From: Cyanobacteria bacterium P01_D01_bin.156
Lineage (GTDB): Bacteria; Cyanobacteriota; Cyanobacteriia; Phormidesmidales; Phormidesmidaceae
NCBI GenBank assembly: GCA_039024555.1
Contig: JBCCQQ010000040.1
Coordinates: 1 to 56,973 of the forward strand
Direction: 5' to 3'
DNA: 56,973 bases
The notes under the pieces are model-generated. The model did not search any database. It was not told the origin of the DNA and saw only the letters and a list, made by a program, of their open reading frames with translations. Shown here piece by piece: positions 1-56,973 of this stretch; positions within the stretch are counted from its first letter, which is position 1, and each line of letters starts with the position of its first letter. A program made the translations under genes and the position numbers.

Positions 1-279
1 GGTGGCGACGTCAGGATGCTCCTCACCCAGCAATTTTTTCAGCATCGCTAAGGCTTGTTGATAGAGCGGTTCGGCCTGCTCATAGCGTCCTTGCGATTCA
101 TATAGACCCGCTAAATTGTTGACACTGGTGGCGACGGAAGGATGCTCCTCACCCAGCAATTTTTTCCGCATCGCTAAGGCTTGTTGATAGAGCGGTTCGG
201 CCTGCTCATAGCGACCTTGCGATTCATATAGACCCGCTAAATTGTTGACACTGGTGGCGACGGAAGGATGCTCCTCACC
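1..279. repeat. Near-identical 126-bp tandem repeats encoding 42-aa TPR units
   Basis: ggtggcgacg recurs at 1, 127 and 253; units differ at only a few positions. Confidence 0.92.
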
Positions 280-2307
280 AAATCTTGCCCTAGTGGCAAT
301 CGTAGCTTGTGCTGCCCAACCGATCGCGACATCGTATATTCCCTGGGCATAGTAAAACATAGTTAAACCACCAAAGGGCCGGAAAAAATCTTCATCGGCC
401 AGGGAATCGGCCCAGTGGTTAATTACCTCTGCAATGTGGGCCACCACCGGAGTCAACTGCTGGATTGTGTCTAGCGTGGCACTTTGCCCAATACCCTTGG
501 CTAATCTAACCATTAGCTGGCCATAGTCTGCCTTCAGATCGTCTTTTGCTTCCTGCTCCTCCAGCTTCGCCAACAAAAACTCCCGCACCAGCTGATGCAG
601 TTGATAGGTCCCCGCTTCCAGCCGCTGCAATAAACTCAGCTTTAGCAGCTCATCATCCCGCACATCCTCCCAGTCATCCTGATCGTTCTCTTCCACATTG
701 GCCGCAGCCAACCCCCACGGTATAGGAGCCAATGCAAACAAACTCAACCAACAGGCCAGCTCCTGACCCGCCTCGCTTAGCTCATTCCAGCTCAGCTCAA
801 ACGCTTCATACACACCCAGCTTTGCCGTCATCCCCGGATGCGCTTGTTTAAACGCCTTGGCATTCAACCGATTCTTCTCCAGCCGCTGCTCTAATTTCGC
901 CAGCGACATTCTTGGCTTATTCTTCAAAAAATATCCCAGCAGTTCCAACCCCAGCGGCAAATACCCCACCCGCTCACATAGCGCCTCAGCAATCGTCAAT
1001 TCAGCATTAATGCGAGCAGTTCCAACAATCCGTCGCAGCAGCTCTAGGGATGCTTCTTGGCTCAACAGCTCCAATGGAAAATCATCCACTCCCGCCGCCA
1101 GATTCTGCACCCGTGTGGTCAGCAACACCTGGAACCGCTGGTCAGTCGGTAAAAGATTCTCAATTTCCCCGTAGTCCGCCACATCGTCATAGATCAGCAG
1201 CGCCTTTTCTGTCCCAGGCCACCGATTCCACACAAATTGCACCTGGTCTGTCAGTTCCCCATCCGGCTGCGGCAATCCCAACACCGCCACTGCAAAGTTC
1301 ACTAGCTGGGTACCCACCTCCGCCCCGCGAGCACTCAGCCAACACACCCCGCTAGGGTACTGGCTCTTGTACTGCAAGGCATACTGCACCGCCATTTCGG
1401 TTTTACCAATGCCCCCCATCCCTTGCAATGCCGTAATCGCTAGGGTCTGACTCGTTTGTAGTTTGGAGTGTAGTTCTTTTAGCGTTTGATCCCGACCAAC
1501 AAATGTCCGACTTCCCCGCTCCCGCAAATTACTGGGAATTCCAGTTACATCTGGAGTCGGTGTCGGCAAGATGTTTTCAATGGTTTGATTGCCGATGATG
1601 GTGGGATTACCACTGATGGAACCAACAGTAATATTTTGATTTCCATCAACAGACTGACTTATTAATACTTGACCAGTTTCTTCTGCCTTTGGCAACGCCC
1701 TCTGCCAGCGTCTGTCCCGCTGATGAAACTCACTATTGGCCTGCCTCACCTGCTCGGGCAAACATTGCCAAATCTCAGCTACCGGAACCGCCCCACCACC
1801 TAAATCACTCGTCTCATCCCGCGTAAACGTCACCATTCCACACACCATGCCCGTGCGCAGATTCAACAATGGCGACCCACTCATCCCCGGCGTAATCCGC
1901 CCCGCCTTAAACTTAATTTCTCGCGGTGGTCCCGGAGCAATACCTTCAAAGCTAGCCGTCACCGGACACCCATCGGCAAAGTTCCGCGTCGGGTAGCCAA
2001 ACAAAAATAAATCATCCCCCGGCTGCAATGAGTCTCCCAACATCACACAGGGCAGCCCATCACCAGTAGGCTCAAACGCCAACAGCGCCACATCACAGTC
2101 CGCCCAGCCACCTATTACCTCAGCCGTCGCAAACTCCTCAGTATCCCCATAGCGTACCGAACAAGTACGACCATCCCGTACTACATGCTCACAGGTCAAA
2201 ATAAACCCCGGCGCAATAAAAAAGCCCGTGCCCACCTCTCCAGTTTCCAGCACCGACAGCTTTACCGTGCATTTTTGCAAGAGTTCATCAACGCGGAGAT
2301 TGGTCAC
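1..2307 (-). CDS. Trypsin-like serine protease - NB-ARC (STAND NTPase) - TPR protein; 3' end runs off the window
   Basis: Not in the ORF track. Hand-translated segments, all in one frame from GTG 2307: MTNLRVDELLQKCTVKL..GTGFFIAPGFILTCEHVV, DCDVALL, ITPGMSGSPLLN (His/Asp/Ser triad), FVGRD, Walker A GMGGIGKT (~1400-1420), and 42-aa TPRs AEPLYQQALAMxxKLLGEEHPxVAT. Confidence 0.92.
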   Translation of the reverse strand, partial: MTNLRVDELLQKCTVKLSVLETGEVGTGFFIAPGFILTCEHVVRDGRTCSVRYGDTEEFATAEVIGGWADCDVALLAFEPTGDGLPCVMLGDSLQPGDDLFLFGYPTRNFADGCPVTASFEGIAPGPPREIKFKAGRITPGMSGSPLLNLRTGMVCGMVTFTRDETSDLGGGAVPVAEIWQCLPEQVRQANSEFHQRDRRWQRALPKAEETGQVLISQSVDGNQNITVGSISGNPTIIGNQTIENILPTPTPDVTGIPSNLRERGSRTFVGRDQTLKELHSKLQTSQTLAITALQGMGGIGKTEMAVQYALQYKSQYPSGVCWLSARGAEVGTQLVNFAVAVLGLPQPDGELTDQVQFVWNRWPGTEKALLIYDDVADYGEIENLLPTDQRFQVLLTTRVQNLAAGVDDFPLELLSQEASLELLRRIVGTARINAELTIAEALCERVGYLPLGLELLGYFLKNKPRMSLAKLEQRLEKNRLNAKAFKQAHPGMTAKLGVYEAFELSWNELSEAGQELACWLSLFALAPIPWGLAAANVEENDQDDWEDVRDDELLKLSLLQRLEAGTYQLHQLVREFLLAKLEEQEAKDDLKADYGQLMVRLAKGIGQSATLDTIQQLTPVVAHIAEVINHWADSLADEDFFRPFGGLTMFYYAQGIYDVAIGWAAQATIATRARFGEEHPSVATSVNNLAGLYESQGRYEQAEPLYQQALAMRKKLLGEEHPSVATSVNNLAGLYESQGRYEQAEPLYQQALAMLKKLLGEEHPDVAT

Positions 2308-2387
2308 AGATGCGCTAAAGCTACACAACGATTTTCAAACAGTTCAACAACAGCCAAAGCGTTTAGAATCAGAGTCTCTGGCAGCGT

Positions 2388-2435
2388 TTCCCCTTGCGAA
2401 GGGGAACCAACGGAGGGGTCTTCGACCGTCAGCAC
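2388..2435 (+). repeat. Orphan copy of REP-like hairpin family 1 (same family as 54-55 kb)
   Basis: ttccccttgcgaaggggaa hairpin followed by cggaggggtcttcgaccgtcagcac, which matches the reverse complement of gcgctaacgaccgaagacccctccg in the DUF559 array. Confidence 0.75.
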
Positions 2436-2450
2436 AAAACGGGAAAACTC

Positions 2451-2482
2451 AACTCAAAGTCCCCAGAATTGGAGATTCAGAG
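2451..2482 (+). repeat. REP-like family 2 copy
   Basis: aactcaaagtccccagaattggagattcagag; related copies at 2957 and 38417. Confidence 0.65.
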
Positions 2483-2503
2483 ACAAAATCAAGCCTCCAA
2501 TAC

Positions 2504-2830
2504 CTACTCCCCCTTCTCCCACTCCAACGTAATCTCCAAGCTCGTCTTAGTACCGCCCTTCGCCAGAGCCGCAATCAATACCCCCTCCTGCAGCTCCACC
2601 TCCACACCAAACGTAACGCTTGCCTTGGTAGGTTTCGCCGCATTAATCGGCTTTGCGATCGCCTTCACAATCCCCTCAATCGACGAAGTCACTGTCGCAA
2701 AAGTCTTCTTTGGCCCCAGTCCACTATTTCCCGACACGCTGCGCCGCACCGGACCATCACTTTCCACCTTGACATACATCATCGAGCCATCATCTAGCTC
2801 CAACGGCACCGTCTGAATAGGAAGGGACAT
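2504..2830 (-). CDS. Trypsin-co-occurring domain protein (Trypco1 / CU044_2847-like)
   Basis: 108 aa with KPTKASVTFGVEV..G.LIAALAKGGTKTSLEITLEW; lies directly upstream of the trypsin-STAND gene. Confidence 0.8.
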   Translation of the reverse strand: MSLPIQTVPLELDDGSMMYVKVESDGPVRRSVSGNSGLGPKKTFATVTSSIEGIVKAIAKPINAAKPTKASVTFGVEVELQEGVLIAALAKGGTKTSLEITLEWEKGE

Positions 2831-2956
2831 AGATAACCGAAAATCAACTTTCCCTGTTATAGCCTTCCTACCCAGATTGTTCTAGTCCCCTCATCCACTG
2901 CTGCTGCCTCAAATTCTGAGATCACCTTTTATATCTCCCAATCCCAAGCAAGACTA

Positions 2957-2990
2957 AACTCAAAGCCCCCAATCTTGGGGGTTGGGGGCC
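2957..2990 (+). repeat. REP-like family 2 copy
   Basis: aactcaaagcccccaatcttgggggttgggggcc, with a cccccaa/ttggggg hairpin. Confidence 0.7.
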
Positions 2991-3039
2991 AATATCTTAG
3001 GCAGTGGCTTATTCGATTTTCATAAAGGACTATCCCGAC

Positions 3040-4359
3040 CTACGAAGAAAATGCCTGACGGTAGGGTGTATTTGACTTCTTAGGAATTAACCCCAAGGGA
3101 AGCGCTGCCAGGGCTTCTCCTGCTGACGTAAAGCGTAGTTGTTGGTTAGGATTCACCATCCGCTCAAACAGCCTAATAATTTTAGGATCCGCATTTACCA
3201 TATCCGTTAGGCTACGCTTGCCCATATTCGCCACTAGCCACTCAGGCGACTGCCCCGTGAGAGCCTGCAGTACAATCATGCCAATGGAATAAATGTCACT
3301 ACTCGGCTGAGGATTACCCACCCGGTGCTCTGCTGTTTGATAGGCGCGCTGTCTTAATAGGGCCTGCCGATAGGCTAACGATTTAGACCGCAGACTGATA
3401 AACAGCCGTGAAAGAATGCCATATTCCACCAACACAACACGCTGGTCGGACTGTTGCAGAATAAAACTTTGAGGATGACAGGCATAGTGCACCAGTTGAC
3501 CCTGGTGAAATGGATGAATGTTGCTGAGTAAACTATGGGTGAGCTGCAACACGTACCCCATTGATTGAGCGCTGTCTAGCTCTGTGATTAGGGATTGTCC
3601 AACAATATGGGCCTGTACCCAATAAAAAATATTGCCTTCTTCAAAAAAGTCGAGACAGGTCGCAATATTATCCTGGCGACTGATGACCTTGAGAAAACTC
3701 ATTTCCTTAGCAAAAAAATCGCGCACCAGGTCTAGCAATGCAAGATTGTCAGTAGGTAGTTCAAAGGCATTGATAATGACGGTTTCGGTTTCAACTGCAT
3801 TTAAGTCGTTCGCTAAAAACCGATCACCATAGAAATTACTATCAAGCTTTTGAACGATCTGATAGCGTTTATTCAACAGCCCAGGTCGATTTTTCTTCAC
3901 CATAGCGAGGGCGGGAATAGCGGGTACAGGAGATATACCAGAGGGCTTACTCTCCAGAGCATCAGGGGATAGAGAAGTCGCAGGCGCCTCATCAGACGCA
4001 CTTAACAAGGCTTTGGCTTTTCCCAACAGTCGTTTAAAGACAATCGGCTTAGTGTCGTAGTCATTGCAGCCCACTTCCAAGGCTGTTTTCCAGTTACCTG
4101 TTTTGGAACGAGTCGTCAGCGCAATTACTGGGATTTTGGCTGTGGCCGCAGATGCTTTAAGGATTTTAATGGCTTGCCAGCCGTCCATAACCGGCAAATC
4201 CGTATCCATAATAATCAGGTCTGGTTGCTGTTCGAGGGCCAGAGCCACTCCCTGATCACCATCAACAGCAACTACAACGGTATATCCACAATGCTGTAAT
4301 TGTCGGTCTAACATTTTGCGACTTAACGCATTGTCTTCTACCAAAAGGACCTTAGGCAT
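3040..4359 (-). CDS. Response-regulator receiver fused to a degenerate Ser/Thr kinase (pseudokinase)
   Basis: N-terminal VLLVEDN..PDLIIMD..LP.MDG..TKP receiver; C-terminal RYQIVQKL..SDIYSIG kinase fold lacking the VAIK, HRD and DFG motifs. Confidence 0.85.
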   Translation of the reverse strand: MPKVLLVEDNALSRKMLDRQLQHCGYTVVVAVDGDQGVALALEQQPDLIIMDTDLPVMDGWQAIKILKASAATAKIPVIALTTRSKTGNWKTALEVGCNDYDTKPIVFKRLLGKAKALLSASDEAPATSLSPDALESKPSGISPVPAIPALAMVKKNRPGLLNKRYQIVQKLDSNFYGDRFLANDLNAVETETVIINAFELPTDNLALLDLVRDFFAKEMSFLKVISRQDNIATCLDFFEEGNIFYWVQAHIVGQSLITELDSAQSMGYVLQLTHSLLSNIHPFHQGQLVHYACHPQSFILQQSDQRVVLVEYGILSRLFISLRSKSLAYRQALLRQRAYQTAEHRVGNPQPSSDIYSIGMIVLQALTGQSPEWLVANMGKRSLTDMVNADPKIIRLFERMVNPNQQLRFTSAGEALAALPLGLIPKKSNTPYRQAFSS

Positions 4360-4432
4360 AGGAGATAACGTATAGATAGATTAAACACTTAACGATGTCA
4401 GCAAGAAATGTCGAAGATGAGCCGGGCAGGGT

Positions 4433-6484
4433 TTACACTGCAGCACATACCTGTAGTTCTTCGAGAAAATCCTTTAGATTCAGGTCATTACGGTAGTAAA
4501 TACTTTGAATATCGTTGACAATTTCAGCGCTGAGATCTCCTTCAATCACTGAATTGGCAATGGCAATAATAGGAACTTCCTGAAACTCAGGGGTGAGGCG
4601 CAGGGCACGAACGCATTCAACGGCTTCGGCTTCAAGGCTCAGGTCTACAAGCACTAATGCGGGTGAATCGGTTTGGGCTAAGGACAGAGCATCACTGCTG
4701 TTGTCTACACACTGCACCTGCCAATTTTCTTGGCGCAGCATCCGGGTGACAACCTCGTCGTTCTTTTCTTTGGCTTGCAATACTAACAACCACGGTAGCT
4801 TTTTCGGTAGAATACCACCGCTTAGATTCTCTACCACCTGGGGTAATCTCAGGGTGAATTGTGATCCTTTATTTATCTGGCTTTCTACCGTGACTTCTCC
4901 ACCCATCATGGCGGCAAACTGTTTGGTGATTGTCAAACCTAAACCAGTGCCACCGAACTGACGTGTGGTGGAGTTATCAGCCTGGGCAAAGGCTTCAAAA
5001 ACGATCTTCTGTTGTTCCCCGGTCATACCAATACCGGTATCAGTAACAACAAATTCAATCCAGGTATGGCTAGCTTCGACAGCAGCTCTAATAGAGAGGG
5101 CAACGGTGCCTTCTTCGGTAAATTTGTTGGCGTTACTCAGCAAGTTGAGCAAACTTTGGTGTACTTTAGAACGATCCGCGCTCAGGGAATCGATATCCGT
5201 TTCATTGTTAACAATCAGTTTGTTACCTTTTTTTTGTACCAGGGGATTAAGTACATCAATGACCTGTTCTACCAGGAAGGAGATGGAAAATTCCTCGACA
5301 AATAGCTCCATCCGCCCCGATTCAATCTTGGAGAGATCGAGTACTGAGTTAATCAGAATAAGGAGCTGTTTGCCTGCATCTTGAATCCGATATAAGTCAA
5401 CTTGAGCATCCTCTTCAGACAGGTTGTCTGCATCTTCAGCTAACATCTCACTGTAGCCAATGATGGCATTGAGAGGTGTACGTAGCTCATGGCTCATATT
5501 GGCTAAAAATTCGCTTTTGGCCTTGGTGGCAGCTTCTGCACTGTCTTTAGCATGGTTTAGGGACTGTTCTCGCAGAGCCACTTCATTCGCCATGTGTTCG
5601 AAAGCTCGGGCCAGCTGTCCAGGCTCATCGGTGCGGCCTGTCAGTTTACTGATGCCAGTGGTGTCGTTGGCGCTGTCGGGGAGAGTAACTCGCTGCCCTA
5701 AACTAATGTCACGAATGAGCTTATTGAGCTGCCCCAGAGGATTAATTACCGTGGTTTTAAGCAGGCGATTAATCACACTGATAATCACCGCAAAGACACT
5801 GCTAAAGATGGCCAGCACTAGTAAAAGATAACGATTACCTTGACCAAAAACTTCCACAGACGGCACATATACAGTCTGTGCTGCAACAATCTCACCTACT
5901 TTCCAACCAAAACCATTCGTTTTACCGTAGGTTTTTATCATGCTTTGAGGAGCATCTGCGGGTCTACCGTGACACTGCAAACAGCTTTCTTGTTCAACCT
6001 TTAGGGGACGGCTAATATAGAGTAGCTTTGCACCATTGATAGTACGGTAGCCTGTCAGTTCTCTAATCGTTTCATCTTGCCGAAACTCATTTACTAATTG
6101 GGTCTCAAAGTTATCGGCTTGGTCCTTAGGGTTTGTCGGATTTAGGGTAGCTTCTTTATACGAAAAATCTTGATATTCATCAGCTGTACGGAACCCTTCA
6201 AACACTTCACGGGCGGAATAGGCAGGGACCGTTTCGGGGATAAACTGTGAGGACTCGGCCAGATCGTCCTTGAGACTAGGATTTACCTGGTTGGTGGTGT
6301 ACGCACGCACCGCGTTCATGGTCTGCAGCAAGATTTCAGCCCGCTGCACAATTTCTCCCTCCGCCTTGTGGCGCATAGCAAATGAGAGAATGAGACCACT
6401 TGCAATAATGCCAACGAAAAAAATAATCGTCAGCATTTTGGTAAATCGATTTCCGAGACTATTAAGACGACGTTTAGACCTCAT
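4433..6484 (-). CDS. Hybrid sensor histidine kinase with periplasmic DUF3365 c-heme domain, HAMP and C-terminal receiver-like domain
   Basis: CLQCH heme motif, [12 protein letters not shown]-box [35 protein letters not shown]. Confidence 0.92.
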
Positions 6485-6805
6485 GATGGTGTATCACCCT
6501 ATCAATAAAAGTTAGGTATATAGGCAGTTACTCTATGGGTCGATTATGTGCTAAACGACTGTAACTGATGGAAAATGAAGCCCCATGAGGACCAACAATT
6601 CACATCTATGTAGATTTTTCTGAATCATTCTAATTCTTTCCTGGGGCATAGAACCGTCCTTAAACCCTCTAGGGAGTAACGCCCATTCCTCCCAGGCTCA
6701 AAAAATCCTTGCCTGACTACTTCATAGATATTCAGCGATTGTGCTCAGAATCCGTGGTCGATTTGATATTGGCAAGCTTTGTAGGGTTTTGATGACATCT
6801 AGGGG

Positions 6806-7750
6806 TTACTCAATCTGCGTTTTGTCTGAACCGATGGGTAACAGAGTGGTAACTTGCCAAGACTGATAGGTGTTTTCTTCGATACTCGGTGTCAGGGTCA
6901 TCAGATCCTGAATATTGCGCTCCATAGTTTTGCAAATGGCATTGAGGGGAAGATCGTTGGGGTCACAGCCAAAGGGATTTTCAATTTCTAAACCGATCTC
7001 TTCTACACCAAAGACGGCAAAAGCGACCAGAGAAACAACAGGAACAGTCCACCAGTTAAGTTCACTTACCACTTGAAAGGGTAAGGCAAGGCAATACATG
7101 ACTAAGAGCTGCTTAAGGTGAATGGAATAGGCTAGCGGTAGTGGCGTTTTGAGAATACGCTCACAGCCACCGAGAACATCAACTAAGCTGTTCAGCTGCT
7201 GGGTCATGGCCTGGAGCTGGTAAGGGTTGATATTACCCTTCAGCTGTTGCACCTGTAGATAGTCCCCTAGCCAAACCGCAATCTCCAGCGGTGGGCTGTT
7301 CATGGTCAGAAGCTTATCTAGCTGAGCAGGAGATACTAGATGGCGAAGTTCCTGATCGCAGGGCTGGTGACGGAGCTGTTGTTTTGTAGCGATCGCAAAT
7401 GCCACCACCAGCTTTAAGGCCCGCGCCTTAGATTCACGACTGGTCTTCACAGAAACCCAAATCTGCCGCGCTAGATTGCGGGAGGTATTTACCATGGTGC
7501 CCCACAGTTTGCGACCTTCCCAAAACCGTTCATAGGAAGTGTTGGTACGAAACACCAATAACAAACCAAGAACAATGCTGGGCACCACCCCACTCAAGAT
7601 CGGCCAAGAAACTTGCACACCAAAATTGTGCAAAATGGTAATTCCCAGGGCAAATCCGCTACAAATCCCCATCCTGGGCAATACGGCTCGTATCACAGAG
7701 CCACGCAGGCACAGTAGCGTTTTAAACCAAGGACGACGATCTTCTGCCAT
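6806..7750 (-). CDS. Bestrophin-family ion channel
   Basis: LLVFRTNTSYERFWEGRKLWG, CERILKTPLP, EIENPFG.D.NDLP. Confidence 0.93.
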   Translation of the reverse strand: MAEDRRPWFKTLLCLRGSVIRAVLPRMGICSGFALGITILHNFGVQVSWPILSGVVPSIVLGLLLVFRTNTSYERFWEGRKLWGTMVNTSRNLARQIWVSVKTSRESKARALKLVVAFAIATKQQLRHQPCDQELRHLVSPAQLDKLLTMNSPPLEIAVWLGDYLQVQQLKGNINPYQLQAMTQQLNSLVDVLGGCERILKTPLPLAYSIHLKQLLVMYCLALPFQVVSELNWWTVPVVSLVAFAVFGVEEIGLEIENPFGCDPNDLPLNAICKTMERNIQDLMTLTPSIEENTYQSWQVTTLLPIGSDKTQIE

Positions 7751-7816
7751 GGGAAACTTGCTTATCTGCTTAGGGATATGGAGATTGCAGACTCCTATTT
7801 AGGTATTCCATTCATA

Positions 7817-9328
7817 TCAACGGATATCATAGCCAAATAAGTTAGGATCAGCTTCACCCATGGCTAAGTCTCCTAACCCATATTCCGCCCAGCGACGTTC
7901 CACCATAGCCGCTACATCTGGGTCAGACTTCAGTTCATCTCCCCACTGATGATCTGTTTCAGGCGGGATTTTAGTCGTGGCATCGATACCCATACGACCG
8001 CCCAACCCTAGTTTTTCATTGGCAAAGTCCAGGGAGTCAAAGGGATTATCCGGCAAAATAAACACATCACGGCTAGGGTCCACTTTCGACGTCAGCGCCC
8101 AAATCACCTGACGCGGATCGCGAATATTAATATCGTGGTCAACGACGATAACAAACTTAGTGTAAGTAAACTGCGGCAGCGCCGTCCAGAAGGCCATGGC
8201 AGCGCGGCGCGCCTGACCGGGGTACGCCTTTTTAATCGAGATAACGGCCGCCTTATAGCTAAGGGCCTCCATGGGTAAAAAGAAATCGACAATTTCAGAA
8301 ACCTGCTGCCGCAAAATTGGCGTATAAATGCGGTTTAGGGCGATGGCAATCATCGCTTCTTCCTTGGGAGGACGACCGCTAAAGGTGGTGAGATAAACAG
8401 GATTTTTGCGGTGGGTCACACACTGAAAACGAACCAGCGGAGCCGCTTCATTGACGGGGCCGTAGTACCCCATGTGGTCGCCAAAGGGACCATCGGTGGC
8501 GGTTTCCCCTGGGGTGATGGTGCCTTCTAGGACAAATTCCGAGGCGGCGGGGACCTCTAAATCAAGGGTTTTACATTTAGCTAAATGCACACCGCTACCG
8601 CCATACAACCCGGCAAATAACCATTCGGATAAATCCACTGGAATCGGTGTGGCAGCCGCCATAATGATTAGGGGATGAACACCAATGGCGATCGCAATTT
8701 CGAGTTTTTTACCGTTTTCTGCCGCCTTACGCAGGTGCCTTGCCCCTCCCCGCACCGACAGCCACTGAACGGTCATGGTGTTTTTACTCTGGAACTGTAG
8801 TCGATACACACCCACATTGGGAATACCCGTCTCACAATCCTTGGTAATAACCAGCCCCAGGGTGACGACCTTGCCACCGTCTTGGGGGTATGGCTGAATC
8901 ATCGGAATCTGGGTAAGGTCTACGCTATCGCCCTTAAGAACTACCTGATGGCATGGGGGAAGCAGATCGCGCTGGGGTTTGGCTTTGACCACATCAAATA
9001 GAACTTTGCCAAATTCAATGGCTTGGGAGATTTTTTTAGGAGGCTTGGGCTGTTGCAACATACCCAGCTTTTTGCCCAGGGTTTCTAATTCCTGGGGGTG
9101 CTCCATACCCATGGACCAGCAGGTACGTTCAACGGTCCCCAGTAGGTTAACAGCAACGGGGTGGGGGGAGCCCTTGACGTTTTCGAAGAGAAGGGCAGGA
9201 CCACCACACTGGAGCATTCGGTTAGAGATTTCTGCTATTTCTAACTCGGGGTCGACCAGTGCTTTGATGCGACGTAGCTGGCCACGTTGTTCGACTAGGT
9301 TGATAAATTCGCGCAGATCTCTCGCCAT
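7817..9328 (-). CDS. ubiD: UbiD-family (4-hydroxy-3-prenylbenzoate) decarboxylase
   Basis: DGPFGDHMGYY, GRPPKEEA, GGRMGIDATTK; 503 aa. Confidence 0.93.
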   Translation of the reverse strand: MARDLREFINLVEQRGQLRRIKALVDPELEIAEISNRMLQCGGPALLFENVKGSPHPVAVNLLGTVERTCWSMGMEHPQELETLGKKLGMLQQPKPPKKISQAIEFGKVLFDVVKAKPQRDLLPPCHQVVLKGDSVDLTQIPMIQPYPQDGGKVVTLGLVITKDCETGIPNVGVYRLQFQSKNTMTVQWLSVRGGARHLRKAAENGKKLEIAIAIGVHPLIIMAAATPIPVDLSEWLFAGLYGGSGVHLAKCKTLDLEVPAASEFVLEGTITPGETATDGPFGDHMGYYGPVNEAAPLVRFQCVTHRKNPVYLTTFSGRPPKEEAMIAIALNRIYTPILRQQVSEIVDFFLPMEALSYKAAVISIKKAYPGQARRAAMAFWTALPQFTYTKFVIVVDHDINIRDPRQVIWALTSKVDPSRDVFILPDNPFDSLDFANEKLGLGGRMGIDATTKIPPETDHQWGDELKSDPDVAAMVERRWAEYGLGDLAMGEADPNLFGYDIR

Positions 9329-9367
9329 GGGGTGGGAATAAAATTTTTCGTAAAAAATGAGAGTATT

Positions 9368-9892
9368 CCAATAGTGTTTCCCCCTGTCAGCGGGAAAACA
9401 CTATTGGGTACTTTCTTACTTTACGGAATGTAAAGCTGTTACTTCCATTATGTGGGGAAATGGTCTTGGTGAGGGGAGATTGATGGTGCAGCATAAAGAA
9501 TTGCTCAGGGCTTTCCTCCCTGAAACCCTCCTTTCTCTGGGGAACTCAACTTCCCCAGCCCCCTCGCACCAGATACTTTTGGTCACAGCTCTAATGTGTT
9601 GCTTTAGCATTCGGTAGGAATTACGCTGCTCCGCGTTCGCTCCACACCGTAAAAGTAGGGAAGCTGCCAAATCTTTGCAACTAGTCTTTTCTCGGTAGAG
9701 AAATAGCAAGACATCGACTTTTGGAATAGCCCTTTTTTGAATTTTGCGCGACCGAGCGTAAAATTCAAAACCGCCTTACCAGCCACTCCTCAACCCAATT
9801 CGCTACGCGCCGTAAGCCCTCTAGTCCGTAGGGTCATAGGGCGGCGGTTTCCGCCCTAACCAGGGGGGTTGGGGAACTCGGAGGGACCCCAA
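9368..9892. other. Hairpin-rich non-coding element upstream of ubiD
   Basis: Inverted repeats at 9368-9407, 9505-9523, 9537-9558, 9735-9770, 9837-9858 and 9869-9892. Confidence 0.55.
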
Positions 9893-9941
9893 GCAACCGG
9901 TTTTGGAACCTCTACAGCCCCTTAAAGTTAAGCCTGACTAC

Positions 9942-11237
9942 TTACTCTGCTTCCAGCACCTTCACCTCATAACGAGCATAGTCCTTATCAATAGAACTAA
10001 TCACCCGCACAGGACGCACCTCTTTAGGCAGCATCGGAGCATCACTGCCATAGACAGCAAGGACATCTTCACTAAGAATCAGCTTCCCGCTAGCATTGTA
10101 GAAATTAACCTGAAGTTTCAAACGACGAATAGCGACATCGCTGGTATTCGTAAAGGCCCATTCGGCATCGAAGTAAGCGCTGTCCGTAATATCGTAGACT
10201 TTTAGGTTTTCGCTACGGGCTCTAAGATCAAAAGTAAGTTGAGCAGGCTGCTGAAAACCCCATTTATATGGGATTGGAGTTCCTGGAGCATAGCTACTTG
10301 GAGCTGGAACCTGATCAACCGTAAGCACGTTTAGGCTAACGCTAGCCAGATCTGGAGTTGTTTTCTGGATGAGGTCAAAGGCGTGGGAATCGCCAGGACG
10401 CACAATGGCCTGGTTATCCGCAATGGCATCTTTACTATCCGTTGCGATCGCATTGCCGGCCTGGTCAAGATAATCAATATTGAGCTGCACAGCCTCTATT
10501 TCTTGGTTACCCGTATTCTGCAACACCGCCTGCAAAGTGTAATAGGATGCATCATCGTAATTATCTAAACGAGATTGACGCGGCTCTAAACGAAGGCTGA
10601 CTTCTGCTTGATTTAGGGTGATGGGAATGTCAGCGGCTGCTACTGAAGCATCAGGCTCTGCCGAAGTTTCTAGGGTTGACGCTTCAACCAGGCTGTCAGA
10701 CCGATTGTTTAATGCTTCTTGAGCCAGCCGTTGGGCTCTAGACCGTTCGTTGAAAAAGTCCACAGCCGGGATGCTGACTAAAGCTAAGAGCACTATAGCC
10801 CCTCCCAGCCACAGATAGCGTTGACGACTGTCAACACCATGTTCTAATGAGCTAATCAATACCACTGACTCAGCATGCTTTGGATGGAGATCCAGACAGC
10901 GCTTAGCTAACGCAATGGCCTGCTTTTTATCAGCTTCTTTTTTTTGCTTGCCATAGCGCTGATCGTAGGCATAGGCCAAATCACGCAAACTTTCAAAATT
11001 GAGAGGATCTAGGGCAGTTGCTTGGGTCAGTTCCTCAATCGCCTCATCCAAACAATCAAAATCTAAATAGTTTCGACCTCGGTCAGAATGATCCTTAGCT
11101 TTTTGTTCAACAGCAGCCATATCATCGGGGCCTAGCCCTGCTTCCTCAGCCAAACTCGTTAGGGCTGCTGCAGTAACGGGCTCTTCCCAACTAAGCAGCC
11201 GTTGTATGTAGTCTTCAATGATTTGATCGCGACCCAT
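9942..11237 (-). CDS. Membrane protein: N-terminal TPR, TM helix, two FxLYD-like domains (paralog 3)
   Basis: MGRDQIIEDYIQRLLSW, TPR AIEELTQATALDP, TM, IDYLDQAGNAI and VNFYNASGKLI. Confidence 0.8.
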   Translation of the reverse strand: MGRDQIIEDYIQRLLSWEEPVTAAALTSLAEEAGLGPDDMAAVEQKAKDHSDRGRNYLDFDCLDEAIEELTQATALDPLNFESLRDLAYAYDQRYGKQKKEADKKQAIALAKRCLDLHPKHAESVVLISSLEHGVDSRQRYLWLGGAIVLLALVSIPAVDFFNERSRAQRLAQEALNNRSDSLVEASTLETSAEPDASVAAADIPITLNQAEVSLRLEPRQSRLDNYDDASYYTLQAVLQNTGNQEIEAVQLNIDYLDQAGNAIATDSKDAIADNQAIVRPGDSHAFDLIQKTTPDLASVSLNVLTVDQVPAPSSYAPGTPIPYKWGFQQPAQLTFDLRARSENLKVYDITDSAYFDAEWAFTNTSDVAIRRLKLQVNFYNASGKLILSEDVLAVYGSDAPMLPKEVRPVRVISSIDKDYARYEVKVLEAE

Positions 11238-11453
11238 GGGAAAACCCGACGATTTTAGGTAAGTGTAGAATTACTTTTTTTATACACACCACTAAGGGCT
11301 TAACTGTGACTATCAGCTTGAGCATTTGCCCACACTTCTTAAATAGATAAAGCTGATATGTTTGTAAGCTGATTCACTTGTAAGCGTACAGAAGCTCATT
11401 AATACCCCAATAGTAAAGTGTAGCGGTTTCTTTCGGCATCCTGTCGAAATCAC

Positions 11454-13055
11454 CTATTTGGCTTCTAGAACAGTTACCTGATAGCGTTCATAGCCGCTAG
11501 GGATGGATTTAATCACACGGAACGGTCGTATTTCACCGGAGAGTAGCGGCGCATCATTTTTGGAAACGGCCATGATTTCTTCAATTTGTAGCCGCCGATC
11601 TCGACTGTTGTAGAAAGACACTCTCAGCTTGAGCTTCCGAAGGGGATAGTTGCTACTGTTAATTAGCACCCACTCGGCATTGAAATCACCGACATTGGCA
11701 GTATCGTTTTTCTGGGTCGCAATCGACGGAGTATCTGATTGTGCGTTATCTGCATCACGCTTCTTCGACCCATCAGTGGTGCTACTTTCACCGCCAGCAG
11801 CAACCTCTTCATTGGTAGTATCGTCCTCTGCACCATTAACAGCGGCTTGGCTGGCCCCACTGTTCTCTGGTGGAGATGTGCTCTCTAGGCTACCGTCACC
11901 CTCAGCGGAATTAGGGTCACTTTCCTGGTTTGGGTCTGCGGTATTTTCATCATCGCTATTGTCATTAAAGTATTCACTACGGCTAGCGAGCTCAAAACTA
12001 ATCTCATCGGGCGGTAGGGATTCCCAACTGTAGTTGATGGGTGTAGGCGGCACATAAGTGTTGCGGGCAGGGACCTTTTCTAGACTGACAACATTCAGTT
12101 TTACGGTGTGAAGATCCTGGGTAGCTTCTTGAATAAAATTAAAGGAATAGGTATCGCCGGGACGAATAACAGCATCTGTCGGACCAATGGCTGTGGTTTC
12201 ATCAGCTGCGATCGCAACACCGGTACGATCCAAAAACTCTGCATTTAGGTCAAGTTTACGAATTTCCTGATCGCTAGCATTAATAAAAACCCCATGCAGC
12301 TGGTAATAGATCGCATCTTGATAATCTCCTAGCTGAGAGAATCTCGCTTCTAAAACAATGCCAGGGTAATCAAAAATCACGGGAATATCGACATCAGATA
12401 AAATATCAATATCGGGCAACGTAGGCAGTCTAGGCGTTTTAGGAGTATCCGTTTCACTGGCCTCATAGATAACAGAACCAGGAATAATCGTGCCAGGAGC
12501 AGGGCCAAGGGGATCTGGAGTGGAGAAAACAGGCAGACGACTCACCCCTAATAGCCCCATGGCAACAACAGCCAAGCCACTTACAGCAATAGTCACTCTG
12601 GGTTTAGTCCATTGCCAGGTGATTTTTTGACTCTGATTCGGAGTATGTTCTAAAAAACTGATTAAGACAAGAGCTTCCTTATCATTAGGTTTTAGAGCTA
12701 CGCAGCGTTTGGCTACTAGTAGGGCCTTTTGTCGATCGTCCGCAGCGTTTGCCCGGGTGTAACGCTGGTTATAGGCATTGGCAAGAGCGTGGAGCAGATC
12801 CAAATTTAATGGGTCCAACTTCATCGCCTGGGTAAATTCATCAATAGCGTCATCCAGAGAGTCAGACTTTAAGTAGTTTCGACCACGACTGATGTGGGCC
12901 ATCGCCTGGCGTTTAACAGCATGCATCTCTGCAGGCGAAATGCCCACCTCCTTGGAGATCGTAGCCAATGTATTCTTATCGAGCGGTTTATCCCAATCGA
13001 GTAGTTTCTGAATATATGCCTCGATGATGCGTGCTTGGCCCATACCTTTACCCAC
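11454..13055 (-). CDS. TPR-TM-FxLYD-like protein (paralog 2) with acidic insertion
   Basis: IIEAYIQKLLDW, AEFLDRTGVAI, VSFYNSRDRRL; homologous to both neighbours. Confidence 0.8.
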   Translation of the reverse strand: MGKGMGQARIIEAYIQKLLDWDKPLDKNTLATISKEVGISPAEMHAVKRQAMAHISRGRNYLKSDSLDDAIDEFTQAMKLDPLNLDLLHALANAYNQRYTRANAADDRQKALLVAKRCVALKPNDKEALVLISFLEHTPNQSQKITWQWTKPRVTIAVSGLAVVAMGLLGVSRLPVFSTPDPLGPAPGTIIPGSVIYEASETDTPKTPRLPTLPDIDILSDVDIPVIFDYPGIVLEARFSQLGDYQDAIYYQLHGVFINASDQEIRKLDLNAEFLDRTGVAIAADETTAIGPTDAVIRPGDTYSFNFIQEATQDLHTVKLNVVSLEKVPARNTYVPPTPINYSWESLPPDEISFELASRSEYFNDNSDDENTADPNQESDPNSAEGDGSLESTSPPENSGASQAAVNGAEDDTTNEEVAAGGESSTTDGSKKRDADNAQSDTPSIATQKNDTANVGDFNAEWVLINSSNYPLRKLKLRVSFYNSRDRRLQIEEIMAVSKNDAPLLSGEIRPFRVIKSIPSGYERYQVTVLEAK

Positions 13056-13297
13056 TGAGTTCCGCTAGCGCAGCAATTTCGATTGCACAGCTATGTCAAT
13101 CCATTCTTCGGTTGTGCCTTAGGATACGGATAAAAATCTGACTAATTTGAGTAAAGTCTTCGTAGACGGGCAGTTCGATAGGTTAAGCCAGGGCCTGACA
13201 TTAGTTTTTGTTCAGCAAATTATTGGAACCATAGACCATTAGATTCTTCTGTACACTGTCCTTAGGGCATCACAGTTAACCACACCAAGAGATTCAG

Positions 13298-14479
13298 CTA
13301 GTCTACAGTCGTCATATCTTCGCCACGGCTGATCAGCTGGCTATGATGGCCCTCCGGCAGCCATGAACCCAAACTAAAATTGTTGGGAATTGGAGGATTA
13401 TAGGGTTTATTATCAACCACTTGTTCAATGTCAGTAACACTCACCCGCACCTGAATTAGGTTGGGGGTAATTTTATGAAACAGCTCAAAGGGCTGAATAT
13501 CTCCCGGTCGAATGCTGTTGTTACTGATGGTAGTTTGATTGATCGTGGCAATTGGTACCCCATCCCCATCCAAGAGTTCCAATTTCAAATCAAGTTTTCT
13601 TACCTCTTGGCCACTATCGTTGATCAACAGACCATGCAGTTTGTAATAGTCGGCACCGTCATATTCTCCTAGACGCGACAAACGAGGCTCTAGAAACAAT
13701 CCAGGATATTGAAACGTAACAGGAATATTTGGTCCGGGATCAAAAACCGGGACTGACAGTAAATCATCGACGGCATCTAGATCAACAGCTCCCTTAGCGC
13801 TCAAAAAACTAGAATTGATAGCTTTGGGAGTGGGTCTAACGCCCCCTGGCAGACGATTACCCCCGATAAACACTACACCGACCGTTGCCATCCCTCCAAC
13901 CAATACAGCCAACTTTGAAACCGTTGGCCTACGAGTATCACTGGCTAAATTACGTACAGTTACCAGGGTGGCTTGGGCCAATTCCAGAAGATGTTTGGGA
14001 TTAGTACTTTGCTGAAACTGATCAATCAGTGCAAAAATTGGGGGCCGTTGTTGTCGTGACCCGGTGTGGTATCCGGCCTTGCGTTTAAGGCGCTTTAGCA
14101 GAGCCAACGCATCTTTATCATTGGGATACAATTCAACACAACGATTGGCAATCAGCCGTGTTTGTTGTCGATCCAACAGATTACTTTCTTTTTGATAGCG
14201 CTGATAATATAGCTCCGCTAAAGCATTGAGCACATCTGCATTCACTGGATCTAAGTTGCTAGCCTGAACCAGCTCATCAATAGCACTATTGAAATTATCA
14301 ACATCCCTATAGCTGCGGCTGCGTTCAAGGTGATTTTGCACTTTGAGCTTAATAGCGGCTAGTTCCCCTGCCGTAATCCCAAGCTCTTGCGCAATCGTAT
14401 TCAGAACATCGGGAGTAATTGGCTGATCCCAGGCAAGCAGTTGTTGAATATAGGCCTCAATAATACTGGCGCGACCCAT
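13298..14479 (-). CDS. TPR-TM-FxLYD-like protein (paralog 1), single FxLYD domain
   Basis: MGRASIIEAYIQQLLAW, LELLDGDGVPI; second domain missing. Confidence 0.8.
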   Translation of the reverse strand: MGRASIIEAYIQQLLAWDQPITPDVLNTIAQELGITAGELAAIKLKVQNHLERSRSYRDVDNFNSAIDELVQASNLDPVNADVLNALAELYYQRYQKESNLLDRQQTRLIANRCVELYPNDKDALALLKRLKRKAGYHTGSRQQRPPIFALIDQFQQSTNPKHLLELAQATLVTVRNLASDTRRPTVSKLAVLVGGMATVGVVFIGGNRLPGGVRPTPKAINSSFLSAKGAVDLDAVDDLLSVPVFDPGPNIPVTFQYPGLFLEPRLSRLGEYDGADYYKLHGLLINDSGQEVRKLDLKLELLDGDGVPIATINQTTISNNSIRPGDIQPFELFHKITPNLIQVRVSVTDIEQVVDNKPYNPPIPNNFSLGSWLPEGHHSQLISRGEDMTTVD

Positions 14480-14821
14480 TGTTGACTCCGTTTAAGCAAT
14501 TTCTAGAAGAATGATGTATTGCCGGTTTTTTCTATGTCAGCGGGTATGCCGCGATGATTCTTCACACCAATGCGATACGCCTGCTTTCCCCTCTAGTTAA
14601 AGCATTCACGTTGTTTGTTATTCGATACGGATAAATTTTCAGCGAATTTACATAAAGTATTTGTAGCGCGACTAATCTCAGTAAGCGTGCGAACGAAACC
14701 ATCCAATAACAATCTGGACACAACATTCAACCTGTAGTTGAATGCAATATTGCTAATTAACTGGAGATTAGACACGTTTGACTATTTAATATGGGATTTA
14801 GGCATCGCCCTCCTCGGATAG

Positions 14822-15379
14822 ATGCTACGAGTGTGTTTCCCTGCGGTGTTTAAGGTGTCTGCCCATTTAACCCCTAACCAGCTTCACTCTATAAAGGGCC
14901 AGCTTGACTTGATCCTGCTGGCTCTTGAAACACTGGCAGGAATTGGCTCAGAAGCCATTTTGGAACAGGCCAAATGTCTGCAGCTAGATACGCTCCTATC
15001 GGATCGAGTTAGCCTGTGGCGACTACGGCAATCAAGCCCTTTGCGCAAAGGACAAGGACGAAAAAAGCTAGATGTGGATGAAGCCCGAGCCTTAGTACTG
15101 ATTACGGCCCAGCTGGCTCAAATACATCATTCGATGATCAATCAAGCCGTCACAGCCCTGGAAAAATCAACGGCAGCGGGCACCCCACCCCATCGTGTGG
15201 CCATTCTAGGAGACTATTTGGATCAGTTTAGTAATACGTACACTGAACGGATGGATCAGGAGCTATCCCCAATGGTGTTAGAGAAACTGGCATTTCAGTT
15301 ACTGATCGATCTCTTGTTCTATAGCAGTGGCGGCGGTGCTCAACGGCTGTGGCAAACACTGCTGGAGCGCGCTGCTTAA
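14822..15379 (+). CDS. DUF3038 family protein
   Basis: QLDLILLALETL, DRVSLWRLRQSSPLRK, LLIDLLFYS; true start may be GTG near 14855. Confidence 0.85.
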   Translation: MLRVCFPAVFKVSAHLTPNQLHSIKGQLDLILLALETLAGIGSEAILEQAKCLQLDTLLSDRVSLWRLRQSSPLRKGQGRKKLDVDEARALVLITAQLAQIHHSMINQAVTALEKSTAAGTPPHRVAILGDYLDQFSNTYTERMDQELSPMVLEKLAFQLLIDLLFYSSGGGAQRLWQTLLERAA

Positions 15380-15488
15380 TAGATTACTCGCATTGATAAC
15401 TTTCCTACAAAACACTAAGGTTCGAGCTGTAGATAAGGTTTAGACCGATAATGATTGGGTTCAAATCACTAATGAATTTAACTTGGGC

Positions 15489-16055
15489 ATGGCCACAGAC
15501 TTTCTTAAGGGGGCAAATGTATACCTAGTCGGCATGATGGGCTCTGGTAAAAGTACCATCGGTAAACATCTTGCCCGACTCTTAAACTATCGATTTATCG
15601 ATACAGATGAGGTCATTGTGCAGGCCAATGGCAAAAGTATTAATCATATTTTTGCTGAGCTGGGGGAAACTACATTTCGAGATATTGAAACCCAGGTACT
15701 GGCCGGTGTGACGTCTTATACCCGCACCGTAGTTGCTACGGGTGGCGGCATGGTAATTAAACAGGAAAACTGGAGCTATTTACAGTCAGGACTGGTGGTA
15801 TGGCTAAATGTACCTATAGATGAGCTAGTCACTCGTCTAAGTCGGGATACCTCTCGGCCCCTTTTAAAGGATGGCAATTTGCAGGACAAGCTCACAACAA
15901 TTTTGGATCAGCGTAGGGTGCGCTATGCCCAAGCTGATGTAACCGTCGTTTATGAAGCCGGTGGGGAAGTAAGTGAGATCGCACAGCGTACCGTTGATGC
16001 CCTAAAGACCTTTATTAGCGAAAACCCCGCCACCAGCACGACCATTGAACGGTAA
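15489..16055 (+). CDS. aroK: Shikimate kinase
   Basis: LVGMMGSGKSTIG, FIDTD, VVATGGG, RPLL. Confidence 0.95.
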   Translation: MATDFLKGANVYLVGMMGSGKSTIGKHLARLLNYRFIDTDEVIVQANGKSINHIFAELGETTFRDIETQVLAGVTSYTRTVVATGGGMVIKQENWSYLQSGLVVWLNVPIDELVTRLSRDTSRPLLKDGNLQDKLTTILDQRRVRYAQADVTVVYEAGGEVSEIAQRTVDALKTFISENPATSTTIER

Positions 16056-16105
16056 TTTGGTAATCAGGTAATCCTTCCACAACTCATCCATCCTGCATTT
16101 TTCCC

Positions 16106-16978
16106 ATGGAATCTACCGCCAATCAACGGGTTCAAACCCTCAGCGAAGCCCTACCCTACATTCAGCAGTTTCGTGGTCGCACTGTCGTCATTAAGTATGG
16201 CGGCGCTGCCATGAAAGACAGCACCCTAAAGGATAATGTCGTTCGCGATATCGTCTTTATGGCCTGCGTGGGTATTCGTCCCGTGGTGGTCCACGGCGGT
16301 GGTCCTGAAATCAACAACTGGTTGGGCAAACTCAACATTGAGCCCCAATTTAAAGATGGTCTACGGGTAACTGATGCCCCCACCATGGATGTGGTCGAAA
16401 TGGTACTGGTGGGTCGAGTCAATAAAGAACTCGTAGGTTTGGTAAATGCCGCTGGCGGCAGCGCTGTCGGTCTTTGTGGAAAAGACGGCAATATGATTAC
16501 CGCCCGTCCCCATGCAGCCGAAGGTGTTGGCTTTGTAGGGGAAGTTACCCGCATTGACCCTAAGCTAGTCAAATCCTTAGTAGATGCCAACTATATTCCC
16601 ATTATCTCTAGTGTTGCTGCCGACCCCACCGGCCAACCCTACAATATCAACGCTGATACCGTTGCTGGCGAGTTAGCCGCTGCCCTCGGTGCCGAAAAGC
16701 TGATCCTCCTCACCGACACCTCCGGCATCCTCAAGGATTATCACGACCCCACCACCCTCTATAAAAAGCTAGACATTCAGGGAGCCCGCACCCTGATCGA
16801 TTCCGGCATCGTCTCCGGCGGCATGATACCCAAAGTTACCTGTTGCATTCGTGCCCTAGCCCAGGGTGTACATGCAGCCCACATCATCGACGGTCGGCAG
16901 CCCCATTCCCTATTGCTAGAAACCTTTACGAACGAAGGAATAGGTTCCATGCTAGTCGCTTCACAAAAGACCGCCTAG
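16106..16978 (+). CDS. argB: Acetylglutamate kinase
   Basis: [34 protein letters not shown]. Confidence 0.97.
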
Positions 16979-17032
16979 AATAAATCGAAAGCGGTTTTAT
17001 CCAACGCCCACACCTTCTTTTCGACCTTAGAT

Positions 17033-18181
17033 ATGGCAGCTACTTGGTGGAATAAACTCAAACAAAATTCCCTGGCCCGATTTGGCGCCACGGTACTGAT
17101 TATTTTTTACCTAACGGTAGCTTTTGCCGAAATTACCGCCCCCTACGACCCCTACGAACAACAGGCCAATGGGTCTTTGTTACCCCCCACCACCGTCTAT
17201 TGGCGAGACCAAACCACCGGCAACTTTATTGGCCCCCATGTATATCCTGTCTCCCAAGGTCCGGTAGATATTGATACCGGAGACCGAGTTACGTCAACAG
17301 ACTTCTCTAAACCGTCCCCCATTCGGCTGTGGGTGAAAGGGGCTGAATATAGGCTTTTTCAACTTAAGCTGCCGTTGATTAAAAGTATCTCTTTTGAAGA
17401 GTCCATGCAGTTAAACGAAGTGGAACTCTTCAAAGGTATTTCCTTTGATCGTCATTTGTTTGGCACCGTGGGTGAAGGTCGTTGGAATATTTTTGGCACT
17501 GATGAGTCCGCTCGAGACCAACTGAGCCGATTGATCCACGGTGGTCGCATTAGTCTCAGCATTGGTCTTGTGGGAATTATCATTACCTTCCCCTTGGGTT
17601 TACTGATTGGCGGCATCTCCGGCTACTTTGGCGGCATGACCGACACGATCATAATGCGTCTGGTGGAAGTAATTATGACCATCCCCGGTTTCTTTTTGTT
17701 GGTCACTCTGGCAGCGGTATTACCCGCTGGACTCAGCAGTTCCCAACGCTTTTTATTGATCGTTTTGATTTTGTCCTTTATTGGCTGGACGGGTCTTGCA
17801 AGGATTATTCGTGGTGAGGTGCTTTCTCTCAAAGAACGAACTTTTGTTCAAGCCAGTCAGGCCATGGGTGGACGTTCTCTCCACATTATTTTGCGTCACA
17901 TTTTGCCCCAGACAGCCACCTACGTAATTATCTCAGCCACGCTGGCCATTCCTGGATATATTCTCTCCGAGTCAGCCCTGAGCTTTATTGGTCTAGGGAT
18001 TCAGCAACCCGATGCCTCTTGGGGCAACATGCTATCGTCAGCTACCAATGCATCTATTTTGGTGCTGCATCCCTGGTTGATTTGGCCTCCAGCAGCGTTG
18101 ATTGTGGTTACGGTACTGTGTTTTAACCTGCTAGGCGATGGTCTGCGGGATGCCTTAGATCCACGTAGTTTAGAAGAATAA
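17033..18181 (+). CDS. Peptide/nickel ABC transporter permease (DppC/OppC-like)
   Basis: GTDESARD.LSRL, HILP, ESALSFIGLG, NLLGDGLRDALDP. Confidence 0.93.
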   Translation: MAATWWNKLKQNSLARFGATVLIIFYLTVAFAEITAPYDPYEQQANGSLLPPTTVYWRDQTTGNFIGPHVYPVSQGPVDIDTGDRVTSTDFSKPSPIRLWVKGAEYRLFQLKLPLIKSISFEESMQLNEVELFKGISFDRHLFGTVGEGRWNIFGTDESARDQLSRLIHGGRISLSIGLVGIIITFPLGLLIGGISGYFGGMTDTIIMRLVEVIMTIPGFFLLVTLAAVLPAGLSSSQRFLLIVLILSFIGWTGLARIIRGEVLSLKERTFVQASQAMGGRSLHIILRHILPQTATYVIISATLAIPGYILSESALSFIGLGIQQPDASWGNMLSSATNASILVLHPWLIWPPAALIVVTVLCFNLLGDGLRDALDPRSLEE

Positions 18182-18183
18182 TT

Positions 18184-18213
18184 AAAGGACACATCCTTAT
18201 AAATGTGTCCTTT
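18184..18213. terminator. Probable bidirectional terminator hairpin between convergent genes
   Basis: aaaggacacat-ccttataa-atgtgtccttt. Confidence 0.6.
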
Positions 18214-18266
18214 TCGAGGCAGGCTGTTATGTCAGTTGTTTGGAAGCTTGTTCTATAGCCTGACAA

Positions 18267-18566
18267 CTATTTCTTCCAAAGCTGTTCGTTTAAAGCGTGA
18301 TATTCAGTCCAATCAATCTCATTCCAGCGACCTTCATCAGCTAGAGCAGCCGCTTCATATTTAATCTCAGCAAGGCGATCGTAAATATCTGCGCTTGAAG
18401 TATTACCCTCATCGCGCATTTTTTGCGCTTGGGCTTCATACTCCATGGCCGTTTGGCGAAAATCATCCCCGCCATTGCCACCTGCAAGTACCGAGGCGTT
18501 AAAACCAACAGAAACCAGCAGAATGGCTGTCAAAGTAAACAAGCTTGTTATGGGATTCTTCGTCAT
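18267..18566 (-). CDS. Small secreted hypothetical protein
   Basis: From ATG 18566: signal peptide MTKNPITSLFTLTAILL..VLA, then a helical acidic domain. Confidence 0.7.
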   Translation of the reverse strand: MTKNPITSLFTLTAILLVSVGFNASVLAGGNGGDDFRQTAMEYEAQAQKMRDEGNTSSADIYDRLAEIKYEAAALADEGRWNEIDWTEYHALNEQLWKK

Positions 18567-18736
18567 GAGTTCGCTCTGTGAAGTGTGTCGAATACCTGAT
18601 TCGATCTTCCTCAAGGGCTTTTATAACGTCCACCGTAATCGCACTCATCCAAGCTGAGTTGATGCTCTTGATTGAATTCAAATTTTCGGAAGATATGGGC
18701 ACGCTATCCTAGAGTCAATCGCAACCGGTAAACCCT

Positions 18737-19321
18737 ATGACGATTGCTACCAATAAAACGCTGACTCTCGCAGAGTATCTGACCTATGACGACGGTACAG
18801 GGACTCGTTATGAGTTGGTGGACGGGGTACTAGTGGAAATGCCGACCGAGAGCCCGATTAATAAAACCATCGTCATGTTCTTGGTAAGCTATTTCTTGCG
18901 ATTAGGAATTCCCTATCATCGACTTGCTATCGGTCATCAGCTAGAGGTTACTTCTGAAAAAGTATCTGCCCGAGAACCAGATTTAATTTTGCATTCGGAG
19001 AAATCTGCCGCTGCAATTTTGCAAGACGGTAAGCTGTTGCGTCTGGGCATGCCGATACCGGATTTAGTGGTGGAAGTGGTATCCAGTAGTGACACGGACC
19101 AAAAATCTCGAGAGAGAGACTATGTAGAAAAGCGAGAAGAGTATTCAGAACTTGGGATACCGGAGTATTGGATTATAGATCCAGTGGCGTCGGTTATTTT
19201 AGTTTTGACTCTGGCAGATGATAAATACCAAGAACGTAAATTCCAAAATAACGAAATAATATTGTCCAGCTTTCCTAAAACAGATCTTACTGCTGCTCAA
19301 ATATTAAAAGCTGGCCTTTGA
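18737..19321 (+). CDS. Uma2-family endonuclease-like protein
   Basis: YELVDG.LVEMP, PDLVVEVVS, GIPEYWIIDP. Confidence 0.93.
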   Translation: MTIATNKTLTLAEYLTYDDGTGTRYELVDGVLVEMPTESPINKTIVMFLVSYFLRLGIPYHRLAIGHQLEVTSEKVSAREPDLILHSEKSAAAILQDGKLLRLGMPIPDLVVEVVSSSDTDQKSRERDYVEKREEYSELGIPEYWIIDPVASVILVLTLADDKYQERKFQNNEIILSSFPKTDLTAAQILKAGL

Positions 19322-19394
19322 GAGAACACATTACAATCATCAGCCGCATGTATCTATTCAGATTTTAAGAGTAGTCTGTGAATAAGAGGTTGCC

Positions 19395-20612
19395 TTAGTC
19401 TATGCCCCAAACTTCCAATAGCTGATCTGCTCGATCTGCTTCAGTTTCATTGTCTTGTCTTTCATACAAACGACGGGCTTCTCGCAGTGCGGAGGCTGCC
19501 GCTTCGCGCCGTCCTTGGCCCCATAGCGCCAGACCCAAGTTATATCGAGCACCGGCATCTTCAGGATATTGCCGTACGATCTGTCGGTAAGAAATCACTG
19601 CCCGAATGTACTGTTCTCGCTCCAGAAGCAAAGCCCCCAAAGCTGCCTGGGCAGGGACAAAAAACGGGTTTGCATCCACCGTTTCTTCATAGTGGATAAA
19701 CGCTGAATCAATATCACCGCGCTCCTCGAAAATATTTGCCAAGGCAAAATGGCTTTCCCAATCCCGAGGGTTTGAACTAATCGCTCGTCGCAGGGACTCT
19801 TCCGCCTGGTTAATGCGTCCCTTATGGAGCCAAATTTTGGCTAGGTTGCCGTGGATACTGCCTCGATTATTATCAATACGCAATGCCTGCTGCAGCGGCC
19901 GCAGGGCGTTATCGTACTGTTCCTGCTGTAAGTACAGCAGACCAATCGCTTCATACACTTGGGCATTGTTAGGCGATAGTTGAGTCGCTTCTTTTAGTGC
20001 TTCAAGAGCAGCGTCGTACTGCTCCAACTTCAGCAGCATATTGCCCAACCCTAGAAAGGCATTGGCTTCCTGGGGAGCCATGCTAGCAATAGAACGATAG
20101 GCATCCGCCGCTTCCGCATAGCGATCTGCTTGGTAAAGGCTGTGGGCTAACCCGTAGCGAAAGGATATATTGCGACTGTCGCGGTCAATGGCTTGCCGGT
20201 AGCTTTCTACCGCTAGCTGAAAGTCGCCTTTGAGAATTTGTAGGTAGCCAATGCCAGAGTAGAGTTTGGCATCGTTTCGATCAATGGTAAGGGCTGTTTG
20301 GTAGGCTGCGATCGCAGCCGAATAATTTTCATTATCCACATGCTGCTGAGCTGTCCGTAATAGCTCACTAAGCCGCTCCTGCTGAGCATCCGTCAGCTCA
20401 CTAACCTGTATCTCTGTTGCTTGGGTCAGCAGCACCTCAGGTAGCGGTAATGCCTGGGCCGTCATCGGCAGCATCCAAACTAAGCCAGCCGTTGCCAACT
20501 GAGCAGATAGCTGCCCTAGGGGCCTCACCAGGGAAGTAACAGAAGGAATTAATACAGTTTTCTCAAACATATGCTTTGAATGGGGGCGTTGCTGCTCTGA
20601 CGGATGAAACAC
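19395..20612 (-). CDS. Tetratricopeptide-repeat protein, probably exported
   Basis: About 9 consecutive TPRs after a signal-like segment; start uncertain. Confidence 0.88.
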   Translation of the reverse strand: MFHPSEQQRPHSKHMFEKTVLIPSVTSLVRPLGQLSAQLATAGLVWMLPMTAQALPLPEVLLTQATEIQVSELTDAQQERLSELLRTAQQHVDNENYSAAIAAYQTALTIDRNDAKLYSGIGYLQILKGDFQLAVESYRQAIDRDSRNISFRYGLAHSLYQADRYAEAADAYRSIASMAPQEANAFLGLGNMLLKLEQYDAALEALKEATQLSPNNAQVYEAIGLLYLQQEQYDNALRPLQQALRIDNNRGSIHGNLAKIWLHKGRINQAEESLRRAISSNPRDWESHFALANIFEERGDIDSAFIHYEETVDANPFFVPAQAALGALLLEREQYIRAVISYRQIVRQYPEDAGARYNLGLALWGQGRREAAASALREARRLYERQDNETEADRADQLLEVWGID

Positions 20613-20701
20613 AACTTGTAGAACAGAGCGATAACCTAGCTAAAAAAATCGTACCGATAAGCAGCAAGGTTACTATGACGATGCTACCAACACAATAAGC
20701 A

Positions 20702-21025
20702 ATGATTTTAACAACTACTGACACACTTCAAGGACAAAATATCCAACAATACCTGGGTATTGTTACCGCTGAAGTGGTCTATGGCAGTAACATGCTCCGC
20801 GATTTCTTCGCTGGTATCCGGGATGTTTTGGGTGGCCGCACTGGCTCCTATGAACGTATTTTTGAACGGGGTCAGCAGGATGCGCTTAAGGAGTTACAAA
20901 AACGTGCTCAGCAGATGGGTGCAGATGCTGTCATTGGTATTCAGATAAAAACGGACACGATTAATCTGGATGAAACTGGCGTGCTAATGCTGATTACGGC
21001 AAGTGGTACAGCTGTAAAACTGTAG
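20702..21025 (+). CDS. YbjQ / UPF0145 family protein
   Basis: RDFFAGIRDVLGGRTGSYE, GADAVIG, ASGTAVKL. Confidence 0.93.
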   Translation: MILTTTDTLQGQNIQQYLGIVTAEVVYGSNMLRDFFAGIRDVLGGRTGSYERIFERGQQDALKELQKRAQQMGADAVIGIQIKTDTINLDETGVLMLITASGTAVKL

Positions 21026-21074
21026 GTATGGAAAAACTGACTGTCGAGAATCTCGAACGCGTAATTGCCAGGTT

Positions 21075-21305
21075 TTAGAAGACACGGATTTTATCCTCTA
21101 AAACAGGCTGTCTTAAATGTTCTTTGATGGCGTCTTCTGTGTCGAGATCTACTGGATACTGGAGCACATCTTGCAGACATAGCCTGATTTTACTCACACC
21201 AAACAGCCCAATTGGACGGGAAAATTCTACGAGGCAGTCGATGTCACTGTTGGCAGTTGCTTCGTCTCTGGCAAACAAATAGGGACTGATGGCACGGTTA
21301 AGCAT
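21075..21305 (-). pseudogene. Degenerate minimal nucleotidyltransferase (MNT antitoxin-like)
   Basis: LFARDEA..SDIDCLVEF..VDL; the GS of LFGSxAR is missing, the N-terminus is truncated and no HEPN partner is adjacent. Confidence 0.7.
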
Positions 21306-21334
21306 TAGACATTATCTATCGTAGTGAGTCGTTG

Positions 21335-21367
21335 ATAGGAGGAGACAATATCAGAGGTCTCTCCTAT
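21335..21367 (+). promoter_or_regulatory. Hairpin overlapping the transposase start codon
   Basis: ataggaggagac-aatatcagag-gtctctcctat pairs with one bulge and includes AGGAGG and the AT of ATG. Confidence 0.45.
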
Positions 21368-22130
21368 GTCAAGGAAACCAAGAATATTACAGGCCAATTT
21401 TTGTTATCACATTACGATGCGGTGTAATAACCGAGAATTTCGACTGACGCGCTATGAATGTCGCTCGGTGTTGTTGTATGCCATTCAAAAATGTCGAGAG
21501 ACCTATGGGTTTAAGCTCTATGCCCTATGCATTATGAGCAACCACGTGCATTATCTGTTGGAACCCCAGCAGCCGGAGGATTTACCCAAAGTTATGCACT
21601 GGCTCAATTGGTATACGGCTATGTGTTTTAACCGCATGTTGAATCGTACCGGACATTTTTGGGAGAAGCGGTATCACAGCAGCGGGTTTTCAAATACGGA
21701 TGCTCGACGGGTGCTGAATACCATTCGTTATATCCATGGCAATCCCAAGGCGGCCAGTATGCAGCAGGGCTTTTTCTATGATTTTAGTAACTACGGCACT
21801 TACGAACGATTGACCCAGGATGGCATTACCCAATGGCATCCTGCATTTATGGCGTTGGGGGCTACGTTAGAACTATGTGCTGAGGCATATCGGCGGTTTT
21901 GTCAGCGGTATAAGCCGAAGCCCAAGCCAGAAAAGCGTAACCACTGGGGAAGTAAATTGCTGGCACGGGTAAAGCTAAAGGGTAAACCGAAGAAAAAGAC
22001 GAGCCCTGGGCAAAAGTCATTGTGGCAGGAATGGGATGCCCCCATGGAAGAAATCCAGACGGTGGCTGAGAAATTTGTCACAGCAAATGCCCTGAATCCC
22101 GAAATAGCAAGGTGCCAGGTATTGAATTGA
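21366..22130 (+). CDS. HUH Y1 tyrosine transposase, RAYT-like (IS200 superfamily)
   Basis: YHITMRCNNR, CIMSNHVHYL (HUH), GHFWEKRY, TIRYIHGNP (catalytic Tyr); no tnpB beside it. Confidence 0.9.
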   Translation: MSRKPRILQANFCYHITMRCNNREFRLTRYECRSVLLYAIQKCRETYGFKLYALCIMSNHVHYLLEPQQPEDLPKVMHWLNWYTAMCFNRMLNRTGHFWEKRYHSSGFSNTDARRVLNTIRYIHGNPKAASMQQGFFYDFSNYGTYERLTQDGITQWHPAFMALGATLELCAEAYRRFCQRYKPKPKPEKRNHWGSKLLARVKLKGKPKKKTSPGQKSLWQEWDAPMEEIQTVAEKFVTANALNPEIARCQVLN

Positions 22131-22207
22131 TAAAACGGCGAGGATTGGTATGTAATGGCGGTGTTTAAGAAAGTTTAGATCGGGCTGAAGTGCTTATATG
22201 CTACAGT

Positions 22208-24541
22208 TCACAAGCCTGGATGCGAGAGAAGAGAACAGCCGCCACAAAGAGGAGACGCCAGAGGAGACGCCGCCACCGTCGGCAAATTCCCGACAGGAGA
22301 TTTTTCTAATAGGCTAAATTGAAATTCCGAATAGGTCACGTACTTAGCCTCACGGCGCCAGCCGATGCGATCGCAAAAATCATACCAAATTTCGTTACCT
22401 GGATATGATCCATCCAACAATGCACCACAGTCTGCATAAATATTTTTCTGAACGCTGAAGCCAAAATGTCCCTGACTATAGTTCACCCAGAGCCGATCAA
22501 TCACTCGTAAATCTGCACAAGGAAAGTTACGAATATCATCTAGGTCCAGATACCCTTTTTGATCCATATCACCAACTGCTTTTATTAAGCTATAGGTTTC
22601 CTGATCGGCTTCTCTCCACCGCTGGGTTTGCAAATAATAGGCCAGCTTAAAATATCGAGGCGTTACTCTATCGGCATAGGTAAAGTCTTCCTTCTCTAAT
22701 ATCCGTAACGGCTCCTGGAGTTTTTCCCGCAAAGCCGCCTGCACATCAGCCTCCACAGTTACTGCACTCTGCCAAAATTCAGTGGCCAAGAGTAACTTGT
22801 CAAAACTTGGATCGGCTAACGCTGTCTCAATCAACTGGGTGGCATTCCCTTGGGCTGCATACAGTTTCATCGTTTCTGACCACCAGGCTAGCTTTTCCTC
22901 ATCGTCAAATACCTCCAGCAGACAAGCTTCCTGGTGAGTATCTTTGATCTCTACGGCAGCTAGATATTCCTGAAAGCTTAGATGGGCAAATTCAAATTCA
23001 CCTTCTTGCTCTTTAGCAATCAGGGCATCCACCTCTTGCAACCGCTTCAGAAAGTCTTCCGGTGTAAATTGTACCTGGGGTAAATTAGCCAGCTTTTCTT
23101 TCAATACAGGGGCAATATCCGCCAAAGTAAACTTGCGGGTGTTACGTTGCATTAGCTCTAAACAAAGGGGTTGTAAAATAGCCTGTTTTTGACTGGCAGT
23201 CAGCACATCGGACATCCCCTTTGCCTGTGCACGTTTTTCCAAGAGCACCTGGCAAATGTCTCGGTATAGCTCCACCCGATTTCGAGGGATGCTGCCACGA
23301 CGACGATGTACCGTAGCAATCATGGTAAGCAACAGCGGATTTTCTGCCAGATCTTTTAGGACATTGTTATTATCAATTTCCTGAAGCAATAGCTTTGATT
23401 GACGGTCAGCAGCTTCTCTCACCCCCAAATCTTCATGCCCTTGGGCTTTAATTTCAGTCTCCCGATACCACTGATTTACAAAGTCTTGAATCTGACCCGA
23501 TGTTAAGGGAGCAACTTCTAGTACGGTCACCCCTTCTTTTAGCTGAGCGTGCTTATATCCCAACGGACGCGAGGTCAAAATAAACGCGGTTTCTGGATAT
23601 TCATACATTTGTCGATCAACCCAGCGGCTCACCTGTTTACGGTCTTGTTCATCGGCGACTTCATCTAAACCGTCAAGTAAAATCAGCAGACGTTTTTGTC
23701 TTAGCTTTTTGGCAAACCAGTCTTTGGGTGGCCTTAGCGGATCAGTTTGTTGTAAATTTTGAACCCAGTCAGTTAATAGATCTGGCAGCACTAGATCTGG
23801 ATTTTCAATAATTGGTTTGTACACGTCTCGCAAATAAAGCAAGACAGGAATGTAATCGGGTGCTTTTGGATAGATGCGACGCGGTTTTCGCAGGGCATAC
23901 ATCAGGGTCATGTACCGCATCAGTGTGGTTTTGCCCGACCCCGGTGCTCCTAAAATCGCCAGACGACGATAGGCCAGGTCTTTTTTCATCAACGCCAGGA
24001 AATGACCGATGGTATTCTCACGTGGCAGATCTTGTTCGCCTTTAGCTCTAATTTTGCGAATTAGTCGGGTAGAAACCTGGGCAATACTCTTGGCTGTAAC
24101 ATTGACCATCACCACGACCTGTTGCAGATTTAGGATGCGTTCCTGGTCAAGTCCCTGGGTTTCAAAGTTACGACACAGATAATTCAGCCGTTTGTAGTAT
24201 TTTCCTTCAAAGTCTGATGTAAGCTCCCACCAGTGTTGAGAAAGCCATTTGCGCAAGGCATCGAACACTGTACCGATTAGCGACAAAAGAAAATAGAAGA
24301 CCTTAAACAGTCCTTTTGCCGAGGCTTTGCCCAGCTTTTCCATTTCTTGCTCGGCCTCGGTCATAAAGGCACCGCTGTATTTGGCCCACAGCACTGAGCA
24401 ACCTGTTAAAAAGGCAGCAATGGCTGTCTGTGTCGTATCTTGCTTCCATAGAAAGCCAGCAGTGCTAACGAGCCCTGCCCCAAACGGCATCCAAGTAACA
24501 CAGGCTTGCAGCGGCTTTGGAACTGATTTAGGCTTTGCCAT
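22208..24541 (-). CDS. NACHT NTPase - GUN4-domain protein with N-terminal hydrophobic helices
   Basis: GAPGSGKTT, LILLDGLDEV, NPLLLTMIA, FAHLSFQEYLAA; GUN4 WREADQET, FPCADLRVIDRLW..S.GHFGFSVQK, PVGNLP. Confidence 0.93.
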   Translation of the reverse strand: MAKPKSVPKPLQACVTWMPFGAGLVSTAGFLWKQDTTQTAIAAFLTGCSVLWAKYSGAFMTEAEQEMEKLGKASAKGLFKVFYFLLSLIGTVFDALRKWLSQHWWELTSDFEGKYYKRLNYLCRNFETQGLDQERILNLQQVVVMVNVTAKSIAQVSTRLIRKIRAKGEQDLPRENTIGHFLALMKKDLAYRRLAILGAPGSGKTTLMRYMTLMYALRKPRRIYPKAPDYIPVLLYLRDVYKPIIENPDLVLPDLLTDWVQNLQQTDPLRPPKDWFAKKLRQKRLLILLDGLDEVADEQDRKQVSRWVDRQMYEYPETAFILTSRPLGYKHAQLKEGVTVLEVAPLTSGQIQDFVNQWYRETEIKAQGHEDLGVREAADRQSKLLLQEIDNNNVLKDLAENPLLLTMIATVHRRRGSIPRNRVELYRDICQVLLEKRAQAKGMSDVLTASQKQAILQPLCLELMQRNTRKFTLADIAPVLKEKLANLPQVQFTPEDFLKRLQEVDALIAKEQEGEFEFAHLSFQEYLAAVEIKDTHQEACLLEVFDDEEKLAWWSETMKLYAAQGNATQLIETALADPSFDKLLLATEFWQSAVTVEADVQAALREKLQEPLRILEKEDFTYADRVTPRYFKLAYYLQTQRWREADQETYSLIKAVGDMDQKGYLDLDDIRNFPCADLRVIDRLWVNYSQGHFGFSVQKNIYADCGALLDGSYPGNEIWYDFCDRIGWRREAKYVTYSEFQFSLLEKSPVGNLPTVAASPLASPLCGGCSLLSHPGL

Positions 24542-24576
24542 GGTGCGATCTGAGGATTTTCACGCCCCCATTCTAC

Positions 24577-25137
24577 TCATGAAGTCTCAATCCCGCGATA
24601 CAGGTCAACAACTGCAAATTCCAAGCCAATACTGGTCAAAACAACCGTATCGTCCTTTTTATAAATTACCGATTCCCAATTACCCGCAACCGTGCACCGC
24701 CAACATTCCACCTGCTGACTCTCTTGAGAAATCAAGACATACTCTTCCAAAGAATCAAGCAATTGATAATCCTTAAACTTATCGCCACAGTCAAATACTT
24801 CAGTGCTTGGCGAAAGCACCTCTGCAATCAGCTTTGGATAACGCTTAATATAGCGATCTTCCCGATCTCTCTGATCACAGGTAACAAAAGCGTCAGGGTA
24901 GTAGAAAAAGTCATCTAAATAATTAACCTTTACATTGCCCGCATGAAACCGGCAAGCGGACGAATTCCCCAAGTGATTATCAATAATTTTAAGCAAATTA
25001 AACGCGATACGCTCATGGTTATCCGTGCCCCCGGCCATGGCATACACCAACCCCTGCCGATATTCATGGCGTATCTGGCTTTGAGACTCCAGAACCAGAT
25101 ACGCTTTAGGACTGATGTAATGGGGAACGGCCATCAT
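24577..25137 (-). CDS. Uma2-family endonuclease-like protein
   Basis: YYPDAFVTCD, PKLIAEVLSPST, EYVLISQ. Confidence 0.93.
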   Translation of the reverse strand: MMAVPHYISPKAYLVLESQSQIRHEYRQGLVYAMAGGTDNHERIAFNLLKIIDNHLGNSSACRFHAGNVKVNYLDDFFYYPDAFVTCDQRDREDRYIKRYPKLIAEVLSPSTEVFDCGDKFKDYQLLDSLEEYVLISQESQQVECWRCTVAGNWESVIYKKDDTVVLTSIGLEFAVVDLYRGIETS

Positions 25138-25265
25138 GGACGGTTCTTAAAGGCAGAATCGATCAAATGGGCATTACTCATCCTATTTTACCAATCAAAA
25201 AAGCATCACCTTCGTAGGGGTGTTGAGTACAGAGGGCTGAGCACCTGGAAAAAGCTAAAGAAAGC

Positions 25266-25835
25266 CTACTCTAGTAGCCAATTCATCATGTCTTGCATAG
25301 TTAACCGCATGTCTGCTGCAAACGCGGGCACTGGCAAAGTCTCATCGGGGACTTCCATATCAAACACCTGCAACGAAAAACCCATCCTGTAGACAAACAT
25401 TGTTTGCTCATCTGGGTCAATCAACCAGCCTATCTGAGTACCGTGCTTTAGACAGTGCAACAATTTTTTAGTCACCTTAGTTTGATTCTGATCCGGTGAC
25501 AATATCTCAATGGCCCAGTCTGGAGGAATCAAAAACTGATTAGCAATGATGCCATCCGGCTCACGGGGAATATTGCCCCATTCAAATACCGCCACATCGG
25601 GAATGATCGAACGCCCACTAAAGGTACATCGCAATTCTGGAAATGCTCGCCCCGTGCGCCCAGGCTTTAAGGCCATTTCTACCGCCATGGTCAAATCCCG
25701 CTGCACCGTGCTGTGTTTTCCCTGGGGCATTGGCTTCTGGCTAATGTATCCGTCGATGTATTCGCTAGCAGGCTTAGTCTCTGGCAATGCCAGAAACGCC
25801 TCAAGAGTAATCGGTTTAGTCGGTGCTTGGACCAC
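25266..25835 (-). CDS. Uma2-family endonuclease-like protein
   Basis: LPETKPASEYIDG, PDWAIEILSPDQ, GWLIDP. Confidence 0.93.
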   Translation of the reverse strand: MVQAPTKPITLEAFLALPETKPASEYIDGYISQKPMPQGKHSTVQRDLTMAVEMALKPGRTGRAFPELRCTFSGRSIIPDVAVFEWGNIPREPDGIIANQFLIPPDWAIEILSPDQNQTKVTKKLLHCLKHGTQIGWLIDPDEQTMFVYRMGFSLQVFDMEVPDETLPVPAFAADMRLTMQDMMNWLLE

Positions 25836-25937
25836 AGCAAAGGCAAATAGCTCTAAGCTATTGTATCTGCTCTATCTTGAACCTAGTGAAATTGTTTAAC
25901 TGTTTAATCTAGTGGGCTGCAAGAGCCGTAGTGAACC

Positions 25938-26759
25938 TCAGTCTATGCGACATAGATAGTAAAGCCATAAATCCCGAGCCATAATCGCTGCATCCATATC
26001 CACAACTCTCTCTGTACTCTGCCATGGATAAATCTCTACTTGATTAAACCCCTTAGGAAGCTGTTTAATCTGTTCTGCTGCTCGGATGTAGTAAGTGTCT
26101 AGACGAAAATTGTGGGATTCATCGCGCACAATGAGATGCTCGGATTTTTCTATTGTTTGTCGATTCAGCGGTCGGTTCAACCACCAAAACAAACCCATAA
26201 CCACAAGATTTACATAGACTTGAATCGGGTTAAAGCTCAGCTGATGTTTCCAGCTAAGCGCTCTCTCTAATGCTTGAAGGTTATGACTAGAAAAGAAAAA
26301 GTATCCTCCTGGCTTTCCCACCCGTTTCACTTCTGCCAAAACCTTTTGCCGATCTATGTGATCAACATAGTCAATGCCGTTGTAGCTAAACAAGATAAAG
26401 TCAAACGAACTATCCTCAAACTGGCTTAGATCCCTGGCATCGCCTACTTCAAAGCTGACAGAATGAGCAACATTCTTGAATCGCTTCTGACATGCCGCAA
26501 TCATTTCCGGCGAGTAATCCACACCAACATACTGTTTTACCAGCGGTGCAAAGTGCTGAGTTGTACGACCACCCCCCACACCAATGTCCAACATGGTCAT
26601 GGAGGGTAGCTGGTCTTTCAGTCCCTCGATGATAGCGGCCTCTGCAGGCTGTAAAAATTCCAGCTGTGCATAATGCCGGACAATACCTGCCGAGGTGTAG
26701 GTGGTTATGTTTCTGTCAGGCTGGTGGGCCGTGCCCACCCTACGCATCCTCGTAGGCAT
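25938..26759 (-). CDS. Class I SAM-dependent methyltransferase
   Basis: [26 protein letters not shown]; start uncertain (26759 or 26747), overlaps the gcvP stop. Confidence 0.9.
26723..26743 (-). repeat. GTAG-type REP element at the gcvP stop codon
   Basis: Minus strand GTAG-GGTGGGC-ACG-GCCCACC. Confidence 0.75.
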
Positions 26760-29649
26760 CCATGGGTAAACAGGAGCAAACTAGGTTGCGATCGCCATAG
26801 GCTTGATCAATTCGATTGACCGTGGGCCAGAACTTACGCTCTTGCGTCCACTTTGTGGGATGTACCGCTTGCTCGCGACTGTAGGGTCGGTCCCACTCGG
26901 CAGTAAGATCCCCTGTAGTATGGGGCGCATTCACCAACGGATTGTTGTCCTGGGGCAATTCACCCGCTTCTATCTGATGAATCTCATCGCGGATGGCAAT
27001 CATGGCATCACAGAAGCGATCTAGCTCCGCCAGTGATTCACTCTCGGTGGGCTCTACCATGATCGTACCGGCCACCGGCCAGGACATTGTGGGTGGATGG
27101 AAGCCATAGTCAATCATGCGCTTAGCGATGTCGTCCACACCAACGTGGGCAGATTTCTTAAAGCTGCGCAGATCCACAATGCACTCGTGGGCCACCAGAC
27201 CAGCATTGCCCTTGTAGAGGATGTCGTAATGTCCCTCTAGGCGCTTAGCAATGTAGTTGGCGCTGAGGATAGCGGTTTCTGTTGCATAGGTGAGTCCTTT
27301 GGCCCCCATCATCTGAATATACATCCAGGAAATGGGCAGAATGCTGGCGCTACCCCATGGTGCTGCAGATACAGCACCCACAGACTGATCTGTGCCTAAA
27401 CAAGGGGTGAGGCTATGGCCGGGTAGAAACGGCACCAAATGTTGTTGCACACCAATGGGACCCACCCCAGGACCGCCGCCACCGTGGGGGATGCAAAATG
27501 TCTTGTGTAGGTTGAGGTGGCACACATCCGCGCCAATATCCCCAGGACTGCACAGACCCACCTGGGCATTCATGTTGGCTCCATCCATGTAGACCTGGCC
27601 CCCATGCTGGTGGATCAGGTCGCACACGGTGCGAATAGTGGCTTCAAATACACCGTGGGTGGAAGGATAGGTAATCATCAAAGCCGCTAGGTTGTCGCTG
27701 TGTTTCTCAGCCTTAGCGGTTAAATCGGCCACGTCGATATTGCCGTCGTCGTCGCACTTCACACCCACTACTTTCATCCCCGCCATCACTGCACTAGCAG
27801 GGTTTGTACCATGGGCGGACTGGGGAATCAGACAGATGTTGCGGTGGGTATCGCCACGGGATTGGTGATACTGACGAATCACGAGCAGCCCTGCATATTC
27901 GCCTTGGGACCCAGCATTGGGTTGCAGGGAAATACCGGCAAACCCCGTAATCTCGGAAAGCCAGGTTTCCAGCTGCTCACACATCACCTGATAGCCCTTG
28001 GTTTGGGATAGGGGGGCAAAGGGATGAATCTGGCCAAATTCAGGCCAGGTAACCGGCATCATCTCCGCTGTCGCGTTCAGCTTCATGGTGCAGGACCCGA
28101 GGGGAATCATGGCGGAAGCCAGGGAGAGATCCTTCATCTGCAGCGCGTACATATAGCGCAGCATCTCGGTTTCGGAATGGTAGCTGTTAAAAACGGGATG
28201 GGTGAGATAGTCGCTGGTGCGAGCCACATCGGCTGGAATCACAGCTTCAAATTTGAGCCGATCCACAGCGGGCATGGGCAGGTCCCCGGCAAAAATCTTT
28301 AGCAGCTGTACGACTGCCTGGGGTGTCGTGGTTTCATCCAGGGAAATGCCAATAATGGTGGTGTCAATGCGACGTAGATTAATGCCTTGGCTGAGGGCGC
28401 GATCGCAAATCACCCCAGCTTTATCCCCGGAATCTACGGCCAGAGTGTCAAAGAAGGGCGCATCGGGCACGCCAAAGCCCAGCTTGCTCAAACCTTCCGC
28501 CAATACCACCGTTAGGCGATGCACCCGGCTGGCAATGGCCTTTAAACCTGTAGGACCGTGGTACACCGCGTACATACTGGCCATCACCGCCAGCAGTACC
28601 TGGGCCGTGCAAATGTTACTCGTGGCAGAGTCACGACGGATATGCTGCTCGCGGGTTTGCAACGTCAAACGCAGGGCGGGTCTACCCTTACTGTCTTTAG
28701 AAACACCCACTAAACGCCCCGGCAGCTTACGAGCGTAGGCAGTCTTGGTGGCAAAGTAGGCCGCATGGGGACCTCCGTAGCCTAGGGGCACACCAAAGCG
28801 CTGGGTATTCCCCACGGCAATGTCCGCACCCATTTCACCAGGGGCCTTGAGCAGCGTCAGACTGAGCAGGTCGGCGGCTACGGTGACTAGGGCACCGGCC
28901 TCGTGGGCAGCAGTGATGACGTCGGTGTAGTCATAAATGGCACCGGTACTAGCCGGGTACTGCAATAGCAAACCAAACAGCGGCTGGCTAAAGTCGGGCC
29001 GCTCACCTACAGCAACAGTGATACCCAACGGCAGGGCACGGGTACGAATCACCTCAATGGTTTGGGGATGACAGTCCGCCGATACCCAGAATGTTTTCGC
29101 CTTCTTGGCGTCCTTGTTTTTGCATACCCCCAGACTCATGGTCATGGCTTCGGCGGCGGCAGTGCCTTCATCCAGCAGCGATGCATTGGCAATTTCCAGC
29201 CCCGTGAGGTCGCTCACCATGGTCTGGTAGTTGAGCAGCGCCTCTAAACGGCCCTGGGAAATTTCTGGCTGATAGGGGGTGTATTGGGTATACCAGCCAG
29301 GATTTTCTAAAATATTGCGCTGAATAACCGGGGGAGTAATACAGCCGTGGTAGCCCAAGCCGATGTAGCTGGTGAGTACCTGATTCTGGTCTGCGATCGC
29401 ACGAATACTGCTAAGGGCCTCGTATTCATTCATCCCTTGCCCCAGACTCAAGGAATTTGCCAAACGAATCTCCGCCGGTACAGCTGTGTCGATCAATGCC
29501 GCCAGAGAATCGTATTCCAGCACATTCAGCATGTGGCTAACATCCGTAGCAGTCAGGCCGATATGCCGCTGGGGAAAGTCATTGGGGGTGGCCAGTTCCT
29601 GGACCCAGGTAGTAGGTGTGGACATCGGCTCAGACTGTTCGTAGGACAT
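26740..29649 (-). CDS. gcvP: Glycine dehydrogenase (decarboxylating), P protein
   Basis: [44 protein letters not shown]. Confidence 0.98.
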
Positions 29650-29717
29650 CGAAACTCCGATTGTTGATTGAAATAGCAAGCAGAAGACGGATGGACTGAT
29701 ATGTCCATCAGCAACAC

Positions 29718-29748
29718 AAAAACCATCAGAAGCTGTCTGATGGTTTTA
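29718..29748. terminator. Hairpin between gcvH and gcvP
   Basis: aaaaccatcaga-agctg-tctgatggtttt; followed by a U tract on the minus strand. Confidence 0.5.
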
Positions 29749-29914
29749 GGTACTTATTCTCACCTATTTCCCTAAGGATTTCACTGGCCATTGTTAATTT
29801 AAGCCAGAAAATGAGGGCTAGAACTGAACTCAAAAGCCAGCCGGAGACAGAATTCCAAACTCCAAATTCTGAACATCAGACACTTGGGGAAATTGCCTTG
29901 CTTTGTAACGTCCC

Positions 29915-30307
29915 CTAGGCCCCCTCTACCTGCTCAGAATATTCTTCAGCCGTCATGGTGTCGTCGTCTAAGCCATCCAAATCATCCGCTTTAACCCGGA
30001 TCAACCAGCCATCTCCGTAGGGATCGTCTCCAATTTGTTCAGGGGCATCCAGGAGCTGATCGTTCCGTTCCAGAACTTCGCCATCCACCGGAGACTTCAG
30101 ATCCTCCACGGCTTTCACCGACTCAATGGTGCCAAACTTTTCGCCCGCTTCTACGTTATCGCCTAGCTCTGGCAGCTCTAGAAATACCACATCGCCCAAT
30201 TGGTCAATGGCAAACTCGGTAATACCAATGGTGATAATGTCACCGTCAATTTTTAGATACTCGTGGGTATCTGTATATTGCAAATTATCAGGATATTCAA
30301 AGGCCAT
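29915..30307 (-). CDS. gcvH: Glycine cleavage system H protein
   Basis: GITEFAIDQLGD, IESVKA (lipoyl Lys), DPYGDGWL. Confidence 0.97.
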   Translation of the reverse strand: MAFEYPDNLQYTDTHEYLKIDGDIITIGITEFAIDQLGDVVFLELPELGDNVEAGEKFGTIESVKAVEDLKSPVDGEVLERNDQLLDAPEQIGDDPYGDGWLIRVKADDLDGLDDDTMTAEEYSEQVEGA

Positions 30308-30610
30308 GGGGGTTCCTCAGTATGTCCATAACTTGAGAATAATACGCCGTTGCCGGTCCTCATCAGTAACGTCAACAATGGGCATCAACACCTTTGAATA
30401 CAGGCGTTAAGCACAATGCTCCCGGACGGAGCACAGACGCTGATGAAAGTTTGCCACGAAGATAGCCGAATAGATAGGGGTTAGCTGATTTTTATACGCT
30501 TTCTCCATTATTTTTTAGGATTTTTTGGGGTTAATTACCTCAAAAAATCATTGATGCCATACACTAGCCGCAGAACTTAGTGAGTGAACTGGTCAAATCC
30601 CTGGTAAACC

Positions 30611-31396
30611 ATGGCAAATTTCACGGACGATATTCCAGAGGCACGGCGTGAAACGCTCGTAGCACAGGCTGAACCATCGGCTCAATCCTCATCCTCCACT
30701 AAGCTCTGGTTGCTCGGGGTACCGGTGATTTTTGGGGTAGCGATCGCAGGGTTTTGGTGGTTCCGCTCCGGTACCTCTATCGCTGATTCATCAGAACCAC
30801 TCACCGCCGCCGTCGCTGCAGAAACTACAGATCTTGCACCAGACACAACAGCAGAGTCAGATACAGAGAGCCTGCTAGCAGACACCAACGAATCGGTTAG
30901 TTTACTTGGGCATCGTTCCTATGATGTGGCTGACCCAGACGCTCTGGTGGCCATTGTTGACTATCCCATGGTCCGGCTCAAGCCTGAGGTAGCCCAAAAA
31001 GTAGAAGCCATGTTGTCCCAGTCGGCAGCCGAAGGAGTTAGCTTAGGAGTCATTTCTGGATTTCGCTCCCTAGAAGATCAGCAGTATTTGTTTTTTGACC
31101 TGAAGGCAGAGCGCGGACAAAATACCCAAACTCGGGCAGAGGTCAGCGCCCCTCCTGGATATAGCGAACATCATACGGGCTATGCCGTGGATTTTGTTGA
31201 CATGTCCCAGCCCGCTACTGAACTTGATGCCACCTTTGAACAAACTCGGGCATTTCGTTGGTTAGAAGAGAATGCGGCCTACTACGGATTTGAAATGTCG
31301 TTTCCTAAAGAAAACAACCAAAATGTGGCCTACGAACCCTGGCACTGGCGCTATGTAGGTAATCAAGAGAGTTTAGAACTGTTTTACCAGGATTGA
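30611..31396 (+). CDS. D-alanyl-D-alanine carboxypeptidase, M15B/VanY family
   Basis: SGFRS, SAPPGYSEHHTGYAVD, YEPWHWRYVG; N-terminal TM. Confidence 0.93.
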   Translation: MANFTDDIPEARRETLVAQAEPSAQSSSSTKLWLLGVPVIFGVAIAGFWWFRSGTSIADSSEPLTAAVAAETTDLAPDTTAESDTESLLADTNESVSLLGHRSYDVADPDALVAIVDYPMVRLKPEVAQKVEAMLSQSAAEGVSLGVISGFRSLEDQQYLFFDLKAERGQNTQTRAEVSAPPGYSEHHTGYAVDFVDMSQPATELDATFEQTRAFRWLEENAAYYGFEMSFPKENNQNVAYEPWHWRYVGNQESLELFYQD

Positions 31397-32833
31397 TTAG
31401 ACCGTTTGACGTGGTAAACGTTTTACAGGTAGCGCCTCTACCGATGGCGACAGCCATAGATAGGTGTGCATTCTTCCTCGACCTTTGACGTCAATACAGC
31501 CCCGATCTTCAAAAAGAAATTTATCTTTGAGTAGTTCATAGGTGTCGGCACTAACTTGAATGCGATCCTCAACGCCATGGGATTCCATCCGACTGGCAAT
31601 ATTGACAGCATCTCCCCATAGGTCGTAGCTAAATTTCTTTTTACCAATGACACCAGCCACCACTGGCCCGGTGTTGATGCCAATGCGTAGCTGTAAGCCG
31701 TGCTCTTTAACAGCCGCTTGCATATCGATGGCCATAGACATAACCGCGATCGCATGGTTTTCCATGGGGGCAGGCACTCCACCCACTACCATGTAGGCAT
31801 CGCCAATGGTTTTAATCTTTTCTAGACCGTGGTGTTCTGCCAAAGCATCAAAGACAGAAAAAATATCGTTGAGTCGACAGACAAGTTTAGTCGGTGCCGT
31901 GTGGGCAGCTAGTTCAGTAAATCCCACGATATCGGCAAATAAGATGGTGACATTTTCAAATCGAGAGGCTATGGCAACACGGTTGGAAAGATCATTTTTA
32001 AGTCGATGTGCGATCGCAGACGGTAACACATTGCGTAGCAAAGCCTCTGTTTTCTCCTGTTCACTACGGAGGGCTGTCTCTGCCTGCTGGCGTTCCTGCA
32101 CCTCTTGAGAAATCTGTCCAAACATGGACGCAAAGGCCTGAATCACCTCCCCCAGCTCACCGCGCCAGGCATGCTTTAAACTCTTGAACTCCGCTAGGTT
32201 AGGTTGATTGACCACCGTAGCCGCCTGACATAAATCGTCTCGCAACAGCAGCAATGGATGAATCACCATGCGCCCCAACAAAATAATTGTTACCAGGGTC
32301 AGGGCAGCAGAGATTAAAACAACAATGCAAAAAATACCAATGGAATACTGCACCATATAGCGTTTTACTGAGGCGGCATCATGGCGAATAACCAGCACAT
32401 AGCGCTCTTCAAACTGGCGGCTGGGCCAAGCCACATCGTATCGGGTATTGCCAGCCGTCAACAGCCGCTGAATCTGATCTAAGCCTCCTGCTGCTGCCAT
32501 CAATTCGGGGGTTTCACCAAATGCGTCCACAACCTGGCCTTGGCTGTCGTAGAGAGCGGCTCCCAAAATAATAGTGTCAGGACTGAGGTTCGCCTGGGCC
32601 GAGGCTAGCAGCTGGGTGGACAGCATGTCATTCATAACATTGGCCTTGAGGGTGAGCAGCACCTCTTCTGAAACTGCTTCTAACTCGCGGAGTTTATCGG
32701 CTCGGCGTTGAAAATAGGACGGAATAAAAATAACAAATTCAATTGCCACAAGGCTCAAGAAAATTGACAAAACAACCTTCCGAGACAGTTGGGACTTCAT
32801 CAACCCCAACAACATCTGTAAACCCCTAACCAT
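31397..32833 (-). CDS. Membrane-bound class III adenylate/guanylate cyclase
   Basis: ILFADIVGFT, KIKTIGDAYM, YDLWGDAVNIASRMES; two TMs and a HAMP-like linker. Confidence 0.93.
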   Translation of the reverse strand: MVRGLQMLLGLMKSQLSRKVVLSIFLSLVAIEFVIFIPSYFQRRADKLRELEAVSEEVLLTLKANVMNDMLSTQLLASAQANLSPDTIILGAALYDSQGQVVDAFGETPELMAAAGGLDQIQRLLTAGNTRYDVAWPSRQFEERYVLVIRHDAASVKRYMVQYSIGIFCIVVLISAALTLVTIILLGRMVIHPLLLLRDDLCQAATVVNQPNLAEFKSLKHAWRGELGEVIQAFASMFGQISQEVQERQQAETALRSEQEKTEALLRNVLPSAIAHRLKNDLSNRVAIASRFENVTILFADIVGFTELAAHTAPTKLVCRLNDIFSVFDALAEHHGLEKIKTIGDAYMVVGGVPAPMENHAIAVMSMAIDMQAAVKEHGLQLRIGINTGPVVAGVIGKKKFSYDLWGDAVNIASRMESHGVEDRIQVSADTYELLKDKFLFEDRGCIDVKGRGRMHTYLWLSPSVEALPVKRLPRQTV

Positions 32834-33188
32834 GGTTACCGTTAACCGCCACTCACAACGAACATATAAAAGTGCTCCACCGCTACCCCTTTCGATTCCC
32901 CTAAGGATGCACTACCAAGTTAACCGTCACTGATTGCAGAGGAAGACACGATCCGTAGACCCTTTTAGGATGTAGAACAGAACTTTAAAGGATTAGAATC
33001 ATCCCAAGGATTAGCAAAATCCCGAGTGATAAACGATGAGTTCCCTGAGGGCTCAATCTTACACAGGATAGCTGAGTTATTCCTGAACGCTCGGCAAGGC
33101 TTCCCTAAGAAGGCACTCTCCGCAAACCAAACCATTGCGTTATCCTTATGAAGATTCACCCTCAATTTCAGGAAACTAGGCAACCGCT

Positions 33189-34667
33189 ATGACCCTTGCT
33201 GCTGCGCCACTGTCATCCCTACGCCTAAAGGAAATTCCCAGTCAAACCTACCAGGCGGCCCCCGATCGGTTTGATGCCTCCTGGGGAGCCCCCCTATCCA
33301 CCTTATTAGGTCTGGGTCGAGCGGCCGGGGCAGACTTTATTGAATTCTTTTTAGAGCGAACTAACTACATCAGCTGTTTAGCTGAGGATGACGCCATTAC
33401 CAGCATTTCCCCCAGATTAACCACCGGGGCAGGGGTACGGGTTTTCAAAGGTAAAGCTGATTGTTACGTCAGCACCAACGATGTCAGTTTCCACGGTCTC
33501 AAAGCAGCCTTGGAAAAAGGGCTGTCCATTATGGGATTGCTGCTGCCCGCCACATCGGCCTATGTCCCCGAGGTGACCCTAGAAATGTTTCGGGACTACG
33601 GTAACACTAAGGAAAATTGGCTAACCAACTGTAGCTCCATGCAGGCCATGGGGGATGTTCTGCTGGGGGCAAATGCATCGGTAGCCAAAGTTGCCAATCA
33701 TCTACAGGCACGCCGCACTAGCTATTTTAGAGACTGGCAAGAGGTGCTAGTAGCCAGCAGCGACGGCACATTTGCTCGCGACATTCGGTTAACGCAGTCG
33801 GTAGGCACCAACGTACTGTGCGCCGACGGCGACCACCGCTCCTCTATTGGGCAGCGTCTGGGGAATACTAGTGACCCTAGTTTTCTTACCGCCTGGGACT
33901 ATGGCACCACAGCCGAGGAACTAGCTGAGTCCGCTGGCAAAATGCTCTATGCCGACTATGTGGAGTCAGGTTCCTATCCAATTATTATGGCCAACCACTT
34001 TGGTGGCGTGATTTTCCACGAAGCCTGTGGTCACCTGTTAGAAACCACCCAGATTGAACGGGGTACTACGCCATTTATTGATAAGAAAGGCGAAAAGATT
34101 GCCCACGAGAGTTTAACCGCCTGGGATGAAGGGCGTTCTACAGAATCCTTTGGCACCATCGATATGGATGATGAGGGCATGCCCGCCCAGCGGACCCTGC
34201 TAATCGAAAATGGCGTGCTGAAGAACTTTTTGTCGGACCGAGCGGGAGAAATGCGCACGGGACATCCCAGAACGGGCAGCGGTCGGCGTCAAAACTACAC
34301 GTTCTCTGCGGCTTCTCGCATGCGCAACACCTATATTGATGCGGGTGAGTATAGCCTGGACGACCTATTTGCCTCAGTGGATAAGGGAATTTACTGCAAA
34401 AAGATGGGGGGCGGTAGCGTTGGCCCCACAGGGCAGTTTAACTTTGCCGTGGATGAAGCCTACCTGGTGGAAAATGGAAAAATCACCCGTCCTCTAAAGG
34501 GAGCTACGTTAATTGGGGAAGCGGTGGACATTATGCAAAAAATCTCCATGTGCTCCCAGGATTTGAGCCTAGCCCCTGGTTTCTGTGGCTCCATCAGCGG
34601 CAGTGTATATGTCACCGTTGGGCAGCCCCACATCAAGGTGGACAATATCACCGTAGGTGGTCGATAA
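33189..34667 (+). CDS. tldD: TldD metalloprotease
   Basis: FHEACGH, DDEG, RMRNTY, GFCGS..VGQP. Confidence 0.92.
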
Positions 34668-34674
34668 CCCCCCT

Positions 34675-34790
34675 AGAAACCGGTTCTTATGCCAGGATCT
34701 TTTGTCTAGCTACGGCATATTCAAAAACCCGGTTTCTGCCAGGATTCTTTGTTTTGTTACGCCGTATTCAAGAACCCGGTTTCTGCCAGA
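34675..34790. repeat. Three ~47-bp-spaced palindromic repeats between tldD and pmbA
   Basis: agaaaccggttct..gccaggat, aaaaacccggtttctgccaggat, agaacccggtttctgccaga. Confidence 0.75.
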
Positions 34791-34843
34791 ACCAACATTC
34801 ATACAACAACAGTCTCTTCAAACCCCACCGTTATTGTTAACCC

Positions 34844-36184
34844 ATGTCGAAAGTCACTGAGATTTCTAGCAACGCCCAGACCATTGCCCAGCGTCTGGGT
34901 ATCACCAAGTACGACATTTACGGCGCCACCACTGACAGCACTAGCGTACAGGTAGATAAGGGAGAGCCCAAACAGGTAAAAGCCTCCAACCGTGCCAGCG
35001 TTACCGTACGTGTGTGGAACGAACAGGGGCGTTTGGGGATTACCTCTACAACAGATGTGGATGAGCGCGGTCTGGAACTCGCCCTTAAAACAGCCTCAGA
35101 GGCGACTGCTTTTGGAGCCACCGAGAACATTCCTGACTTTAGCCCCGAGGCTACAGCCCCTCTACCGAAAGTGGATGTAGCTCTCGCCGAACCAGCCCCG
35201 GTAAACACCCTCATTGAGCGGCTAGTCAAGGCAGAACAGGCATTGTTGAATGCCCACGATGCGATCGCAAGTGTGCCCTACAATGGCATTTCCCAAAACG
35301 CTGTAGAACATTTTTATATCAACAGTAACGGTGCGCAGCGCAGCGAAGAACTCACCTCCGCATCGGTGTATCTTTACACCAAAACTGAGCAGGAAGGTCG
35401 TAAACCCCGTTCCGGCAGTGCCGTCCGCATTGGCATTGGGCCCGATAAATTAGATATTGACGGTTGTTTACAGGAAGCCACCGACAAAACCCTAAGCCAC
35501 CTAGATTACGAAAAAATTGAATCAGGTAAGTATCGAATAGTCTTTTCTCCCGAAGCTTTCTTAAGTCTGGTGCGAGCCTTTGGCAACCTTTACAACGCCC
35601 AAAGCGTTCTAGATAAGCGCAGTCTATCCACCGCTGACAGTCTTAACACAGTTGTTGCTTCACCGCTATTGTCGGTATACGACGATGCCCTCCATTCTGG
35701 CAACATCAGTCCAGAAACCTTTGACGGAGAAGGCACCCCCACCCGACGGCTACCCATTATTGAAAATGGCGTACTCACCAGTTTTCTCCATAGTGCTGGC
35801 ACCGCCAAACGTATGGGAGCCAAACCCACTGGCCATGCCAGCATTGGGGCTAAAGTTAGCGTAAGTTCGAATTTTCTCCACATTACCCAGGGAGAATCTA
35901 CAGACACCAGCTATGACCTAAAAACTGCCGAAAACGTCATCTTGATTGATGAACTCCAGGCACTCCATGCGGGTGTTAATGCTTTACAGGGGTCATTTTC
36001 TCTACCCTTTGATGGTTGGTTGGTAAACAAGGGCCAGCGCACCAGCATTGAATCTGCCACCGTAGCTGGAGATTTTCGTCAGTTGCTACAATCGATTATT
36101 TATGTCTCCCCTGAGGAAAAAGTCACCCCCAGTGGTGTGGCACCCCATGTGTGGGTAGACAGTTTGTCGATTACGGGGGAGTAG
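34844..36184 (+). CDS. pmbA: PmbA/TldE protein
   Basis: FDGEGTP, GSFSLP; no HExxxH; directly follows tldD. Confidence 0.9.
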   Translation: MSKVTEISSNAQTIAQRLGITKYDIYGATTDSTSVQVDKGEPKQVKASNRASVTVRVWNEQGRLGITSTTDVDERGLELALKTASEATAFGATENIPDFSPEATAPLPKVDVALAEPAPVNTLIERLVKAEQALLNAHDAIASVPYNGISQNAVEHFYINSNGAQRSEELTSASVYLYTKTEQEGRKPRSGSAVRIGIGPDKLDIDGCLQEATDKTLSHLDYEKIESGKYRIVFSPEAFLSLVRAFGNLYNAQSVLDKRSLSTADSLNTVVASPLLSVYDDALHSGNISPETFDGEGTPTRRLPIIENGVLTSFLHSAGTAKRMGAKPTGHASIGAKVSVSSNFLHITQGESTDTSYDLKTAENVILIDELQALHAGVNALQGSFSLPFDGWLVNKGQRTSIESATVAGDFRQLLQSIIYVSPEEKVTPSGVAPHVWVDSLSITGE

Positions 36185-36443
36185 TATCTTGAAAAAGAGG
36201 ATACCAATTTAAGTCAAGAAATCTCGGCTGGGTAGGGCTGAATTTGAAATTCAGAAGTTGGAAAGGGAGGGCATTGGAATTCCGACTTGCAAACTTTTAG
36301 ATACTTAGAGAATAGTCCTGCTTTATACTGGTTGCCAAGAACAGAGACTATTTAAGCGGATCAAGAGGTCCTAAAGTTGAAACATTTAGAGGCTATTCAC
36401 GGTCATACGTGGTAGCACCTACTGTCTTACTGATGCGGTAAGT

Positions 36444-38234
36444 ATGACAATTCCTACAAGTTCATCTGAGGAAACGAGTTTTCCTGACTTTTCTGGCTAC
36501 GGTTATGAGGTTCTGTCCGAGCTGGGAGCCAATCGCGCCGGGGGACGAGTAACCTATCTAGCCACAAGGTTAGAGACCCAAGAGCCAGTAGTGATCAAAC
36601 AATTTCAGTTTGCTCGCTCCTCAGCTAACTGGGTGGACTATGACTCGTTAGGCCAAGAAATCCAGGTTCTTAAAGACTTACAGCATCCCGGTATTCCTAA
36701 GTATTTAGGTTTTTTCCAAGCGTCAGACGGTATGTGCATGGTGCAGGAATATAAGCCTGCTAAAAGCTTGGCAGAACCTCGCAGCTTTAGCCCAGAGGCG
36801 ATTCGGCAGATTGCGATCGCATGCCTAGAGATTCTCGCCTACTTACAGAGTCGTATTCCCCCCATTATCCACCGCGACTTTAAGCCCGCCAATATCCTTG
36901 TTAGCAAAAATATTAATGTTTACTTGGTGGACTTTGGGTTTGCCCGGATCGGCGATGGTGAAGTAGGCGTCAGTAGTGTGGTCAAAGGAACCCTGGGCTT
37001 TATGCCACCGGAGCAAATTTTTAATCGGCAGCTTACCGAAGCATCAGACCTCTATGGGTTAGGCATGACCTTAATCTGCCTGCTGACCAACACGCCTGCT
37101 AACCAAGTAGGCAGCCTAGTGGACATTACCTACCAAGTAGACTTTAAGCAGCTTAAGGGCGATCTAAGTCCACACTGGATCAAGTGGCTTGAAAAAATGG
37201 TCGATCCACGGCTAAACAAACGCTTTGCCAACGCGAGAGAAGCCCTAGACAGCATTCCAGAACACGGACTGCGCCAACCCGAAATTCGCACAGATGTTAG
37301 CAGCTTTGCCCTCACAGCGCGACAGCCCGGAGAAGTTCTCACAACGGCCATTACCTTAAATAATTTGGTGCCAGAAACTATCCTCAAAGGAGATTGGCAA
37401 GTTTCCACCGATGCCAACGATCCGATTAACGAGGGCACCCACAGCTGGATTCACTTCTCTCCAAAAACCTTTAGTGGGAATACCATCACCACCCAAATTC
37501 AGATCCAGACAAATCAACTGATGCGGGGACAAACCTATGAGCGACAGCTATTGCTTAAAAGCAATGCGCATCCAGGGGTATACCCTTTTGTTCTGACGGT
37601 TAAAACAGCTCCGCTACCGTTTAACAATCAGTATGATTCTTATCCGATAATTCTCGGATTACTGATCGCCAGCTGGATCACCGCATGGATTATGACCTCC
37701 CTGATACCAGACATAACTATTGGACCAGGGGTACTTAATACGCTGTGTATTCTTGCTCTGTTTGGTAGCGGTCTCGGATTACAGATTGCCGGATGGCTAC
37801 TTCATGAAGCCAAACTAAATTCTCCTTCAGCCCGCATAGTTTTAATGTCAGGAGCCTGTGTCATAGCGGTAGTTGCCCCCTTATCTCTAAGTTTAACCAC
37901 TACCCTAATTGACGGCATTACAGCAACCGTCACGACTGGATTAGGGATATTTGGCAGCAGCGTGGTAGGTATAATGGCTGGCACAGCCTTGAATCGTTTT
38001 TGGACAAGGGGCTTTGAACCCAAGTTTGCTATTGGCTTATCATTGCTAACAGCACTGCTAGGCACTAGTTTAGGTTTGGGAAAAGGCTTAGCATTCAGTA
38101 GTCCCTGGTTTACCTTTGGGTTAATTTCTAACGCTGTGGGTCTTGGTACCATGCTAATTTATTTACCGATTCAGCGGGCCAATGCCATTGCTAACTATCG
38201 TCGTCGTGTGGAACGGCGATTGATTCGCCCATAG
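36444..38234 (+). CDS. Ser/Thr protein kinase with C-terminal multi-TM region
   Basis: VVIKQF, IIHRDFKPANIL, DFG, GTLGFMPPEQ, SDLYGLG. Confidence 0.93.
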   Translation: MTIPTSSSEETSFPDFSGYGYEVLSELGANRAGGRVTYLATRLETQEPVVIKQFQFARSSANWVDYDSLGQEIQVLKDLQHPGIPKYLGFFQASDGMCMVQEYKPAKSLAEPRSFSPEAIRQIAIACLEILAYLQSRIPPIIHRDFKPANILVSKNINVYLVDFGFARIGDGEVGVSSVVKGTLGFMPPEQIFNRQLTEASDLYGLGMTLICLLTNTPANQVGSLVDITYQVDFKQLKGDLSPHWIKWLEKMVDPRLNKRFANAREALDSIPEHGLRQPEIRTDVSSFALTARQPGEVLTTAITLNNLVPETILKGDWQVSTDANDPINEGTHSWIHFSPKTFSGNTITTQIQIQTNQLMRGQTYERQLLLKSNAHPGVYPFVLTVKTAPLPFNNQYDSYPIILGLLIASWITAWIMTSLIPDITIGPGVLNTLCILALFGSGLGLQIAGWLLHEAKLNSPSARIVLMSGACVIAVVAPLSLSLTTTLIDGITATVTTGLGIFGSSVVGIMAGTALNRFWTRGFEPKFAIGLSLLTALLGTSLGLGKGLAFSSPWFTFGLISNAVGLGTMLIYLPIQRANAIANYRRRVERRLIRP

Positions 38235-38416
38235 ATGAATCAATCCTAAGCATTAAATTTCTATTTACAATGTCGGCTGGTCTTGGCTCCCATTAGGGAA
38301 TAGAGGCGATAGTATAGGAGTGTTTTGATGGTGCCTTCCATCAGAATATTTTTGTGTTTAATTAGGTCGGTCGACCTTTTGTAAGATACGGGCAGGCTGT
38401 TAATGTCTTAGGCGTT

Positions 38417-38451
38417 AGCCCCCAAACTCCCAATTCTGAGGACTTTGAGTT
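38417..38451 (-). repeat. REP-like family 2 copy
   Basis: Reverse complement aactcaaagtcctcagaattgggagtttgggggct matches the copies at 2451 and 2957. Confidence 0.7.
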
Positions 38452-38534
38452 GAGCCTTCCAGTGTCGGGAAAGATTTAATATCTGATATTCGATTGGGAC
38501 TACAAGTTCTAGGCAGCTTTGAGGGATTTATCTA

Positions 38535-39014
38535 ATGGCACTTCGCAAACTGACACCCTTTATTGTGTTTGGCATGCTAATGGTTGCGGGCAGAGCTTCG
38601 GCCCACATGGTGGAGACTAACTATGTACTTGAGCAGTTTGCGGATGCTGACTCCGAGCAGGTGTTAAGGATGCAAAGCACCTTTAGCAATGGTGCTCCGC
38701 TAAAGGGCGCCAAAGTAAATGTGTATTCCCCGAATAATCCGGTGACGCCGTGGAAACAAGGAGTTACCGATGGCGAAGGTCGGTTTAGTTTTAGCCCTGA
38801 TGAGTCACTGCCAGGGGATTGGGAAGTGACCATTCGGCAGCAGGGCCATGGGGATATTTTGACGGTGCCTGTTGATGAAGCTGGTGTGACATCTGAATTG
38901 ATTAGTGATGCTGGTGGCGATGACATCCACTACAGCACCACATCTTATCTAGGTTGGATTCTCTCCCTAGGTACTCTGGTTACTTTAGGTTTAGTGCGTC
39001 GTTTTACTCGGTAG
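38535..39014 (+). CDS. Exported carboxypeptidase-regulatory-like (transthyretin-fold) protein, possibly a metal-transport accessory
   Basis: Signal ..ASAH, G.TDGEGRFSF.P...GDW.V, GHG, C-terminal TM plus basic tail. Confidence 0.65.
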   Translation: MALRKLTPFIVFGMLMVAGRASAHMVETNYVLEQFADADSEQVLRMQSTFSNGAPLKGAKVNVYSPNNPVTPWKQGVTDGEGRFSFSPDESLPGDWEVTIRQQGHGDILTVPVDEAGVTSELISDAGGDDIHYSTTSYLGWILSLGTLVTLGLVRRFTR

Positions 39015-39307
39015 TTTTTTCTATCAAGCAAATAAATTCTGAGCTATGCTGGCGGCACCAGACAACAACATTTCATCTTTTGACTTATGCTCAGTGGCCG
39101 TGAGTTTCTATTTTTGAAATTAATGGAAACAGAAACGCCTGGCGATGGCGTTTGTTACAGCCGTTTCAATCTGTTCTCACTTCTTAACCAGGGAAACGAT
39201 TTGTATAGAGTTTTGCAAGGATTGAGGCAGTTAGGCCAGTTGGCGATCTCAGCTCCTTAAGGGAAGTGCGTGAAAATAAGACACCTTAATAAGGCTTGGC
39301 GATACCT

Positions 39308-39410
39308 GGTTCCCCTTGCCAAGGGGAACCGTCGGGGAGGGGTCTGGAAAACTAGCGCAAATGGCCGAAGACCCCTCCGCCTAAGGCACCTCCCCTTGTT
39401 AAGGGGAGGA
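39308..39410. repeat. Orphan inverted doublet of REP-like family 1
   Basis: ggttccccttgccaaggggaacc..ggggtct, spacer, then gaagacccctccgcctaaggcacctccccttgttaaggggagg, nearly identical to 54065-54107. Confidence 0.85.
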
Positions 39411-39457
39411 CGTTGCTTAATAAAATCCTGCTTGGAATTTTATTTTTGTGCAATCGC

Positions 39458-40084
39458 CTAACCAAGCTTACAAATACTGTCCTGCAGCTCGGCCAAATCC
39501 GTATACTGGTCTGCCAAATCAATCAGCGTATCGCTGGTCATCGACTGCAAACTCACCAGCTCCACCCGCACACCGCGATAGCTTAAAGCATCCACAGCAT
39601 AGGTCAAATGACCATCGCCACTCAGCAGTGTAATCGTATCGCAGTGGTCCGCTAGCTTGAGCATATCCACCGCCATTTCCACATGCAGGTTCGCCCGCCG
39701 TGACCCATCTGCCACCTGAGCCAAGTCCTTACTAATCACCCGGTAACCATGACGGCTCAGCCATAGCAAAAAGCCCCGCTGCTTTTCATTTTTAGGATCT
39801 ACACCAGTGTAAAAATAAGAACGTAGCAACCGCCGATGCCCCACCAGCGTCTGTAGTAGACGAATGTAGTCCACCTCGATGCCTAAATAGGACGCAGAGT
39901 AAAACAAATTCGCACCATCAACTAAAACCGCCATGCGCTCGCCACGACTATCCGGCAGTTGACCTTGCAAATGGGGGGCAAAGAATCCCTCAGACGATAA
40001 CCTTAATCCGTTACTAGCCAAACGATCGACTGAGCCATTGGATGCCGCACGAGCAGACCCATTACGTTCAATATTATTTGCCAT
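39458..40084 (-). CDS. NYN-domain (LabA/DUF88) protein
   Basis: VLVDGANLFY, VEMAVDM, LLSGDG, LIDLADQY. Confidence 0.9.
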   Translation of the reverse strand: MANNIERNGSARAASNGSVDRLASNGLRLSSEGFFAPHLQGQLPDSRGERMAVLVDGANLFYSASYLGIEVDYIRLLQTLVGHRRLLRSYFYTGVDPKNEKQRGFLLWLSRHGYRVISKDLAQVADGSRRANLHVEMAVDMLKLADHCDTITLLSGDGHLTYAVDALSYRGVRVELVSLQSMTSDTLIDLADQYTDLAELQDSICKLG

Positions 40085-40347
40085 AGAAGTTGATAGCAGC
40101 TAACTCTCCGCCCTGTTCAATACAGGCTGATATATTGAGAATAGTACGAAAAATTAATTATTTCTTAAGATTTTATCATAATCTTCGAATTTTTATTCAT
40201 TGAAACTTGCTGAAATCCTTTCTAGTCAAGACTTAGAGCTATCTATTACAAAAACTCAATGTAGCCACCGTATTACCTTGTTTTATTCCCTAGGTTGTGA
40301 ATTTCAGCTACAAGGCTATACATTACCTGGGATGCCGCTCACACACT

Positions 40348-41964
40348 ATGAAACGATTTACTCAGCTTTTCCAAGCGGTGGATGCAACAACATCCACCAA
40401 TGCAAAAGTAGCGGCTCTACAGCAATATTTTGCCGATGAACCTGCTGAAAATGCTGTTTGGGCACTTTACCTGTTTCTGGGTAAAACCCGTAAGCGTTTG
40501 ATTACGTCACGGGTGCTTCGGGACATTTTTTTAGAGACATCGGATATCCCTGAATGGCTATTTGCCGCTAGCTACTCCCATGTGGGTGACTCCGCTGAAA
40601 CCATTGCTCTCCTGCTGGAGGATACCCCTCTACCAGCCGCTGAACCAGCTTTTCAAGAGCAGCCTTTACACCACTGGTTAGAAACCATTATTCCCCAGGT
40701 TAAAACCTGTAGCGAGGAAGAACAACAGCAGCTGATTCTCTCCTGGTGGGCCAGTTTAAACGGCTACGAGGTCTTTGTGCTCAACAAAATACTGACCGGG
40801 GCTTTTCGGGTGGGGGCGTCCAGCAAATTGGTGGTCAAGGCCCTATCGGCAACCCACAATATTCCTGCCGACGTTTTGACCCACCGCCTGATGGGAGACT
40901 TTATTCCCTCGGTAGAGTTTTATCAACAGCTGACTTGTAACGACCTAGAGGAGGCCATTCCCAGTCGCCCCTATCCATTCTTTCTGGCATCTCCCATTGA
41001 TGAGGAAAAGTTTGCCGAGGAAACAATGGCACATTGGCAGGCGGAATGGAAATGGGATGGCATCCGGGCTCAGATGATTTATCGAGCAGGGGAACATTTT
41101 ATTTGGTCGCGGGGTGAAGATTTGATCACTCATCAGTTTCCCGAATTTGCAGAACCGCTCCATCAGCTGCCTGAGGGCACGGTACTGGATGGCGAAATTG
41201 TTTGCTGGGATGGTGAACGGCCCATGAACTTTAACCACCTGCAAAAACGGCTGGGGCGAAAGCGGGTGGGGGCCAAGTTAATGAAGGATAATCCGGTACA
41301 TTTTTTAGCCTATGACCTCCTGGAACATCAGGGGCAAGATATTCGCGAATCCCCTCTCCAGCAGCGACGACAGTTGTTGATAGCTCTGTTGGATGATCTG
41401 TTAGTACAGTCTCCGGAAGCCAATATGAGCTATTCCCAAACCGTGACCTTTGAAACGTTTGAGCAGTTGCAGACGTTACGAGAACAGTCTCGTCAACACC
41501 AGGCGGAGGGGTTAATGCTCAAAGCATTGGCTAGCCCCTATTTAGTCGGACGAAAACGAGGGTATTGGTGGAAATATAAGGTAGAGCCCATGACCCTGGA
41601 TGCGGTGTTAATCTACGCCCAGGCAGGCAGTGGCAAACGGGCCAATTTGTTTACGGACTATACCTTTGCCCTGTGGCATGGCGAAGACTTAGTGCCTTTT
41701 GCCAAAGCTTACTCCGGATTGGATAACAAAGAGATTACCACCCTTGATAAATGGATTCGTCGCCATACCCGTGAGCGGTTTGGTCCCGTGCGCTCTGTTG
41801 AACCCACCCATGTCTTTGAGATTGGATTTGAAGGTATTGCCCGCTCTAATCGGCACAAGTCCGGCATCTCTGTGCGGTTTCCTCGCATTTTGCGCTGGCG
41901 ACAGGATAAGCCTATCCAGGAAGCAGACTCTCTGGAAACTGCCATGGCCTTACTAGAAACGTGA
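40348..41964 (+). CDS. ATP-dependent DNA ligase
   Basis: EWKWDGIRAQ, LDGEI, EGLMLK, WWKYK, VRFPRI; ATG 40348 preferred as start. Confidence 0.95.
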   Translation: MKRFTQLFQAVDATTSTNAKVAALQQYFADEPAENAVWALYLFLGKTRKRLITSRVLRDIFLETSDIPEWLFAASYSHVGDSAETIALLLEDTPLPAAEPAFQEQPLHHWLETIIPQVKTCSEEEQQQLILSWWASLNGYEVFVLNKILTGAFRVGASSKLVVKALSATHNIPADVLTHRLMGDFIPSVEFYQQLTCNDLEEAIPSRPYPFFLASPIDEEKFAEETMAHWQAEWKWDGIRAQMIYRAGEHFIWSRGEDLITHQFPEFAEPLHQLPEGTVLDGEIVCWDGERPMNFNHLQKRLGRKRVGAKLMKDNPVHFLAYDLLEHQGQDIRESPLQQRRQLLIALLDDLLVQSPEANMSYSQTVTFETFEQLQTLREQSRQHQAEGLMLKALASPYLVGRKRGYWWKYKVEPMTLDAVLIYAQAGSGKRANLFTDYTFALWHGEDLVPFAKAYSGLDNKEITTLDKWIRRHTRERFGPVRSVEPTHVFEIGFEGIARSNRHKSGISVRFPRILRWRQDKPIQEADSLETAMALLET

Positions 41965-42127
41965 CAAAAAGTAAGCAAATGCATTTCGCAGGTTGCCCCC
42001 GCACACAGTTGTTGAAAGTTAAGGGCTCTAGCGCGCACCGATGGTTTGAACGATGTACGCAAAGCTATATCACGGTTGACTAGCACAGTAATATTGGTCC
42101 ATTAGCTTTAGACCATGAGTTATCACC

Positions 42128-42385
42128 ATGAGCGAATCTTCTAAGGATGCGGTTAACCCACCGATCAGCGAAGCAACTGTAGAAGCTCAACCCGCTGAGG
42201 TTGAAAATAATGATGTTGCCGAACTAGTGGAACAACTGATTCGTGCCAAACGCTTAACCTATAACCAGTATCAGACCCTATCTAAGATGGTGTTGGCCGA
42301 TGGCACGGTAGATGAACAAGAACGCTGCCAAATTAATCGTCTTTTTGATGCGATTCAAGCCGGTGCCATTCGGATTATGGATTAG
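42128..42385 (+). CDS. Small hypothetical protein
   Basis: 85-aa ORF with ADGTVDEQE..INRLFD. Confidence 0.7.
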   Translation: MSESSKDAVNPPISEATVEAQPAEVENNDVAELVEQLIRAKRLTYNQYQTLSKMVLADGTVDEQERCQINRLFDAIQAGAIRIMD

Positions 42386-42432
42386 ACCCCTCAGAGTGCG
42401 CTGTTTTAGTGTACGGAATTGTTAAAGCAGCA

Positions 42433-43218
42433 CTAGTCAAATATGGCAACATCGGATGCTTGTTGAAAAATGTACTCGTAGTCAAACTGGAGTGCATTTT
42501 GATGACGCATGATCACGGTGCCTAGCTGGCCAATTTGTTCTGGACCAAAACTGGCCATAATTAGGGCCGCAGCCCGACTAGGTTTAATCGTTGGCACCCG
42601 TACAAAGTAGTCTCGCCGAGCAAAAAAGCGATCTTCATCTTTAGGCACGATAATGCCATTCAGGCGATGGGCTCGCTGTACAGGACGAATATAAAGCTTA
42701 AAAAAGTCTTCTTGACTGGGCTGTAAACGATACAGACGCTCATGCTGCTCCCAGCTCATGCGGAAGAGCAACATCAGAAATTCAAAGCCAAGAATATATT
42801 TCAAGACACGGTCATGTTCTTGGCCATTGGTCATCAGTCGAATAACCGTTTCTAAGTAGGCATCTTCCCGACGCTGACGTACCTGGGCTCCATGGATATA
42901 AAACTGTCGAACATAGCGCCGCAGGAGCGATTCGGTCAGTCTTGTTTCAATGCGAAACCGCTGCAGATGAGCGTATATGCGCTGCTGAATATCGCGATCG
43001 TGGATGATGCGAGAAATGACACCATCGGCGGTATATTCGTCTAAAAATCGAGCCTGCCCCTCAGGAGAAGTGGCACACATGACATGACACAGAGACAGCA
43101 CATAGCGTCGCTGTACCCAGGATAGGCCGGTCAACCATTGTTGAGCTTCAGAGGGAAGGGACTCAATAACCTGTTGACTATCGAATTGTTGTGAATGGAA
43201 AGAATTAATCGCAGACAT
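42433..43218 (-). CDS. Conserved cyanobacterial hypothetical protein
   Basis: 261-aa ORF, WVQRRYVLSLCH..FLDEYTADG; no catalytic motif recognised. Confidence 0.8.
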   Translation of the reverse strand: MSAINSFHSQQFDSQQVIESLPSEAQQWLTGLSWVQRRYVLSLCHVMCATSPEGQARFLDEYTADGVISRIIHDRDIQQRIYAHLQRFRIETRLTESLLRRYVRQFYIHGAQVRQRREDAYLETVIRLMTNGQEHDRVLKYILGFEFLMLLFRMSWEQHERLYRLQPSQEDFFKLYIRPVQRAHRLNGIIVPKDEDRFFARRDYFVRVPTIKPSRAAALIMASFGPEQIGQLGTVIMRHQNALQFDYEYIFQQASDVAIFD

Positions 43219-43505
43219 GCGACCTGTAAAAATTACCGGGCTTAATCGCTAAGTGCGCTAGGGCAGTGTCGAGTTAATCAATGACTCACAGATGGCACAA
43301 ATTTATTCTTGACAAACCACTAGATTTCAGGAAGCTTAGTCAAAGCCAGCAACAGCTTTGTGTACATAGGGGAGGGGCATTTTTAAATGCCCTGGGCAAC
43401 CCAGCCACATACAACGCAATCTGCTGAATATATCCGGCAAACTACTTATGATGTCTGTAAAAAAATACAGATATTTCATAGGACGCGTAAAATACGTCAG
43501 TGTTC

Positions 43506-44096
43506 CTACCGATCGCTATAGCGTTCTTCGGCCCAGGGCTCTCCCCTCATGTGATATCCATTACGCTCCCAAAAGCCTGGGGCAGGTTCGGCTAAAAACT
43601 CCAGCCCACTCAGCCATTTGGCACTTTTCCATGCGTATAGATGGGGCACCACTAAACGTAGAGGACCACCATGTTCTGGTGGCAAGGGTGCACCTTCTAA
43701 CGTGTGGGCTAAAAAATTCTCAGGACGAGCAAAATCTTCCATGGCCAAGTTGGTGGTGTAGCCACCGTAGCAGTGGGCCATCACATGAACTGCTTTAGGG
43801 TCTACTTCCAAGATGGCCAATAGGTCAGCTACCTTAACACCGCACCAGGTAACATCTAGTTTGCTCCAAGTGGTTACACAGTGAAAGTCTGCTGTAAATT
43901 CATGCTGTGGCAGAGCCATCAGCTCGGCCCAGTCCAAGGTTTTCTCACCGACCAAGCCCGATAGGGTAAGCTGCCAGTCGGTTTGGCTAATCTCTGGTGT
44001 GGGGCCATAGGTTAAAACTGGAAACCCTTTGGCTAAGTGTTGTCCCGGAGGCACCCGATCAGCTAAATCAGGTCCTGGTTTTTCAAAAAATTTCAT
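43506..44096 (-). CDS. Sulfite-oxidase-like molybdopterin oxidoreductase
   Basis: DFHCVTTWS, EHGGPLRLVVPHLYAWKSAKW, GFWERNGYH. Confidence 0.93.
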   Translation of the reverse strand: MKFFEKPGPDLADRVPPGQHLAKGFPVLTYGPTPEISQTDWQLTLSGLVGEKTLDWAELMALPQHEFTADFHCVTTWSKLDVTWCGVKVADLLAILEVDPKAVHVMAHCYGGYTTNLAMEDFARPENFLAHTLEGAPLPPEHGGPLRLVVPHLYAWKSAKWLSGLEFLAEPAPGFWERNGYHMRGEPWAEERYSDR

Positions 44097-44320
44097 AGGT
44101 AACAGTTACGTATGGCCCTGAGGAGCTGGTTTGTTACAAGCGGTCAAGCGTTGCTTAGATAACGCTACAGTTATTGTAAGCCGAAGGCGCTTACTAGCCT
44201 GGGTCACCGTTGACCAACTGGAGGATTGCCACAGTCTTTTATTGATATGGATAATTTTTGGCTATACCTTAACGTAGGAAATGAGATTCTCTGTAGCTGG
44301 TTACCCTCATCAAGTTCGCT

Positions 44321-44905
44321 ATGACATGTCAAAAATGGCCTGGGTTTGGGAAATTGGGATTGCTTTTTGCGATCGCATTCCCCTTAATTATCTCCCCTAC
44401 GGCACAGGCTGGCCAAACGATTATCATTCGTCGCACTGAGCGGTCCGGCCACCACCATCCCACTATCCACGAGGGACACCGCCACCGGATCGAGCGATCG
44501 AACCGCCACAACGGCAGACAATACCGCCGCACCCGAGGTCGCCATCACCACACGGTATACGAAGAGCATCGTCATGGCCGCCAGCGCCACACCGTACACA
44601 ATGGATATCGCCGCAGAGAAGTCACTGTAGAATTTATCGCCCAGGGAAATGAATGGGCCAATGTGTACGTTAACGGTCGCTTAGTCTTTTCTCCGACTAA
44701 TGCCAACCGTCGGAAAACGTTTACGCTCCGAGAAGGGGCCTACGAACTAAAAATTACAGGGGTTGATTATTTCGATATATGGGCAGAGGGCTACCTAGAT
44801 ATTGGGCGTGATAACTCCAACGTTGTTGTAGTTGCTTTTTCAGAACGCGGAGTGCGTACCGTAGGAGATACCAGGGCTTGGATTCCGGTTGCGACTGGAC
44901 GCTAA
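44321..44905 (+). CDS. Secreted His/Arg-rich hypothetical protein
   Basis: Signal peptide ..AQA, two His/Arg-rich repeats, C-terminal beta-rich domain. Confidence 0.75.
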   Translation: MTCQKWPGFGKLGLLFAIAFPLIISPTAQAGQTIIIRRTERSGHHHPTIHEGHRHRIERSNRHNGRQYRRTRGRHHHTVYEEHRHGRQRHTVHNGYRRREVTVEFIAQGNEWANVYVNGRLVFSPTNANRRKTFTLREGAYELKITGVDYFDIWAEGYLDIGRDNSNVVVVAFSERGVRTVGDTRAWIPVATGR

Positions 44906-44925
44906 CATAGGGCACAAAACTAACC

Positions 44926-46104
44926 GTGGCTGAGATTTTGAGTGCTACCCCCTACCAATGGATTCCTAAATCCTTGCAGACATTAGAGCGGGCCAACTGG
45001 TATCGCCAAGTTCAGCAAATTGAGGGTAAAGGGGGAGCAGTCATTACCATCGATGGCCAACCGTGCCTCAATTTTGCCAGCAATGATTACCTGGGCCTAG
45101 CCGCCGATCCACGTCTGGCAACAGCGGCAAAAAATGCAATTCAAACCTATGGTACGGGCAGTACGGGCTCCCGTCTGCTAAGCGGTCATCGTCCTATTCA
45201 TCGCGAACTTGAAGAAGCGATTGCTCAACTCAAGGGAACAGAGGATGCTTTGGTATTTAGCTCTGGCTATTTAGCCAATTTGGGCACGATTGCAGCTCTG
45301 GTGGACCACCGTGATCTAATCTTGGCAGACCAGTACAATCACTCCAGTCTACAGATGGGCGCTCGCCTCAGTGGCGCAACCGTCGCTATCTATGAACACA
45401 ATAATGTGGGCCAGCTGGAACAACATTTGAGCGACCAGCGGACCAGCTATCGACGCTGTTTGGTGGTCACTGACAGTGTTTTTAGTATGGATGGGGATTT
45501 GTGCCCACTCCCAGAAATTCTGGCTTTGGCAGAACAGTGGGAGGCTATGGTGCTGGTGGATGAAGCCCACGGTACCGGTGTATTGGGTAAAACCGGTGGC
45601 GGTGCTGTGGAATATTTGGGCTGTCGCCACCGGCCCTTGGTACAAATTGGCACCCTCAGTAAAGCCTTAGGTAGTTTGGGGGGCTATGTTACTGGGTCAG
45701 CCGAACTGATTGATTTCCTGCGCAATCGGACCGCTACGTGGATCTACACCACTGGTCTGTCTCCAGCGGATACAGCAGCAGCTAGGGCAGCGATCGCAAT
45801 CCTCGCCCAAGAGCCCCAGCGTGTAGCCCAACTGTCAACAAATGCGGCCGATCTACGACATAGCTTAGATCGGCACAACATCCATCATTTAGCCTCTGAA
45901 TCTCCGATTGTTTGTCTTCCAGTCAAGGACGCATCCACTGTTTTAGCGCTAGGGCAACAGCTTAGACAAGCTGGCTTTTTTACCTCTGCCGTGCGGCCAC
46001 CAACAGTACCAACCAGCCGCCTGAGGATAACCGTAATGGCTACCCATACCCAGGAAGATATTGACCGTCTAGTCGAAAAGATTCAGGAGTGTTTCCAAGG
46101 ATAA
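44926..46104 (+). CDS. bioF: 8-amino-7-oxononanoate synthase
   Basis: [39 protein letters not shown]. Confidence 0.95.
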
Positions 46105-46106
46105 TC

Positions 46107-46346
46107 CTACTCCCCTAACTCATCCGGTATCACCCACTTTCTAGGTTCTGTTGCCCGCGCCATAATCTTCTTACGGACAGCTTCCTCAGCAATTTCCAAC
46201 ATTTTGTCAAGGGACGTATTTTCAATAAATACAGACGCCTCTTGGGTGTACTTTTCATTGGGGCATTCATCGCCCTTGATACAGCCGTTAACGCATTCAA
46301 CAGCGCAATTGACCGTCCCGTTAGCACTAGTATTTTCAGCAGTCAT
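46107..46346 (-). CDS. Small Cys-cluster hypothetical protein
   Basis: VNCAVECVNGCIKGDECPN..SLDKMLEIAE. Confidence 0.75.
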   Translation of the reverse strand: MTAENTSANGTVNCAVECVNGCIKGDECPNEKYTQEASVFIENTSLDKMLEIAEEAVRKKIMARATEPRKWVIPDELGE

Positions 46347-46402
46347 AGGGGTATTTTAATAACTCTTCTTGTCTACTCAAAATTTTACAGGGATTTCCCT
46401 CG

Positions 46403-47482
46403 ATGCTTCCTCCCAATGATATGCCCAGTAATAGCCCCCACAGCGCATATATGCATCGTTGTTTACAACTGGCAGCCAGGGGCCGCACCAGCCCCAACCC
46501 CATGGTGGGAGCCATCGTCGTCAAAAATGGACAGATTGTGGGCGAAGGGTTTCATCCCCAAGCGGGCCAGCCCCATGCGGAAGTGTTTGCCCTGCAAGCC
46601 GCCGGAGACGCAGCCCGAGGAGCCACACTTTATGTCAATCTTGAACCCTGTAACCACACCGGACGTACCCCTCCTTGCACAGAAGCCATACTGCGGGCAG
46701 GCATTGCCATAGTGGTAATTGGCATGAAAGACCCCAACCCCCAGGCCAGTGGGGGTATTGAGCGTCTGCGCACCTCTGGAGTTACGGTAGTTACCGACGT
46801 AGAAACCGCCGCCTGTGAACAATTCAATGAGGCCTTTATTCACCGCATTCGCCATCATCAGCCCTTTAGTATTTTGAAATATGCCATGACGTTGGATGGC
46901 AAAATTGCTACCGAGACGGGCCACAGTGCGTGGATTACTAGCCCAGAAGCCCGCCGACGGGTGCATAAATTACGCAGTCGCTGTGACGCGGTGATTGTGG
47001 GTGGCAACACAGTCCGCCGAGATAATCCAAACCTGACCAGCCATGGCGTTTCAGGCCGTAATCCGTTGAGGGTTGTTATGACGCGGACCCTAAATCTGCC
47101 AGCCCAAGCTAACCTATGGGACACCAACATCGCCCCAACGCTGATATTCACCGAAGCATCACAACAAAGTATTCAGCTGCCCATCTCCGTTGAAATTATG
47201 ACAATTAACCCGTTAACCCCAGACGCTGTCCTGAATAACCTGTATCACCGAGGCCTGTCTACAATTTTATGGGAATGTGGAGGCACCTTAGCAGCAGCAG
47301 CCCTAAAACAAAAGGCAATCCAGAAAATCTGGGCATTTGTAGCACCCAAACTCATCGGCGGCACTCGAGCCCTCACGCCTGTTGGCAGTATGGGACTGAC
47401 CAAGATGACATCGGCCCTAACGTTACATCAAACAAAATTAGAGCAGATAGGTCCTGACTGGCTGATTCAAGGGTATCTATAG
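46403..47482 (+). CDS. ribD: Riboflavin biosynthesis deaminase/reductase
   Basis: PNPMVG, HAE, LEPCNH.GRTPPC, TLDGKIA. Confidence 0.96.
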   Translation: MLPPNDMPSNSPHSAYMHRCLQLAARGRTSPNPMVGAIVVKNGQIVGEGFHPQAGQPHAEVFALQAAGDAARGATLYVNLEPCNHTGRTPPCTEAILRAGIAIVVIGMKDPNPQASGGIERLRTSGVTVVTDVETAACEQFNEAFIHRIRHHQPFSILKYAMTLDGKIATETGHSAWITSPEARRRVHKLRSRCDAVIVGGNTVRRDNPNLTSHGVSGRNPLRVVMTRTLNLPAQANLWDTNIAPTLIFTEASQQSIQLPISVEIMTINPLTPDAVLNNLYHRGLSTILWECGGTLAAAALKQKAIQKIWAFVAPKLIGGTRALTPVGSMGLTKMTSALTLHQTKLEQIGPDWLIQGYL

Positions 47483-47498
47483 CCCTCAAAAATCGCTT

Positions 47499-47870
47499 CT
47501 AGCTATCCAATAGCCTCACACTTTTGGTGACCCTAGCCTCCAAACGATAGCGACGCATTAGCAGATTGAGGGCACTGGTGAATTCATCCCGATTACGCAA
47601 AACGTCAAAACGCTGAACCACCTGACCTTGATCAATAAACAGTAGTGTAGGCAAGGTTTTCAGGCGATAGTAGTTGGCTAGCTTGAGATTCTCATCGGCA
47701 TTGATGCCCAATACTTCCACCTGGTCCGACCATTCCTTCTGAAATCTATTTAACAGAGGGGTCATACGGCGGCACAAGCCACACCAGGGGGCCCAAAAAT
47801 GAACTAATACAGGAACGGGGCAAGCCAATACAAAGCTTTCAAAATTATCTTCGGTGATTGTCATTGACAT
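47499..47870 (-). CDS. trxC: Atypical cyanobacterial thioredoxin (TrxC type)
   Basis: WAPWCGLC active site. Confidence 0.8.
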   Translation of the reverse strand: MSMTITEDNFESFVLACPVPVLVHFWAPWCGLCRRMTPLLNRFQKEWSDQVEVLGINADENLKLANYYRLKTLPTLLFIDQGQVVQRFDVLRNRDEFTSALNLLMRRYRLEARVTKSVRLLDS

Positions 47871-48422
47871 TTAATTATTGTCAGTATTGATAAAAGTCTT
47901 TTAGTATTTCTAATCTTATGAAGAAAGGCACAATACCGAAAGGGTATTGCAACATTATTGTCCTCCTTTCATAACAAAAAAGACAACTTGTTAATCGCAA
48001 AAAATCACCAATCCAAAATTAGAGCCCGCAAGTGAGGCAACATTACCCTCAAACTCCGAAAGCCCTTTCGTTGATAGAGTTATTGGAGCATTAATGGGGA
48101 TATTTGTACAGACTTGGAGGGACATAGAAACTAAAAAAAAAGTTAAGCAATGTGTATTTAGATCCGTACAACCATCTATTAGATGCATGTACATACATTC
48201 AACAGATAGTGTGGCCCATGAGGTCTCACCAAGGAGCTCAGAATCTACGACTGAAATTAGCTAGGCCTCGAACCATGGCTAATTTCGGTAATCAAAAAAT
48301 CTGTCAGATTCTTGCCGCTGCTAATTCGCAGAACGCACCGCTCTAGAGATGGCCCAGGACAAAACCAAATCTCCCCATAGAATTTCGCGAGGAGCAGCAA
48401 CCTACGTCTAGAAACTGGCCTA

Positions 48423-48824
48423 CTATGCCTGACTTTGCATTTCTCGTTCAATCGTATCCAACGTTTTTACAACCAACCGTTTGGCCTGGATCTTCCAGCC
48501 CCAAGATTGAATACCAAATGCTAGATAAAAACCTAAACCCGTAGCTGCAAAGTCCAACGGCTGCTGCATGGCAATACCTAAGAGTAACCCCAAGCCGCCA
48601 ATGCCCCAGAACGGCAAGGCCACCACTTGACGGTCACGCTCAACTATTTTGGCAAAGAAGTTAGTCGGAATATCCGAGACGATTTTCTCACGAATATCTT
48701 TTTGCTGAGGGTAAGGGACCGTCAAGCCCACTTTGGGCCGTAGCTTTTCAATTTTGCGAGCTTCTGTACTGTACTGGGTCAGCTCGTCCTCAGCCATGGT
48801 GATGAGCTTTTCAATAGAATTCAT
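48423..48824 (-). CDS. Hypothetical membrane protein
   Basis: From ATG 48824: MNSIEKLI..; two hydrophobic segments. Confidence 0.75.
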   Translation of the reverse strand: MNSIEKLITMAEDELTQYSTEARKIEKLRPKVGLTVPYPQQKDIREKIVSDIPTNFFAKIVERDRQVVALPFWGIGGLGLLLGIAMQQPLDFAATGLGFYLAFGIQSWGWKIQAKRLVVKTLDTIEREMQSQA

Positions 48825-48986
48825 AAAAACCTTGGAACACCTGCAGCACGAGCATTTTATACCGTATGCTGCCCTCCTGGCATGGAGAAAAGTACGTTGA
48901 CTGGACCAAATAGTCCGCATTAAGCTTAGGTTAAGAGAATATTAAATACGAGCCTAAAACCTTATTGGTCAGGTGTTTTACAATTT

Positions 48987-50333
48987 ATGGTTTCCGCTAT
49001 TCCAGCAGCGTATAAAACCTTTTTACCTAGGTTTTATCAGCTTTCCGTCGTGGGCATGTTTTCCCACATGATGGTACCCCTGGCAGGGTTATGTGACAGT
49101 GCTTTTTTAGGCCATCTCTCAGATATTAACTACCTGGCTGGGGTGATTCTGGGGGGCATCTTGTTTGATTATCTGTATAGAATTCTCAAGAGCTTACGCA
49201 CCAGTACCAATGCGCTTACGGCTCAGGCTATGGGCCAGGGAAATGCTACGGGGATATTGTTAGCTCTGCTGCGATGCAGTGTGGTAGCTCTAGCGATCGC
49301 AGTCGTCATCCTGCTGTTGCAATACCCTATACAGCGCATTGGCTTTACGCTGCTATCCGGGGTTAACACTGCCGAACAAGCTGGGCTAGCCTACTTTAAT
49401 GCCCGCATTTGGGGTGCCCCTGCGGTACTGCTCAACTTTGTGCTGCTGGGTTGGTTTTTAGGCCGAGAGAAAAATGGTTTAGTGTTGCTAATTTCCCTAG
49501 TAGTTAACGGCTCTAACGTACTGCTGGACTACGTGATGATTAACCTCTGGGGCTGGGAAAGCTTTGGGGCTGGATTGGCCACCGCCCTGAGCCAATATTT
49601 AGGACTGGTAACAGGATTGATCGCGGTCTTTCTAACGATTGACTGGTCAAAAGTGGGACAGATTATGGGCCATGTAATGGAGCCACAGGCGTTAGGCTCA
49701 ACCTTGCTTCTTAAGGGCAACATTTTGGTGCGCTACATAGCGCTTATTTCCGCCTATGCCATCTTTACAAATTTGAGTGCCACCTTTGGCACCCTGTCCC
49801 TAACAGAAAATGGCCTATTGCTACAGATTGCTCTGCTCAGTCAGTTTGCTGTTCAGGGCATCGGCATCACGGTGCAAACCCTGGTAGGTAATTTTCATGG
49901 TCAGGGACGTATGCAGCAATGTTTGCCCGTGCTCAAAACCGCAATTGCCAGCAGTCTGGTAATTGCGCTGAGCTTTACCCTATCCCTGCTGATCTTTCCG
50001 AACACGATGTTTACCTTACTCACTAACCATACTGAGGTGAGTCAGGCCATGGGTGACCATGCTGTCTGGTTAGTGCCCCTCCTCAGCGTTACGGCAGTCG
50101 CATTTATGTTGGAGGGCTACTTCATTGGGCTCAATGAGGGGGCCGTCGTTCGCAACAGTGCTTTATTGGGCTTTGGTGTTGGGTTTATTCCCCTAGCGCT
50201 CTTATCGGTTTACTTGCAAAACAGCTATCTGTTATGGAGTGCGTTAACAAGCTATATGGCTGTGATCATAGCGTTTTTGACCTACAAATTAGTAACCATG
50301 CCCCAGGCAGAAACATCCACCCTCGCCCCTTAA
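48987..50333 (+). CDS. MATE-family efflux transporter (DinF-like), copy 1
   Basis: PLAGLCDSAFLGH, RIWGAPA, multiple TMs. Confidence 0.92.
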   Translation: MVSAIPAAYKTFLPRFYQLSVVGMFSHMMVPLAGLCDSAFLGHLSDINYLAGVILGGILFDYLYRILKSLRTSTNALTAQAMGQGNATGILLALLRCSVVALAIAVVILLLQYPIQRIGFTLLSGVNTAEQAGLAYFNARIWGAPAVLLNFVLLGWFLGREKNGLVLLISLVVNGSNVLLDYVMINLWGWESFGAGLATALSQYLGLVTGLIAVFLTIDWSKVGQIMGHVMEPQALGSTLLLKGNILVRYIALISAYAIFTNLSATFGTLSLTENGLLLQIALLSQFAVQGIGITVQTLVGNFHGQGRMQQCLPVLKTAIASSLVIALSFTLSLLIFPNTMFTLLTNHTEVSQAMGDHAVWLVPLLSVTAVAFMLEGYFIGLNEGAVVRNSALLGFGVGFIPLALLSVYLQNSYLLWSALTSYMAVIIAFLTYKLVTMPQAETSTLAP

Positions 50334-50537
50334 ATCTCATGAATATTGGCAATCTGAATTCATCCAAGGGCCAACGGAGAAAGATGGATGGGCTGGAAGT
50401 TTAACTAGAGTTTAACGAAGGGTTAACTTGAATAAGTTAATTTATGTTAACTAGTCGTTGCATATCGTTAATCCACGATGTCTAAAGACAACTCATTCCT
50501 CCATGGGTATGGGCAGCATTAGGCATTGAGCAAATTT

Positions 50538-51878
50538 ATGGTCTCTGCTATTCCAAACACGTACAAACAGTTTTTGCCTCGGTTTTATCAGCTGTCCATT
50601 GTTGGTATGTTTTCCAACATGATGGTGCCTTTGGCGGGGCTATGTGACACCGCCTTCCTAGGACATTTGTCGGATATTCACTACCTTGCTGGAGTGATTT
50701 TGGCTGGCATCTTATTTGATTATCTCTACCGAATTCTTAAATTTCTTCGCAACAGTACCAATGCCTTGACGGCCAATGCAGTGGGAGAAGGAGATTCCGT
50801 TGGGGTAATGGTTGCTTTTATGCGCTGTTCAGTGGTGGCACTTGCGATCGCAGCCCTCATTCTTCTCTTGCAATACCCCATCCATGTTTTTGGGTTCGCT
50901 ATTCTGTCCGGTGCACCAGCGACAGAACAGGCGGGTCTGGCCTACTTCAATGCACGTATTTGGGGTGCACCAGCCGTCCTCCTCAACTTTGTACTGATCG
51001 GCTGGTTTCTAGGACGTGAAAAAAACGGGGTAGTTTTTCTTATTTCCCTAATAGCCAACGGCTCTAATGTGCTGCTGGACTATTTGATGATTAATCGATG
51101 GGGTTGGGAGAGTGCCGGTGCCGGTATTGCAACTGCCCTGAGTCAGTACCTGGGGTTGCTGGTGGGCCTAGTCGTTATGGCATTGACCATCGACTGGAGT
51201 CAGATAGGCAAAGCCATGGCGCAGGTACTCGACCGTCAGGCCCTAGCATCCACATTGATACTTAAGGGCAATATCTTGGTACGCTTTCTAGCACTGATTT
51301 CGGCCTACTCTATTTTTACAAACCTAAGTGCCACATTTGGTACAGCCTCCTTAGCTGAAAACGGGCTGTTGCTGCAAATTGCCCTACTCAGTCAGTTTAC
51401 GGTGCAAGGGGTGGGGATGACGGCCCAAACTTTGATTGGTAACTTTAAGGGGCAGGGGCGTACGGATCAGTGTTTGCCCGTGCTCAAAACAGCCATTGTT
51501 ACTAGCCTCGTTATTTCTCTAGGGTTTGCCCTAACGGCGGTATTCTTCCCAGAAACCACATTTACCCTGCTAACCAGCCACTCCGAAGTTAGTCAAGCCA
51601 TGGGTAGCTATGCGACTTGGTTAGTCCCCCTGCTAAGCATTACGTCTGTGGCCTTTATGTTAGAAGGCTATTTTATTGGTCTAAAAGAAGGAGCGGTTCT
51701 ACGCAACGGGGCTCTCCTAGGCTTTGGCTTAGGGTTTGCGCCTCTAGCGATGTTGGCAACCTATCTCCAAAACAGCTATCTGCTTTGGACAGCATTAACG
51801 GCCTATATGGCAGTATTAATGCTGTTTTTAGTGTACAAATTGGGGAAGACTCCCCTGCCAGAACCTACGGCAGTTTGA
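50538..51878 (+). CDS. MATE-family efflux transporter (DinF-like), copy 2
   Basis: Colinear paralog of copy 1; ATG 50538 aligns with the copy 1 start. Confidence 0.92.
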   Translation: MVSAIPNTYKQFLPRFYQLSIVGMFSNMMVPLAGLCDTAFLGHLSDIHYLAGVILAGILFDYLYRILKFLRNSTNALTANAVGEGDSVGVMVAFMRCSVVALAIAALILLLQYPIHVFGFAILSGAPATEQAGLAYFNARIWGAPAVLLNFVLIGWFLGREKNGVVFLISLIANGSNVLLDYLMINRWGWESAGAGIATALSQYLGLLVGLVVMALTIDWSQIGKAMAQVLDRQALASTLILKGNILVRFLALISAYSIFTNLSATFGTASLAENGLLLQIALLSQFTVQGVGMTAQTLIGNFKGQGRTDQCLPVLKTAIVTSLVISLGFALTAVFFPETTFTLLTSHSEVSQAMGSYATWLVPLLSITSVAFMLEGYFIGLKEGAVLRNGALLGFGLGFAPLAMLATYLQNSYLLWTALTAYMAVLMLFLVYKLGKTPLPEPTAV

Positions 51879-51906
51879 TGTCACATGTATCTGTTAGATA
51901 GTTCCC

Positions 51907-52680
51907 ATGCCTTTGCAAAATCCCTGGTTGATCGCCCTAGTGCTAAACACGCTGCTGATAGCGGTGGCCTTCGCCAGTCCTAAAAAGTTATTAACCCCCA
52001 TGGGATATCTCCATGCCTGGGTTTTAGGCGTAATTCTCTGGGGCTGTTTGGGATGGCAAGCCTATGTGGTAATGCTGGTTTACTTCGCGGCAGGTTCCGC
52101 AGTGACTAAGGTAGGTTTTGCTGAGAAAGAAGCGGCAGGCATTGCCGAAGATCGCGGTGGTGTCCGGGGACCGGGCAATGTCTGGGGGTCTGCGCTCACG
52201 GCAGCCCTGTGTTCTTTATTAGTGTGGTTGACGGGCCTTAGTTCAGTGTCCTTAGCGGGCTTTTTACCAGGCCAGCTGACCCAGCTGCTGATTCTAGGTT
52301 TTGTGGCTAGCTTGAGCACCAAACTATCGGACACATCGGCAACGGAAATTGGCAAAGCCTATGGTCGTCGCACGTTCCTGATTACAACACTACAGCCGGT
52401 ACCTCGGGGTACGGAGGGTGCTGTTAGCTTGGAGGGGACTCTAGCGGGTGTTGTAGGTTCACTCGTTTTAGCGGTAGCGGCCTGGGGCATTGGGTTTATA
52501 CCGCTGTTGGGTATTGTTATCTGTGCCCTTGCCGCCTTTGTTGCCACCACTGTGGAAAGTTTAATTGGGGCAACTGTGGAAGATAAGCTACCTGGCTTGA
52601 CCCACGATGTGGTGAACATTATTAATACACTGATTGGAGCGGTGGTTGCGATCGCTCTGGGCGCTATTCTAGTGGTTTAA
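51907..52680 (+). CDS. DUF92 / TIGR00297 membrane protein
   Basis: RGPGNVWGS, KLSDTSATEIGK, GTEGAVSLEGT. Confidence 0.9.
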   Translation: MPLQNPWLIALVLNTLLIAVAFASPKKLLTPMGYLHAWVLGVILWGCLGWQAYVVMLVYFAAGSAVTKVGFAEKEAAGIAEDRGGVRGPGNVWGSALTAALCSLLVWLTGLSSVSLAGFLPGQLTQLLILGFVASLSTKLSDTSATEIGKAYGRRTFLITTLQPVPRGTEGAVSLEGTLAGVVGSLVLAVAAWGIGFIPLLGIVICALAAFVATTVESLIGATVEDKLPGLTHDVVNIINTLIGAVVAIALGAILVV

Positions 52681-52799
52681 CAGGTCCGAAAATCAAAGCT
52701 TCTAAAACCGATTGATAGAATCTTTTTATGGGCGGTACGGGTTTCCTTTTCCTAAACCTGAACGTACTATTACCAAAGGTTTTATTCAGTCGTATCCCC

Positions 52800-53963
52800 A
52801 TGGTTTCCAAAACCGCTTTGTCTACAGCCCCTGACTCTTCAACACACAGCCTCACCTCCATAGCCCAGAAGTTTTTGGGTGATGCTGGTGTTGCAAGTAT
52901 TCGCCCCCTCGGCAATGGCAACATTAACGACACCTACCTGGTAGAAACAAAACACGCTTCAAACTACCGTTGTGTTTTGCAGCGCATCAATCGCGATGTG
53001 TTTCCCAACCCTCACCAGGTTATGGATAATCTTTGTGGGTTTGTAAACCATGTCCAAAAGCAGCTACAGGCCGTGCCCTCAGGTCGTCGCTGGGAAGTCC
53101 CCACTGTTCTGAGAACAGAGCAAAATCAGCATCACTGGCAAGACCACCAGGGACAGGTATGGCGAAGCCTAAGCTTTGTTGAAAGTACCACAACTTTTGA
53201 TACCATTCAGAGCTCAGAACATGCCAATGAAGCGGGGTACGGCCTGGGATATTTCCATAGTTTACTGAGTAATCTATCCACTGATACCTTGGTAGACACT
53301 CTACCCGGTTTTCACATTACTCCCAATTACTTACAACAGTACGATGGCATTCTCTCCAATCCTGATGTCTTTTCATTAGAAGAATATCGCTGTCATAACC
53401 TGATTGCCACCCATCGTGAACAGCTATCTGTTTTAGAAAATGCCAAGGCAGAAGGGCATTTGCCATTGCGGGCTATCCATGGTGACCCAAAGATTAACAA
53501 TATTTTGATGGATGCGGCCACAGGACAAGCCGTTAGCCTGATTGATTTGGATACGGTCAAGCCAGGGTTAGTCCACTACGACATTGGTGACTGCCTGCGG
53601 TCTAGCTGCAATCTGCTTGGCGAAGAAACAGCCCAGTGGCAAGACGTGAGCTTTGATGTGGAGCTATGTGCTGCCGTACTACGGGGATATCTGTCCTGCG
53701 CCAGCAACTTTCTAGCTCCGGTTGAATACGACTACATTTACGACGCCATCTGGCTGATTACATTTGAGTTGGGGCTACGCTTTTTTAGCGATCATCTAGC
53801 TGGGAATGTGTACTTTAAGACCCAGCGCCCCAACCATAATCTGCAACGGGCTTTAGTACAGTTTCAGCTGGCTGAAAGTATTCGACAACAACAACAGGCC
53901 ATTGAAATAGTGGTTCAAGATCTTAAGCATCAGTATTGTTCTGAGTCGGATTATGCGGCTTAG
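52800..53963 (+). CDS. Aminoglycoside-phosphotransferase-fold kinase (N-acetylhexosamine 1-kinase-like)
   Basis: GNGNINDTY, LQRIN, IHGDPKINN, IDLDTVKPG, YDIGDCLR; alternative start 52728. Confidence 0.85.
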   Translation: MVSKTALSTAPDSSTHSLTSIAQKFLGDAGVASIRPLGNGNINDTYLVETKHASNYRCVLQRINRDVFPNPHQVMDNLCGFVNHVQKQLQAVPSGRRWEVPTVLRTEQNQHHWQDHQGQVWRSLSFVESTTTFDTIQSSEHANEAGYGLGYFHSLLSNLSTDTLVDTLPGFHITPNYLQQYDGILSNPDVFSLEEYRCHNLIATHREQLSVLENAKAEGHLPLRAIHGDPKINNILMDAATGQAVSLIDLDTVKPGLVHYDIGDCLRSSCNLLGEETAQWQDVSFDVELCAAVLRGYLSCASNFLAPVEYDYIYDAIWLITFELGLRFFSDHLAGNVYFKTQRPNHNLQRALVQFQLAESIRQQQQAIEIVVQDLKHQYCSESDYAA

Positions 53964-53971
53964 GAATTCGA

Positions 53972-54433
53972 GAGGAAATCATGTTCCCGTTGAGAGGCTT
54001 GACAACGCTTGTCCCCATTGCGAAGAGGGACTACAGGGGGTCTTCAACACCTACGCTAACGACCGAAGACCCCTCCGCCTATGGCACCTCCCCTTCCTAA
54101 GGGGAGGAAGGTGTATGACAATCTTCTAGCAGATAAAATCTTTGTATAGAAAATGTCTGACAACGCTTGTCCCCCTTGCGCTACGCTTTAGCGCATGCTC
54201 TTTGGGCTATAAGGGGGACTACAGGGGGTCTTCAACACCTACGCTAACGACCGATTGAAGGCTAAGAACTTTCTGATGAATGAGGAAATAATGTTCCCGT
54301 TGAGAGGCTTGACAACGCTTGTCCCCATTGCGCTACGCTTTAGCGCATGCCCTTTGGGCTATAGGGGGACTACAGGGGGTCTTCAACACCTACGCTAACG
54401 ACCGATTGAAGGCTAAGAACTTTCTGATGAATG
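53972..54433. repeat. Left array of three REP-like units (family 1), overlapping the DUF559 3' end
   Basis: tgacaacgcttgtcccc..ggactacagggggtcttcaacacctacgctaacgaccga at 54000, 54158 and 54310. Confidence 0.92.
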
Positions 54434-54795
54434 ACGTCTAAAACAATATCAAGGGTTTGATAGATTTCATTATTTGTAAAGCGTAAAAACTCAATCCCTA
54501 AACTTTCAATGAGCTGTTGGCGTACTTGATCATAGGATTGGGCTTCTGGACCTTGGTGGGTAGGGCCGTCTACTTCAATGGCCAGTCTAAGGCCAGGACA
54601 GTAAAAGTCAATGACAAAACGGTCTATGCTGTATTGTCTGCGGAATTTTGCTCCCGCTATTTGTTTACGACATAGTTTGCCCCACAGGATGATCTCGGCA
54701 TTGGGCATGTGGCTACGCAAGTGCTTACGTTTTGACTTTTCAGATTGTTTGTTGAAGATTTCAGTCATGGTGGTAGCGTTCCCGAAATCTTGCAT
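54370..54795 (-). CDS. DUF559 (Vsr-like) endonuclease
   Basis: AEIILW, KFRRQY, FVIDFYC, LAIEVDG..H, D..R..LRFTN; alternative start 54768. Confidence 0.92.
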   Translation of the reverse strand: MQDFGNATTMTEIFNKQSEKSKRKHLRSHMPNAEIILWGKLCRKQIAGAKFRRQYSIDRFVIDFYCPGLRLAIEVDGPTHQGPEAQSYDQVRQQLIESLGIEFLRFTNNEIYQTLDIVLDVIHQKVLSLQSVVSVGVEDPL

Positions 54796-54831
54796 GGAGG
54801 AGTTATTTGTTTCTGAGGTTTCTGATGACCA

Positions 54832-55340
54832 TTGTCCCCCTTACGCTACGCTTTAGCGCATGCCCTTTGGGCTATAGGGGGACTACAGGGGGTCTTTGAC
54901 ACATGGCGCTAACGACCGAAGACCCCTCCGCCTATGGCACCTCCCCTTCCTAAGGGGAGGAAGGTGTATGACAATCTTCTAGCAGATAAAATCTTTGTAT
55001 AAAAAATGTCTGACAACGCTTGTCCCCCTTACGCTACGCTTTAGCGCATGCCCTTTGGGCTATAGGGGGACTACAGGGGGTCTGCGGCCATTGGCGCTAA
55101 CGACCGAAGACCCCTCCGCCTATGGCACCTCCCCTTCCTAAGGGGAGGAAGGTGTATGACAATCTTTTAGCAGATAAAATCTTTGTATAAAAAATATCTG
55201 ACAACGCTTGTCCCCATTGCGAAGGGGGACTACAGGGGGTCTTCAACACTACGCTAACGACCCAAAACCCCTCCGCCTACGGCACCTCCCCTAAGTCCAA
55301 AGGACAGGCTCAAGCCAACGTAAGGTGAGGAAGGTGTATA
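54832..55340. repeat. Right array of three REP-like doublet units (family 1), period about 188 bp
   Basis: Units at about 54832, 55011 and 55199, each hairpin A - variable linker - inverted hairpin B; the first two are followed by the same AT-rich spacer. Confidence 0.93.
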
Positions 55341-55535
55341 ACAGTCTCGAAACCAAAGACTTATTCAAAAAAAGGTAAGCGTAAGACTTCGCTAGGGCAG
55401 CAGGAACTTTGAGAAAGCACTCGAGTTGCTGAACAGGATGAGGTGCAGCGGGTAACCGAGAAATTTATCGAAGCGAATAGCAAACTAACCACCACACCTG
55501 TTAAAACTAGATAAACACCTAGGCATTAAGCAATA

Positions 55536-56192
55536 ATGCAAAAAGTCAAACTATTCTTAGCGTCTTCATCAGAGCTAAAGGCCGATCGCGAGCAGTTTGA
55601 GATTTTTATCTATCGCAGGTGCAAAGCCTGGTTTGATCGGGGCATTTTTCTGCATCTAGATATTTGGGAAGATTTCCTGGATGCCATGTCGGCGGGTGGG
55701 TTACAGAGCAAATATAACCAGGCGATTCAGGACTGCGATATTTTTGTGCTGCTGGCCTTTAATAAGGTGGGTAAGTATACGGCTGAGGAATTTGAAAAGG
55801 CATTTGGTCAGTTTTCAGAAACTCAAAAGCCGTTTATTTTTACATACTTTAAGCCGCCAGAAACGCGAGACCGAGATGAACTTAAGAGTCTGTGGGCCTT
55901 TGAAGATAAACTACAAGAGCTAAAGCACTACAAGACGGAATATACAACCATCGAAGGGCTGCGGGAGCACTTTGGCAATCAGTTGGATAAGCTGGCAGCT
56001 AATGGTTTTCTAGAACTGAAGGCAGAAGGTAGTACCCAGCACGAGTCTGCTAGTCCATCTGGTGTTACTAAGAAGACGGTTACCGTGTCAGGTGGTGGGA
56101 ATAAGGTGTATCAGGATGTTAATAACAGCACCATTAACGACAGTTCGAAGACCTACAACATCGACAAGATTGACTCAGCGAGGTTTGAGTAG
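55536..56192 (+). CDS. TIR-like / DUF4062-like effector domain with polar low-complexity C-tail
   Basis: KLFLASSSEL..DR, IWED, AIQDCDIFVLL..KVGKYTAEEF. Confidence 0.7.
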   Translation: MQKVKLFLASSSELKADREQFEIFIYRRCKAWFDRGIFLHLDIWEDFLDAMSAGGLQSKYNQAIQDCDIFVLLAFNKVGKYTAEEFEKAFGQFSETQKPFIFTYFKPPETRDRDELKSLWAFEDKLQELKHYKTEYTTIEGLREHFGNQLDKLAANGFLELKAEGSTQHESASPSGVTKKTVTVSGGGNKVYQDVNNSTINDSSKTYNIDKIDSARFE

Positions 56193-56194
56193 CT

Positions 56195-56973
56195 GTGGGG
56201 GATACTAAAACCTACAACATTGGCTCCATTGAAAATGCTCAGTTTATATATCAATCCCTGGATTACCAGGCGTTGAATCAGCAAATTGAGGAAAAACAGG
56301 AATTTGTCGAATATCTACAGGCCACAGGTAAAACGGACCGTGCTTTGAAGGCAGGGGCTGAACTAGAGGAGCTGGAGCAGCAGCTGGAGCAGTTCAAGGA
56401 GAACGTGCTGCGGTTATACGAAACCTTTACCAAGATTGAGATTAATACTGAGCGCTTGGTGAAGGCGAAGGCCCACTTTGACCAGGGAGAATTTCGAGAA
56501 GCAGATGCCATTTTAGATGCAGAAGAGATGGCGCGGGATCTGGCTCAGCTGATTGAACGGGACGAGCAGCTGGATCAAGAAAAGGCTGCAGTGGCTAAAA
56601 ATAGAACGCAGCTGGCCAATGAATATGTGATTAAGGCGCGGCTGCGGGCAACTTTTTACGATCAGTCAAATCGGTTTGAACAGGTTTGTGAATATTTTGA
56701 AGCGGCATTGCGGGCTGCTCACACGCCTGAAATCGGCTTTGAATATGCCGTATTTTTGCAAAAGCATAACTGCTTAAATCAGGCAAAGCCACTGTACGAA
56801 GAAGCCTTGCACATCCGTCGCGAGTTAGCCCAGGAGAACCCGCGCACCTATTTGCCCTATGTTGCAACGTCGCTCAACAATTTGGCAATTTTGCAAAAAG
56901 CTAAAAATGAGTATGCTCAGGCTCAGACTAACTACGAAGAAGCCTTGCAGGTGTATCGCGAGTTAGCCCAGGA
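56195..56973 (+). CDS. Coiled-coil plus TPR protein; 3' end runs off the window
   Basis: Not in the ORF track. From GTG 56195: VGDTKTYNIGSIENAQF..AKPLYEEALHIRRELAQENPRTYLPYVATSLNNLAIL; 138-bp repeat period (56795 and 56933). Confidence 0.88.
   Translation, partial: MGDTKTYNIGSIENAQFIYQSLDYQALNQQIEEKQEFVEYLQATGKTDRALKAGAELEELEQQLEQFKENVLRLYETFTKIEINTERLVKAKAHFDQGEFREADAILDAEEMARDLAQLIERDEQLDQEKAAVAKNRTQLANEYVIKARLRATFYDQSNRFEQVCEYFEAALRAAHTPEIGFEYAVFLQKHNCLNQAKPLYEEALHIRRELAQENPRTYLPYVATSLNNLAILQKAKNEYAQAQTNYEEALQVYRELAQ

Follow-up and report, generated by a model that had tools for sequence, protein, structure and literature searches.

The window analyzed here is the whole 56,973-nt stretch of DNA, a contig of Cyanobacteria bacterium P01_D01_bin.156. 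The target gene lies on its minus strand (22208..24541) and encodes a 777-aa protein with a NACHT NTPase domain (aa 192-361) and a C-terminal GUN4 domain (aa 627-757). It is faced on the plus strand by a gene for a 254-aa Y1/HUH transposase-like protein of the TnpA-REP/RAYT kind (21366..22130), in which H60-V-H62 and Y122 are intact. Three similar-sized ORFs resembling Uma2-family proteins lie around the locus (18737-19321, 24577-25137, and 25266-25835; the domain scan covered 24577-25137 only, a PF05685 match), and a short minus-strand ORF with a nucleotidyltransferase domain (21075-21305; PF01909) is divergent from the Y1 gene and absent upstream of the other Y1 copies of this genome.

The target gene ends in a constant cassette (22194..22234, minus strand) with a CT-rich left edge and three short helix-coding frames. 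The frame in use (...SLLSHPGL) stops at TGA 22210-22208, the LFSRIQACEL frame at TAG 22203-22201, and the FSSLASRLVNCSI frame at TAA 22196-22194, all on the minus strand, with successive stops 7 nt apart. An earlier note on this DNA had described this minus-strand reading and its three staggered stops, and both were confirmed by re-reading the sequence. Both other frames were closed within 14 nt in 67 of the 2529 ORFs of at least 300 aa in this genome (2.6%), and stops fell exactly at +7 and +14 in 11 (0.4%), 3 of which are the target gene and two paralogs. Conservation of the cassette is stronger evidence than the rarity of this stop pattern. Of the five GUN4 fusion genes in this genome, four carry the cassette, three of them using the SLLSH frame and one the LFSRI frame, and all four adjoin a Y1 gene or its remnant. 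No Y1 gene adjoins the cassette-less GUN4 fusion (C121) or the canonical Gun4 gene (C38) of this genome. At the TIR-GUN4 paralog (G000:C60:1-950), the insertion of a palindrome-flanked gene for a different RAYT has reduced the Y1 gene to its last 27 codons. Cassette-less GUN4 fusions (C121:4493-4980 and clusters 5 and 10) carry LFSRI-like tails that are stable between strains and are possibly alleles fixed once the Y1 partner was lost.

We collected 87 copies of the cassette, chosen by their likeness to the cassette and a downstream motif and thus a biased sample of GUN4 genes. The first stop was kept in 82 of these and the second in 85, and the third frame was closed at +38, +41, or +47 in 83. 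The first-stop triplet was TAA in 37 copies, TGA in 35, and TAG in 10, and TGG was never found against about 4 expected (Fisher p 0.004, with kinship ignored). Use of the three frames (18, 29, and 22 of 69 readable copies) fits equal thirds (p 0.26). When homolog tails were sorted by pattern, 57 of 105 fell into the three frames (19, 13, and 25), a lower bound, with many of the other 48 being near variants or truncated. Thus the cassette is conserved as DNA and used in different frames, both by paralogs within this genome (3 versus 1) and across loci, and all three tail styles occur in GUN4 proteins, as the earlier note had supposed. One genus, g19, has a rearranged cassette that again places three stops 7 nt apart, the frames being used by 3, 3, and 4 of 10 loci; one protein of this group is labeled Dolichospermum by its source. 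Some proteins (P0002, P0003, and P0007) carry two or three tandem GUN4 domains, the internal ones ending in different cassette frames that are read through.

The SLLSH frame lines up with the final helix of solved Gun4; therefore, the cassette derives from the gene itself. This frame is probably the ancestral one. The idea that the alternative tails can also pack as a last helix held up in structure prediction. AlphaFold models of natural LFSRI- and SSLASRL-frame domains, which rest on shallow alignments (22 and 27 rows), both ended in a helix, with pLDDT of ∼64 and 84, respectively. Both superposed on Gun4 crystal structures (PDB 1Y6I, 1Z3X, and 4XKB) to residue 231-235 (Z, 15-16; rmsd, 1.8-2.0 Å over about 123 residues). 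These comparisons indicate that, whatever the reading frame, the GUN4 fold is completed by the cassette. Since 7 equals 1 modulo 3, a triplicated 7-mer with a stop would yield closure in three frames, and we infer that the cassette originated by such a triplication.

The left anchor of the stretch upstream of the cassette is G-N-L-P (22280..22291, minus strand; consensus, G-H/E-L/F-P), the proline of which aligns with the conserved GHLP of solved Gun4. Between anchor and cassette, comparison with relatives defined a variable region of 45 nt that is nearly A-free (22235..22279, minus strand) and contains a perfect 12-nt tandem duplication (22248-22271). Across loci, the stretch between the GHLP-type anchor and the cassette ranged from 20 to 148 nt in all three phases and reached 305 nt in one g19 locus. 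Its composition in 69 GUN4 copies (G, 45%; T, 33%; A, 11%; C, 11%) was equal at all codon positions, and G+T made up 78% of the inserts versus 51% of the flanks. Off-frame stops in the inserts numbered 37 and 31, against about 45 expected if the sequence were random. In contrast to the 35 expected, a premature in-frame stop was found in 1 of 74 resolved loci (13 loci were unresolved); further early stops were seen at L046, at L075, and in one unit of L100. We take this as a sign that the open frame is under selection and that variants with an early stop are purged.

Comparison of closely related genes shows that the variable stretch changes far more quickly than the flanking DNA. Four proteins from one Pseudanabaena cluster (P0184, P0186, P0187, and P0189) had 0 differences over 761 aa and ended in four different tails in three frames. 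The tail differed in 40 of 42 pairs from two Pseudanabaena clusters that were 98.4 to 100% identical; these strains were compared as proteins only, with the Y1 neighbor known just for two query loci. Loci L192 and L194 share 90 identical nt on each side of unrelated inserts of 60 and 45 nt, the two tandem units of G071 share their flanks and not their inserts, and an assembly gap in L080 falls exactly on the variable stretch. Inserts of identical genes could not be aligned to each other, and in three pairs the first 3-5 residues of the stretch were alike before the sequences diverged. Turnover is not universal, however, because cassette-type tails were unchanged in two clusters (P0075 and P0057, whose gene neighbors lay outside our coverage) and two Aetokthonos proteins had a single-residue difference only. 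Two proteins, P0005 and P0125, resemble frameshifted readings of the P0118 insert and may reflect sequencing errors, and cluster 2 was excluded from the counts. The proposal in the earlier note that the cassette closes the domain after indels was supported but is incomplete, in that the indels are not incidental: the whole upstream stretch is replaced between near-identical strains.

We then looked for the origin of the inserts. For all four inserts of this genome, the longest match elsewhere in its 149 contigs was 12-15 nt, the same as for shuffled sequences, and the paralog cassettes were the only blastn hits. Words of at least 12 nt were common to 40 of 2346 pairs of inserts versus 29 after shuffling. 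Copies of an insert's own flanks were found in 2 of 69 inserts (versus 0.1 shuffled) and internal duplications in 6 of 69 (versus 0.5 shuffled). In the likely source run, one contig spanned the variable stretch of the window with no differences and at a depth of 19.4, equal to that of the flanks. No within-sample variation of the insert was visible in the contigs of that run, in which rare variants are lost. A contig break at 22186-22202 was probably caused by the cassette shared with the C60 paralog. The stretch of this organism was absent from runs X2 and X3.

The available text of PMC1084334 assigns Leu210, Arg214, and Arg217, in the Gun4 segment after Pro208, to porphyrin binding and describes Arg214 as essential. 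The target gene lacks this conserved Arg214 segment after GHLP and has the variable region in its place. Because the porphyrin-binding segment of Gun4 is replaced by the rewritten stretch, the product of these fusions is probably a variable ligand sensor joined to immune-type effectors (NACHT, TIR, caspase, kinase, or trypsin-like). The partner domains in 14 sampled target proteins were NACHT (4), kinase (3), caspase (2), trypsin-like (2), TIR (1), AAA_35 (1), and none recognized (1).

Downstream of the cassette, a spacer of conserved length and weakly conserved sequence (22123..22193) is followed by a conserved DNA motif, (A/T)TACCTGGCACC (22111..22122, minus strand), 112 nt from the cassette start. 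In a search over 220 nt, this 12-nt motif was found at 111-112 nt from the cassette in 69 of 72 loci, and within this genome motif and cassette occur together only at the four GUN4 loci. The motif overlaps the last Y1 codons at this locus and lies outside the Y1 coding sequence in the C21 paralog, and we regard it as a putative Y1 recognition site. The spacer had no stable fold on either strand (mean z, about -0.2), its folding gave no REP-like hairpin, no column pair within it passed the covariation filter, and Rfam had no match at E up to 1 within 21000-22500. There may be a weak 4-bp stem around the last two stops (at one pair, C-G in 55 and G-C in 11 of 87 copies). The motif at its fixed distance and the facing Y1/HUH gene are what was missing from the earlier note, which to that extent was incomplete.

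The Y1 protein matches PF01797 (E, 2.6e-19) and scores below the cut-offs of NF047646 (66.9 versus 80) and NF033573 (24.9 versus 55 bits). H60, H62, and Y122 are each present in at least 95% of 142 Y1 sequences, and the protein is predicted to cleave single-stranded DNA and transfer strands; a search of solved structures gave no sequence match to it. Among the best 80 of 382 Y1 relatives from species-representative genomes, 73 face a GUN4 gene within 900 nt; of the other 7, 4 have at most 171 nt of contig left and 2 show the cassette. A sample of 301 genomes from the phylum contained close relatives (E < 1e-60) in 25, this genome among them; such relatives were also present on 5 plasmid records, and no copies were found in viral contigs searched with this query. 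Y1 and GUN4 distances correlate weakly (Mantel, 0.27). In 77 loci, the 100 nt upstream of the Y1 gene had no conserved column; therefore, there is no left end, and the module is not a two-ended insertion sequence. An IS200/IS605 insertion sequence was rejected on this ground, on the divergence of the Y1 copies of this genome (72-82% identical to each other), and on the NF033573 score.

Some variable loci lack these neighbors. In genus g19, 7 of 10 have no Y1 match in the downstream DNA examined, and the motif is degenerate there; L089 and L093 lack the motif, yet they differ from each other. Variation at such loci therefore needs action in trans, past activity, or another cause. An orphan cassette with neither motif nor Y1 gene was identical in three metagenome records (L083, L085, and L092), which may be one lineage.

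Among more distant Y1 relatives, the motif persists and the facing genes are of other types, namely, cyanobactin precursors, Nif11/prochlorosin precursors, and a secreted protein, all with variable ends. We take the first of these to be cyanobactin-type from their leader and FAGDDAE follower; they match Pfam DUF5840. Genus g19 has 13 such copies with 12 different cores, and in 10 of the 13 the motif lies 140 or 143 nt past the core; a further 9 copies came from 30 loci of family f3, and in 7 of these copies the stop is followed by the motif at 111-121 nt. The precursors also form arrays (L112:3567-5068, L114:3353-4978, L121, and L132-L136); most members have the motif at a constant spacing behind them, and it is the final member that faces the Y1 gene. 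In picocyanobacteria, 8 copies of Nif11 precursors face a Y1 gene, as do 15 copies of a secreted protein of ∼330 aa with RDVRVHD followed by a variable, often Cys-rich tail (L098, L099, L164-L169, L180, L181, L185, and L187-L189). This protein has no Pfam match; in the Atlas, its neighbors include IAT_beta in 43% of members, which is a lead only toward a beta-barrel-like protein. One genome (G512) had 10 Y1 matches. The variable regions of the cyanobactin and picocyanobacterial targets have no G/T bias.

In a tree of 142 Y1 sequences (FastTree, midpoint-rooted, no outgroup), with targets labeled by pattern as GUN4 (93), cyanobactin (11), secreted protein (10), Nif11 (2), unrecognized (17), or no room (9), the three main groups sorted by target type, and the picocyanobacterial copies formed a sister group with support of 1.0 under this rooting. 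The 17 targets labeled unrecognized fit none of the patterns. Several Y1 relatives, most with the motif, face short ORFs or unrecognized genes (L177, L135, L137, L103, L104, and L146/L052), and genes of this kind are possible further targets.

Taken together, these observations lead us to propose, with a probability of roughly 0.6, that the cassette is the constant half of a targeted diversification module that works without a reverse transcriptase (RT), and that the neighboring Y1 gene is likely its engine. The Y1 protein would bind the motif on single-stranded DNA, cut the sense strand at the left edge of the cassette, within a C|T step, and stay on the cassette side via a 5'-phosphotyrosine. 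The free upstream 3' end would lose a variable number of bases, gain new ones by untemplated extension or slippage, and be rejoined to the cassette, and variants with an early stop would be lost to selection. An HUH enzyme does not synthesize DNA, and the extension would fall to some host enzyme; the comparative analysis found no source for the new bases. The base of this model, drawn from sequence comparison, is the linkage of the two genes, their fixed geometry, the wholesale replacement of the stretch, its random-looking composition, and the selection for an open frame. The retained cassette starts at T positions 0, 2, and 4 in 79 of 85 copies (54, 21, and 4) and at the intervening C positions in 6 (5 and 1). 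This T-stepped edge fits Y1 cutting because the C|T sites cleaved by E. coli TnpA-REP lie away from where it binds, and that enzyme transfers strands in vitro (PMC3333891, available text). A 5'-phosphotyrosine would shield the edge of the cassette but not the upstream 3' end, in keeping with the three pairs that share only the start of the insert. Counting against the model are the variation at loci without a Y1 gene, the uniform insert of the window in its likely source run, the unchanged tails of two clusters, the weak correlation of Y1 and GUN4 distances, the missing REP-like hairpin, the 17 Y1 loci facing no recognized target, and inserts at the other target types that show no G/T bias.

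Existing short single-stranded DNA (foreign DNA, replication fragments, or alleles from other cells) might instead be joined into the Y1 nick by capture or recombination, from sources outside the genome or untraceably short. This would require no new polymerase activity, strand transfer of this kind is reported for TnpA-REP in vitro (PMC3333891, available text), and the flank copies and internal duplications exceed those in shuffles. We consider such capture unlikely: the inserts of this genome match nothing else in its contigs beyond shuffle level, few words are common to inserts, and the inserts are far richer in G+T than their flanks. Equally doubtful is another route to variation (repair by the host at a G-rich or G-quadruplex hotspot, a trans-acting RT, or single-strand deamination with slippage), with the Y1 gene a passenger that spreads or duplicates the module. 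Such a route would account for the differences among loci with no adjacent Y1 gene, A-to-G and C-to-T decay of an exposed strand could also produce the G/T richness, and the preprint on procA genes discussed below later notes no strong evidence for or against causation (10.1101/2020.03.09.984088). A passenger gene would hardly account for the fixed 112-nt spacing or for a motif common to unrelated targets, however, and the missing left end of a mobile element, the identical orphan cassettes, and the lack of an RT match in this 99% complete genome also speak against it. That the cassette is a mere insertion-sequence end or protein-binding site, with stops and peptides as by-products and tails as neutral debris, is very improbable: although a DNA-level constraint such as the weak stem could keep the stops and a triplicated 7-mer containing one closes all frames automatically, the SLLSH frame matches the last Gun4 helix, the first stop varies and is never TGG, early stops appear to be purged, the rearranged g19 cassette again has three stops 7 nt apart that are all used, and the Y1 copies of one genome are too divergent, at just 72-82% identity, for such an end.

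Extending the Y1-driven model to the other targets, we see an even chance that a domesticated Y1/HUH enzyme is a general diversifier in cyanobacteria, working without RT or template and placing random DNA at a fixed distance from the 12-nt motif, much as junctional diversity arises in antibody genes. At least four unrelated families would have recruited it (GUN4 immune-type sensors, cyanobactin precursors, prochlorosin precursors, and the secreted beta-barrel-like protein), each with its own solution for the frame: a cassette closing three frames, in-frame selection, or a stop within the variable stretch. Only a handful of mechanisms in bacteria diversify a single spot within a gene, and if the mechanism is true, this would be a new class of diversification system. 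Many cyanobacterial GUN4 fusions would also be recast as variable sensors rather than tetrapyrrole sensors.

Diversity-generating retroelements (DGRs) of cyanobacteria and other multicellular bacteria likewise vary a binding domain at the C terminus of NACHT, TIR, caspase, and kinase proteins, as described in the available portions of PMC7517822 and PMC10907252; GUN4 appears only as an N-terminal domain in the former and is absent from the main text of the latter, as far as available. The module is not a DGR, because no RT or template was found in this genome: there was no PF00078 match (99% complete, 149 contigs; controls positive), no template repeat, and no adenine-specific substitution at constant length. 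Unlike in DGRs, the length of the insert changes freely, and the three-frame end is therefore needed. The Y1 protein resembles REPtron/TnpA-REP (RAYT) proteins of subclass 2.1 in its HUH motif and single Tyr, its NHVH and YIHxNP motifs, and its low number of divergent copies per genome, and that subclass is reported to lack REPs (PMC6006769, PMC3333891, and PMC8266576, each in its available part). In contrast to TnpA-REP systems, no flanking REP palindromes (GTAG/GTGG foot, dispersed) were found, and the DNA that varies is part of a protein-coding gene, a set distance away. The available part of PMC6006769 classifies such proteins with no mention of GUN4. The GUN4 domain shares the fold of canonical Gun4 to the last helix and differs in having random sequence in place of the segment after Pro208; fused GUN4 is treated as a tetrapyrrole-binding sensor in the parts of PMC7159879 and PMC8195603 available to us.

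The only precedent for nuclease-driven diversification is one hedged preprint hypothesis concerning a different target, and there is no characterized system. Laurenceau et al. (10.1101/2020.03.09.984088) reported that procA and tnpA_REP genes face each other, put forward diversifying recombination, and stated the link to be unique to marine picocyanobacteria and lanthipeptides; their main text names no shared motif or cut site (supplementary figures lay outside our coverage). The available text of PMC10783134 merely cites this preprint, and that of PMC4663559 describes hypervariability of cyanobactin cores and a single transposase within a cluster but draws no connection between the two. In the literature covered, which mostly excluded subscription journals, we found no account of GUN4 tails or cyanobactin precursors facing this Y1 gene. 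Like the procA-tnpA_REP pairs, the module described here has facing genes, a conserved distance and intergenic DNA, and variation limited to the 3' part of the target, and a relative of this Y1 protein (45% identical) faces a Nif11 precursor with the hairpin of the preprint and the same motif. Unlike those pairs, the target in the window is a NACHT-GUN4 gene rather than a lanthipeptide precursor, the GUN4 form combines G/T-rich inserts with a constant end that works in three frames, and the clade also faces cyanobactin precursors and a secreted protein. The GUN4 form bears on how prochlorosin and cyanobactin cores become so variable. It provides independent support, from unrelated targets, for the transposase-clade idea of the preprint and makes that idea testable: the motif and its distance are specified, a cut step and strand are predicted, and the module occurs in cultured filamentous strains, with Nodosilinea nodulosa PCC 7104 (loci L017 and L065) as one carrier.

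Follow-up and report, generated by a model that had tools for sequence, protein, structure and literature searches.

A variable segment, a three-frame tail and a facing HUH nuclease at the ends of cyanobacterial GUN4 sensor genes: a candidate gene-diversifying module

The GUN4 locus and its adenine-free tract

We examined 56,973 nt of DNA from Cyanobacteria bacterium P01_D01_bin.156 (contig JBCCQQ010000040.1 of assembly GCA_039024555.1), referred to below as the window. Within it, the gene of a large NACHT-GUN4 protein converges on the gene of a HUH nuclease, and its 3' end carries a variable segment (VR) that runs into a conserved tail. The features are listed in coordinates of the window.

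21366..22130, plus strand: intact TnpA-Y1 gene (RAYT-like HUH nuclease, 254 aa), convergent on the target gene; His60-x-His62, and Tyr122 in Y---NP
22112..22121, plus strand: conserved GTGCCAGGTA motif at the end of the nuclease gene, its first base 123 nt from the junction
22122..22193, no strand assigned: spacer of fixed length, ungapped, with no conserved hairpin
22194..22234, minus strand: conserved three-frame tail, with stops at 22208-22210 (used here), 22201-22203 and 22194-22196
22199..22207, plus strand: candidate extended -10 box (TG-N-TACAGT), antisense into the VR, overlapping the tail stop codons and not called by the promoter scan
22208..24541, minus strand: target gene NACHT-GUN4, 777 aa (NACHT aa 192-361, GUN4 aa 627-757)
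22222..22278, minus strand: 57-nt adenine-free tract, comprising 44 nt of the VR and 13 nt of the tail
22235..22280, minus strand: VR, 46 nt with a single A, containing the 12-nt tandem copy at 22248-22271
22281..22291, minus strand: left VR boundary, G-N-L-P codons (family consensus GHLP)

An earlier note on this DNA had described the tract, and its observations were reproduced; it did not mention the convergent HUH nuclease gene or the element of fixed length. On the plus strand T is absent over the 57 nt from 22222 to 22278; no other such run in the window is as long, the second longest measuring 43 nt. With independent bases the chance of such a tract is 7.6e-8 at 25% A and 1e-8 at the gene's own A content. 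The tract is richer in GC than its gene (65% vs 47%), and its coding strand holds GGCGTCTCCTCT twice in tandem at 22248-22271 and GTGGCGGC twice. The 12-nt repeat of this VR exceeds the longest repeat in all 60 dinucleotide shuffles of the same VR. The proposal that the whole tract is a variable loop stands for 44 nt; the other 13 nt (22222-22234) already belong to the first part of the conserved tail. It was also noted that the third base of the Pro codon in the left boundary is already of VR composition. Because eight runs of at least 57 nt without A or without T occur genome-wide, the length of the tract alone is not unique, and the finding is the context of the tract, not the run itself. 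Elsewhere in the genome, a 63-nt T-free run (C26:42576-42638) lies immediately behind an FGE-sulfatase gene; the genome holds nine FGE-sulfatase genes and no reverse transcriptase match.

The VR occupies the position where canonical GUN4 carries its bilin-contacting LxNxLR loop, and in the window gene LxNxLR after GHLP is missing, with the VR in its place. The available text of PMC10156173 describes this motif as adjoining the bound bilin and also describes paralogs without it. The sections of PMC7159879 available to us list GUN4 as an effector domain of conflict systems and mention neither a variable segment nor a tail. The window NACHT protein may sense a ligand through its GUN4 loop.

Copies of the module in the genome

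A profile search of the genome returned seven GUN4 matches, six of them over the cut-off. Four of these six genes, on C40 (the window), C6, C21 and C60, share the tail behind four unrelated VRs, and all four face a Y1 HUH nuclease. The nuclease is intact on C40, C6 and C21, these copies being 72-82% identical to one another, and on C60 it is reduced to a C-terminal remnant with a different RAYT alongside. Neither tail nor nuclease neighbour was found at the canonical GUN4 on C38, which retains GHLP-LSNQLR, or at the tail-less gene on C121. The genome (99% complete, 149 contigs) gave no PF00078 (RVT_1) match and no Ku match, and three Y-family polymerase genes were found in it. End-joining by Ku was rejected on the lack of a Ku match. 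In a genome search, the element and tail matched four GUN4 ends only and no second copy of any VR was detected; six VRs, each searched in its own genome, had no donor copy. A diversity-generating retroelement (DGR) was rejected, there being no reverse transcriptase (RT) and no template repeat. The different RAYT gene (C60:140-950) has palindromic repeats on its flanks, adjoins the C-terminal remnant of the module nuclease, and has the appearance of a REPtron inserted into the module.

The facing nuclease and the 123-nt element

The window nuclease belongs to the TnpA-Y1 superfamily (PF01797, 70 bits vs a cut-off of 23). In the homolog alignment H60 and H62 are invariant and Y122 is nearly so, and the catalytic motifs are intact in 119 of 120 (HuH) and 120 of 120 (Y---NP) homologs. 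The window protein reads YIHGNP, and Y---NP is the signature of class 2 (RAYT) TnpA-Y1 proteins (10.1101/279083). The NCBIfam RAYT model NF047646 scored 66.9 bits, below its cut-off of 80, and E. coli TnpA-REP (4ER8) was the top fold match of the predicted model. The DNA upstream of the nuclease gene showed no conservation across 27 loci, and thus the gene is not a two-ended insertion sequence; an IS200/IS605 element was rejected on this ground and on the low identity of the copies within the genome. In the window, a hairpin covers the nuclease start codon (21325-21372, z -2.5) and a sigma70-like site (21372-21345, minus strand) is directed away from the nuclease gene, neither being conserved in the other loci compared. 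Just upstream of the nuclease lies a 76-aa nucleotidyltransferase-domain ORF (21075-21305, minus strand), probably a toxin-antitoxin remnant.

When 251 cyanobacterial genomes were searched with the nuclease, it was present in 25. The 28 nuclease-anchored loci outside its own genome faced GUN4 (20), a cyanobactin precursor (3), a Nif11-type precursor (1) and other or unassessable genes (4). The module also occurs on plasmids, where GUN4 was faced in all three loci examined. Where a tail locus had long flanks (76 cases), nuclease sequence of any kind was present in 38, and in 17 the gene was nearly complete. In the nuclease tree, support was 0.95 for the cyanobactin-facing group and 0.93 for the picocyanobacterial-type group, with the GUN4-facing group unsupported (0.43). 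At one locus (L381) a 44%-identical nuclease and the motif face an uncharacterised gene outside both the GUN4 and the peptide-precursor classes, which may represent a fourth kind of target.

The distance from GTGCCAGGTA to the junction was 123-124 nt in 95 of the 105 loci with the motif, out of 208 examined; in many of the others the flank is short or the element decayed. Many genera share the conserved tail, motif and spacing. Consensus folding, a covariation scan and Rfam found no conserved hairpin or RNA, no structure was conserved in 45 diverse elements, and the window element gave folding z values of 0.12 and 1.13. A REPtron was rejected, given no conserved GTAG-tagged hairpins in the 45 elements and only four element copies, not dispersed. 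An antisense promoter at the window was likewise rejected: it was not called by the scan, and the TAnnnT box is missing in four related loci. A gene-name search of the PMC3610870 transcriptome supplements returned nothing.

Composition and reading frames of the variable segments

A search with the tail pattern yielded 104 genome loci and 37 metagenome loci. After the addition of protein-anchored loci, the left boundary was definable in 129 of 156, giving 117 unique VRs; a larger set comprised 208 loci. VR lengths ranged from 22 to 202 nt. The mean composition (G.37, T.33, A.18, C.12) was alike at all codon positions, which, together with the lack of a gradient, points to a process at the DNA level. 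The G+T content ranged from 0.30 to 1.0, and some VRs were of ordinary composition. Gradual deamination or growth from one end was rejected, as 54 long VRs showed no composition gradient (p 0.59) and no intermediate pairs were found. A possible DNA-level signal at the left boundary was matched by an equal bias at other GUN4 codons.

The earlier note had pointed out that, with no A, a stop codon is impossible in every frame. Absence of A as a guard against stops was not supported, as the unused frames carry stops in 63 and 72 of the 117 VRs. Absence of A is not a family trait: A is wholly absent in just 4 of 117 VRs, and C is depleted more than A. An A-free run of at least 44 nt occurs in 11 of 208 VRs and mean A in the family is 0.18, which makes the window tract an extreme sample from a segment biased toward G and T. 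Stops in the used frame have been strongly purged, with nine observed vs 62 expected from shuffles (n = 117). The triple-frame tail of the earlier note was borne out, all three readings being present and all three used across the family; by length class, frame use was 55/36/26 among the 117 VRs. The readings are LLSHPGL, LFSRIQACEL and SSLASRLVNCSI, each followed by a stop, and the tail ends the protein whichever frame enters.

Direct repeats were enriched in 19 of 117 VRs (p 0.034 or less), and among them the left boundary and the tail are copied. Reverse-complement (fold-back) copies showed no excess in the 117 VRs, and fold-back templating from the flanks was ruled out on that basis. Several loci show copying in detail. 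The GHLP boundary and its upstream DNA are re-copied inside the VR as direct repeats of 10-37 nt at L011, L035, L064, L141 and L371, and copies of the tail lie inside the VRs of L137, L124 and L062. At L137, a stretch of pure G/T DNA separates two pieces that are templated, as template switching might leave behind. A viral occurrence of the module was rejected, as none of 48 short-pattern matches in viruses had GUN4 or the nuclease.

Tail erosion was assessed in 96 GUN4 loci, excluding those found by a pattern that fixes part of the tail. The complete tail start was kept in 42 of them. Among shortened tails whose match starts at positions 1-6, 47 of 51 have the T of a C-T step as their first base (null 44%), a count inflated by kinship in that it leans on related loci of one genus; three further loci with a match from position 7 were excluded from it. 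Three of the 11 position-4 cases are possibly plain C-to-T changes, and slippage loss of TC units mimics the position-2 pattern. C precedes the usual junction in just 6 of 88, so a C-T cut would have to lie deeper and be back-filled, or fall on the other strand. The cut of TnpA-REP falls between C and T, and right ends of the IS608 type would point to the opposite strand. At three GUN4 loci beside a nuclease (L369, L372 and L374) the tail is shortened or lost and the protein ends differently, which makes them natural controls for the role of the element.

Divergence of variable segments between relatives

We compared 132 close DNA pairs, which are not independent and some of which are possibly paralogs, and found no partly related VRs among them. 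At an upstream flank identity of at least 98%, VRs were identical in four pairs and unrelated in one; at 95-98%, they were identical in one and unrelated in seven; and at 90-95%, they were unrelated in 119 of 119. Between close relatives there was no change in the number of repeat units, as a simple-sequence contingency locus would show, pairs being either identical or unrelated. Proteins that are 99.1% identical over 330 aa (P0235/P0238) or 100% identical over 320 aa (P0132/P0234) end in unrelated tips read in different frames, and one cluster at 92-97% identity has five members with five tips in three frames. A VR almost never recurs on another flank. Two loci with decayed tails (L276/L296) have VRs of equal length that differ by substitutions only, and Limnoraphis tips have a few residues in common at the left end of the VR. 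The rate of change is low, because many pairs at 98.5% identity or more retain their VR. VR change is rare and wholesale, not a matter of gradual duplication. The earlier note was thus right about a hypervariable, length-variable GUN4 loop and was not supported in its proposal that short duplications and indels rewrite it.

Variation within the population, which the earlier note had proposed, was not seen: one contig (4,818 nt, depth 19) spans the tract without difference in the only run containing the locus, which may be the source sample, and contigs drop rare variants. In the same run, other contigs exit the tail at 22231-22237 into different, often C/A-rich plus-strand sequence. The sole ortholog-like locus in 21 genomes of the same genus is 77% identical with an unrelated VR, and is too distant for a rate. 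In pairs from the genus Dolichospermum with unrelated VRs, the motif is absent, as is the nuclease where the flank is at least 1 kb. If the nuclease is what changes VRs, unrelated VRs in these motif-less pairs would require it to have acted in trans or before its loss. The G/T content with vs without the motif was 0.70 vs 0.72 (p 0.52).

Peptide-precursor loci and published systems

The same nuclease subfamily and GTGCCAGGTA were found at cyanobactin precursors, with a nuclease identity of about 59-61%. Of 15 precursors, 12 have the motif at 122-127 nt from their stop, and 12 have a sigma70-like promoter directed antisense into the precursor gene. Cyanobactin precursors have a conserved end in a single frame, whereas the GUN4 module has its three-frame tail. 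The available part of PMC6162287 notes a transposase between sphE and sphF and does not tie it to diversification. Arrays of cyanobactin precursors were seen at L377, L376, L385 and L391-L406, where most precursors carry a nuclease 3' end and the motif, and a near-consensus antisense promoter lies 7-8 nt from the precursor stop. The homolog that faces the Nif11-type precursor shares 44% identity with the window nuclease, and GTGCCAGGTA is found there too.

The published system nearest to this one is procA facing tnpA_REP in marine picocyanobacteria, for which a preprint proposed diversification and held the link to be unique to picocyanobacteria, with a hairpin and G4 as candidate sites (10.1101/2020.03.09.984088). 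Its authors withdrew the causal claim, finding no strong evidence for or against causality (10.1101/2020.03.09.984088). The window locus shares the convergent arrangement, the conserved distance and intergenic DNA, the 3' variability of the target, and the many C-terminal nuclease remnants. The target of procA type is a prochlorosin precursor, whereas here it is a large NACHT-, kinase- or caspase-GUN4 sensor with a three-frame tail; the window target is NACHT-GUN4, and the lanthipeptide (Nif11) association belongs to the homolog elsewhere. In a literature search that covered mainly open-access papers and the main texts of bioRxiv preprints, neither the three-frame GUN4 tail nor its nuclease was found described.

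The REPtron of E. coli (4ER8) resembles the module in its HuH and Y---NP motifs, its fold and its few divergent copies per genome. It differs in having GTAG hairpins and dispersed REPs, whereas here neither is present, the element is confined to the ends of four genes, where it adjoins a variable segment that is coding, and the NCBIfam RAYT score falls under the cut-off. In the portion of PMC8266576 available, TnpA-REP forms a tyrosine-5'-phosphate link and leaves a 3'-OH, with CT as its common cleavage site. Cyanobacterial DGRs, as far as the available text of PMC7517822 describes them, target C-type lectin domains and are alike in placing the VR near the 3' end of multidomain signalling genes, with several targets per genome. 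The module differs from them in having no RT, no template repeat and no C-type lectin target, and in its freedom of length and frame as opposed to adenine-only substitution.

V(D)J junctions (CDR3) are formed by RAG and TdT. The likeness to that system is one of outline, in that both would involve a domesticated transposase, trimming at the junction, and filler, likely untemplated, in a binding loop. The enzymes are unrelated, however, segment joining is absent here, and here a three-frame tail rescues frame shifts.

Proposed origin of the variable segments

The diversifying module is real and conserved, and is probably enzyme-driven. To its specific form, a nuclease-initiated and mostly template-free replacement of the VR, we assign a probability of about 0.55. 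In this process the nuclease would bind at, or be positioned by, the GTGCCAGGTA element and would nick the junction in single-stranded DNA exposed by replication or transcription. On the coding strand, a C-T step is the favoured site of the cut, after which the catalytic tyrosine would hold the 5' end of the tail and the free 3' end would be trimmed back toward the GHLP codons. A host polymerase might then extend this 3' end with little template, producing G/T-rich DNA, and an occasional slip would re-copy nearby DNA, the 12-nt tandem of the window being perhaps one such slip. The new end would be rejoined without homology, each replacement being a rare single event. Selection would retain the read-through products, the three-frame tail would make every length usable, and the altered loop would change the binding of the sensor. 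This model is supported by the nuclease sequence that faces four of four tail-bearing GUN4 genes (three intact, one remnant), by the fixed spacing, by catalytic motifs kept intact among homologs, and by all-or-none change, the lack of a donor copy, and tail starts at C-T. Against it stand the single allele in the run, the many unchanged pairs at 98.5% identity or more, the tail loci without nuclease, the Dolichospermum pairs whose VRs are unrelated although the motif is absent, a G/T content independent of the motif, the lack of a REP-type guide hairpin, and the withdrawal of the causal claim for procA.

An exchange of cassettes, in which old VR alleles are shuffled via the conserved flanks or outside fragments are ligated by strand transfer of the nuclease, seems unlikely. 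All-or-none change is compatible with swapping, the module occurs on plasmids, and some VRs are ordinary in composition (G+T from 0.30). In addition, the available text of PMC8266576 describes strand transfer by TnpA-REP in vitro, in which the cut strand is joined to an added oligonucleotide bearing a 3'-OH. However, six VRs lacked a donor in their own genomes, reuse of a VR on a different flank is exceptional, and swapping does not explain the source of strand-biased, low-complexity sequence.

We consider it rather improbable that the VR is a contingency locus with no dedicated enzyme, where slippage, short duplications and indels alter low-complexity G/T DNA step by step, with the nuclease as a bystander. 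The 12-nt tandem in the window, the direct repeats in 19 of 117 VRs, the substitution-only VRs of L276/L296 and the shared left-end residues of Limnoraphis fit such a locus, yet partly related VRs numbered zero in 132 close pairs, the boundaries are sharp and the 123-nt spacing fixed, and the nuclease, whose catalytic residues are retained, lies opposite targets of three unrelated classes. Neutral decay, with a functionless loop drifting beside a stranded transposon end, would agree with the many loci that keep nuclease remnants only and with the GUN4 paralogs lacking the bilin-binding motif in the accessible part of PMC10156173. It is a very improbable account, given the strong purging of in-frame stops, the retention of tail, motif and spacing across many genera, and the inability of drift to swap 30-80 nt between genes that are 99% alike. 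Least probable of all is rewriting by an RT in trans, whether that of a DGR or a different one, perhaps working on antisense RNA that starts in the element, which would suit the depletion of A, the sigma70-like antisense promoter at 12 of 15 cyanobactin precursors, and a 3'-terminal variable region on cyanobacterial multidomain sensors like that of DGR targets (PMC7517822, in the text available), but which is opposed by the absence of an RVT_1 match from a 99% complete genome with three intact modules, by a tail found only at four GUN4 ends and therefore no template repeat, by freely varying lengths, and by a C content more depleted than A.

Nuclease-initiated replacement could extend beyond GUN4. 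We put forward tentatively, at odds clearly short of even, a cyanobacterial RT-free junctional diversifier, in which one HUH nuclease subfamily, now domesticated, would work with a ruler element of 123 nt to place strand-biased DNA, made without a template, at the 3' ends of three unrelated gene classes (GUN4 immune-type sensors, cyanobactin precursors and prochlorosin-type precursors). The GUN4 tail would have evolved three-frame reading to absorb random lengths. Few targeted gene-diversifying systems are known in bacteria. If true, this would be one that needs neither reverse transcriptase nor donor cassette and in which frame shifts are tolerated by design. The origin of the hypervariable cores of cyanobactins and prochlorosins would become testable, the same nuclease subfamily and DNA motif lying beside them, and the three-part cassette of nuclease, element and tail could be assayed in vitro or in a laboratory strain. 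The module would also mark the GUN4 loop of NACHT, kinase and caspase sensors as a surface whose recognition can adapt.

Other genes in the window

Further genes of the window were recorded around the module. Three Uma2-family putative endonuclease genes lie near it (18737-19321, 24577-25137 and 25266-25835), a family common in cyanobacteria. At 9942-14479, three tandem genes gave weak TPR matches, with the rest of their sequence unassigned.
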